A stretch of DNA of 32,000 nucleotides from Coprobacillaceae bacterium (GTDB lineage Bacteria; Bacillota_I; Bacilli_A; Erysipelotrichales; Coprobacillaceae): positions 600,001 through 632,000 of the forward strand of contig OY776328.1 in NCBI GenBank assembly GCA_963675515.1. Direction: 5' to 3'. A program made the translations under genes and the position numbers. Below, piece after piece: positions 1 through 32,000 of the stretch (positions are counted from its first letter, which is position 1; the number at the start of each line of letters is the position of its first letter). The notes under the pieces are model-generated. The model searched no databases and had not been told where the DNA came from. It saw only the letters and a program-made list of their open reading frames with translations.

Positions 1-2
1 TC

Positions 3-71
3 GAGATCAAGCTCGTGCCTAAAGGAACGGTGATAACCAACACCGCTGCCTCATTCAAAAAAGCTACTTAA
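3..71 (+). CDS. 3' end of an unidentified upstream CDS (partial)
   Basis: Frame 3 is the only frame open from the window edge (...EIKLVPKGTVITNTAASFKKAT) to TAA at 69-71. A terminator follows immediately. 22 aa is too little to name. Confidence 0.35.
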   Translation, partial: EIKLVPKGTVITNTAASFKKAT

Positions 72-95
72 GACGTCCTTCGGGATGTCTTTTTG
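70..95 (+). terminator. Rho-independent terminator
   Basis: Stem AGACGTCC (71-78) / GGATGTCT (83-90) with one G-U pair, TTCG loop, then TTTT. Confidence 0.7.
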
Positions 96-186
96 TCATC
101 TGTTTGGGAAAATTCACATATTATATTGATAATTCCACGACTATTTAATGGATAATAGATAGTATATACTTACGAGGAGAAATCTT

Positions 187-846
187 ATGGAGAATAAAGG
201 CTTAAGCGTATTTGTGATTTTCATAGTCTCCCTGGCAAGTGTCTTTTTGAGTTCCAATCTGTTTTCTTCATTCGAACTCGACGCCCAATATGAATTTCAG
301 GGGCGGGTAGTTGCCATCACAAATGATGGGGTTGAAATCGAGACGGACGGCACGACCCAGGAAGTATCGCTGTCGGATGGCCAAAAGGGGCAACTTTATG
401 TCTTGGAAACCGTGGCCATAAGCGAAGGCGAAGTGTTCCAGGTGGACGACAGTTCGGTCGGTTATTATGAGAACATGCAAATAGTCACAAGTGAAGGTGT
501 GGTTCAAAACGTCGACAGTGAAGGTGTGACCATCAATGATACGACATATTCTTGCGACGATAACACAATCGATTGTGCGCCGGGGGATAATGTCTATTTC
601 GAATTTTATGAAGACAATGACGGGGTAGAAACAATCATCAACATGTACGAACAGGAAAAATTATTCGATCTTCGGGTGGAGACCATCAGCCGCAACAGTG
701 ATGGTTGCATGGTGTTGAACAATGAATATGTGATCGATGCCTCCACCGATCTGAACATCGATATCATGACAATTGCGGTTATGGATAATTGCCAGATCAG
801 CGTTGATGAGAAAAATAATATTGACATTCTAAGATATGTTGCATAG
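187..846 (+). CDS. Hypothetical secreted/anchored acidic protein with prepilin-like N-terminus (no Glu+5)
   Basis: AGGAG lies 7 nt upstream of the ATG. The N-terminus MENKG|LSVFVIFIVSLASVFLSS is a short polar leader ending in Gly followed by about 20 hydrophobic residues. The rest is acidic with 4 Cys and loose internal repeats (GRVVAITNDGVEIETDG / EGVVQNVDSEGVTINDT / RVETISRNSDGCMVLNN). Terminators flank it on both sides. Confidence 0.7.
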   Translation: MENKGLSVFVIFIVSLASVFLSSNLFSSFELDAQYEFQGRVVAITNDGVEIETDGTTQEVSLSDGQKGQLYVLETVAISEGEVFQVDDSSVGYYENMQIVTSEGVVQNVDSEGVTINDTTYSCDDNTIDCAPGDNVYFEFYEDNDGVETIINMYEQEKLFDLRVETISRNSDGCMVLNNEYVIDASTDLNIDIMTIAVMDNCQISVDEKNNIDILRYVA

Positions 847-847
847 T

Positions 848-869
848 AAAGCCGGTTTCCCGGCTTTTT
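848..869 (+). terminator. Rho-independent terminator
   Basis: AAAGCCGG (848-855), TTTC loop, CCGGCTTT (860-867), then a T-rich tail. It starts 2 nt after the stop codon. Confidence 0.8.
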
Positions 870-902
870 ATTATAGAAAAAGCACCGTAATACACACTAG
901 TA

Positions 903-931
903 TTGATTTTGTTCGATAAAATCGTTATAAT
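903..931 (+). promoter_or_regulatory. Sigma-A type promoter for the three-gene pilin-like operon
   Basis: TTGATT (903-908), 17-nt spacer, TATAAT (926-931). Confidence 0.6.
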
Positions 932-971
932 TGAGTTATGAATATTAATGTTTATTAGGGGAGTTGTGATT

Positions 972-1406
972 ATGAATAATAAAGGTTTCGGGCTGGTCTC
1001 GGTTTTGGCAATTTTTCTAGTATTGACAGTATTGATTGTTTCATTGATGACCTTGTCCAAGGTGCAGTCGCTGCAAGTAGTAAACCAAACGGTCGAGGAC
1101 CAATTGGAATTGACGGCAAAGAATGCAATCGACATGGTATCAACGGCCATAATCAATACCGAAACCGAAGGCGATGATGTCGCCCTGGCAAACATGGTTC
1201 CAGCAACAATTGATCAAAGTTACAATCTGGATATTGACCTTGGCGATGAGAGTCAGGGAACAATCTCCGATGCGAAAATCACCAGGACGGTCAAAAACGT
1301 CGCCATCATTTCCCTTACAGTATCGAAAGGGAATATCGACTATGACCTTAAGGGTGTGATGATCCGGGCAAATTTCAGATGGGAGTTTCAAAACTATGCT
1401 AAATGA
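972..1406 (+). CDS. Minor pseudopilin-like protein (ComGG/PilX-like layout, no Glu+5)
   Basis: A GGGGAG SD lies about 7 nt upstream of the ATG at 972. The ORF-track start at 948 has no SD. N-terminus is MNNKG|FGLVSVLAIFLVLTVLIVSLMTL. Length is 144 aa. Confidence 0.7.
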   Translation: MNNKGFGLVSVLAIFLVLTVLIVSLMTLSKVQSLQVVNQTVEDQLELTAKNAIDMVSTAIINTETEGDDVALANMVPATIDQSYNLDIDLGDESQGTISDAKITRTVKNVAIISLTVSKGNIDYDLKGVMIRANFRWEFQNYAK

Positions 1407-1716
1407 AAAAGGAATGACATTAGTTGAGGTTATTGTGTCGATGATCATACTTTCGATTATCATGCTTGGTGTGACAACTGCCTATCTTGCGTCATTGAAG
1501 CAGGATCTTGCGACAGCCAACTACCAAAGCATCGCTGACGATCTCAAGGTGCAGCTTGACAAAATGGATTTGAGCGGCGAAGCCGCCAATATTTCGGTAA
1601 CTATCGACTTCAATGACGGTGCCAAAATTGTTCAATTGAATGATGTGGTCCGCAAAGAGGTTTCGGATTCATCCGAGCCGACTATTTCGTTTGTGCGCTA
1701 CTATGCGCTTGACTGA
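1396..1716 (+). CDS. Prepilin-type N-terminal cleavage/methylation domain protein (minor pseudopilin, ComGD/GE-like size)
   Basis: MLNEKG|MTLVEVIVSMIILSIIMLG matches the class III signal G|(F/M)TL(V/I)E with Glu at +5. It overlaps the preceding CDS by 11 nt. GGGAG lies upstream. Confidence 0.8.
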   Translation: MLNEKGMTLVEVIVSMIILSIIMLGVTTAYLASLKQDLATANYQSIADDLKVQLDKMDLSGEAANISVTIDFNDGAKIVQLNDVVRKEVSDSSEPTISFVRYYALD

Positions 1717-1739
1717 CAAACCAAGAAGGTGGGATTGAT

Positions 1740-3362
1740 ATGAACAACCAAGGTTTTACATTAGTGGAAATTGTGATTACTTTGGCAATCGGTGCGATTG
1801 TGTCCATTGCCATAGGAAAATCGTTTTTTGATTATTTCAAGTCATATGGTCAGATGTCGACAACCCAGATCCAGACGATGGCTTTGAATGGCGTAAATGA
1901 AATCGTCAACAACCAGGTAGAAGATGCCATGACGGTTGCTATTCAACCCGGCAACTACGTCCTTCAGGATGGGGAATATGGCATTTATGCCAATGATGAT
2001 GGTGATCTGATGCTTTGCGACAAGAGCGGTGACATCATGACCATGTTCACCAGCCAGACAGGATCAATCAATATCCTGAACCTCTTTGTGGAAAAGGACA
2101 CCGACCTTAATCAGCTGAGGTTCAAGTACGTCTATACTGACGGTTCAAGCGAGATATTATCGCGTACGCTGACGACCCAGTTGTTCAATGCCGATGAGGT
2201 CAAATATCTAGGTAACAACTACAACGGTGATTCCAATACGTTCTTGCTTGAAAATGACAACGCCGCCAACATCCTGGTATTCACCGAGGCTTCGCTGACC
2301 TCGAACAAACCGGAAGACCCTACCGCCGAAGAGTATTATGCGATATTGTCATATTATCTTGGAGACCCTTCGTTCACCCCTGAAGACCCCCAAACGTATT
2401 TTTATGGGATGGTGTACTGGGATGGGGAAAAATATCAGGTTTTCAACAATACTTCAGTAATACAATATGGTGGAAAAGAAATCGATCTTAAAGATGTCCC
2501 AAGCTATGGCAGCCTGTTTGATGAAGCTACATATGAAAATGAGAAATATAGTGACTTTTACAATAGCTTCAAGAAAAACGGTCAGATAAATCTTAAAGGT
2601 GGTGTTGTTGTATTCTATGACGGCAAGTACTGGGTACGCCAACGTGCGCCAGAGGGAAATAATAGAGATGAGCAAGACAAGTCTTTTGCAGGACTGACGG
2701 GTGGAACTTATAGGTTGCTGGAAGATTTGAAAACTACAAAACTCTCTTCAGAACAGAAGTACCACATTGAATTGAAGTACTATGACTCTTCCGCTTCCTA
2801 CAATGCGGGGGATATCGTCTACAAAGATGGAGCGCTCTATCAAGTCACATACCATGCAAATGATGACGATAGTATAAGTATAAAATTTAATATACTTGAC
2901 TCACTATATGACGAGACCAAGTATCCGAATCTAATTGTCAAACTGGATGTAATTACCAAAGTGGAAATCGCGGTTTTTGATGAGACACTTCCTTACTATC
3001 TCAACAAGTATGTGATTGTAAGCTACGGGGAAACCGACCAGAAGGAAATATACAAAAAAGTCCTCGACAATACCAGTGTGACTGATCCAAGGGACACTAC
3101 CCAACGGTACAACGGTGGCTGGCAATTGCAGTCGAATCAGTATGATCCTTATTCATGTTATGTTGCCGGCAATCAGGTATTGGTTTTCGGTGATCAAAAT
3201 GATGAAATATATGTGATTACCTTCGGGGCGGAATATGTTGAAAGTGCGGCGGCTAGGATTGCCTTGGACGCGGATATTGCGACATGTTACAAAGATAACG
3301 CGGATTCAGCATCTAATAGCACGTATCATTATTCTATTGACAAATATGATTTCAACGATTAG
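1740..3362 (+). CDS. Large (540 aa) modular prepilin-type protein with a Tyr-rich C-terminal repeat module
   Basis: An AAGGTGGG SD precedes the ATG. MNNQG|FTLVEIVITLAIGAIVSIAIG is a textbook prepilin motif. A Pro/Glu linker spans about nt 2298-2399. The C-terminal roughly 320 aa carry four degenerate Y-x2-G-x2-V-x3-G-x2-[YW]-x-V repeats. Confidence 0.85.
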   Translation: MNNQGFTLVEIVITLAIGAIVSIAIGKSFFDYFKSYGQMSTTQIQTMALNGVNEIVNNQVEDAMTVAIQPGNYVLQDGEYGIYANDDGDLMLCDKSGDIMTMFTSQTGSINILNLFVEKDTDLNQLRFKYVYTDGSSEILSRTLTTQLFNADEVKYLGNNYNGDSNTFLLENDNAANILVFTEASLTSNKPEDPTAEEYYAILSYYLGDPSFTPEDPQTYFYGMVYWDGEKYQVFNNTSVIQYGGKEIDLKDVPSYGSLFDEATYENEKYSDFYNSFKKNGQINLKGGVVVFYDGKYWVRQRAPEGNNRDEQDKSFAGLTGGTYRLLEDLKTTKLSSEQKYHIELKYYDSSASYNAGDIVYKDGALYQVTYHANDDDSISIKFNILDSLYDETKYPNLIVKLDVITKVEIAVFDETLPYYLNKYVIVSYGETDQKEIYKKVLDNTSVTDPRDTTQRYNGGWQLQSNQYDPYSCYVAGNQVLVFGDQNDEIYVITFGAEYVESAAARIALDADIATCYKDNADSASNSTYHYSIDKYDFND

Positions 3363-3377
3363 GTAAGGTGAAATAAG

Positions 3378-4214
3378 TTGGTGGCTTTAAACGACAATTG
3401 GAAAGATTTGTATGTTGATGTTGATTTGTACCACGGCCTGATGACCAAGATCACCAGGGACAACGAAAAGTGCTGTCATCTGGCCTTGGCCAATGTGGAA
3501 ATCTGCTGTGGCAGTTACACCGATGCATTGCAGGCGGCAAAGGGCGGTGCCAGGCGGATTGAGCTGAACACATCCTTGGAGCAAGGTGGGCTGACTGCCA
3601 GCCCCTCGGTGGTGAGGCTGATCAAAGCCAATCTTGATTTGACTATCAATGCTATGGTCCGTTGCCGGGCTGGGGGCTTCCATTACAGTGACGATGATTT
3701 CCTGGTGATGAAAAGCCAGGCGCTCGAACTGATGGAGGCTGGTGCCGACGGAATAGTGTTCGGGTTTCTGGACCGCCATCGCAAGGTCGACTACCTGCGG
3801 GTTCAGGAGTTCGTCCACCTGATCCATTCCTACAACAAGAAGGCTATTTTCCACCGGGCTTTCGATGTGTGTGCCGACCCGCTCGAAGCGATGGCGGTGT
3901 TGATTGAACTTGGGGTTGATGTCCTTTTGACATCGGGCAAGAAGCAAACGGCACTCGAAGGCAAGGATTTGATAAGATATCTGGTTGGCCAATACGGCAA
4001 GCAGATTGAAATTGTCGCCGGAAGTGGAATAACCCATGAAAATGCCAAGGAACTGGTCTGCTACACCCAGGTAAAGAGCATCCATTCTTCCTGCAAGAAG
4101 TTTGTGAAGGATGCGACTGCCACATACCAGGGTGTCAGTTTCGAAACCGAGCGCCATGGACAGCAGGCTGTCAGTGGCCAAAAAGTTAAATTGTTGCTAG
4201 AGGAAGTGGTCTGA
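3378..4214 (+). CDS. cutC: CutC-family copper homeostasis protein
   Basis: NVEICCGSYTDALQAAKGGARRIELNTSLEQGGLTASPSVV matches the CutC N-terminal signature (E.C......A...GA.RIEL...L..GGLTPS). The TTG start at 3378 has an AAGGTGA SD 6 nt upstream. An alternative ATG sits at 3441. Confidence 0.8.
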   Translation: MVALNDNWKDLYVDVDLYHGLMTKITRDNEKCCHLALANVEICCGSYTDALQAAKGGARRIELNTSLEQGGLTASPSVVRLIKANLDLTINAMVRCRAGGFHYSDDDFLVMKSQALELMEAGADGIVFGFLDRHRKVDYLRVQEFVHLIHSYNKKAIFHRAFDVCADPLEAMAVLIELGVDVLLTSGKKQTALEGKDLIRYLVGQYGKQIEIVAGSGITHENAKELVCYTQVKSIHSSCKKFVKDATATYQGVSFETERHGQQAVSGQKVKLLLEEVV

Positions 4215-4228
4215 CCACTTCCTTTGTT
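4201..4228 (+). terminator. Rho-independent terminator of cutC
   Basis: Perfect 10-bp stem AGGAAGTGGT (4201-4210) / ACCACTTCCT (4214-4223) with a CTG loop, then TTGTTT. The stem includes the TGA stop. Confidence 0.8.
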
Positions 4229-4280
4229 TATATTATGATTCCATATAGTCATCAATGTGATAATAAATTTACAATATAGA

Positions 4281-4309
4281 TTGACTGGATGAATTTTAAG
4301 AACTAAGAT
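4281..4309 (+). promoter_or_regulatory. Candidate cysK promoter
   Basis: TTGACT (4281-4286), 17 nt, TAAGAT (4304-4309), about 20 nt upstream of the cysK ATG. Confidence 0.5.
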
Positions 4310-4329
4310 TTTACCAAGGAGGGATTATT

Positions 4330-5262
4330 ATGATCTATCAGAATATCAGAGAAATGATCGGCAACACCCCTATTTTGCGGGCGAACAATATTGAAAAGCT
4401 GTATGGGACCAAGGCGAAGATCCTGGTCAAGCTGGAGGGTTTCAATCCCGCGGGATCGATCAAGGATAGGACCGGGTTGAATATGATTCTTGATGCCCAG
4501 GCGTCAGGCAAGCTTAAACCAGGCGGGACAATCATCGAACCGACAAGCGGCAATACCGGGATCGCTCTTGCGGCGGTGGCTATATCTTTGGGTTACAAGG
4601 TCATCCTGACGATGCCTGAAACGATGTCGGTGGAAAGACGGAACATGCTCAAAGCCTACGGTGCCAGGCTGGTATTGACTCCGGGAAGCGAAGGGATGAG
4701 GGGTGCCATAAACAAGGCGAATGAACTGGTCAAGGAAATCCCAAACAGCTTCGTGCCCGGCCAGTTTGAAAATCCGGCTAACCCTCAGGTTCATTATGAA
4801 CATACCGGACCGGAAATATATGAACAGACTGGAGGCGAAGTAGACATATTTGTGGCTGGAGTAGGTACCGGTGGGACAATTTCGGGTGCCGGAAAGTATC
4901 TCAAGGAAATGAAACCTGAAATCAGGGTAGTTGCCGTCGAACCTCAGGATTCTCCAGTGCTTTCTAAAAAACGGGCGGGGGCTCACAAAATACAGGGAAT
5001 CGGAGCCGGATTTGTGCCCAACACCCTTGATGTGCATATCTATGACCAGGTTATTCCAGTGTCCAACGATGACGCTTTTGAATATTCGCGCCAGTTTGCC
5101 AAAGCGGAGGGGATCTTTGTGGGTATCTCGGCAGGGGCTGCATTGAAGGGCGCCATTGATCTGGCCTGTCTGGAAGAAAACAAAGGCAAGACAATCGTTG
5201 TCATCGCTCCTGATGGTGGCGACCGTTACTTTTCTACCCCTTTGTTTGAAAATAACGATTAG
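4330..5262 (+). CDS. cysK: Cysteine synthase A (O-acetylserine sulfhydrylase)
   Basis: An AGGAGGG SD is present. Motifs NPAGSIKDR (PLP lysine), PTSGNTGIALA and GVGTGGTISG are present. Length of 310 aa is typical. Confidence 0.93.
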   Translation: MIYQNIREMIGNTPILRANNIEKLYGTKAKILVKLEGFNPAGSIKDRTGLNMILDAQASGKLKPGGTIIEPTSGNTGIALAAVAISLGYKVILTMPETMSVERRNMLKAYGARLVLTPGSEGMRGAINKANELVKEIPNSFVPGQFENPANPQVHYEHTGPEIYEQTGGEVDIFVAGVGTGGTISGAGKYLKEMKPEIRVVAVEPQDSPVLSKKRAGAHKIQGIGAGFVPNTLDVHIYDQVIPVSNDDAFEYSRQFAKAEGIFVGISAGAALKGAIDLACLEENKGKTIVVIAPDGGDRYFSTPLFENND

Positions 5263-5327
5263 TAGTTAATTACTCATTCTATTTTGATTGCTTCCGTGGT
5301 AAAATGAAATAAAAAGAGGTGGTAAAA

Positions 5328-5876
5328 ATGAATGGGTTTATTTTTTACAAATCAGATAATTTCGCTATTTTCTACGATGCCACTAAAGATGTTTTTGCCT
5401 CAAGGTATTTCCATCAAAAAAAGGACTACTATGAATGGATGATTGTAATCTTTTCCGTATTCTTTGTCCTGCTGGCGCTCAACTTCCATGAGTTTTACTA
5501 TCCGTTGGCAAACAGGCCTAGGGATATAGGTCTTGTTGTCGTCACGTTCGCAGCTGCAATCGTTTTGACGAAGCTTGGTCAGAATTTCACGAACAAGGAA
5601 GAAACTGTGGAAAGTGAATACCGCCAGATATCAAAGCAGGATGCCTTGAATTATTACCAGGATGCCAAGAATCAGTTCAATTTCCAAGCCCGGACCGTCA
5701 TTTTGCACGTGCTTGCATTGTTTTTCCTGGTTGTAATGTTTGTGGTATTCAAGAACATCACTTTTTTGGCAGGATGCCTGGGATTATATTACAATCTTGA
5801 CTGCCTCATGAAGGCCAACAGACCGATTGACAAGTATCTCTTTTTCAAAAAATACAGTGCCCAGAATGCCAGTTAG
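5328..5876 (+). CDS. Hypothetical integral membrane protein
   Basis: I prefer the ATG at 5328, which has AAGAGGTGG 5 nt upstream, over the GTG at 5319. Several hydrophobic segments are present (WMIVIFSVFFVLLALNF, IGLVVVTFAAAIVL, VILHVLALFFLVVMFVVF). I recognise no family. Confidence 0.6.
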   Translation: MNGFIFYKSDNFAIFYDATKDVFASRYFHQKKDYYEWMIVIFSVFFVLLALNFHEFYYPLANRPRDIGLVVVTFAAAIVLTKLGQNFTNKEETVESEYRQISKQDALNYYQDAKNQFNFQARTVILHVLALFFLVVMFVVFKNITFLAGCLGLYYNLDCLMKANRPIDKYLFFKKYSAQNAS

Positions 5877-5888
5877 GGGGAGGAAACA

Positions 5889-7049
5889 ATGGAGTTCAAG
5901 ATGAAAGACCGCAGGAATACCGATTGTGTAAAATGGGACTTTGCCCGTGAAGATGAGATCCCGATGTGGGTGGCCGATATGGATTTTGAGATTCCAGAAG
6001 CGGTCAAAAAAGCCTTGATTGATAGAGTTGAACACGGCATATTTGGCTACACTTTTGAATCGGACCGCTACTATTTCAGTGTGATTGAATACTTCATCGC
6101 CAATCATGACCTTACAATCCACAAAGACCTGATCGTAACAACGCCTGGGGTCATCGCGGCCATCAAGATCGCAATCCAGGCATTCACCAGGGCTGATGAA
6201 AGCATAATAATTCTTGAACCGTGCTATCATCCATTCAAGAAGTCAATCACCCAAGCCGGTCGCAAGGCGGTCGTGTCGCAGTTGCAACTTATAGACGACG
6301 AGTACTTCGTGGATTTTGCGGATTTCGAGGCCAAAATCAAAGAGAACAAAGTGAAAATGTTCATTATGTCAAATCCCCATAACCCGATAATGAAAGTGTT
6401 CACCAGAGAAGAATTGCAGACCCTTGGCGACATCTGTTACAAGTATGGTGTGATTATGCTTAGCGATGAAGTCCACTGCGATTTCGTGTTCAATGATGCC
6501 AAACACATTCCCATCTTCAATGTCGACCAGAAATTTTCGGAAATAGCGGTGTTGATGAGCGCCCCATCCAAAACGTTCAACCTGGCCGGTCTGCAAGGTT
6601 CTAATATATTCTTCCGGAACGAAAAGCTCAAAGATAAGTTCCAGGCTGCCCGTGACATGCTTGGCAACTCGGGATTGAATACGATGGCAATCGAAGCGAC
6701 TATTGCAGCCTACAATGAGGGACAGGAGTGGCTTGAAAATATCAAGGGAATGATCAAATCCAATTTCGACTTTCTTGATGGATATTTGAAAAGCGAGATT
6801 CCCAAGATCAGACTGCTCAAGCATGAGGCGACATATCTTGCCTGGATTGACTGTCGCGCTTTGAATCTCAAGAAATATGAACTTGAGAAGCTGATCCGCA
6901 ATGAAAGCAAGGTCTGGGCCAACCAGGGTTACATCTTTGGAGAAGGCGGAACTGGCTTCCTGCGGCTCAATCTTGCCTGCCACCAGGATACATTGAAGAT
7001 TGCGCTGGAAAGAATCAAGGAAAATATCGACAAATTAAAAGAAGCCTAA
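5889..7049 (+). CDS. patB: MalY/PatB-type PLP-dependent C-S lyase (cystathionine beta-lyase family aminotransferase)
   Basis: A GGGGGAGG SD is present. The N-terminus RRNTDCVKWD...PMWVADMDF is characteristic of MalY/PatB. MSNPHNP and SAPSKTFNLAG (PLP lysine) are also present. Confidence 0.8.
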   Translation: MEFKMKDRRNTDCVKWDFAREDEIPMWVADMDFEIPEAVKKALIDRVEHGIFGYTFESDRYYFSVIEYFIANHDLTIHKDLIVTTPGVIAAIKIAIQAFTRADESIIILEPCYHPFKKSITQAGRKAVVSQLQLIDDEYFVDFADFEAKIKENKVKMFIMSNPHNPIMKVFTREELQTLGDICYKYGVIMLSDEVHCDFVFNDAKHIPIFNVDQKFSEIAVLMSAPSKTFNLAGLQGSNIFFRNEKLKDKFQAARDMLGNSGLNTMAIEATIAAYNEGQEWLENIKGMIKSNFDFLDGYLKSEIPKIRLLKHEATYLAWIDCRALNLKKYELEKLIRNESKVWANQGYIFGEGGTGFLRLNLACHQDTLKIALERIKENIDKLKEA

Positions 7050-7058
7050 GGCTTCTTT
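7038..7058. terminator. Bidirectional terminator between convergent patB-like and MATE genes
   Basis: AAAGAAGCC (7038-7046), TAA loop (the patB stop), GGCTTCTTT (7050-7058). T-runs follow on both strands. Confidence 0.7.
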
Positions 7059-7063
7059 TTGCG

Positions 7064-8410
7064 TCAGTCGACTTCGTTATATTTGGGGATGATACCTATC
7101 TTGTAGTAGTACCACAGGATAAGAACGACCGAAAGAGTCCAGGTCAACGGGTAGGCGAAATAGACTAGACCCAGATCGTGGTACAAGGGAACGATGACTG
7201 CCAGATAGGCCATCCGGATGACACACCAGCACAGGATGGTGATGTACATCGGTATCTTGGTCTTGCCGGCGCCCCGCAGGGCGCCAAGCAGGACGTGGGC
7301 CAGGGTCAGGATCGGGTAGAAAGGCATCATCCAGTGCATTTTCAGGATGCCATACATGATTACCTCATGGCTCTGGGTGAAAAGGCCGATGGCCTGGTAG
7401 CCAAAGAACCATACCACCGCAGAGAAGGAGATGATGACGACCTGGGCGAAAATGAGGGTTATCTTGATGCCCTGCTTGACACGGTCGTACTTCTTGGCCC
7501 CGATGTTCTGGGCGACGAATGTAGTTATGGCCATGGCAAAGGACATTACCGGCAGCGTTGCGAAGGCGTCGATCTTGCTGTAGCTTCCCGAACCGGCCAT
7601 TACCTGGGGACCGAAACCGTTGATGTTGGTCTGGACGAAGACATTGGAGAAGGAGACAATGCTGTTCTGGATGGCGCTGGGGATCCCGATGTCGACTATC
7701 TTCTTGATCATCTCCCGGTCATACCGGATCTTTGTTAAACAAAGGCTGTATTGGGGATACTGGCGAAACAGGGTGAAAAGAGTCAAGACGGCGCAGGCAA
7801 TCTGGGTCAGGGCGGTGGCCATTGCCACGCCAAACACACCCCAGTCGATCACGGTCACAAAGAACACATCAAGGATGATGTTCAAGAAACAGGTGAAGAT
7901 CAAAAAGTACAATGGCCGCATGGAATCGCCCAGCGCCCGAAGCACTCCGGTAATCAGGTTGTAGAAGACTACCCCGAAACTTCCCAGAAAATAGATCCGC
8001 AGATAAAGACTTGAAAGCTCGAGCACCTCGCCTTCGACATTCATGGCTTTTAGCATCGGATTGATGGCAAAAACCGCAAAAATCATCAGGATGACAGTAG
8101 TTATTATTCCGATCACAATCGAGCTGTAGATCGCCCTTTCGATTCTATTGTTGTCACTGGCGCCAAAAGCCTGGGAAATCACAACCTGACCACCAAGGGA
8201 AAGCCCCATGAAAGCGGCAATCCCGAAGTTGATGATTGGCTGGGTCGAATTGACGGCAGCCAAGGCGATATCGCCGATATAGTTCCCGATTATGTAAGTG
8301 TCGGTCGCATTGTATATCTGCTGGAAAAGGTTTCCCAAAAGAAGGGGAATTGAAAACAGCAGGATCTGCTTGAATATGCCTCCTTCGGTCATGTCTATCG
8401 CTTTATTCAT
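7064..8410 (-). CDS. MATE family efflux transporter
   Basis: 448 aa with about 12 hydrophobic helices. The N-terminus GGIFKQILLFSIPLLLGNLFQQIYNATDTYIIG is the typical MATE opening. A GGAGGTG SD is present. Confidence 0.88.
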   Translation of the reverse strand: MNKAIDMTEGGIFKQILLFSIPLLLGNLFQQIYNATDTYIIGNYIGDIALAAVNSTQPIINFGIAAFMGLSLGGQVVISQAFGASDNNRIERAIYSSIVIGIITTVILMIFAVFAINPMLKAMNVEGEVLELSSLYLRIYFLGSFGVVFYNLITGVLRALGDSMRPLYFLIFTCFLNIILDVFFVTVIDWGVFGVAMATALTQIACAVLTLFTLFRQYPQYSLCLTKIRYDREMIKKIVDIGIPSAIQNSIVSFSNVFVQTNINGFGPQVMAGSGSYSKIDAFATLPVMSFAMAITTFVAQNIGAKKYDRVKQGIKITLIFAQVVIISFSAVVWFFGYQAIGLFTQSHEVIMYGILKMHWMMPFYPILTLAHVLLGALRGAGKTKIPMYITILCWCVIRMAYLAVIVPLYHDLGLVYFAYPLTWTLSVVLILWYYYKIGIIPKYNEVD

Positions 8411-8540
8411 TTGTGCACCTCCAAAACAACGTCATGGAACCATTATATATCTTTTAAGGCTAAAAATGAATGATAAATAATTCTTTTTATACGAAAAACT
8501 GTCATTTAAGATTATTTCTTTTTCAAAAGTGGGATTTTTT

Positions 8541-8549
8541 TGGTATCAT
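8541..8549 (+). promoter_or_regulatory. Extended -10 element upstream of the HAD gene
   Basis: TGgTATCAT (8541-8549), 24 nt upstream of the ATG. The -35 is weak (TTTCAA). Confidence 0.4.
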
Positions 8550-8572
8550 GTAGGCACTAGAGGTGATAGCTG

Positions 8573-9352
8573 ATGAATAGAAAATATATATTTTTTGATA
8601 TCGATGGAACTTTGACTGATCATAAAAGCAAAAAGGTGGTCGATTCGGCTTTGGAAGCCGTGGACCGATTGAAAAAAACCGGTCATTTCGTGGCGATCGC
8701 AACCGGCCGGGCCCACTACAAAGCCCGATGGGTTTCCCAGGAACTCCGTATCGACAATCTGGTTGCCAACGGCGGCAATTCCCTGGTTGTCGATGGCAGT
8801 CTGGTCGAAAACGTACCCTTGCCCCTGGAACAAGCCAAGGCTCTGGCCAACCAGGCCGAGCAGCTGGGTTTTGGAGTCCTGCTTGCGCTGGACGACAGCG
8901 AAAATGTCTACGCCAAGAATGACCTGTTCTTGAAGCAGTTCGGGGACCGGAAGGAACCAACCAATTACATTTTCGATGAGAATCTTGATTTCAATGCGCT
9001 TGATCGGATCTACAAGATTTATGTCTCGATTCCTAAAGTGCAGCAGCACCTGCTTACAACTCTCGAAGGAGAGGGCCTGGGCCACTTGCGTTATCTCCAT
9101 GATTATCTCATTGTCCAGCCGGACAACAAGAAAAACGGGATTATCAGGATGATGGACCATCTCCAGGCTCCTATTGACGATGTAATCGTCTTTGGCGACG
9201 ATGTCAATGACCTGGTGATGTTTGATGCCCCTTGGACAAAGATTGCCATGGGCAACGGACACCACCTGCTCAAGGCCAGGGCTGATTTTGTGACTTTGGA
9301 AAACGTGCAGGGCGGAATCCATTACGCCTGTGAGTATTATAAACTATGGTAG
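8573..9352 (+). CDS. Cof-type HAD-IIB family hydrolase (sugar-phosphate phosphatase-like)
   Basis: Motifs YIFFDIDGTLTD (motif I), IATGR (motif II) and FGDDVNDLVMF (motif IV) are present. A GAGGTGA SD is present. Confidence 0.85.
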   Translation: MNRKYIFFDIDGTLTDHKSKKVVDSALEAVDRLKKTGHFVAIATGRAHYKARWVSQELRIDNLVANGGNSLVVDGSLVENVPLPLEQAKALANQAEQLGFGVLLALDDSENVYAKNDLFLKQFGDRKEPTNYIFDENLDFNALDRIYKIYVSIPKVQQHLLTTLEGEGLGHLRYLHDYLIVQPDNKKNGIIRMMDHLQAPIDDVIVFGDDVNDLVMFDAPWTKIAMGNGHHLLKARADFVTLENVQGGIHYACEYYKLW

Positions 9353-9360
9353 GTAAGAAT

Positions 9361-10155
9361 ATGAAAAAAGTAGACGGACATATGCATTTGGAGTATGGCG
9401 ATTTGTCGGTGGAATATGTTATGGAATTTGTGAACCGGGCCAAGGAAGTCGGTCTTGACAAGATCCAGATTCTCGACCATACCCATCGCTTCAAGGAGTT
9501 TTACCATCTTTATGACGATTTGCGGGAAATCGAAGTCCAACGAAAATGGCTCGACAACCCCCAATACAAGTTCCACAATACTCTTGATGAATTCATTGCT
9601 CTCAAAAGGGAAGTCCAGGCAATGGACCTGGGAATCGAAGTGGCCTTCGGTCTTGAAGTATGTTACGTTCCCGGTCAGGAGCAATTCATCAAAAACATCG
9701 TGGACAAATATGATTTTGATTTCCTGGTCGGTTCGATCCACTCTATCGATGGCCGGCTATATGATATGGGATTTTCTAAAAGCATCCTTTGGGATGTTGT
9801 CGACACCGACACCATCTACCGGCGGTACTACGAAATCGTCTTTGATCTGGTGAAAAGTGACTTGTTTGACCAGATTGGTCATGTCGACACAATCAAGATG
9901 TTCAACTATTACCCGACCTATGATCTGAGTGATACATACAAGGAGTTTGCCCGGCTGTGCAAGGAGCACCATGTGATTGTCGAAAACAATACCGGAGCGA
10001 GCTTCAGATATGGTCACAGTGATATCGGTCTGAACAAGGAATTGTTGAAGATCCTGCGTGACAACGGCAATGAGATGATCACGGCATCAGATTCGCATCG
10101 CCCCTTTGAAGTTGGCACCAACCTCGATAAAATATTCGAAGCCACCATGCTATGA
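9361..10155 (+). CDS. PHP-domain phosphoesterase, HisJ-family histidinol-phosphatase-like
   Basis: Metal-ligand pattern: DGHMHLE, DHTHRF, GSIHSIDG, GHVD, ASDSH. I prefer the ATG at 9361 over the ORF-track start at 9346. Confidence 0.8.
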   Translation: MKKVDGHMHLEYGDLSVEYVMEFVNRAKEVGLDKIQILDHTHRFKEFYHLYDDLREIEVQRKWLDNPQYKFHNTLDEFIALKREVQAMDLGIEVAFGLEVCYVPGQEQFIKNIVDKYDFDFLVGSIHSIDGRLYDMGFSKSILWDVVDTDTIYRRYYEIVFDLVKSDLFDQIGHVDTIKMFNYYPTYDLSDTYKEFARLCKEHHVIVENNTGASFRYGHSDIGLNKELLKILRDNGNEMITASDSHRPFEVGTNLDKIFEATML

Positions 10156-10168
10156 CATGGGGCTTTTT
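10141..10168 (+). terminator. Rho-independent terminator
   Basis: GCCaCCATG (10141-10149) / CATGGGGC (10156-10163) with one bulge, then TTTTT. The loop contains the TGA stop. Confidence 0.65.
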
Positions 10169-10323
10169 AATTTGACTATTCCGGCCAAATATAAATGCAT
10201 ATTTATATAAAGGCTAAATAATATTTTCTAATATCTATTTTTTCCATTTTTATCATCTTTTTACTTGCTTTTGTGTTTTGTATACAATAGAATATATACA
10301 TTAAATAAGAAAGGTGATAAACA

Positions 10324-11409
10324 ATGAACGAAAAACGTGTCTTAAATTTTAGTGCCGGACCTTCAATGTTGTCTGAAGTAGTGCTAAAAAGAGCTCAAGA
10401 AAATTTAATCAATTATCAAGATAGTGGTATGAGTGTAATGGAGATGTCCCATCGTTCGTCGTCCTATCTGGAAATTTTTGATAATACTAAAGCGTTACTT
10501 AAGAAAGTGATGAATATCCCGGATGATTACCAAATCGTCTTCATCCAAGGCGGGGCTACTCAACAATTTTCTATGATTCCTTTGAACCTGCTAAAAAAAG
10601 GCAAGGCCGACTATGTCGTTACCGGAGCTTTTTCTAAAAAAGCGTACCAGGAAGCATGCAAATTCGGAGATATCCATGTTGCCTACGACGGGAAGGCAAA
10701 CAACTACACCCATATCCCTACTCAGGAAGAACTTGATCTTCGCGATGATGTCGACTATGTGCATATTTGTGCCAACAACACTATTTTTGGAACTGAGTGG
10801 AAGTATGTGCCAAAAGCCAATGCTCCAATCGTGGCGGATATGTCAAGCAATATCCTGTCTAAACCAGTAAATGTTTCAGATTATGGAATGATCTATGCCG
10901 GTGCGCAAAAGAACATGGGAATCGCCGGTCTGGGAGTTGCCATCATCAAAGAAGACCTGCTTCAAGATGTAAAGGCTGACTGCCCTGTACTTCTTGATTA
11001 CAAGCTGATGATAAAGAATGATTCGATGTACAACACTCCTCCTACATATTCAATCTACATCCTAGGTGAGGTATTGAGATGGATCGATGAATTGGGTGGT
11101 TTGGAAGCGATGGAAAAAATCAACGTTGAAAAAGCGGCAATCCTGTACGATTACCTTGACCAGACTGATTTCTACAAAGCGGTCAGCGAAAAAGGGAACC
11201 GTTCATTGATGAATGTGACTTTCACTACTCCAACACCTGAACTGGACACACAATTTGTAAAAGAATCGGTAAAAGCCGGTATGACTAATCTTAAAGGGCA
11301 CCGCTCAGTCGGTGGAATCCGTGCTTCAATTTACAACGCAATGCCAAAAGAAGGCGTAGAATATCTTGTGGCATTTATGAAAAAATTTGAAGAAGAAAAC
11401 AAGGGGTAA
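10324..11409 (+). CDS. serC: Phosphoserine aminotransferase
   Basis: LNFSAGPSMLSEVVLKRAQE...SGMSVMEMSHRS and GAQKNMGIAGL (PLP lysine) are classic SerC motifs. Length is 361 aa. Confidence 0.93.
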   Translation: MNEKRVLNFSAGPSMLSEVVLKRAQENLINYQDSGMSVMEMSHRSSSYLEIFDNTKALLKKVMNIPDDYQIVFIQGGATQQFSMIPLNLLKKGKADYVVTGAFSKKAYQEACKFGDIHVAYDGKANNYTHIPTQEELDLRDDVDYVHICANNTIFGTEWKYVPKANAPIVADMSSNILSKPVNVSDYGMIYAGAQKNMGIAGLGVAIIKEDLLQDVKADCPVLLDYKLMIKNDSMYNTPPTYSIYILGEVLRWIDELGGLEAMEKINVEKAAILYDYLDQTDFYKAVSEKGNRSLMNVTFTTPTPELDTQFVKESVKAGMTNLKGHRSVGGIRASIYNAMPKEGVEYLVAFMKKFEEENKG

Positions 11410-11412
11410 CAA

Positions 11413-12573
11413 ATGTATAAAGTTAAATTATTGGACAAGATTTCTCAAAACGGTCTGGACCTTTTGGGAGAACAATACACTTATGATGCAGCGATCGAAG
11501 ACGAAGATGCGATCCTGGTTCGTTCATCATCTTTGCATGAATATGATTTCCATAAGCATCTAAAAGCTATCGCAAGGGCCGGTGCCGGTGTCAACAACAT
11601 TCCACTGGAAGAGTGCGCAAGCAAGGGGATTGTTGTCTTCAACACTCCTGGTGCCAACGCCAATGCGGTAAAGGAACTTGTATTGGCCAGCCTGTTCATG
11701 TCTTCACGCAAGGTAGTAGAGGCAATCAACTGGGCCAACACCTTGAAAGGTGAAGAAAACGTCGCGGCCAAAGCGGAAAAAGGGAAGAGCAACTTCGCCG
11801 GTCCGGAAATTTCTGGAAAATCCATCGGTGTTATCGGTTTGGGTGCCATAGGTGTCAAGGTTGCCAATTCGGCTTTGGATCTTGGAATGAAGGTTTATGG
11901 ATATGATCCATTCATCTCTGTCGAAGGTGCTTGGGCATTGAATACCCAGGTAATCAACACTGCAAATCTTGACGATATCTTCAAGAATTGCGACTACATC
12001 TCATTGCATGTCCCGGCTACAAAGGATACCAAAGGGTTCATCAACGCCGAATCGATCGCAAAGATGAAGGATGATGTTCGCATCATGAACTTCGCCCGCG
12101 GTGATCTGGTTGTCAATGAAGACATCCTTGCAGCTATAAATGATGGCAAGGTGGCAAAATACATCACAGACTTCGCAGCTGACGAATTGCTTCAGGTGGA
12201 AAATATCATTGTACTTCCACATCTAGGAGCTTCTACTCCCGAATCGGAAGAAAACTGCGCCAAAATGGCAGTCAAAGAAATTCGCGATTATCTTGAAAAT
12301 GGTAATATCACCAACTCAGTCAACTTCCCGCGCTGTGTTCAAGCCCGTGAATCAAAAGTCAGATTGTGCATCATCAACAAGAATGTGCCAAATATCCTTG
12401 CAAGCATTTCGAAACTGTTTGCGGACCATAATTTGAACATCGAAAACATGGTAAACCGTGCTCGGGGAGAGTATGCTTATACTCTTATCGACACAAACAA
12501 TGAGATCCGTGAGGACATCATTGAAAGAATCGAAGCAATTGACGCAATCATCAACTTACGCGTAATCAAATAG
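11413..12573 (+). CDS. serA: D-3-phosphoglycerate dehydrogenase with C-terminal ACT domain
   Basis: It starts 3 nt after serC. An NAD-binding GVIGLGAIG motif, HLGAST and a C-terminal ACT-like segment are present. Confidence 0.9.
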   Translation: MYKVKLLDKISQNGLDLLGEQYTYDAAIEDEDAILVRSSSLHEYDFHKHLKAIARAGAGVNNIPLEECASKGIVVFNTPGANANAVKELVLASLFMSSRKVVEAINWANTLKGEENVAAKAEKGKSNFAGPEISGKSIGVIGLGAIGVKVANSALDLGMKVYGYDPFISVEGAWALNTQVINTANLDDIFKNCDYISLHVPATKDTKGFINAESIAKMKDDVRIMNFARGDLVVNEDILAAINDGKVAKYITDFAADELLQVENIIVLPHLGASTPESEENCAKMAVKEIRDYLENGNITNSVNFPRCVQARESKVRLCIINKNVPNILASISKLFADHNLNIENMVNRARGEYAYTLIDTNNEIREDIIERIEAIDAIINLRVIK

Positions 12574-12609
12574 CGAATACCCCCAAGTATTATCGCTTTT
12601 CGTGGAAAA

Positions 12610-12633
12610 GTGTCCGTTTCGGGCGCTTTTTTT
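12610..12633 (+). terminator. Rho-independent terminator of serCA
   Basis: GTGTCCG / CGGGCGC stem with two G-U pairs, followed by T7 (12627-12633). Confidence 0.65.
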
Positions 12634-12743
12634 GTTGCCGGACTATGGGACAGAATATAAATCCCATATCGGCGGATGGGGACTTCATTGTCTGGTCTCA
12701 TGTCCATAACTTGATATTAGAGGTTTATCAATCGGCGATTTTT

Positions 12744-12752
12744 TGGTATAAT
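12744..12752 (+). promoter_or_regulatory. Extended -10 promoter of the ridA operon
   Basis: TGgTATAAT (12744-12752), 26 nt upstream of the ridA ATG. Confidence 0.55.
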
Positions 12753-12778
12753 ATGAAAAAAATAAGGAGGAATTTAAG

Positions 12779-13153
12779 ATGAAAAAAGCAGTAGCTACAA
12801 ATAAGGCACCAGGGGCAATCGGCCCATATTCTCAGGGGATAAATATCAATGACTTGTATTTCTTTTCCGGTCAGATTCCTTTGAATCCCGAAACTGGTGA
12901 AATGGCTCAAGGGATTGAAGCCCAGGCACATCAGGCATTGAAGAATGTGGCAGGTCTGTTGGAATCGCAAGGTATGGATTTTTCCAATGTTGTAAAGGCG
13001 ACGGTTTTTTTGGATGACATCAATGATTTCAATGCCGTTAACGAAATCTATGCCCAATATTTTGTGGAGCCATATCCTGCTCGAAGCGCGGTTGAAGTGG
13101 CAAAACTGCCTAAAGGGGCATTGATTGAAGTCGAAGTGATCGCTTCAAAATAG
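12779..13153 (+). CDS. ridA: RidA/YjgF family reactive-intermediate (enamine/imine) deaminase
   Basis: APGAIGPYSQG...SGQIPLNPETGE...PARSAVEVAKLPKGALIEVEVIA is the canonical RidA pattern. Length is 124 aa. An AAGGAGG SD is present. Confidence 0.92.
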   Translation: MKKAVATNKAPGAIGPYSQGININDLYFFSGQIPLNPETGEMAQGIEAQAHQALKNVAGLLESQGMDFSNVVKATVFLDDINDFNAVNEIYAQYFVEPYPARSAVEVAKLPKGALIEVEVIASK

Positions 13154-13154
13154 A

Positions 13155-14027
13155 ATGATGGAAAATATCACTGGATACACGCGGTTGCTGGGGGTATTGG
13201 CAAATCCGATCAGGCACTCATCATCACCGATCATGATGAACCATTCCTTTAAAAAACTGCAGATTGACAATGTTTATGTGGCCTTCGAGGTCAAGGAAGA
13301 TAATTTCGATGAGGCGGTAGCCGGACTCAAGGCAATTGATGTTCTGGGGTTCAATGTTTCTATGCCTTACAAGGAAAGAATAATGGCCAAGCTCGATGTT
13401 ATCGACGAATCGGCGCAACTGGTCGGGGCAGTCAACACTGTCGTGAACCGGGATGGTCGCTGGTTCGGGTACAACACCGATGGCTACGGATTTGTGGCGG
13501 CGGCCAATGACATGGACTGGGACATTGCAGGCAAGAAGGTCGTCATCCTTGGCGCCGGTGGGGCGTCCAACGCCATTGTCTGTCAATGTGCGCTCTCAAA
13601 GGCAAGCCAGGTTGTTGTGTTCAACCGTCCGGGGAAGAATTTCGATGCGATGGCGATCCGGGCGACCATTCTGAACGACAAATACCCGACAACAAAAATC
13701 GAAGTGAAAGACCTGAATGACCGTGATCTGCTTAAAAGCGAACTCGATGACGCCTATCTGCTTGTGAATGCGACAAGCGTCGGAATGGGTCAAAGCGAAG
13801 GCAGCAGCCCGGTTCCGTCTTCGGATTACTTCAATAATGACTTGAAGGTGATGGATATAATCTATCATCCTCTCAAGACAAGACTGCTTGAACAGGCGCA
13901 GGAAGCAGGACTGGAATATTGCAACGGCAAACGGATGGTCATGTTCCAGGGAGCCAAGTCTTTCGAATACTGGACCGGTCAGAATATGCCGACGGATTAC
14001 ATTAAAACAGTTTTGGGAATTGAATAG
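13155..14027 (+). CDS. aroE: Shikimate dehydrogenase
   Basis: Motifs NPIRHSSSP, GFNVSMPYKE, NTVV and YNTDGYGF are present, with a GAGGAS NADP-binding loop. Confidence 0.85.
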   Translation: MMENITGYTRLLGVLANPIRHSSSPIMMNHSFKKLQIDNVYVAFEVKEDNFDEAVAGLKAIDVLGFNVSMPYKERIMAKLDVIDESAQLVGAVNTVVNRDGRWFGYNTDGYGFVAAANDMDWDIAGKKVVILGAGGASNAIVCQCALSKASQVVVFNRPGKNFDAMAIRATILNDKYPTTKIEVKDLNDRDLLKSELDDAYLLVNATSVGMGQSEGSSPVPSSDYFNNDLKVMDIIYHPLKTRLLEQAQEAGLEYCNGKRMVMFQGAKSFEYWTGQNMPTDYIKTVLGIE

Positions 14028-14035
14028 GAGAATTT

Positions 14036-14626
14036 ATGAAAGAAATAGTGGTAGCCTCGACCAACGAGCACAAGATCAAAGAAATAAGCCAGATCCTCGA
14101 GGTTCTGGGTATCAGAGTTGTCGGGATGAACGAGGTGTTGCGCGCTCCTATGGATATCGAAGAGACAGGCACGACATTCATGGAGAACGCCTACATCAAG
14201 GCGAAGACTGTAAGCGACATCATCAATATGCCGGTCCTCGCCGATGACTCGGGTCTTGAGGTCGAAGCCCTCGACAATCAGCCGGGCATCTACTCATCCC
14301 GCTTCATGGGGGAGAACACCAGTTACGTGGTTAAAAACCAGTATATCATCGACCAGTTGAAAGACAAGCAAAACCGCAAGGCCCGCTTTGTCTGCGCTTT
14401 GTGCCTGGTTGTTCCTGGCAAAGAACCGATCTATATCGAGGAATATTTCAATGGCGAGATTGCCCATAAGATTGAAGGGGAGAACGGTTTTGGCTATGAT
14501 CCGATCTTCTACTATCCGCCACTGGACATGACATCGTCACAGATGGACGGAGCCACCAAAAACATCCACAGCCACCGGGGCAAGGCATTGGCCAAGCTCC
14601 AGGAAAAGATCAAGGAGGTCATCTGA
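14036..14626 (+). CDS. rdgB: Non-canonical purine NTP pyrophosphatase (XTP/dITP diphosphatase, RdgB/HAM1)
   Basis: VVASTNEHKIKEI, LADDSGLEVEALDNQPGIYSSR, GENGFGYDPIF and SHRGKA are RdgB signatures. Confidence 0.9.
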   Translation: MKEIVVASTNEHKIKEISQILEVLGIRVVGMNEVLRAPMDIEETGTTFMENAYIKAKTVSDIINMPVLADDSGLEVEALDNQPGIYSSRFMGENTSYVVKNQYIIDQLKDKQNRKARFVCALCLVVPGKEPIYIEEYFNGEIAHKIEGENGFGYDPIFYYPPLDMTSSQMDGATKNIHSHRGKALAKLQEKIKEVI

Positions 14627-15132
14627 TGAACCATATAGTCCTGATCCATCCGGCAATTCCCCAGAACACAGGAAACATAATGAGAACGGCGGTGGCGACC
14701 AACTCAATCCTCCATATCGTCAAACCGATGAGCTTCACTCTCGACGACAAGAAAATGAAGCGGGCCGGACTTGATTACATCGACAAGCTCGACCTGCGGG
14801 TCCATGAATCTTTCGAAGACTTCCTGGGGCAGGCAGACGGGGATTTCCATTTCTTCACCCGCTACTCCAATCTGTGCTACACCGACCAGACATACACATC
14901 AGATCGTGACCAGTATATCTTCTTTGGCCATGAACACGACGGGATTCCCAAAGAGATCCTGAAGGAATACATTGAGCGCTGTGTCCGGATCCCGATGAGC
15001 GGCAATGTCCGCAGCCTGAACCTCTCTAACTGCGTGGCATTGGCCATCTATGAGGTATTGCGGCAGCAGGATTTTGCCGGTCTGTCAAAAGTCGAAGTCC
15101 AAAAGGGCGAAGAATTCCTTTATGAGCTATAA
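14626..15132 (+). CDS. trmL: SpoU/TrmL-type tRNA (cytidine/uridine-2'-O)-methyltransferase
   Basis: HIVLIHPAIPQNTGNIMRT, FFGHEHDGIP and SLNLSNCVALAIYE are SPOUT/TrmL motifs. The start overlaps the rdgB stop (TGATG). Confidence 0.85.
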   Translation: MNHIVLIHPAIPQNTGNIMRTAVATNSILHIVKPMSFTLDDKKMKRAGLDYIDKLDLRVHESFEDFLGQADGDFHFFTRYSNLCYTDQTYTSDRDQYIFFGHEHDGIPKEILKEYIERCVRIPMSGNVRSLNLSNCVALAIYEVLRQQDFAGLSKVEVQKGEEFLYEL

Positions 15133-15775
15133 GAAAAGCGATTTTCTTCTGGCTGCTATATTGACTGTGTTTTTGATATCCGCCGCCATTGTCATCGCTG
15201 TTTTCGAGCCTTTCATTTTCAGGATCGATCTCGATCTGTACAATCTTGGAGCCCAGGTCGGTCTTGCAAGAGATGCGGTTTTGGAAAATTACCAGTCGCT
15301 TATCAAATATCAGTCGCTGCTTCACTCCGGGCCGTTGGTCATGCCGGATTTTGTGATGTCGCAATCGGGGCGGATCCACTTTGAGGAAGTCAAAAACATC
15401 TTTGTTGCAATCCAGTTGACTGCTTTGGCTACCGGTCTGGCCAGCCTGATCGGTGTCGCTTTGGCGCTGCGCAAGAGGGAATACCGTTTTTTGAATCTAA
15501 GCAGCTATCTGGTTGTGGTCATCCCGTCACTGATAGGGATTGTCGCTATCGGGGACTTCGACCGCACTTTTTTGTTTTTCCATCAGTTAGTCTTCAATAA
15601 CGACTATTGGATATTTGATGCCTCGACCGATCCTGTGATCGGGATACTGCCGGAGCATTTTTTCTATCATAAGCTGATCCTGATAATAGTTCTGGTTTTT
15701 TTATTTGCGGGCATAATGAAACTCGCATACCTGCGATTCAAAAGCAAAATAATCAAAGACAATGTCATTTCATGA
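15122..15775 (+). CDS. TIGR01906/DUF1461-type integral membrane protein
   Basis: ATG at 15122 (MSYKKSDFLLAAILTVFLISA) overlaps the trmL end by 11 nt. Four to five TM segments are present. RIHFEEVKNIF and FHQLVFNNDYWIFD...LPEHFF resemble the DUF1461 family. From memory, that family contains the lipoprotein intramolecular transacylase Lit. Confidence 0.6.
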   Translation: MSYKKSDFLLAAILTVFLISAAIVIAVFEPFIFRIDLDLYNLGAQVGLARDAVLENYQSLIKYQSLLHSGPLVMPDFVMSQSGRIHFEEVKNIFVAIQLTALATGLASLIGVALALRKREYRFLNLSSYLVVVIPSLIGIVAIGDFDRTFLFFHQLVFNNDYWIFDASTDPVIGILPEHFFYHKLILIIVLVFLFAGIMKLAYLRFKSKIIKDNVIS

Positions 15776-15824
15776 AAAAACTCCATTCCCTTGCAGACTT
15801 GCTGTTATGGGTTGGAGTTTTTTT
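15776..15824 (+). terminator. Terminator of the ridA-aroE-rdgB-trmL operon
   Basis: AAAAACTCCA (15776-15785) pairs with TGGAGTTTTT (15813-15822) around a structured loop. The T-run extends to 15824. Confidence 0.6.
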
Positions 15825-15849
15825 GTATCAAAAGGAAGACGTTGAACTG

Positions 15850-15879
15850 AAAAAAAGATGATCCCCAATGGAGATCATC
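15850..15879 (-). terminator. Rho-independent terminator of rbr
   Basis: On the minus strand, a GATGATC / GATCATC stem (15873-15879 / 15857-15863) is followed by T7 (plus-strand A-run 15850-15856). Confidence 0.75.
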
Positions 15880-15901
15880 AATAGTCAGATGTGTCAGAAT
15901 A

Positions 15902-16489
15902 TTATCCTTTGAAGAATGTCAACACTTCAAAGTGGTCTTGAGGGTGGGCACAAGCAGGACATTTAGAAGGCGCTTCTTTGCCTACGAAGATGAAACCGCA
16001 GTTGTTGCATTTCCACATGATTGATTCATCTTTTTTGAAGACAGTTCGGGCACGGACATCACCTAATAATTTCAAGTAACGGTCTTCGTGGAATTTTTCA
16101 GCTACAGCGATCGATTCGAATACAGTTGCAATTTCGTCAAATCCTTCTTCACGGGCAACTTTGGCAAAGCCAGGATACATATGAGAATGTTCTTCATTTT
16201 CCCCTGCCGCAGCGGCCACCAGGTTTTGTTCAGTTGTACCTAAAAGTACCGGATAAGAACCAGTGATTTCAATTGTTTCACCAGCCAAATCGCAGTTCAT
16301 GAATTTCATCAGTCTTTTCGCATGTTCTTTTTCCTGGTTGGCGGTTTCTTCAAAGATGTTGGCGATTTGCACATATCCTTCTTTTCTCGCGATTGATGAC
16401 CAGTAAGTGTAACGATTGCGAGCTTGTGATTCTCCACCAAAAGCATACATTAAGTTCTTAGCAGTTTGTGTTCCTTGTAAAGATTTCAT
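15902..16489 (-). CDS. rbr: Rubrerythrin
   Basis: ATG at 16489 (MKSLQGTQTAKNLMYAFGGESQARNRY) has an AAGGAGAA SD. A ferritin-like diiron domain (E..H motifs) and a C-terminal rubredoxin-like CNNCG...CPAC are present. Confidence 0.92.
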   Translation of the reverse strand: MKSLQGTQTAKNLMYAFGGESQARNRYTYWSSIARKEGYVQIANIFEETANQEKEHAKRLMKFMNCDLAGETIEITGSYPVLLGTTEQNLVAAAAGENEEHSHMYPGFAKVAREEGFDEIATVFESIAVAEKFHEDRYLKLLGDVRARTVFKKDESIMWKCNNCGFIFVGKEAPSKCPACAHPQDHFEVLTFFKG

Positions 16490-16884
16490 TTCCGTTCTCC
16501 TTTTTTCTTCAAGCATTTTTGGCAGATACCCCTGAATGTAATTTCTGCCGAATTTATTTGATGACCGCAGTCATACTGGGCTGATAATTCATTAAAAAAG
16601 GCAGCCTGATCGCCAAGATCATAAACTGAGAAGCATTCATCGCAGATGAAATGGGCATGAGGAGCAATGTTGCCATCGTAGTGGGCAAACTGTTTGTCAT
16701 GTCCAAGTTGCCTGATCAAATCCTGTTCAACCAGAATGTTGAGATTGCGGTAAACCGTACCCAGGGACAGTGCGGGATGACTTTCTTTCAAGTCGTTGTA
16801 AATCATCGATGCGTCCGGGTGGTCATAGCGACTGGTTAAGTTTTCGTAGATAAGCTCACGCTGTTTTGAATATCTTCTTTTCAT
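16486..16884 (-). CDS. perR: Fur-family transcriptional regulator (PerR-like)
   Basis: YSKQRELIYENL...HPDASMIYNDL...SLGTVYRNLNILVEQDLI forms a winged helix. HAHFICDEC...CQKC forms a Cys4 site. The TGA stop overlaps the rbr ATG (ATGA). Confidence 0.8.
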   Translation of the reverse strand: MKRRYSKQRELIYENLTSRYDHPDASMIYNDLKESHPALSLGTVYRNLNILVEQDLIRQLGHDKQFAHYDGNIAPHAHFICDECFSVYDLGDQAAFFNELSAQYDCGHQINSAEITFRGICQKCLKKKGERK

Positions 16885-16913
16885 TTGGGCTCCTATTCGT
16901 AATGACTATTAAT

Positions 16914-16942
16914 ATTTTAGAACACTTGGAAAACAAAGTCAA
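16914..16942 (-). promoter_or_regulatory. perR-rbr promoter
   Basis: Minus strand: TTGACT (16942-16937), 17 nt, TAAAAT (16919-16914). It is followed by ATTAATAGTCATTA, a TAAT-N4-ATTA partial Fur/Per-box-like element at 16901-16913. Confidence 0.6.
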
Positions 16943-16986
16943 AAGATATGCCTGAAAAAGTTACGAAGAAAGATTAATCAGTATAT

Positions 16987-17008
16987 AAATTGATTGAGTT
17001 ATCAATTT
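16987..17008. promoter_or_regulatory. 8-6-8 inverted repeat (candidate operator)
   Basis: AAATTGAT (16987-16994), TGAGTT, ATCAATTT (17001-17008), with perfect arms. It overlaps the -35 region of the candidate hflX promoter (TGtTAAAAT at 17020-17028). Confidence 0.45.
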
Positions 17009-17044
17009 GGCCGTTTTTGTGTTAAAATAAAAGTGGTGATAAAT

Positions 17045-18244
17045 ATGAAAGCGATAATTGTGGATATCAATAATGTAATCGAAAATCTTGATGAGCTGGC
17101 GGCTCTGGTCGAGGCTTGTGATATGGAAGTGAGCAGAAGAGTTGTCCAGAATCTGGATAAGATCAACAGCGCGACGTTCATCGGTTCGGGCAAGGTTTTG
17201 GAAATAAGGGACATGATCGATGATGAAAAGATCGTCATCTTCAATTCTGAACTGACGCCCTTGCAACATAAGAATCTCACAGACCTGCTAGGCGTGGAAG
17301 TCAGCGACCGGACCGGCCTGATCCTGCGGATTTTCCAGACCCGGGCCAAGACGCGCGAAGCCAAACTGCAAGTTGAGATAGCGCGGGACCGATACATGCT
17401 GCCCCGGCTGGCCGGAATGCATGAGAGCATGACCGGGCAGATGGGTGGTAGCGGTTTTCGGGGCTCTGGTGAAAAACAGATCGAAATCGACCGACGGATC
17501 ATCTCACGGCGGATGAGCCGCAATCTCAAGCAGCTTTCCCAGATCAGGAAGCAGCGGGAACAAACCCGGCGACTGCGCAACGTCCAGCCAATCAAAAAGG
17601 TGGCGTTGGTGGGTTATACCAACAGCGGCAAGTCGACACTGCTCAACACCTTCACCAATAAGAAGGTGCTTTCCAAGGACATGCTTTTTGCGACCTTGGA
17701 GACAAATAGTCGCCTGGTCACAATTGACCAAAGGCCGGTCATCCTGAGCGATACGGTCGGTTTTATCGACCAATTGCCACATAGTTTGATTGATGCTTTC
17801 GCCTCGACTCTCGAGGAAGTCCTCGAGGCCGATCTCCTGTTGCACGTCATCGATATCTCCGATCCCAAAATCAAGGAGCATATCGACACCACCAACAAGG
17901 TGCTCGAGCAGATCGGCGCCCATGAGATTGAAAAACTGATGGTTTATAACAAGATCGACCTGCCGGTCGAAGTATATACGCCATTCAAAGATCCATATGT
18001 CTGCGTTTCCCTGGAAAAAGCGACCAATCTGGGTGAACTGGAAAAGGGAATCGCCAGACTTCTTTTCAAGGGTGATGTTTCCCTGGTGATAAAGCTTGGC
18101 TACGACATGATGAACGACGTCAACAAGATCAACGAATTTTGCAAGATCAACCGGCTCGATTATCTTGAAGATGGAATCTACCTGGACGTCACCGGATCAA
18201 ATGAAATTCTAAACAAATACCGGAAATACCAAATCAGGCATTAA
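17045..18244 (+). CDS. hflX: GTPase HflX
   Basis: The HflX N-domain (RTGLILRIFQTRAKTREAKLQVEIA...LPRL) is present. G1 is GYTNSGKST, G3 is DTVGF and G4 is NKID. I prefer the ATG at 17045 over the start at 16994. Confidence 0.9.
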   Translation: MKAIIVDINNVIENLDELAALVEACDMEVSRRVVQNLDKINSATFIGSGKVLEIRDMIDDEKIVIFNSELTPLQHKNLTDLLGVEVSDRTGLILRIFQTRAKTREAKLQVEIARDRYMLPRLAGMHESMTGQMGGSGFRGSGEKQIEIDRRIISRRMSRNLKQLSQIRKQREQTRRLRNVQPIKKVALVGYTNSGKSTLLNTFTNKKVLSKDMLFATLETNSRLVTIDQRPVILSDTVGFIDQLPHSLIDAFASTLEEVLEADLLLHVIDISDPKIKEHIDTTNKVLEQIGAHEIEKLMVYNKIDLPVEVYTPFKDPYVCVSLEKATNLGELEKGIARLLFKGDVSLVIKLGYDMMNDVNKINEFCKINRLDYLEDGIYLDVTGSNEILNKYRKYQIRH

Positions 18245-18271
18245 CCATATTTAGATCAAGGGAGGAAAACA

Positions 18272-18463
18272 ATGCAAAATCGAAAAATATTCAAGATTAA
18301 TCTGACGATTGCGATCGAGGCCGACACCAAGGAAGATGCTTATGAAGCTTTGATAAATGCCTTGAGTGCGGAACAGCTTGCTGACCTGATATCTAAAAAC
18401 AAGGATGCAATTGAAGAGGTGATCGCAAAACAGGATCACGAAGATCATACCCTGATCAACTGA
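18272..18463 (+). CDS. Small acidic hypothetical protein (63 aa)
   Basis: A strong GGGAGG SD lies 7 nt upstream of the ATG. The gene is wedged between hflX (27 nt gap) and the phosphatase (11 nt gap) with no terminator. I recognise no family. Confidence 0.6.
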   Translation: MQNRKIFKINLTIAIEADTKEDAYEALINALSAEQLADLISKNKDAIEEVIAKQDHEDHTLIN

Positions 18464-18474
18464 AGGAGGAAGTC

Positions 18475-19218
18475 ATGGCTACGTTTGTGCTAAGTGACCT
18501 TCATGGCTGCTTCAATGTTTTCGAAAAGTTTCTAAAGGGCGGCTACCTGACCGATGATGACCGGCTATATATCGTTGGCGACATCCTTGACCGGGGCGAT
18601 GATTCGTACCTGATCTTTCAAGCCATCAAAGATCACGACAATATCGTTCTTCTGAAGGGTAATCATGAATTGATGTTCCAGGATTACTATCGTGAAAACT
18701 ACATCCAAAAAAGCGGAGATACGCTCAACCGGCTGACTTACTTCGCCAACGGGGGCGATTCAACCCTGGCAAGTGTCAAGCGGTTTGCCGCCAAGAACAA
18801 TCTGGACAAAGATGATCTCTATCTGGAACTTTATGAGTACATAACCAGATTACCACTCTACCTGGCCTTGACTGTCAACTCAAGAAAATACATCCTGGTC
18901 CATGCCGGTGTGACTGGCGAAAAAAACATTGAAGACGAAAGCGAAGAGGATCTGTTGTGGATCCGCCATGAGTTTTTTCAAAGGGATATTCCCGGCGACA
19001 CGACCTACATCTTCGGCCACACCCCGGCTCTGTTTTTGAATGCTGACAGATCGAAAGATCCATGGTTTTCCAAAAACAAGATTGGCATTGACGGGGGCCT
19101 GGCGATGGGGGAAAGCAAGGGGCAGCTAAATGTACTCAACCTCGACACAAAGCAGGTCATAATCATCTCCATGAGACATGAAGATCGCATAATTCCATTT
19201 AAAAATGACGGCGGATAG
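18475..19218 (+). CDS. PPP-family metallophosphoesterase (Ser/Thr phosphatase / ApaH-PrpE-like)
   Basis: Motifs in order: LSDLHGC, VGDILDRGDDS, GNHE, VHAG, GHTP. An AAGGAGG SD is present. Confidence 0.85.
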   Translation: MATFVLSDLHGCFNVFEKFLKGGYLTDDDRLYIVGDILDRGDDSYLIFQAIKDHDNIVLLKGNHELMFQDYYRENYIQKSGDTLNRLTYFANGGDSTLASVKRFAAKNNLDKDDLYLELYEYITRLPLYLALTVNSRKYILVHAGVTGEKNIEDESEEDLLWIRHEFFQRDIPGDTTYIFGHTPALFLNADRSKDPWFSKNKIGIDGGLAMGESKGQLNVLNLDTKQVIIISMRHEDRIIPFKNDGG

Positions 19219-19228
19219 CCGTCATTTT
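19202..19228. terminator. Bidirectional terminator between convergent phosphatase and argH
   Basis: Perfect 11-bp stem AAAATGACGGC (19202-19212) / GCCGTCATTTT (19218-19228) with a GGATA loop. A/T runs make it usable on both strands. Confidence 0.8.
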
Positions 19229-19232
19229 AGCG

Positions 19233-20609
19233 TTATATCGTTTTTAGGAATTCGTTGTTGTATGCCACGACTTTTCCCATCTGGTCAGGTGAGCAAGCTC
19301 CTTTGGTGTTGCGCAGGTTGACGCAGGTGTCAACGCTGATCGCTTCGTATATATCCTGTTCGAACACTTCGCTGACTGATTTGAATTCATCCAGTGTCAG
19401 CTCGTCAAGGTCCTTGTCGAGCTCTATTGCCTTTAGAACTAGCTGCCCGATAATGCCATGGGCATCACGGAAAGGGACGCCGCGATTCACCAGGTAATCA
19501 GCTCCATCGGTCGCATTGGTAAAACCGCCGGTTGCCGATTTGCGCATCTTTTCCTTGTTGAAAGTCATGCTTTTGAGCATTTCGCTCATAAGGTGGATTG
19601 AAGACTTGGTGGTGGCGATGCTGTCGAAAGCCAATTCCTTGTCTTCCTGCATGTCCTTGTTATATGCCAGTGGCAGACCTTTCATGGTCGTCATCAGTGA
19701 AACCCAGGCTCCGTTGACCCTTCCGGTCTTGCCGCGGATCAATTCGGCGATATCCGGATTCTTCTTTTGAGGCATGATTGATGAACCGGTAGAGAAAGTG
19801 TCGTCAAGCTCGATGAACTGGTATTCGTTGGTGTTCCAGATGATTATTTCCTCGCTAAGGCGTGAAAGGTGCATCATTGTTGTCGCATTGGCCCCCAACA
19901 GTTCAAGCAGGTAGTCGCGGTCGCTTACCCCGTCGATCGAGTTGTTGCAGGCTTCGTCGAAGTCCAGCAAATTGGCAACGAACTCACGGTCAAGGTTGTA
20001 GGTCGTACCGGCCAAAGCTCCCGAACCCAAAGGAGAGACGTTCATCCGCTTGCGGATGTCGACAAGCCGAGAATGGTCACGTTTGAACATTTCAAAATAT
20101 GCGCCCATATGGTGAGCCAGGGTGATCGGCTGCGCTTTTTGCAGATGGGTGAATCCGGGCATGATTGTCTCAAGATGATCAGCCATGATGTCGTTTGTCG
20201 TGGTCATCAGGACTTTCATCAATTCGGTCATCTCGTCGATCTGATCACGGGTGTAAAGGCGCATGTCCAGGGCGACCTGGTCGTTACGGCTTCTTCCGGT
20301 ATGGAGTTTCTTTCCGGCATCCCCGATTCGGCTGATCAATGTGGCCTCGATAAACGAGTGGATGTCTTCGTAGCTTTCGTCGATATCCAGGGAACCTTCG
20401 TCGATTTCGCTGAGGATTTTTTCTAGTTCCTCGATGATGTCGAGACCTTCCTGGTCGGTAAGGATGTTCTGTTTTGTCAACATCTTCACATGGGCTATCG
20501 AACCCTTGATGTCCTGCTGGTAAAATGTCTTGTCGAATGAGATTGATGCGTTGAACTCGTCAACTAGCTTATTTGTTTCTTTGGTGAAACGGCCACCCCA
20601 TAATTTCAT
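19233..20609 (-). CDS. argH: Argininosuccinate lyase
   Basis: MKLWGGRF, HTGRSRNDQV and GSSIMPQKKNPD (fumarate-lyase signature) are present. Length is 458 aa. An AAGGAGG SD is present. Confidence 0.95.
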   Translation of the reverse strand: MKLWGGRFTKETNKLVDEFNASISFDKTFYQQDIKGSIAHVKMLTKQNILTDQEGLDIIEELEKILSEIDEGSLDIDESYEDIHSFIEATLISRIGDAGKKLHTGRSRNDQVALDMRLYTRDQIDEMTELMKVLMTTTNDIMADHLETIMPGFTHLQKAQPITLAHHMGAYFEMFKRDHSRLVDIRKRMNVSPLGSGALAGTTYNLDREFVANLLDFDEACNNSIDGVSDRDYLLELLGANATTMMHLSRLSEEIIIWNTNEYQFIELDDTFSTGSSIMPQKKNPDIAELIRGKTGRVNGAWVSLMTTMKGLPLAYNKDMQEDKELAFDSIATTKSSIHLMSEMLKSMTFNKEKMRKSATGGFTNATDGADYLVNRGVPFRDAHGIIGQLVLKAIELDKDLDELTLDEFKSVSEVFEQDIYEAISVDTCVNLRNTKGACSPDQMGKVVAYNNEFLKTI

Positions 20610-20626
20610 GTTCTTCCTCCTTGCTT

Positions 20627-20650
20627 TTAAAAAGAGGGCAGCGCCCTCTT
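20627..20650 (-). terminator. Intercistronic terminator-like hairpin between argG and argH
   Basis: Minus strand: AAGAGGGC GCT GCCCTCTT followed by TTT (five consecutive T in total). It starts within the argG TAA stop and is followed by the argH SD. Confidence 0.5.
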
Positions 20651-21860
20651 ATTTATTTTTCTGTGATTTAATTGCGCGAACGTAAGTAGATAATCCGTAA
20701 AGAGTGATAAATCCGCTTGCGTCTTTATGGTCGTAAAGGTCACCAGTCTTGAATGAAGCGATATCTTCGTCATACAGTGAGTTAGGTGAAGTAGTCCCTT
20801 CCTTGATGATGTTTCCTTTGTACAGTCCGAAGTTGGTGGTTCCGGTAACTGCTTCTTCGGTTTTTGCGACAAAGGCGCTTAGGGCTTCACGCAGTGGTGA
20901 GAACCATTTGGCTGCATAAACCAACTCGGCGAATTCGACTCCGACCAGGCGTTTGTATTTTACTGTTTCGCGGTCAAGAACCAATTCTTCCAGCTGTTGG
21001 TGGGCCTTTTGCAGGATTGTTCCGCCAGGAGTTTCATAAACTCCGCGTGATTTCATCCCGACAACACGGTTTTCCACGATATCGATGATCCCGATTCCGT
21101 TGCGTCCGCCGATCTTGTTCAATTCCAAAAGGATCTGGGTCATTCCCATAGCTTGGCCATTAAGTTTTACTGGCAGACCTTTTTCCCATTCGATTGCAAC
21201 ATGTTCAACTTCGTCAGGGGCTTTTTGCGGTGATTTTGAAAGCACTAAAAGGTGATCATAATTTGGCGCTTGAGCAGGGTTTTCCAGCTCAAGACCTTCA
21301 TGTGAGATATGCCAGATGTTGCGGTCGCGTGAATAGCTAGTATCAACGCTGAAAGGCAAATTGATTCCATGCTCGTTGCAGTATTTGATTGCCGCTTCAC
21401 GAGAGTCGATTTTCCATTTGTCATCACGCCAAGCGGCGATGATTTTCAAATCGGGAGCCAAAGCCTTGATTCCCAGTTCGAAACGGATCTGATCGTTTCC
21501 TTTACCGGTAGCGCCATGACAGATTGCTACTGCTCCCTCCTTGCGGGCAACCTCAACTAAAACTTTTGCGATAAGAGGTCGTGCAGTCGCGGTACCTAAC
21601 AAATATTCATACTCATATACGGCATCTGCCTGGACTGTTGGCATAATGTAGTCGCGGACATATTCGTCAACAACATCGACGATGTACAAGTCTGATGCTC
21701 CTGAAAGTTTGGCACGTTCTTCAAGCCCGTCCAATTCTTCTTCCTGACCTACGTTGATGCAGCAACAAACAACATCATAATCATAATTTTCTTTTAACCA
21801 AGGGATGATTGTTGTTGTATCAAGTCCCCCGGAATAAGCAAGAATAACTTTTTCTTTCAC
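20649..21860 (-). CDS. argG: Argininosuccinate synthase
   Basis: AYSGGLDTT, HGATGKGNDQIRFE and RGVYETPGGT are present. The start is GTG with an AGGAGG SD 9 nt upstream. Confidence 0.95.
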   Translation of the reverse strand: MKEKVILAYSGGLDTTTIIPWLKENYDYDVVCCCINVGQEEELDGLEERAKLSGASDLYIVDVVDEYVRDYIMPTVQADAVYEYEYLLGTATARPLIAKVLVEVARKEGAVAICHGATGKGNDQIRFELGIKALAPDLKIIAAWRDDKWKIDSREAAIKYCNEHGINLPFSVDTSYSRDRNIWHISHEGLELENPAQAPNYDHLLVLSKSPQKAPDEVEHVAIEWEKGLPVKLNGQAMGMTQILLELNKIGGRNGIGIIDIVENRVVGMKSRGVYETPGGTILQKAHQQLEELVLDRETVKYKRLVGVEFAELVYAAKWFSPLREALSAFVAKTEEAVTGTTNFGLYKGNIIKEGTTSPNSLYDEDIASFKTGDLYDHKDASGFITLYGLSTYVRAIKSQKNK

Positions 21861-21888
21861 TTAGTTCGACCTCCTATAATTTGTATAC

Positions 21889-21917
21889 ATTTTAATTTAA
21901 AAACCCTAATAAATCAA
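21889..21917 (-). promoter_or_regulatory. argGH promoter
   Basis: Minus strand: TTGATT (21917-21912), 17 nt, TAAAAT (21894-21889). Confidence 0.55.
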
Positions 21918-21925
21918 TATGATTT
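21911..21925. promoter_or_regulatory. 6-3-6 inverted repeat over the argG -35 (candidate ArgR/AhrC-type operator)
   Basis: AAATCA (21911-21916), ATA, TGATTT (21920-25). It is an AT-rich palindrome loosely like an ARG-box half-site pair (TGAAT...ATTCA). Confidence 0.3.
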
Positions 21926-21956
21926 TGGATATTCTCACAAAATTACGCGCAAATAT

Positions 21957-21985
21957 CGAAAAAGCCCTAGTATTAAGAGGGCTTT
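21957..21985 (-). terminator. Rho-independent terminator of the degV-rnj-phosphoesterase operon
   Basis: Minus strand: AAAGCCCT CTTAATACT AGGGCTTT followed by TT. The stem overlaps the TAA stop. Confidence 0.65.
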
Positions 21986-22862
21986 ACTCTACGCTGGAAT
22001 TGTCGCTGGAATCCTGGCTTTCGGTCTGGACTGTTGTGGCGATTTCCTGGTGTTTAAGTTCGATGATGTCAATATGATTATCGCATAGGAATTTGAATTT
22101 GAAATTCGATTCCTCGTCATAACCGTTGGATACGATCAGGCTCGCCTGATTCTTTTCATAGCGGCCATGAGTGTAGATCGAACCGTTGGTTTTCTTGATC
22201 ATGCCGCCGACAAAAGGCAGATAGATGTAACCGCCATTGGTGTGACCAGAAAGCTGCAGACTGGTCAAAGAGCAATTGGTCTGGAAACTGTCAGGCTCGT
22301 GGGCAAGGGTGATGGAAAAATCCGCTTTTTCACTGGTGATGTTTTCCAGGTTGCTTGAAGGATCGATGCCATACAGGGTGAAGTAATCATCCTTGAAATA
22401 TATAATCCTTTTTTCGTTTTGAAGGACCTCAAAACCGGCCTTGTTCAAGATGGCGATGATGTTGGCTTTGTTTGGAATGTCCTTGTCGCCTAGCACCGCG
22501 AACTTGCCATAGCTTGTCTTGATTGAGGAAAGGATTGAAATCACATTTGTCTCGTCGAAAATAGAGCTTTCGTAAAGGTCTCCGGCAAACAGGACCATGT
22601 CGCTGTTCTGGCCGTTGATCGAGGTGATCAGATCACTCAATTCATCGACATCGGTTGAATCAGTCAGGTTCACATCGGAAAGCATTGTGATCTGGAAATC
22701 GTCTAAAGTGGTCGAGACAGCAGGTGACTGGTATTGGACTTTATTGAAGGAAACTTGGTTGGGGGCGACAAAATAGCTATATGCAACGGTTGCAATTAAA
22801 CCACTGATTATCAAAATGGCAATCAGTGGTTTGAGTTTTATTTTGCGTCTTTTCTTAGTCAT
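21984..22862 (-). CDS. Membrane-anchored metallophosphoesterase (YkuE/YaeI-like)
   Basis: An N-terminal TM segment (LIAILIISGLIATVAYSYFV) is present. Motifs are LSDVNL, FAGDLYE, LGDKD, HEPD and SGHTNGG. The start overlaps the rnj stop by 8 nt. Confidence 0.8.
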   Translation of the reverse strand: MTKKRRKIKLKPLIAILIISGLIATVAYSYFVAPNQVSFNKVQYQSPAVSTTLDDFQITMLSDVNLTDSTDVDELSDLITSINGQNSDMVLFAGDLYESSIFDETNVISILSSIKTSYGKFAVLGDKDIPNKANIIAILNKAGFEVLQNEKRIIYFKDDYFTLYGIDPSSNLENITSEKADFSITLAHEPDSFQTNCSLTSLQLSGHTNGGYIYLPFVGGMIKKTNGSIYTHGRYEKNQASLIVSNGYDEESNFKFKFLCDNHIDIIELKHQEIATTVQTESQDSSDNSSVE

Positions 22863-24768
22863 TTTGCTTCTTGTTCATGATTACCGGAATAATCATCGGA
22901 TTGCGCTGGGTCTTCTTGTAGAAGTAAGACGATAATGTTTCCCGGGCAACATTTTTGATATTGCCGAAAGTCGTCTTGCCACCTAATTCCTTTGTCAAAG
23001 CCCTGTTGACCAAGTATTCCGCTTCCTTGAGCATCTCGTAGCTGTCTTTCATATAGATGAAGCCACGCGAGATCAGGACCGGTTTTTTCAATAATTTTCC
23101 TTCATGTGAATCCATCGCGATCAATACGGAAACCATCCCGTCCTCTGAAAGTATGGTACGGTCGCGTAATACCGCGGTTGAAAGCCCAGAAGAGTCGTTT
23201 CCGTCGACAAAAATGTCATCGGCCTGGATCCGCGGCCCGATTTTGACCTGGTGGTTGTTTAAAAGCAAGGTATCACCATTGGCCAGTACGAACGTGTTTT
23301 CTTCGCTCATCCCTACATCCAGAGCCAATTTGGCATGGGTTTTGAGCATTTTGAATTCACCATGCATCGGCATGAAGAATTTCGGTTTCAACAGCAAGAG
23401 CATAAGCTTCTGTTCTTCCTGGGACGCATGCCCGGAAGTGTGCAGGTTGTTGTAAGGGGTGTTGGTCAAAACCTTTGCCCCGGCTCTAAAAAGCTTGTTG
23501 ACAACCTGGTTGATGCTGTAGGCGTTGCCTGGGATAGGACTTGACGAGAAAAGGACCGTATCCCCGGGTTTGATTTTGACATACTTGTGGGTTCCTTGGG
23601 CGATTCTTGACAAAGCTGCCAGAGCCTCACCTTGTGAACCGGTACATAAAATCAGTATTTCATTGTCAGGCAGATTCTTTGCCTGAGAATTTTTGATAAA
23701 GAAATTGTCAGGACATTTGATATATCCTAATTTGCGGGAAACTTGTATATTGTTTTCCATTGAACGACCATAAACTAAAATTTTACGATTGAATTTAACT
23801 GCAGCTTCGACAATCTGCTGCACCCTGTGAACGTTTGATGCGAAGGTGGCCACAATCAGGCGGCCTTCGGTTTTTCTGAATTCATCCCGGATTCCCTGAG
23901 CAACCTCTTTTTCGGAGCTCGAGAATGTTTCAACTTCCGCGTTGGTTGAATCCGACATCAGTAAATCGACACCGGTCTCTCCCAAAAATGACATCTTCTG
24001 GAAGTCGGCGGTATCGCCAACAGGCGACAAGTCGAATTTGAAGTCGCCGGTCTCCACGATCCGGCCATTAGGTGTATTGAGTATGACACCCAGACTTTCA
24101 GGAATCGAGTGATTGGTTTTGAAAAAACCGATATTGAAATACTTCGACTTGATTATGTAATCACCGTTCGTGATGACGATCTTCGAAGCGTTGAGCAGGC
24201 GCTTTTCTTCGAGTTTGCGGCGGATCATAGCCGCTGCCAGAGGAGTCGCATAGATGAACGGAATCTTGATGTCCTTGAGCAGGAACGGAATTCCACCAAT
24301 ATGGTCCTCGTGACCGTGGGTAATGATCAGCCCGCGGATCTTCTTTTCGTTTTTGCGCAGGTAAGTGTAGTCAGGAATGACATAATCGATTCCTGGCAGA
24401 CTGTCACCGGCGAATTTTACCCCCGCATCGATAATGTACAGCTCGTTTTCGTGTTCTACACAATACATGTTCTTTCCGACCTCGTGAAGTCCTCCCAAGG
24501 CGAAAATCTTTGTATCGGGATTTTTCTGTCTCGATTGGTTTTTCGATTGGTTTTTCGGTTGGTTCTTTTGTTGTGTCTTCGATGCATTGCCCTTGGCCTG
24601 TTGCCCTTTATTAGGGCCTTGTCTGCGGTTTGGGTTGCGGTTGTTGCGCGGTTTTTTCTGATTGTCGTTTGCCGCCTTTTTTACAGTGGCGGCAGTGTTC
24701 GTGTTAGTGTTCGTATTCGTATTTTTAGTTTTTTGGCCACCCTGATTATTTGATGGCTGTTTATCCAT
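22855..24768 (-). CDS. rnj: Ribonuclease J with a low-complexity N-terminal extension
   Basis: The core from KIFALGGLHEVGKNMY, ITHGHEDHIGG and the beta-CASP and C-terminal domains are present. I prefer the ATG at 24768 (MDKQPS...), which has AAAGGAGAA 4 nt upstream, over the start at 24801, which would overlap degV. Confidence 0.92.
   Translation of the reverse strand: MDKQPSNNQGGQKTKNTNTNTNTNTAATVKKAANDNQKKPRNNRNPNRRQGPNKGQQAKGNASKTQQKNQPKNQSKNQSRQKNPDTKIFALGGLHEVGKNMYCVEHENELYIIDAGVKFAGDSLPGIDYVIPDYTYLRKNEKKIRGLIITHGHEDHIGGIPFLLKDIKIPFIYATPLAAAMIRRKLEEKRLLNASKIVITNGDYIIKSKYFNIGFFKTNHSIPESLGVILNTPNGRIVETGDFKFDLSPVGDTADFQKMSFLGETGVDLLMSDSTNAEVETFSSSEKEVAQGIRDEFRKTEGRLIVATFASNVHRVQQIVEAAVKFNRKILVYGRSMENNIQVSRKLGYIKCPDNFFIKNSQAKNLPDNEILILCTGSQGEALAALSRIAQGTHKYVKIKPGDTVLFSSSPIPGNAYSINQVVNKLFRAGAKVLTNTPYNNLHTSGHASQEEQKLMLLLLKPKFFMPMHGEFKMLKTHAKLALDVGMSEENTFVLANGDTLLLNNHQVKIGPRIQADDIFVDGNDSSGLSTAVLRDRTILSEDGMVSVLIAMDSHEGKLLKKPVLISRGFIYMKDSYEMLKEAEYLVNRALTKELGGKTTFGNIKNVARETLSSYFYKKTQRNPMIIPVIMNKKQND
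24532..24567 (-). repeat. 3 x 12-nt in-frame tandem repeat inside the rnj 5' region
   Basis: Plus strand: CGATTGGTTTTT / CGATTGGTTTTT / CGGTTGGTTCTT. It encodes KNQ(P/S) x3 on the minus strand. Confidence 0.9.
24694..24723 (-). repeat. (Asn-Thr)5 hexanucleotide-type repeat inside the rnj 5' region
   Basis: Minus strand: AAT ACG AAT ACG AAC ACT AAC ACG AAC ACT. Confidence 0.9.
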
Positions 24769-24785
24769 TGGGTTCTCCTTTTTGT

Positions 24786-25643
24786 TTATAGTTTGTTGCA
24801 AACGCTAATTGCTAAAGCGTGAGGACCGATATGGCAGGAAACGCTAAGTGAAAGTGGGTCGACTTCAATATCTTCGACATCGAACTCCCTGATCAATTCT
24901 TCCTTGAGTTCCTGTGCTGTTGCTTGGTCATATGTATAAGCGATATCGATGTTCACATTATCGGGATTTCCATCGAACTTTTCATCGATTACCTGTCTGA
25001 TCGCATCGATCATGATCCGGGTCCCTTTTTTCATTGTCCTGGTCCTTGAATAGGTATCAAGTTTTTCGGTCGAAAGGTGCAAAATCGGCTTGATTTTAAG
25101 CATGCCGCCAAGCAAGGCGACAGCCGGAGTGATTCTCCCGCCCTTGCGCAGATATTCCAAGGTGTTGACAGTGATGAAGATATCATGTCTTCGATTTGGG
25201 CCTTCAAGAATTTCCTTGATCTGGCTGGCTGTGCTGCCTTGCCTGACCAGTTTCAAGGCGTCGAGCACATCCCGCCGCAAAGCGACGGAGATTCGTTTCG
25301 AATCGACGACCTGGACCTTGCCTTCATATTCCTGGGCCAGCAATAGCGCCGTCTGACATGATCCTGACAAGCCACTTGACATGGGGATGTATACAATCTC
25401 GTCATATTCTTGTAAGACAGATTCCCATAGTCTGGTGACTTCGTTAGCAATTGGTTGTGAAGTAAATAATTCGGCATTATTCATTAATTTTTCATAAAAC
25501 TCATCCTGAGTTAAATTGATGTCTTCGTAAAAGGTAGTACCATTGATGGAAAAGGGCATAGGCAAGACCCAAATTCCCATATCCTGAGCTTGTTGTTGGG
25601 TGATACCCGAATTACTATCCGTAATTATCGCAATTTTGCCCAT
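24786..25643 (-). CDS. degV: DegV-family fatty-acid-binding protein
   Basis: KIAIITDSNSGITQ, TSQP and IPMSSGLSGS are DegV motifs. Length is 285 aa. A TAGGAGG SD is present. Confidence 0.88.
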   Translation of the reverse strand: MGKIAIITDSNSGITQQQAQDMGIWVLPMPFSINGTTFYEDINLTQDEFYEKLMNNAELFTSQPIANEVTRLWESVLQEYDEIVYIPMSSGLSGSCQTALLLAQEYEGKVQVVDSKRISVALRRDVLDALKLVRQGSTASQIKEILEGPNRRHDIFITVNTLEYLRKGGRITPAVALLGGMLKIKPILHLSTEKLDTYSRTRTMKKGTRIMIDAIRQVIDEKFDGNPDNVNIDIAYTYDQATAQELKEELIREFDVEDIEVDPLSLSVSCHIGPHALAISVCNKL

Positions 25644-25874
25644 GATCTACCTCCTATCTATAACACAATAATGATATCAAATATCCTTGAAAATGCAATA
25701 CTTATGTACCAAAACTTTATAATACAATCGGAAACGCGAAAGAATCCGCTTACACGATTGTGGTGTTTAAGGCAAGCAAAACATTTGCTTTTAATTCTAT
25801 ATAAGTGTATTCTTATACTGTGCCAAGGGTGCCGGGGACTTAGTCCAGGTAGAAGCAGCAATATTGCATATTTA

Positions 25875-25903
25875 TTGGCAGATTTTTATTGATATGTTAC
25901 AAT
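25875..25903 (+). promoter_or_regulatory. trxA promoter
   Basis: TTGGCA (25875-25880), 17 nt, then extended -10 TGtTACAAT (25895-25903). Confidence 0.65.
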
Positions 25904-25932
25904 GAGGATATAAAACAAAAGGAGATTTAGTT

Positions 25933-26238
25933 ATGGAAATTGTAAATGCTCAAAAATTTGATGAAGTTATCAAAAATGGAGTTGTTTTGGTAGACTTTTT
26001 TGCGAACTGGTGTGGACCATGTAAAATGTTGTCTCCTGTTCTTGAAGGGTTGTCAAAAGAAATGCCAAGCGTGGGATTCTATAAAGTCGATGTTGATGTG
26101 GAACAACAATTGGCTGGCCGTTATGGTATCCAGGCTATTCCAAACATGGTCATCTTCAAAGATGGCAAAGCGGTAGATCAAATCACCGGATTCACAAGCA
26201 AGGGCGACATCCAAAACCGCCTGAACAAATATTTATAA
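25933..26238 (+). CDS. trxA: Thioredoxin
   Basis: The WCGPCK active site, VDVD...YGIQAIPNMVIFKDGK and a length of 101 aa fit thioredoxin. An AAGGAG SD is present. Confidence 0.95.
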   Translation: MEIVNAQKFDEVIKNGVVLVDFFANWCGPCKMLSPVLEGLSKEMPSVGFYKVDVDVEQQLAGRYGIQAIPNMVIFKDGKAVDQITGFTSKGDIQNRLNKYL

Positions 26239-26243
26239 TAGTG

Positions 26244-26292
26244 AGCCATTGCTCAATTAGTCAACTTGAGGATAATTCCTTGGTTGGCTTTT
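26244..26292 (+). terminator. Weak or branched terminator after trxA
   Basis: AGCCA...TGGCT closes a branched loop (inner CTCAA/TTGAG) and is followed by T7 (26289-26295 region). The stem is short. Confidence 0.35.
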
Positions 26293-26870
26293 TTTGTCTT
26301 ATAATCTCAGGATCATGCAACAAACCAACTTTGGTCGGATATCCAAAGCGGGTTCAACCGGACCGAATGACTGTTCTTGATCAGTATACGCTCGTTCGAG
26401 CACCGGACAAGATAATCGCACAAAAACAAGGGTGAGGTTTTTTTAGAAATAGCGCATTTGATGCTTATATTGGCAATTCAAAGTGCTATAATTAGCTTGG
26501 AAGCACGGATTTCCTTTTTTCATAGGGAATTCTAATGGCACAAGGATGGTGCAAACCTGATGATAAAGGTTACTACAGCACAGTAAGTACCAGCCAATAT
26601 CATTAACGGTTTTATGCAAAATGGCGGAAATCACAATATCAACCAGCTTGTAAGAGCGGAACTGATCGAAAGGGTATTCACATGAGCAATCCGTCAGACA
26701 ATATGAAGGCTACGCACAATAAAGGTAGAAATGGCGCACAGCTCTTGCGCTGATAGTTTAAATCACAAGGCAATCATAATAATCCAGCAGTATCTCATTG
26801 TATTATAACCGCGATATTGAAAAGAAAGGATGGTGTCCTATTGGCTTAGGACATCATAGATGGTTGAACA

Positions 26871-27926
26871 ATGGACAAATCAAGTGACAAAAACAGTAAA
26901 ATCAAGTTGTCAGGATGGAAGCGGAAAATTCTGGGTGCATTTGCAACAGTAGTGATGCTTGGCGGGTGCGGTGATGCGGGTGAGACGACAAATGTCATAT
27001 CGAACCTGACCTCTATTGAGGCTTCATCACTGGCATGGCAGGATGCCAAAAACCAATTCGAACAGCCGGTTCTCTGGCGGATGGTTCCCACTTCAAACAA
27101 GAACTCGACTCAGATGGAATTGGATGATCAATGGCTCACAAGCGACAAATCGGATGGCTGGTTTGTCTGGTATGCGGATTCTCAGGGAGAGAACTGGATG
27201 ATGTATGCGATTGAAGGCGATGAAGTGACCAAAAAAGATATCGGAACAAGAGAGTTTGGGAAACCGGTCATAAATACAGAACTTCCCAAGGAATCGGTCA
27301 AGGTGTCAATGAAGGATGCGGCCAATATCGCACAGCAACAGGGTGGGGATTTTGATTATCTGATCTGGACCGAATATTCCTGCGATTATGATCTGGGAAA
27401 ATACAAGGGGATACCGGTTTGGGTTTTTGAATTCTCAGAGGAAATTGAAGAAGGGATAACGCTAAACTATCGGATATTCATCAATGCCATGACAGGAGAA
27501 GCCTTGGGGGCACTCAACAACCTGAACGATGAGCTGGACCTGCCAATCGACAGGGAGGCATTGTTGCAGACCAGGACTCAAACCCATCAAGAAGATCTTG
27601 AAAAGTTCCTTGGCTATATGGTTGGCGATGATGCAATCTGGGCAATCAGGCAGATGAGCTACCGGATGGTTCCAAACGAAAATGCCGGGCAGATGTGGCT
27701 GGAAAATTTCCAAAGCATCAAGAAGTTGGAAGTCACCTCGATTGAACAGGCAAACCTAAGCTTATGGACGGACGATTGGGAATGTTACAAGGTTTCCATG
27801 ATGATCGATACCGATGAGGATCCATCGAAGTACGGCTGGGAAGATGGCGAGAATATCCGCTGGTTCACTCTGATTCCACAAGGGGCTGGAGGATGGAAAA
27901 TAGATGCCATCGCTACAAGTCCGTGA
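26871..27926 (+). CDS. Putative lipoprotein, possibly with PepSY-like repeats
   Basis: A signal peptide with lipobox ATVVMLGG|C is present. VSMKDAANIAQQQGG...IPVWVFEF...YRIFINAMTGEALG resembles a PepSY-type fold motif. The SD is poor. Confidence 0.65.
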   Translation: MDKSSDKNSKIKLSGWKRKILGAFATVVMLGGCGDAGETTNVISNLTSIEASSLAWQDAKNQFEQPVLWRMVPTSNKNSTQMELDDQWLTSDKSDGWFVWYADSQGENWMMYAIEGDEVTKKDIGTREFGKPVINTELPKESVKVSMKDAANIAQQQGGDFDYLIWTEYSCDYDLGKYKGIPVWVFEFSEEIEEGITLNYRIFINAMTGEALGALNNLNDELDLPIDREALLQTRTQTHQEDLEKFLGYMVGDDAIWAIRQMSYRMVPNENAGQMWLENFQSIKKLEVTSIEQANLSLWTDDWECYKVSMMIDTDEDPSKYGWEDGENIRWFTLIPQGAGGWKIDAIATSP

Positions 27927-28124
27927 TCCTATTGATTGAAATCCGGCATGGCAATAAGGTAAAGTCGACGGGAGCTTAAAGATTAGTTTGTTTAGAGCTG
28001 ATATGTGGCAATTATCATAACCAAGGAATGTGACAGTTATTATCCAGACTGGAATAAAACACCGTGGCGTTGATGACAAGACGCTAAAATAAAATCAGTT
28101 AAAGAAAGTGAAAAGGTGGTTCTT

Positions 28125-28553
28125 ATGGCAGAGTTAAAGACCAAACAGCACGATGGTGATGTTTTTGAGTTTATTGACAATTTTGCGGACACCAAGCAAA
28201 AACAAGAGGACAGTTACGAGCTGGTGAAGATAATGCAGGAGGTCACAGGACAGCCGCCAAAGATGTGGGGCCCTTCGATAATCGGATTTGGCAGCTATCA
28301 TTATAAATCCGATCGCAGCCCCAAGGAGGGGGAATGGCCATTGGTTGGTTTTTCGCCCCGAAAAGCGGCCATATCATTATATGTCTATTCCGGAAGTCCG
28401 GAGCAGAATCATTTGCTTGAAAACCTGGGAAAATATACGATGGGCAAATCATGCATCTATGTCAAGAAGCTCACGGATATCGACCTTGAAGTTCTAAAAA
28501 GAATAATGCGAGCCACCATCGACTTTCTGGAAGATAAATACGGCCGGAGTTGA
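28125..28553 (+). CDS. DUF1801 (YdhG-like) domain protein
   Basis: DVFEFIDNF...MWGPSIIGFGSYHYKS...GEWPLVGFSPRKAAISLYV is the typical DUF1801 pattern. The ATG at 28125 has an AAAGGTGG SD. Confidence 0.75.
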   Translation: MAELKTKQHDGDVFEFIDNFADTKQKQEDSYELVKIMQEVTGQPPKMWGPSIIGFGSYHYKSDRSPKEGEWPLVGFSPRKAAISLYVYSGSPEQNHLLENLGKYTMGKSCIYVKKLTDIDLEVLKRIMRATIDFLEDKYGRS

Positions 28554-28661
28554 TGGAAATGGAGAGCTGGGGGTTGGAACAACCAACCTAAAAGGGCTAA
28601 GGCTGATGCGATTTACGTTTATCGACGAGGGACATTGCCTGGTATCGGTTCGATCTGAATT

Positions 28662-28686
28662 AGAAGAGGGATGCCTCTTCTTTTTT
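28662..28686 (+). terminator. Rho-independent terminator about 110 nt downstream of the DUF1801 gene
   Basis: AGAAGAGG (28662-28669), GATG loop, CCTCTTCT (28674-28681), then TTTTT. Confidence 0.8.
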
Positions 28687-28738
28687 GTGTTCAAGCCAAA
28701 AGAAACAGTGTATAATAGCTTGCAAGGGGGTAGATTTT

Positions 28739-29932
28739 ATGGACAATAAATTCTCATATCGAATCAATAATGCAAAGGCGTCGGCAATCAGGGAAATTTT
28801 GAAACTGATGAATGACCCCGAAATGATTTCATTTGGCGGCGGCAATCCGGCAAGTGAAAGTTTTCCGATTGCCAAATTGGCTCAAATATCAAACAGGCTG
28901 ATGCAAGAGGAACCTCTGCGGGTATTGGAATACGGAATTACGGAAGGTGATCCCAAACTGAAGGCGGAACTTCAAAAGTTCATGAACCGCGATTTTTTAA
29001 ATGTGGCAGAGGGCGACAGCATGATGATCACTTCTGGTTCGCAACAGATAATGGATCTGGTTGGCCGGGCGCTGATCAATGACGGCGATGTGGTCATCTC
29101 AGAAAATCCTTCATTCCTGGGTGCTTTGAATGCCTTCAAGGTGAACGGGGCGACAGTCAAAGGTGTAGCCATGGAAGATGATGGTTTGAATCTGGCAGAA
29201 TTGGAAGAAACATTGAAGACGACTGAAAACGTCAAGCTGATCTATCTGATTCCCAACTTCCAGAACCCTACCGGGATAACGACCTCTTTAAAGAAACGCA
29301 AAGCCATCCTTGATCTGGCAATCAAGTACGATGTCTTGATTCTTGAAGACAATCCATATGGAGAAATCCGTTTCGCAAACGAACATATCCCTTCAATCAA
29401 GTCACTCGACACGACCAATCACGTGATCTATGCGGCTTCACTTTCCAAAATAGTGGCTCCTGGGATGCGGATTGCCGCAATGGTCGCCACACCGGAACTG
29501 ATTTCAAAATGTGTCGTAGCCAAACAAAGCAGCGATGTCCATACCAATGCCTGGGCCCAGGCGATGATGGCGGAATTCTTGGCGACTGTCGACATCGATG
29601 CCCATCTCAAATCAATCTGCGCTATTTATGAGGAAAAGGCCAAATTGATGCTAGATAAAATGACAGAGACGTTTGCGAACGATGTCAAATGGACGCAGAT
29701 CGAGGGCGGGATGTTCATCTGGGTTACTTTGCCTGAGCGTCTTGACATGCAGCAATTTGTCAAAGAAGCATTGAAACACAAGGTCGCGGTGGTGCCGGGC
29801 AACGCATTCCTCGATGACGACACCAGAACATGCAATTCATTCCGGATGAACTTCTCGAAACCGACCAAGGATCAGATCATTCAGGGTGTTGCCATTCTAG
29901 GTGCGCTCACAAAGGAGTCAAACCATGATTAG
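28739..29932 (+). CDS. Class I/II PLP-dependent aminotransferase (2-aminoadipate/aromatic aminotransferase-like)
   Basis: The ATG at 28739 has a GGGGG SD. AKASAIREILKL...ISFGGGNP, PNFQNPTG and SLSKIVAPGMRIA (PLP lysine) are present. TATAAT sits at 28711-28716. Confidence 0.85.
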   Translation: MDNKFSYRINNAKASAIREILKLMNDPEMISFGGGNPASESFPIAKLAQISNRLMQEEPLRVLEYGITEGDPKLKAELQKFMNRDFLNVAEGDSMMITSGSQQIMDLVGRALINDGDVVISENPSFLGALNAFKVNGATVKGVAMEDDGLNLAELEETLKTTENVKLIYLIPNFQNPTGITTSLKKRKAILDLAIKYDVLILEDNPYGEIRFANEHIPSIKSLDTTNHVIYAASLSKIVAPGMRIAAMVATPELISKCVVAKQSSDVHTNAWAQAMMAEFLATVDIDAHLKSICAIYEEKAKLMLDKMTETFANDVKWTQIEGGMFIWVTLPERLDMQQFVKEALKHKVAVVPGNAFLDDDTRTCNSFRMNFSKPTKDQIIQGVAILGALTKESNHD

Positions 29933-30527
29933 GAATATCATCTTCGATATGGGCGGGGTCATAATTGACTACAACCCCAAAAATATCGTTGAACATTATA
30001 CAAGCGATCCGATTGTCGGGGAAAAGATCCGCAAAGAGCTTTTCGAGTCTCCTTATTGGGTGATGTTCGATGCCGGCGTAATTGACGAAGATCAACTATA
30101 CCAGGAGGTGGCGACCAATGTCTACGCTTCAATGCGGCCGTTGTTGAAGGATGTCATCTCGGGTTGGTACAATTATCTTCCGGAACTGCCGATTGGAGAA
30201 CTTGTCGGGCAGCTCAAGGAAAAGGGCTATGATCTTTATCTCCTTTCCAATGCTTCGGTGCAGTTCGACAACTACCGCGACAACATAACCCTGCTCAAGG
30301 ACTTCAAGGGAATCTATGTTTCCGGTTTCCACAAGCTGATAAAGCCGGGATATTTCATCTATCACGATTTCCTTGAGGAATTCAAACTGGATCCAAGTGA
30401 ATGCCTGTTTATCGACGATGTCCTGGAAAACGTCGAGGGGGCAAGCAAAGCCGGGATAAAGGGGATCGTCCATGATGGCGACATCGCTCATTTGATTGCG
30501 AAGCTAAAAGAGGCTGGAGTACTGTAA
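29925..30527 (+). CDS. HAD-IA family phosphatase (YihX-like variant)
   Basis: IIFDMGGVIIDY (motif I), LLSNAS (motif II) and IDDVLENVEGA (motif IV) are present. An AAAGGAG SD is present. The ATG overlaps the aminotransferase end by 8 nt. Confidence 0.8.
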   Translation: MIRNIIFDMGGVIIDYNPKNIVEHYTSDPIVGEKIRKELFESPYWVMFDAGVIDEDQLYQEVATNVYASMRPLLKDVISGWYNYLPELPIGELVGQLKEKGYDLYLLSNASVQFDNYRDNITLLKDFKGIYVSGFHKLIKPGYFIYHDFLEEFKLDPSECLFIDDVLENVEGASKAGIKGIVHDGDIAHLIAKLKEAGVL

Positions 30528-31285
30528 TGGCTTATTTTTTCTTCGATCTGGATGGGACCCTGCTCGATTCGAACCTCAATGTTCTTGATTCGACGCAGGT
30601 TGCAATCGCCAAGTTGAAGGCGGCAGGTCATATTGTTGCCGTAAATACCGGACGGAGTTACCTGGGGACGCGTACCATACTGGAACAGACTAAAATCGAA
30701 TACGCTATTCTCGATGGCGGAATGACCATCTACCATCGCCATGAAAAGATCAGCGAGAACGTCCTTGATCGCGATTTTGTCAGACGACTATATGTCGAAT
30801 GCCGGTCGTTGGAGATCGACATCGTCCTGGCCAATGATGATGTGGCAAGAATTGTAGACGACCGCTACCGGGAAAATATCAGCGCCGACCATCCCTGGCT
30901 TGCATTCGAATCGATCAAATATGAGACGACATTCGATGATGTCAAAAAGATTTTCATCTTCACAAACGAGATCCGGGCCAAGGAAATCAAGGTGCTCGCC
31001 GAAATAAACTACCTGTATTTGGAAAAGACAAAAGGGATCGTGACCGATCAGAACTGGAAGTTCAGGGGGATTTCCAGTCTGCTCGAGCATTTCTGTTTTG
31101 AAGATGCCTCAACAATAAGTTTTGGCGATTCCAACAACGATATCGAAATGCTTGAAAAATGCGACATCGGGGTGGCCATGGCCAATGCGACCCAACCGGC
31201 AAAAAAAGCCAGTGACATGGTCACTGACTCGAACGATGATGATGGAATATATCGGGCTTTGGTCAAATTGGGCTATATCGACTAA
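30527..31285 (+). CDS. Cof-type HAD-IIB hydrolase
   Basis: YFFFDLDGTLLD, NTGR and FGDSNNDIEML are present. The start overlaps the previous stop (TAATG). Confidence 0.85.
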   Translation: MAYFFFDLDGTLLDSNLNVLDSTQVAIAKLKAAGHIVAVNTGRSYLGTRTILEQTKIEYAILDGGMTIYHRHEKISENVLDRDFVRRLYVECRSLEIDIVLANDDVARIVDDRYRENISADHPWLAFESIKYETTFDDVKKIFIFTNEIRAKEIKVLAEINYLYLEKTKGIVTDQNWKFRGISSLLEHFCFEDASTISFGDSNNDIEMLEKCDIGVAMANATQPAKKASDMVTDSNDDDGIYRALVKLGYID

Positions 31286-31467
31286 CGGGATTTCCCGTTG
31301 GTTTTTTTATACCAAGAATGCAGATCCTGATAATTTCCCGATTTGGCACAGCTTTGAGATGAACAACTTGAACAACCGGTTTTGCCACAGCGGTAGTTGT
31401 GGATCAGACGGTATATGATAGCCCCCAGTATAACTGCAATTACTATCAATACTATTATATCTCCCAT
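31282..31467 (-). CDS. FeoB-associated-type Cys-rich small membrane protein (61 aa)
   Basis: MGDIIVLIVIAVILGAIIYRLI forms a TM helix and is followed by CGKTGCSSCSSQSC. This is the layout of the FeoB-associated Cys-rich membrane protein family. An AAGGAGG SD is present. Confidence 0.65.
   Translation of the reverse strand: MGDIIVLIVIAVILGAIIYRLIHNYRCGKTGCSSCSSQSCAKSGNYQDLHSWYKKTNGKSR
31284..31308 (+). terminator. Terminator of the aminotransferase-HAD-HAD operon
   Basis: AACGGGA (31284-31290) / TCCCGTT (31293-31299), then GG and T7. Confidence 0.65.
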
Positions 31468-31503
31468 AACAAAACCTCCTTGTTAGCCTTATCTAACAAT
31501 TTG

Positions 31504-31531
31504 ATTGTATCAAAAACTGCCAAAAAAGCAA
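31504..31531 (-). promoter_or_regulatory. Promoter of the Cys-rich miniprotein gene
   Basis: Minus strand: TTGCTT (31531-31526), 16 nt, then extended -10 TGaTACAAT (31512-31504). Confidence 0.5.
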
Positions 31532-31537
31532 GTTAAA

Positions 31538-31570
31538 TGCAAAAGAAAAGGAATCGTAGGATTCCTTTTC
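31538..31570 (-). terminator. Rho-independent terminator of csp
   Basis: Perfect 11-bp stem GAAAAGGAATC / GATTCCTTTTC (31545-31555 / 31560-31570), followed on the minus strand by TTTTGC. Confidence 0.85.
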
Positions 31571-31580
31571 GGTGGTTTTA

Positions 31581-31790
31581 TTATCCAGCTGCAACAGTAA
31601 CGTTTTTAGCTTGTGGTCCACGATCTGAGTCAACAACATCGAATTGAACGTTTTGTCCTTCTTCCAATGTTTTGAATCCTTCTGCCATGATTGCAGAGAA
31701 GTGAACAAAGATGTCTTTGTTTGTGTCCGCATCAGTGATGAAACCGTAACCTTTTTCTTGATCAAACCATTTAACTTTTCCCGTACTCAT
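31581..31790 (-). CDS. Cold-shock protein (CspA family)
   Basis: [18 protein letters not shown] (RNP1) and DIFVHFSAI (RNP2) are present. Length is 69 aa. A GGAGGT SD precedes the ATG at 31790. Confidence 0.95.
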
Positions 31791-31913
31791 TTTGGTACCT
31801 CCATAAAAATTCTGCAAAATGAGTTTCTTTATGTAAAAACTTGATTCTCAAATATTTTACAAAAAGATTACTTCAATATTTGGAATCAAAGTAAATAACT
31901 AATTTGCAATAAT

Positions 31914-31942
31914 ATTTTATCATATCTCAAAAAAATAAACAA
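31914..31942 (-). promoter_or_regulatory. Candidate csp promoter with a long 5' UTR
   Basis: Minus strand: TTGTTT (31942-31937), 17 nt, then TGaTAAAAT (31922-31914). This would give a roughly 120-nt leader, as is common for csp genes. Confidence 0.35.
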
Positions 31943-32000
31943 ACAAAAAAATGTAAAAATAACTTAATCTTCACATTTTTAAAATTGAACGTTTACAATG

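Follow-up and report, generated by a model that had tools for sequence, protein, structure and literature searches.

We find that the operon formed by g2, g3 and g4 in this Coprobacillaceae contig probably encodes three type IV minor pilins, which would serve as the tip and initiation module of a filament whose machinery is encoded elsewhere. The sequence-only reading of the window (the whole stretch of 32,000 nucleotides that was analysed) had described a block of four pilin genes, g1 to g4, and had taken them for a module of minor pilins, or for the tip complex, of a Gram-positive type IV filament. Both claims stand for g2–g4, the unit that is conserved, and are not confirmed for g1, which is restricted to the closest relatives and matches no pilin model. 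The argument builds on the prepilin signatures that g3 and g4 carry, the conservation of the triad under purifying selection, its homology to a triad in type IV pilus (T4P) clusters and the similarity of g4 to carbohydrate-binding modules of the CBM5/12 type. The genome would then also encode the filament machinery.

Table 1. Features of the locus, with positions in the window
Feature	Position	Strand	Description
ChW/glucosaminidase homologue, C-terminus	1-69		upstream of g1
Terminator-like hairpin	70..91	+	9-bp stem, T-run; closes upstream gene
g1	187..846	+	ORF, 219 aa, MENKG/LSVFV
Terminator-like hairpin	848..867	+	8-bp stem, 5 GC pairs, then TTATTAT; separates transcription of g1 from that of g2-g4
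Sigma-70-like promoter of g2-g3-g4	903..931	+	TTGATT, 17 nt, TATAAT; consensus match only
g2	972..1406	+	144 aa, MNNKG/FGLVS, without Glu5
g3	1396..1716	+	106 aa, MLNEKG/MTLVE
g4, whole ORF	1740..3362	+	540 aa, MNNQG/FTLVE
g4, N-terminal pilin module (residues 1 to ~200)	1740..2339	+	class III signal peptide with Glu5, pilin moiety
g4, C-terminal module (residues ~201-540)	2340..3362	+	CBM5/12-like repeats, predicted glycan-binding adhesin part
cutC	3378-4214		downstream of g4
Terminator-like hairpin	4198..4226	+	first such hairpin 3' of g4, after cutC

The four open reading frames and their N-termini lie exactly where the sequence-only reading had placed them, and our scans recovered both hairpins around g1 and the promoter of g2–g4 (Table 1). 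This promoter is the top match in the first 5 kb (10/12 positions). The tight junctions that had been reported behind it were also found: the end of g2 overlaps the start of g3 by 11 nt, and 23 nt separate g3 from g4. The mechanical ORF of g2 starts at position 948. Since a ribosome binding site (AGGGGAG) is placed 8 nt 5' of the ATG at 972, and since the orthologues begin at MNNKG, we assign the real start to 972. Window bases 3-68 translate to EIKLVPKGTVITNTAASFKKAT, a sequence that also ends the 949-aa glucosaminidase of locus L002 in matching form. On the other side of the operon, the hairpin scan found no terminator between 3362 and 4198. Because the first downstream terminator lies after cutC, g2–g4 may, with some uncertainty, be co-transcribed with this gene, which follows g4 in L001, L002, L008 and L021, and not in L005.

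A short basic leader, a glycine and about 20 hydrophobic residues are common to all four ORFs and to no other ORF in the window. When six frames (ORFs of at least 60 aa) were scanned for a basic leader, Gly and 21 mostly hydrophobic residues, the strict form of this pattern returned only g1, g2 and g3 from the 32 kb. The N-terminus of g4 lies just below the strict hydrophobicity cut, and still passes the prepilin HMMs.

Both g3 and g4 pass the two curated prepilin models N_methyl (PF07963; 31.5 and 28.4 bits, cut-off 21.2) and TIGR02532 (24.9 and 23.6 bits, cut-off 16.3), and their Glu5 (MTLVE and FTLVE) is invariant among all homologues. In contrast, neither model matches g1 or g2, and the Pfam model of ComGG is unmatched by all four proteins. 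The protein g3 is present in every genomic context that we examined. Its scores on specialised models are below the cut-offs for ComGE (22.7 vs 49), ComGF (21.1 vs 80), ComGD (18 vs 70) and PilV (28.3 vs 52), and the ComGD/E/F matches are restricted to the N-terminal helix. Further weak model matches point to GspI and GspH, and hhalign aligns g3 with E. coli GspI weakly (56%) and over the helix only. For g4 the scores on GspI (15.6 vs 44) and GspJ (13.3 vs 65) are also sub-threshold; its hhalign match to E. coli GspJ is weak (residues 2-96, probability 54%) and covers mostly the N-terminal helix. The PDB profile matches of g3 and g4 are weak and consist exclusively of pilins.

The best model match of g2 is GspK, at 22.4 bits against a cut-off of 130, and hhalign gives no relationship to E. 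coli GspK (probability 0.4%). The leader KGFGLV[ST] is invariant across five orthologues with 50-92% identity, and dN/dS for this gene is 0.03-0.08. Alignment of g2 with the small Glu5-less pilins of the triads in L015 and L017 covers the full length (hhalign 94.4%, E 8.8e-8, 140 columns). These properties make g2 a candidate for the subunit that caps the filament or enters it first, a role comparable to that of GspK-type subunits or of Streptococcus sanguinis PilA.

The largest protein, g4, is rare, with nine homologues in 5.8 billion proteins, and appears to consist of two parts. Distant large pilins align to residues 1 to ~200 only, and non-pilin proteins align to residues 343-500. The C-terminal half contains repeat units (Y..GD.V.Y.G..Y / GGWQLQ.NQYDP.S.Y) that resemble CBM5/12. 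In a search of 1.84 billion proteins, our A1 profile picked up P0030, a CBM_5_12 protein that is not a pilin, at g4 residues 343-424 (E 3.2e-5). This protein itself scores 57 bits on Pfam CBM_5_12 (PF02839, gathering threshold 26.2 bits), and hhalign of the g4 profile with it gave only 80.7% (E 1.3e-5). The same Pfam model matches 14 of the 26 members of the wider g4 family; P0022 (34.9) and P0061 (34.5) pass the threshold, and P0017 (25.0) and P0020 (24.1) come close. It does not match g4 itself even at E<=10, whereas our own HMM of the repeat unit matches g4 residues 346-368. We conclude that the C-terminal half of g4 resembles CBM5/12 repeats and is probably too diverged for the Pfam model. 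In the relative P0008, a vWA domain (PF00092/PF13519) is inserted where the pilin module meets the C-terminal one; therefore, g4-type pilins have a modular build. With a pilin module, a grafted module and 540 residues, g4 corresponds to a modular type IV pilin in the sense of Raynaud et al. (2021), and its predicted function is that of a large sugar-binding tip adhesin. AlphaFold2 models of g4 (pLDDT 46.7) and g1 (43.9) are poor and too weak to show any pilin fold; a Foldseek search returned no match at E<=0.001, and what it gave was noise.

The triad g2–g3–g4 occurs in every relative that we located, in five genomic contexts with 41-92% identity, and dN/dS across the triad (0.03-0.11) is comparable to that of housekeeping neighbours. 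One of these contexts has been relocated beside IS elements. In all orthologous sets only g2 lacks Glu5. Judged from its sequences, this conserved unit is a minor pilin set. The sequence-only reading had proposed conservation in relatives as a check, and this comparison separates g1 from the rest: g1 is directly upstream of the triad in every close relative, the whole family comprises five database proteins, all from the closest relatives, and the gene is missing from three more remote lineages in which the triad is retained (L001, L008 and L005-7).

P0060, a distantly related large pilin, gives the family a genomic context. Its gene is part of the arrangement pilC-pilM-pilN-pilO-148aa(no Glu5)-283aa-522aa-pilB, in which PilC and PilB are backed by tblastn (8e-11 and 1e-25), and the 148-aa partner is the homologue of g2 that hhalign detects at 94.4%. 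At a second, independent locus, a 502-aa homologue lies directly upstream of pilB. This association with T4P clusters depends on distant relatives with ~20-29% identity. Since homologous triads sit in clusters of this kind, and since the ComGD/E/F matches are sub-threshold and limited to the N-terminal helix, the sequences favour a PilB/PilC/PilMNO-type pilus over a Com pseudopilus.

In agreement with the sequence-only reading, Pfam searches, synteny and tblastn found no traffic ATPase, platform protein or prepilin peptidase in the 32-kb window. Applied to control loci, the same tblastn queries (E. coli HofB/HofC/GspE/F/O) pick up Firmicute machinery. Neither in the window nor within 10 kb on either side in relatives did we find an ATPase, a platform protein, a peptidase, PilMNO or a major pilin. 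Genes of the GspE and GspF families are absent from the window and from the flanking regions in relatives, so that the triad is not located in a comGA-comGB-comGC operon. Unlinked pilin operons are documented in Gram-positive bacteria (PMC3244431), and a 32-kb stretch devoid of machinery is unremarkable.

From these observations we propose that g2, g3 and g4 are most likely cleaved by the prepilin peptidase of the cell and would assemble in the membrane as a small complex that initiates and tips the filament. At its very top would be g2, which lacks Glu5, with g3 and the pilin module of g4 docked below it. A PilB/PilC/PilMNO-type machine would then polymerise a major pilin below this complex, both machine and major pilin being encoded elsewhere. 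In this arrangement the filament tip would display the bulky C-terminal half of g4, whose CBM5/12-like repeats may act as an adhesin for a presumed glycan ligand.

The composition of this proposed complex has close analogues. The sequence-only reading had noted two proteins with Glu5 and two without it. This count is correct for the four ORFs (g3 and g4 have it, g1 and g2 do not), but the conserved unit lacks it in one of three members. Once g1 is removed the composition is canonical, as in GspIJK and S. sanguinis PilABC, and the claim of an unusual composition has to be dropped. The triad is a rare family in an ordinary arrangement. K-type subunits, like S. sanguinis PilA (PMC9934059), can do without Glu5. 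The tip complex of S. sanguinis, the sole monoderm example worked out in detail so far, contains the small PilA without Glu5, PilB with a vWA domain and PilC with a lectin (PMC9934059, PMC8179133). In both cases a monoderm operon encodes three minor pilins, one of them small and Glu5-less (PilA, g2), and there are large modular pilins with Glu5, such that the vWA domain of PilB corresponds to that of P0008 and the lectin of PilC to the repeats of g4. The predicted role (tip location, filament initiation and adhesion) is also the same. Unlike PilABC, the triad contains one modular member of three, with g3 being minimal, and its predicted adhesin module belongs to a different fold family. Sequence homology is not detectable beyond the N-terminal helix, and the S. 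sanguinis genes lie within the pil locus with the machinery, whereas g2–g4 are unlinked.

The PilIJK licensing complexes (PMC13533445) and the predicted tip complex PilU/V/K of Clostridioides difficile (PMC9556784) provide further precedents. Like GspIJK and PilIJK (HIJK; T2SS, T4aP), g2–g4 appear as co-transcribed minor pilins of which exactly one lacks Glu5; they show the weak matches g2-GspK, g3-PilV/GspI/GspH and g4-GspI/GspJ, and by analogy would prime and cap the filament. All scores, however, are far under the family thresholds, so that the sequences do not place g2–g4 in these families. In contrast to GspK, the Glu5-less member is small and the large one keeps Glu5; an H-like fourth pilin and a PilY1/PilC-type non-pilin adhesin were not seen. 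The clostridial T4P clusters (C. difficile PilV/PilU/PilK; L015, L022, L014) follow the same three-gene logic with minor pilins after pilMNO, and distant homologues of g2 and g4 sit exactly between pilO and pilB. The window triad differs in being detached from any such cluster, and in L014 (C. ihumii) it is the large member that lacks Glu5. An N_methyl plus CBM5/12 architecture (IPR012902-IPR003610), the same as predicted for the wider g4 family, is represented by one protein in Dataset S1 of PMC8179133, a database listing without characterisation.

The ComG pseudopilus of competence deserves consideration as another home for the triad, either by recruiting extra minor pilins or as a Com machine re-programmed to display the adhesin. 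A vertically inherited comG operon is general in Erysipelotrichales (PMC12786226), T4P machinery was not seen near the cassette in this lineage, and ComGD/ComGE/ComGF/ComGG (PMC8727766, PMC12153270) are likewise small minor pilins of monoderms with one atypical Glu5-less member (ComGG) and weak N-terminal HMM matches to g3. We nevertheless consider this assignment unlikely: the g3 scores are far under the ComG cut-offs and arise within the shared N-terminal helix, the ComG models leave g1, g2 and g4 unmatched, Com minor pilins normally reside within the comG operon, a 540-aa modular member is absent from Com systems, and the homologous triads adjoin pilM/N/O, pilC and pilB. A variant, in which no dedicated T4P machine exists and the free-standing triad uses the ComG machinery and peptidase to build a filament with a CBM5/12-like adhesin tip, possibly with g1 as a Glu5-less partner, appears quite improbable; if true, it would describe a portable tip cassette that re-programs a housekeeping type IV filament.

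That g1 to g4 all belong to one complex, with g1 either as another non-canonical pilin without Glu5 or as a partner associated with the pilus, strikes us as distinctly unlikely. The invariable position of g1 in close relatives, its almost invariant N-terminus (M[EQ]N[KR]GLSVFV plus ~20 hydrophobic residues in five orthologues), purifying selection (dN/dS 0.08-0.13) and the resemblance of its C-terminus (...ILRYVA) to that of g3 (...SFVRYYA), noted by direct reading, are consistent with such a role. However, g1 has its own promoter and terminators, no Pfam or NCBIfam pilin model matches it, and hhalign aligns it with the g2 family over 14 N-terminal residues only (probability 4%). After residue 30 the protein is Gly-rich and of beta type and does not continue as a long alpha-1 (alpha-1C) helix; HMM searches give weak matches only to small beta-barrel families (DUF5666, CusF, S1). 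Because it is also lineage-specific, we place g1 outside the conserved unit, most likely as a membrane- or signal-anchored beta-rich surface protein unrelated to the triad. Ordinary signal anchors of unrelated families may thus well account for g1, and the N_methyl models recognise g2 no better. As an explanation of the entire locus, this idea is extremely improbable, since two curated prepilin models accept g3 and g4, which also find only pilins, if weakly, among PDB profiles, and g2 is homologous to a T4P-cluster protein. Finally, the cassette could be an evolutionary leftover that has lost its machinery and is non-functional or re-used for membrane-anchored surface proteins. Its rarity and its position alone among housekeeping genes, with no machinery in ~50 kb (window and syntenic flanks), would fit. 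On the other hand, the ORFs are intact, Gly-1 and Glu5 of the leader motifs are invariant, and the low dN/dS persists across lineages down to 41% identity. If the lineage had no peptidase and no machine, such conservation of cleavage and assembly motifs would be difficult to account for, which makes a leftover very improbable.

The preferred reading, a detached minor-pilin operon that serves a T4P-type filament, has modest practical value: four hypothetical proteins gain a better annotation, and attention is drawn to a small pilin family that had no name so far. If true, a compact tip set of a small Glu5-less cap, a minimal pilin and a modular adhesin pilin would join the few monoderm examples, and tip sets would be transportable as a detachable cassette. 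Uncultured gut-type Erysipelotrichaceae would make a type IV filament tipped with a carbohydrate-binding adhesin, and with a vWA adhesin in a sister lineage. A filament of this kind would be a candidate factor by which these bacteria, in their habitat, attach to chitin, mucin or cell-wall glycans.

Three of the four consecutive prepilin-leader-type genes, g2, g3 and g4, are a true minor-pilin triad that is conserved and under selection. ORF calling on the window returned all four genes with exactly the N-termini assigned to them by the sequence-only reading, and a scan also recovered its two terminators, as terminator-like hairpins, and its promoter, as a consensus match (Table). The mechanical g2 ORF opens at 948. 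However, because a ribosome-binding site (AGGGGAG) lies 8 nt 5' of ATG 972 and every g2 orthologue begins with M[ND][NK][KQ]G, we consider 972 to be the true start. The last 11 nt of g2 are shared with g3, and a gap of 23 nt separates g3 from g4. A six-frame scan for ORFs of at least 60 aa with a basic leader that has Gly as its last residue and precedes a mostly hydrophobic stretch of about 21 residues matched only g1, g2 and g3 in 32 kb, with g4 slightly below the strict cut. Since no further match beyond g1–g4 occurs in these 32 kb, the clustering of leader genes is not due to chance. The GC content of the cassette (0.41–0.45) lies inside the range of its neighbourhood and gives no compositional sign of recent transfer. 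The leader of C. difficile pilA1 contains a c-di-GMP riboswitch. A similar element in the present leaders was rejected, because Rfam detected no riboswitch or other RNA in the whole window, nor in a permissive search of the leader regions.

Table. Coordinates of features in the window and in comparison loci (a slash marks the end of the prepilin-type leader).
Sequence	Position	Feature	Length	N-terminus
Window	1–69	last 22 codons of a gene, product matching C-terminus of Glucosaminidase/Big_2/ChW protein of relatives	949 aa in relatives	
Window	70–91	terminator-like hairpin		
Window	187–846	g1	219 aa	MENKG/LSVFV
Window	817–846	C-terminal motif of g1		
Window	848–867	terminator-like hairpin		
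Window	903–931	promoter match, TTGATT-17-TATAAT		
Window	972–1406	g2		MNNKG/FGLVS
Window	1396–1716	g3	106 aa	MLNEKG/MTLVE
Window	1681–1716	C-terminal motif of g3		
Window	1740–3362	g4	540 aa	MNNQG/FTLVE
Window	TTG 3378 or later start	cutC		
Window	4198–4226	first terminator-like hairpin after g4		
Window	21984–22862 (-)	ORF between argG and RNase J gene	292 aa	
L001	3499–8771	genes preceding triad		
L008	3485–8818	genes preceding triad		
L005	868–3012	triad locus, GCA_028690185.1		
L006	274–7383	triad locus, GCA_028690185.1		
L014	15837–18858	pilus cluster, Clostridium ihumii		
L017	1–366	gene fragment 5' of distant triad		

Profile searches bore out the prepilin assignment for g3 and g4, whose scores lie above the curated cut-offs for both Pfam N_methyl (31.5 and 28.4 bits vs 21.2) and TIGR02532 (24.9 and 23.6 bits vs 16.3). 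They did not do so for g1, which matched no pilin model, or for g2, for which the sole model match was GspK below threshold (22.4 bits vs 130). The g2 leader KG/FGLV[ST] is invariant in five orthologues with an overall identity of just 50–58%. PDB sequence-profile searches with g3 and g4 matched pilins over the N-terminal helix only; g2 found no match in the same search, and no similarity to E. coli GspK by hhalign. AlphaFold2 models of g4 (10-sequence alignment, pLDDT 46.7) and g1 (5-sequence alignment, pLDDT 43.9) were too poor to interpret because sequence depth is too low. As expected for such a model, Foldseek matched g4 to no PDB entry at E ≤ 0.001.

The triad is present in all five recovered kinds of genomic context, and consists of a ~145-aa protein without Glu5 (the conserved Glu at mature pilin position 5), a ~105-aa pilin and a 530–714-aa pilin. 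These contexts include the window, the relatives' loci L002 and L021 (g4 identity 54–74%), L001 and L008 (~45%), and L005–7, which encode the large-pilin relative P0008. Conservation of the proposed four-gene block therefore held for g2-g3-g4 in every context, whereas g1 occurs in the closest relatives only. Purifying selection acts on each of the four genes: their dN/dS against L002 and L021 is 0.03–0.13 (cutC and cysK: 0.03–0.07), values that are approximate because dS is saturated. The family is rare: only 9 g4 homologues were found among 5.8 billion clustered proteins, and, when 1.84 billion representatives were searched exhaustively by HMM, 4 clusters fell below 1e-30 for g4, besides about 45 weak matches, many of which are 450–690-aa pilins. 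A third homology search with a widened profile added only the proteins P0060 and P0061. JGI metagenome contigs scanned with the g4 family minus its N-terminus contained no relatives, and a scan of genome contigs with a profile of g4 plus the distant alignment used the generic KGFTLVEI motif and matched only ordinary Clostridial/Lachnospiraceae pilus operons.

The sequence-only reading of a minor-pilin module thus applies to g2–g4, but not to g1 with its separate promoter and terminators. The g1 product gave only weak matches to small beta-barrel domains (DUF5666, CusF, S1), and its family comprises five proteins in all. L001, L008 and L005–7 all lack this gene 5' of the triad. The hydrophobic segment leads directly into a Gly-rich, beta-type sequence without a long amphipathic alpha-1C helix, and hhalign against the g2 family aligned 14 N-terminal residues only (probability 4%). 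Restricted occurrence and private transcription signals set g1 apart from the triad, and most likely it encodes a look-alike membrane protein beside it. A role as major pilin was rejected, given that g1 lacks Glu5 and the alpha-1C helix and is missing where the triad persists. With g1 set aside, the supposed oddity that two of four subunits lack Glu5 disappears, as one in three is the canonical pattern. The C-termini of g1 (...NNIDILRYVA) and g3 (...EPTISFVRYYALD) have in common a motif, [IF][LV]RY[VY]A, which is conserved in the orthologues of both. According to one proposal, tip complexes are licensed by terminal beta-strand complementation (PMC13533445); the common motif may have a meaning or be a coincidence. 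In L001 and L008, the relatives with 45% identity, a surface-protein island stands where g1 would be, encoding an FctA-type (sortase-pilus-like) protein, a Cadherin-like protein anchored in the membrane by its C-terminus, and a protein of 705 aa that has a duplicated dockerin-like motif at its end (DANLDGKISSTDY...DYNGDGKVSSLDY).

A ten-member alignment divides g4 into two parts, the N-terminal pilin module (residues 1 to ~200) and a C-terminal region rich in the motifs Y..GD.V.Y.G..Y and GGWQLQ.NQYDP.S.Y. P0008 carries an entire vWA domain (PF00092/PF13519) as an insertion where these two parts meet, which directly supports a modular build. P0008-type triads occur in the Erysipelotrichaceae MAG GCA_028690185.1, where the large pilin measures 714 aa and the triad adjoins two DDE_Tnp_1 transposase genes and a cold-shock gene, with no cutC there. 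This context and the vWA insertion therefore argue that the cassette has moved and swapped modules. The C-terminal region of g4 likely belongs to CBM5/12, although the Pfam model CBM_5_12 does not match g4 itself. The distant members P0022 and P0061 exceed the threshold of this model, P0017 and P0020 come near it, and at E ≤ 10 the model picks out 14 of 26 members. The g4-family profile matched, at g4 residues 343–424, the non-pilin P0030, which is a genuine repeat protein of the CBM_5_12 type (57 bits; hhalign to the g4 family 80.7%, E 1.3e-5). A unit HMM built from the distant repeats located g4 346–368 and 465–477, and equivalent positions in relatives. The modular-pilin catalogue of Raynaud et al. 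lists one uncharacterised entry with N_methyl plus CBM5/12 architecture (Dataset S1, PMC8179133). A phage tail-fibre origin of the C-terminal module is unsupported, since tblastn against phage genomes returned nothing.

Pfam, synteny and tblastn agree with the earlier observation that the window encodes no assembly machinery. The ORFs from 12.7 to 31.3 kb are housekeeping genes, among them RidA, AroE, Ham1, SpoU, Lit, rubrerythrin, Fur, HflX, ArgH, ArgG, RNase J, DegV and thioredoxin; for the ORF that lies between argG and the RNase J gene, Pfam gave nothing at E ≤ 0.001. Between 3.4 and 12.6 kb there is synteny with relatives (CutC, cysteine synthase, aminotransferases, MatE, HAD, PHP, SerC, SerA). 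In tblastn, E. coli HofB, HofC, GspE, GspF, GspO, GspL and GspM found no pilus machinery in the window, nor in relatives, where 10 kb were covered on each side, whereas these queries detected Firmicute pilB, pilC and pilD in control loci (1e-7 to 1e-121). In L002 and L021, LytR-CpsB-CpsD-Wzz capsule genes precede the glucosaminidase gene, and the region upstream of the window should therefore hold cell-envelope genes rather than pilus machinery. A triad apart from its machinery is not unusual, as Gram-positives are on record with pilin operons that lie away from the biosynthetic genes (PMC3244431). On the other side of the triad, cutC opens 16 nt past the g4 stop, and no terminator-like hairpin precedes the one at 4198–4226. 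The triad is followed by cutC in L001, L002, L008 and L021; in L005 it is not. The g2–g4 transcript may read through into cutC, or the arrangement may be plain synteny.

As to the machine that the triad serves, the sequence-only reading had named type IV pili and the Com pseudopilus alike. The cluster around P0060, one of the about 45 weak matches, encodes, in order, PilC (C-terminal part), PilM, a 214-aa PilN-like and a 199-aa PilO-like protein (T2SSM, weak), a 148-aa protein without Glu5 (NNKG/STIIT), a 283-aa protein (NNKG/FTLIE), the 522-aa P0060 and PilB (N-terminal part), with PilC and PilB confirmed by tblastn (8e-11 and 1e-25, respectively). By hhalign, the entire length of the g2 family matches the Glu5-less partners (148 and 152 aa) of P0060 and P0061 (94.4%, E 8.8e-8, 140 columns), and the triads are therefore homologous as sets. 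In L022, a second, independent metagenomic locus, a 502-aa family member stands directly 5' of pilB. This homology and L022 speak for a descent of the cassette from PilB/PilC/PilMNO-type pili, not from the Com pseudopilus. The comG operon is common in Erysipelotrichales (PMC12786226), and the triad might use that machine; we judge this improbable, because the scores of g3 against ComGD, ComGE and ComGF are far below threshold and limited to the helix, and because the homologous triads reside in pil clusters.

The fragment 5' of the distant 680-152-491 triad in L017 contains a literal GGDEF motif (...YRVGGDEFIGISF...), which hints at a c-di-GMP link; such a link is known for C. difficile type IV pili. 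The pilus cluster of C. ihumii, an ordinary Clostridial one, follows the opposite size logic: after pilMNO it encodes a 547-aa minor pilin without Glu5 (SG/SALIT) and a 307-aa one with Glu5, so that the large subunit lacks Glu5, instead of the small one as in g4-type triads.

By analogy with HIJK/GspIJK complexes (PMC13533445) and, most closely, S. sanguinis PilA-PilB-PilC (PMC9934059, PMC8179133), we propose that after leader cleavage g2, g3 and g4 would assemble into a membrane-embedded initiation complex. Like the small, Glu5-less S. sanguinis PilA, g2 would be topmost, since a subunit without Glu5 requires none above it, with g3 and the g4 pilin module underneath. A major pilin encoded elsewhere would polymerise beneath this complex, leaving the g4 repeat module exposed at the filament tip as a putative glycan adhesin. 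In S. sanguinis, PilB has a vWA domain and PilC a lectin.

This kind of system is already known, and the triad would not surprise a specialist. Its value lies in annotation: g4 is likely a rare CBM5/12-like modular pilin and predicted adhesin, encoded with its triad apart from the putative machinery, and as such is a reasonable target for studies of adhesion in Erysipelotrichaceae.

Follow-up and report, generated by a model that had tools for sequence, protein, structure and literature searches.

At the locus lies a three-gene minor-pilin cassette, the last gene of which encodes a 540-aa pilin (Table 1). The window, by which we mean the whole stretch of DNA analysed, is 32 kb long. A promoter-like site precedes the three pilin genes. 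Between the 540-aa pilin gene and the cutC-family gene that follows it, the terminator scan found no terminator-like site; one was placed at 4198-4226.

Table 1. Coordinates of the features in and around the 540-aa pilin gene
Feature	Position	Strand	Basis or remarks
Terminator-like hairpin	848-867		Closes the upstream 219-aa gene; just before the promoter-like site
Promoter-like site TTGATT-17-TATAAT	903..931	+	Consensus scan, 10/12 matches; consensus match only
First cassette gene, 144-aa pilin-like protein, MNNKG/FGLVS...	972..1406	+	ORF list (mechanical ORF start 948)
Second cassette gene, 106-aa minor pilin, MLNEKG/MTLVE...	1396..1716	+	PF07963, 31.5 bits, above cut-off
Modular pilin gene (540 aa, stop codon included)	1740..3362	+	ORF list
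Class III (prepilin) signal, residues 1-26	1740..1817	+	Leader MNNQG, Phe+1, Glu+5, ~21-residue hydrophobic tract
Pilin module, residues 1-185	1740..2294	+	Long N-terminal helix, then beta strands
Family-specific insertion, residues 186-245	2295..2474	+	Pro/acidic linker and copy 1 of the initial annotation
Module R2, residues 276-330 (initial copy 2)	2565..2729	+	Counterpart of the relatives' module M1
Module R3, residues 346-392 (initial copy 3)	2775..2915	+	Best-preserved CBM5/12-like hairpin; counterpart of M2
Module R4, residues 408-464	2961..3131	+	Counterpart of M3; FDETLPYYLNKYVIVSYGETDQKEIYKKV...GGWQLQ
Module R5, residues 462-512 (initial copy 4)	3123..3275	+	Counterpart of M4
C-terminal cap, residues 513-540	3276..3359	+	Helix end and hairpin (AF2)
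cutC-family gene	3378..4214	+	PF03932, E 2.5e-51; directly 3' of the 540-aa pilin gene

The pilin cassette and its neighbourhood

We first note that the 540-aa reading frame is a real gene under purifying selection, since its dN/dS is 0.12 when a 92%-identical homologue is taken as reference. A Shine-Dalgarno-like GAAGGTGG lies 5' of its ATG. The N-terminus reads MNNQG, the leader, followed by FTLVEIVITLAIGAIVSIAIG, and the residues G5, F6, T7 and E10 are invariant across the family. Both PF07963 (28.4 bits, cut-off 21.2) and TIGR02532 (23.6 bits, cut-off 16.3) are matched above their cut-offs, in agreement with the prepilin motif described in the initial annotation. The peptides and coordinates quoted there all translate exactly and in frame, and the C-terminal part is indeed rich in tyrosine (11.3%, against 4.9% in residues 1-185).

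For this protein the curated NCBIfam families stop at the N-terminal motif, and a PDB search with the full-length family profile matched the N-terminal pilin helix alone. Two further Pfam matches, DUF1281_C and Colicin_D, were set aside as sub-threshold noise. The full-length AF2 model, made from a family alignment of 9 sequences and unreliable at a pLDDT of 41, has a helix at residues 8-63 and then strands. The pilin module (1-185) aligns to that of large pilins encoded in type IV pilus operons (hhalign 99.8%).

As for the two partners, the 144-aa protein has no Glu5, like GspK, and gives a weak NCBIfam match to GspK (E 8.9e-5). Its identity to the first cassette gene product of the loci L001 and L008 is 46-58%, and that of the 106-aa minor pilin to the second is 47-57%. 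The order of the three genes is conserved in four loci and in a paralogous cassette, and synteny with cutC is kept in L001, L002, L004 and L011. In L004 and L011 the cassette is preceded by capsule genes and by the gene of a glucosaminidase/ChW wall protein.

No pilB, pilC or pilD was found in the window, nor within 10 kb of the cassette in L001, L002, L004 and L011. A search with the PilB of Amedibacillus for three complete genomes was uninformative, with the best 120 matches all at least 64% identical and none from these genomes.

An orphan cassette, with no machinery found in the window, would suit a pseudopilin that serves competence (Com) or a system like type II secretion in place of an adhesive retractile pilus, and the N-termini of the small partners weakly match ComGE, ComGF, GspK and GspH. 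These matches, however, are confined to the shared N-terminal helix and fall far below the cut-offs, and homologous large pilins are found in operons with PilM, PilN, PilO, PilB and PilT, that is, of type IVa-like pili. We give the pseudopilin reading very little credence.

Operon-encoded relatives and the modules of the tail

Relatives of the 540-aa pilin are found among large pilins of 450-480 aa, whose genes stand immediately 5' of pilB in complete type IV pilus operons of the Erysipelotrichaceae. These operons run, in Amedibacillus, Beduini and Absiella, pilA-pilD-pilC-pilM-N-O, then a GspK-like gene, a gene for a pilin of about 320 aa, the large pilin gene (460-482 aa) and pilB-pilT. Aligned over the full length, the 540-aa pilin family and 18 related large pilins give an hhalign probability of 99.8% (E 2.4e-29). 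The tail alone (246-540) aligns to the relatives' tails with 98.5% (E 3e-15). The homology takes in the pilin module and each of the four modules of the tail, which correspond one to one (R2 to M1, R3 to M2, R4 to M3, R5 to M4), and the gene order of the three minor pilins is the same.

There are also clear differences. Identity is about 20%, and the 60-residue insertion at 186-245 belongs to the 540-aa pilin family and not to the operon relatives. The partner pilins have 144 and 106 aa here, against about 150-383 and 307-323 aa in the operons, and the 540-aa pilin gene adjoins cutC, whereas the relatives' gene lies inside the pil operon. Judged from these alignments, the 540-aa pilin is a diverged paralogue of the large pilin encoded 5' of pilB.

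In terms of distribution, the 540-aa pilin family is very rare: the 1.84 billion representatives searched contain 4 clusters of it, and it occurs in 1 of 185,579 species genomes. A second search of a large database, with the tail alignment, returned 5 proteins only. It identified P0015, one of the operon-encoded large pilins, which GenBank lists for Amedibacillus sp. YH-ame10 as a “PilW family protein”.

The initial annotation had proposed four repeats in the tail. Copies 2, 3 and 4 hold against the relatives' modules, with hhalign probabilities of 80-96% and E values of 1.5e-5 to 1.9e-9, but copy 1 does not. The individual values are 80% for R2 against M1/M2 (E 1.5e-5), 87-92% for R3 against M1-M3, 96% for R4 against M3 (E 1.9e-9) and 94% for R5 against M4 (E 1.9e-7). 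The module R4 (408-464) had been overlooked in the original count. Copy 1 (YFYGMVYWDGEKYQV) reaches a probability of at most 2% against any module and sits inside the family-specific insertion; as a candidate fifth module it was rejected on the same value. This insertion is gapped in the alignment with the related pilins and strongly conserved inside its own family.

Within the tail, conservation is strongest in R5. Invariant positions in or near it are W461, Q462, L463, N466-P470, S472, Y474, G477, Q479, F483, G484 and E489. The cap is variable between strains. It differs sharply from that of an otherwise 92%-identical homologue, and this difference indicates mosaic recombination.

Comparison of the modules with one another inside the 540-aa pilin family gave probabilities of at most 8%. 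Likewise, when a module HMM was run on the C-terminal region of the 540-aa pilin, 172 of 500 shuffled sequences scored as high as the real one. Because this control is not significant, we claim the repeats through the better-preserved relatives and not from the 540-aa sequence alone.

Resemblance to CBM5/12 domains

R3 reads YNAGDIVYKDGALY and contains the CBM5/12 core hairpin Y-x-x-G-D-x-V-x-Y-x-G-x-x-Y; it is the copy that the initial annotation aligned to this motif. R2, R4 and R5 carry degenerate versions of the hairpin. The whole 540-aa protein has no match to Pfam CBM_5_12 at E<=1. For the isolated R3, CBM_5_12 is the top Pfam match (19.6 bits, E 9.6e-4), below the gathering threshold of 26.2 and confined to profile positions 2-24 of 44, the first hairpin. 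The same family is matched by 4 of the 32 modules of the query family, all sub-threshold, and is the sole Pfam family matched by more than one of them. We also asked whether the “GD-V-Y-G-Y” hairpin might be SH3/Tudor-like and dropped the idea, no such family appearing in any Pfam scan.

The picture is clearer in the relatives. PF02839 is matched by 14 of 24 aligned sequences (the query, its paralogue P0008 and 22 distant relatives), once above the Pfam cut-off, by module 3 of P0025, one of the relatives, which gives the best match (E 1.6e-8, 34.9 bits). The relatives' modules are mutually related, with E values of 1e-5 to 1e-11.

Against the PDB, the profile of the relatives' modules finds 4ny2 (E 4e-5), the tandem CBM12 of a Vibrio chitin oligosaccharide deacetylase, and also, among others, the chitinase chitin-binding domains (ChBDs) 2rts, of Pyrococcus furiosus, and 1ed7, of Bacillus circulans ChiA1. 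A profile pooled from the query family and the relatives matches 2rts (E 3.7e-4) and, over two tandem modules, 4ny2 (E 3e-4). With the modules of the query family alone the matches are marginal: 7b5h at E 0.007, 2rts at E 0.036 and COD at E 0.3-4.

The proposed likeness to CBM5/12 is therefore upheld in part and mainly through homologues, by the 34.9-bit match and the solved ChBDs, but the 540-aa pilin itself stays sub-threshold. By these profile comparisons, the four modules of the relatives are recognisable as CBM5/12-type and are eroded below database thresholds in the 540-aa pilin lineage.

The AF2 model of residues 276-540 has a pLDDT of 75.7, and in it every module is a hairpin with a third strand. 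R2 is modelled as a hairpin at 290-300 with a strand at 324-326, and R4 reaches a pLDDT of 80-93. The top match in the viral library BFVD is a phage protein with a ChiC_BD domain (E 1.5e-5, probability 0.97), a likeness that is local only, since the TM-score is 0.14. Foldseek against the PDB returned nothing significant, with chitinase CBMs only at E about 2.6-3. The fold search suggested in the initial annotation thus gives a ChiC_BD protein on one side and no significant PDB match on the other, and the predicted structures agree weakly with the CBM5/12 reading.

Taken alone, several of these results could describe chance aromatic-rich beta strands, with the tail an unrelated beta-rich domain and its CBM5/12 likeness superficial. 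The empty whole-protein Pfam scan, the shuffle control, the lack of mutual recognition between modules within the 540-aa pilin family, the empty PDB fold search and the loss of copy 1 all fit such a view. It is largely refuted by the tail-only homology to four-module pilins with modules in one-to-one correspondence, and by the mutual relatedness of the relatives' modules and their matches to CBM_5_12 and solved ChBDs. Also against it, CBM_5_12 is the only Pfam family matched by more than one module of the query family. We consider chance strands highly improbable.

A candidate tip adhesin and its known counterparts

We are moderately confident that the 540-aa reading frame encodes a modular type IV minor pilin with an eroded CBM5/12-type array, a putative tip adhesin for a GlcNAc-type glycan. 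The protein consists of the pilin module (1-185), the lineage-specific linker or insertion (186-245), four hairpin modules (276-512) and a short cap. A prepilin peptidase from another part of the genome would cleave it, and with the 144-aa and 106-aa partners it may form a minor-pilin complex located at the tip of a type IV filament. There the module array would adhere to an insoluble glycan of the GlcNAc type, so that the 540-aa pilin is probably a sticky filament tip. Chitin is the default ligand of the CBM5/12 module family; peptidoglycan or host glycans could be alternative ligands.

The paralogue P0008 carries a vWA domain, with its DxSxS motif intact, in place of the region ~247-332 around R2. 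Because the paralogous cassette has this adhesion domain there, the region around R2 may be an exchangeable payload site. The most conserved modules, R4 and R5, could be structural and not ligand-binding.

This last point touches on a purely structural or priming role for the whole protein, as a large member of the tip complex like GspK or PilX, with modules that are relics forming a rigid cap or docking partners and bind no glycan. Conservation is indeed highest in R4-R5 and the insertion at 186-245 and not at CBM-like signature residues, and the CBM_5_12 signal, sub-threshold, covers the first hairpin only. Furthermore, the gene stands where the operon-type relatives have their largest minor pilin, and NCBIfam offers no curated family past the N-terminal motif. 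On the other hand, the relatives' modules pass or approach the CBM_5_12 threshold. The paralogue places a bona fide vWA domain (MIDAS-type DxSxS) in the same scaffold, which speaks for the tail as a ligand-presenting device. The mosaic recombination of the tail is typical of exposed adhesins. Overall, a role without glycan binding seems unlikely to us.

A different ligand is also conceivable for a tip adhesin. It could be a polymer on the surface of bacteria, whether peptidoglycan, capsule or a wall glycopolymer, bound by the modules much as phage tail fibres use CBM5/12-like hairpins and driving aggregation or biofilm formation. In the structure searches, phage tail-fibre or receptor-binding proteins match best, among them the ChiC_BD protein, and the PDB sequence matches of the module profile include a T4 long-tail-fibre subunit and a tail spike. 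The capsule and wall-protein genes upstream in two loci point the same way, but gene neighbourhood is weak evidence. Against it, all significant matches to solved structures are chitin-active enzymes except those to All3316 and to a DUF3472-domain protein, and CBM5/12 is generally held to be chitin-specific (PMC3267712). Adhesion to such a polymer appears quite improbable.

Returning to the preferred tip adhesin for a GlcNAc-type glycan, a more speculative proposal can be built on it. The three genes (small pilin without Glu5, small pilin, large modular pilin) may make up a portable tip-adhesin cassette that the Erysipelotrichales keep apart from the pilus machinery and diversify by module swapping (CBM5/12-type array or vWA) and intragenic recombination. 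A single pilus motor might in this way be fitted with different tips, including a multivalent chitin/GlcNAc-glycan binder. We hold this proposal only tentatively and rate it as rather doubtful; we know of no experimental description of a filament tip with such a binder.

If the tip adhesin is real, gut Erysipelotrichales would gain a multivalent tip grip on insoluble GlcNAc polymers, for which dietary or fungal chitin, peritrophic matrices and cell walls are candidates, and the range of CBM5/12 would widen from enzymes to a filament driven by a motor. Tip specificity may be exchangeable, to judge from the orphan cassette and its vWA-bearing paralogue. Modular pilins explain how many jobs can come from one simple filament. 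To our knowledge, few of their payloads have been studied experimentally, namely vWA, a lectin and a DNA-binding solenoid. The present case also shows that payloads of this kind can erode below database thresholds, and surveys based on InterPro signatures therefore undercount them.

In terms of known systems, the usual view of minor-pilin sets such as GspI-J-K and the type IV tip complexes is that they cap and prime the filament. The cassette resembles them in being a co-encoded set with one member without Glu5 and a largest member with an extra domain. It has three genes and not four, and its relation to the GspI-J-K sets is undetectable past the N-terminal helix.

With CBM5/12 domains (PF02839; 1ED7, 2RTS, 4NY2) the tail shares the core hairpin, modules of ~45-55 residues and a tandem array, and profiles of the relatives' modules, alone or pooled with the query family, match solved domains at E 4e-5 to 4e-4. 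However, the second half of the module, a Trp/Pro region conserved in CBM5/12, is poorly kept in the 540-aa pilin, and its agreement with them at the level of fold is indirect. Its family also differs from the operon relatives in having modules below the Pfam thresholds. CBM5/12 modules are carried on enzymes, and here on a pilin.

Lastly, a close parallel is Streptococcus sanguinis, with the modular minor pilins PilB (vWA) and PilC (concanavalin-A-like lectin), the non-canonical partner PilA and a PilA-PilC lectin tip complex (PMC8179133, PMC9934059). The 540-aa pilin likewise has a prepilin signal, a small pilin module and a grafted ligand-binding part. In both cases a non-canonical small pilin is co-encoded (here the one without Glu5) and an adhesive tip complex is proposed in a monoderm host, and the paralogue P0008 even shares the vWA domain of PilB. 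Unlike the single globular domain of the S. sanguinis pilins, the payload is four tiny CBM5/12-type modules, and similarity to PilB and PilC is limited to the N-terminal motif. The 540-aa pilin cassette has no pilus machinery beside it in the window and, unlike the S. sanguinis pilins, is known from sequence alone.

The combination of a pilin motif with a domain that is not pilus-specific makes the 540-aa protein a modular pilin sensu Raynaud et al. 2021. The original description as such thus stands, with the pilin motif followed by a ~300-residue tail homologous to CBM5/12-type arrays. The statement that no pilin with CBM5/12-like repeats was known went too far. Dataset S1 of Raynaud et al. 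2021 (PMC8179133) already has one entry with the architecture “pilin motif + CBM5/12” (IPR012902-IPR003610), and one GenBank relative bears a precomputed PF02839 match. The 540-aa pilin is a rare, uncharacterised variant of an already known modular-pilin design.

The large pilin and its relatives

The prepilin motif described in the initial annotation is borne out: the N-terminus of the 540-aa protein, MNNQG/FTLVEIVITLAIGAIVSIAIG, is a textbook class III signal, and both PF07963 (28.4 bits, cut-off 21.2) and TIGR02532 (23.6 bits, cut-off 16.3) match above cut-off. Translation places every peptide quoted there in frame and in position. Tyrosine makes up 11.3% of residues 186-540 vs 4.9% of residues 1-185. 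The gene is under purifying selection, since dN/dS against a 92%-identical homologue is 0.12.

The close family of this protein is tiny, with 9 proteins in 5.8 billion clusters, four 50%-identity clusters among 1.84 billion representatives, and one of 185,579 species genomes, a Coprobacillaceae MAG (OY780959.1). An exhaustive search of the 1.84 billion representatives also brought up some 30 distant pilins, 450-690 aa long. In profile-profile comparison, the family matches 18 distant pilins over columns 1-492 (99.8%, E 2.4e-29), and the tail only (residues 246-540) matches the distant relatives with 98.5% and E 3e-15.

One relative, P0015 of Amedibacillus sp. YH-ame10, is named “PilW family protein” at NCBI, has a precomputed PF02839 assignment and lies within a complete type IV pilus operon. 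Beduini massiliensis and an Absiella-type contig share this arrangement, and their 460- and 482-aa pilins have four modules each. At the level of profile comparison, our protein is homologous to these operon-encoded large minor pilins. No NCBIfam model extends beyond the N-terminal motif in it or in its operon-encoded relatives.

Coordinates of the large pilin gene, its tail modules and the features of related loci
Feature	Location	Strand	Description
Large pilin gene	window 1740..3362	+	540 aa (ORF list)
Shine-Dalgarno-like GAAGGTGG	upstream of its ATG	+	of the large pilin gene
R2	residues 276-330		counterpart M1, hhalign 80%
R3	residues 346-392		counterpart M2, hhalign 87-92% (to M1-M3)
R4	residues 408-464		counterpart M3, hhalign 96%
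R5	residues 462-512		counterpart M4, hhalign 94%
Promoter-like site	window 903-931		ahead of the trio
Window trio			in order: 144-aa pilin-like protein without Glu5; 106-aa pilin; 540-aa pilin
cutC-family gene	window 3362-4226 region	same as pilin gene	16 nt after the large pilin gene
219-aa ORF	window 187-846	+	degenerate pilin-like N-terminus MENKG/LSVFV, no Glu5
Terminator-like hairpin	window 848-867		of the 219-aa ORF
648-aa ORF	window 22855-24801	-	(Asn-Thr)n low-complexity run at N-terminus, NTNTNTNTNT
Genes upstream of trio	L001 3499-8771; L002 3485-8818		three genes, Coprobacillaceae MAGs
P0008 trio	L008 4443-7383; also L007, L009		paralogous cassette: 142 aa, 104-aa pilin, 714-aa pilin
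Amedibacillus sp. YH-ame10 operon			pilA-pilD-pilC-pilM-N-O-(383 aa, no Glu5)-(318-aa pilin)-P0015-pilB-pilT

Modules of the C-terminal tail

The tail of the relatives consists of four modules (M1-M4), mutually related at E 1e-5 to 1e-11 (hhalign). Segments R2-R5 of our protein pair with them one to one and are barely related to each other (hhalign probability ≤8%); judged by sequence, they are heavily eroded copies. Of the four repeats originally proposed, three correspond to R2, R3 and R5, and R4 had been overlooked. The first (residues 220-234) was rejected as a module, with a probability of ≤2% against every module (hhalign); it sits inside a 60-residue insertion peculiar to the close family.

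A Pfam scan of the whole protein gave no PF02839 match even at E≤1. Scanned alone, R3 has CBM_5_12 as its best match (E 9.6e-4), at 19.6 bits against a cut-off of 26.2 and confined to positions 2-24 of the 44-position profile. PF02839 is matched by four of the 32 modules of the close family when scanned alone, and no other Pfam family is matched by more than one. Against the PDB, the module profile of this family has marginal matches to All3316 (7b5h, E 0.007), the Pyrococcus chitinase ChBD (2rts, E 0.036) and chitin oligosaccharide deacetylases (E 0.3-4). An independent module HMM was not significant on the tail in a shuffle control, where 172 of 500 shuffles reached the real score. By itself the protein falls short of CBM5/12 status, and it is not a threshold-passing PF02839 member.

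Among the 24 aligned sequences (our protein, the related large pilin P0008 and 22 distant relatives), 14 match PF02839 at E≤1, mostly sub-threshold; module 3 of another large pilin, P0025, is above threshold (34.9 bits, E 1.6e-8). The pooled module profile matches solved CBM5/12-bearing proteins: 4ny2, the Vibrio chitin oligosaccharide deacetylase (E 4e-5); 8pn5, a DUF3472 protein whose module is C-terminal (E 8e-5); 3wx7; Pyrococcus ChBD 2rts; Chromobacterium chitinase 4tx8; and Bacillus circulans ChiA1 ChBD 1ed7. With our protein as first row, the tail profile matches 4ny2 over two modules in succession (E 3e-4) and 2rts along one entire module (E 3.7e-4). On these profile matches, the relatives' modules are of CBM5/12 type, and the tail can be assigned by descent to a four-module CBM5/12-type array. 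The proposed CBM5/12 likeness is sub-threshold in the protein alone, and is supported mainly by way of its relatives' homologous modules.

The best solved-structure sequence match of the tail profile is All3316 (PDB 7b5h chain AE, residues 41-94, E 6e-5), which is not a chitinase. All3316, part of a cyanobacterial contractile-injection-system structure, appears to contain the tail's hairpin module.

An AF2 model of the tail, built from a 21-sequence tail alignment, reached pLDDT 75.7 and pTM 0.59, with residues 405-535 at about 80-93. Every module is predicted as a beta hairpin with a distal third strand. Foldseek found nothing significant in the PDB, where phage tail fibres came best (E 0.02) and ChiB, 4tx8 and a CBM73 followed at E about 2.6-3. 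The sole significant match in BFVD is a phage “ChiC_BD domain containing protein” (E 1.5e-5, probability 0.97) with a TM-score of only 0.14, and the likeness is therefore local, per module. The modelled structure points in the same direction as the CBM5/12 reading and is not decisive.

The cassette and its variants

The three-gene cassette is conserved. The trio adjoining cutC is kept in L001, L002, L004 and L011, none of which has pilus machinery within 10 kb of it, and the adjacency of the large pilin gene to cutC in every cutC-linked locus examined. No terminator-like site lies between these two genes; the only one comes after cutC. No obvious function connects copper-homeostasis CutC with pilins.

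The 219-aa ORF is conserved 5' of the trio in L004 (63% identity) and L011, absent from L001 and L002, and without a family match. The upstream genes in L001 and L002 encode an FctA-type (sortase-pilus) protein, a 705-723-aa protein and a Cadherin-like-domain protein; in the second, a long (PE)n linker is accompanied by a pair of dockerin-like segments at the C-terminus, GDANLDGKISSTDYVVIKK... / ADYNGDGKVSSLDYVLIKK...

P0008 (714 aa) comes from a MAG, Erysipelotrichaceae bacterium, whose housekeeping proteins share 90%-identity clusters with those of the window's organism, to which it is closely related. It is 51% identical to our protein over the N-terminal 246 residues and 43% over the R3-R5 tail, and a vWA domain bearing DxSxS replaces the region holding R2 (residues ~247-332 of our protein). 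Its partner proteins are 57-58% identical to those of the window trio. In L008 its cassette adjoins two DDE transposase genes, with no cutC linkage, and the locus differs from the window's. Given the vWA swap and the separate locus of the P0008 trio, the trio acts as a cassette that can be duplicated and whose payload can be exchanged at one site.

Between the tail-coding part of the window gene (window 2475-3359) and the 92%-identical homologue (L010 743-2374), synonymous divergence is a mosaic. Residues 246-345 have a dS of 0.07 and residues 246-407 values of 0.07-0.14, against 1.06 for residues 408-512 and saturation over the final 28 residues. This pattern suggests intragenic recombination. 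The C-terminal end of the homologue resembles the more distant L004 gene.

Possible function and comparison with known pilins

A prepilin peptidase encoded at a distance would cleave the protein, which would form a tip complex with its two small partners, on the model of GspI-J-K and of S. sanguinis PilA-PilC (PMC9934059). The module array would face outward as a multivalent adhesin. Chitin is the default ligand of the CBM5/12 family (PMC3267712). With an eroded module signature and matches to phage tail fibres, live alternatives here are host glycans, peptidoglycan or another bacterial polymer, and a tail that has no ligand.

Dataset S1 of Raynaud et al. 2021 lists the architecture IPR012902-IPR003610 (pilin motif and CBM5/12) once (PMC8179133), and in the literature searched we found no paper describing or testing a pilin with CBM5/12. 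The observation in the initial annotation is partly confirmed and its interpretation partly supported. By analogy, the protein would work like the PilB/PilC-type modular pilins. It descends from CBM5/12-bearing pilins, yet is itself below the PF02839 threshold. It is a new, rare and eroded form of an already known modular-pilin design, to which the cassette's orphan state and the exchange for a vWA domain add further interest.
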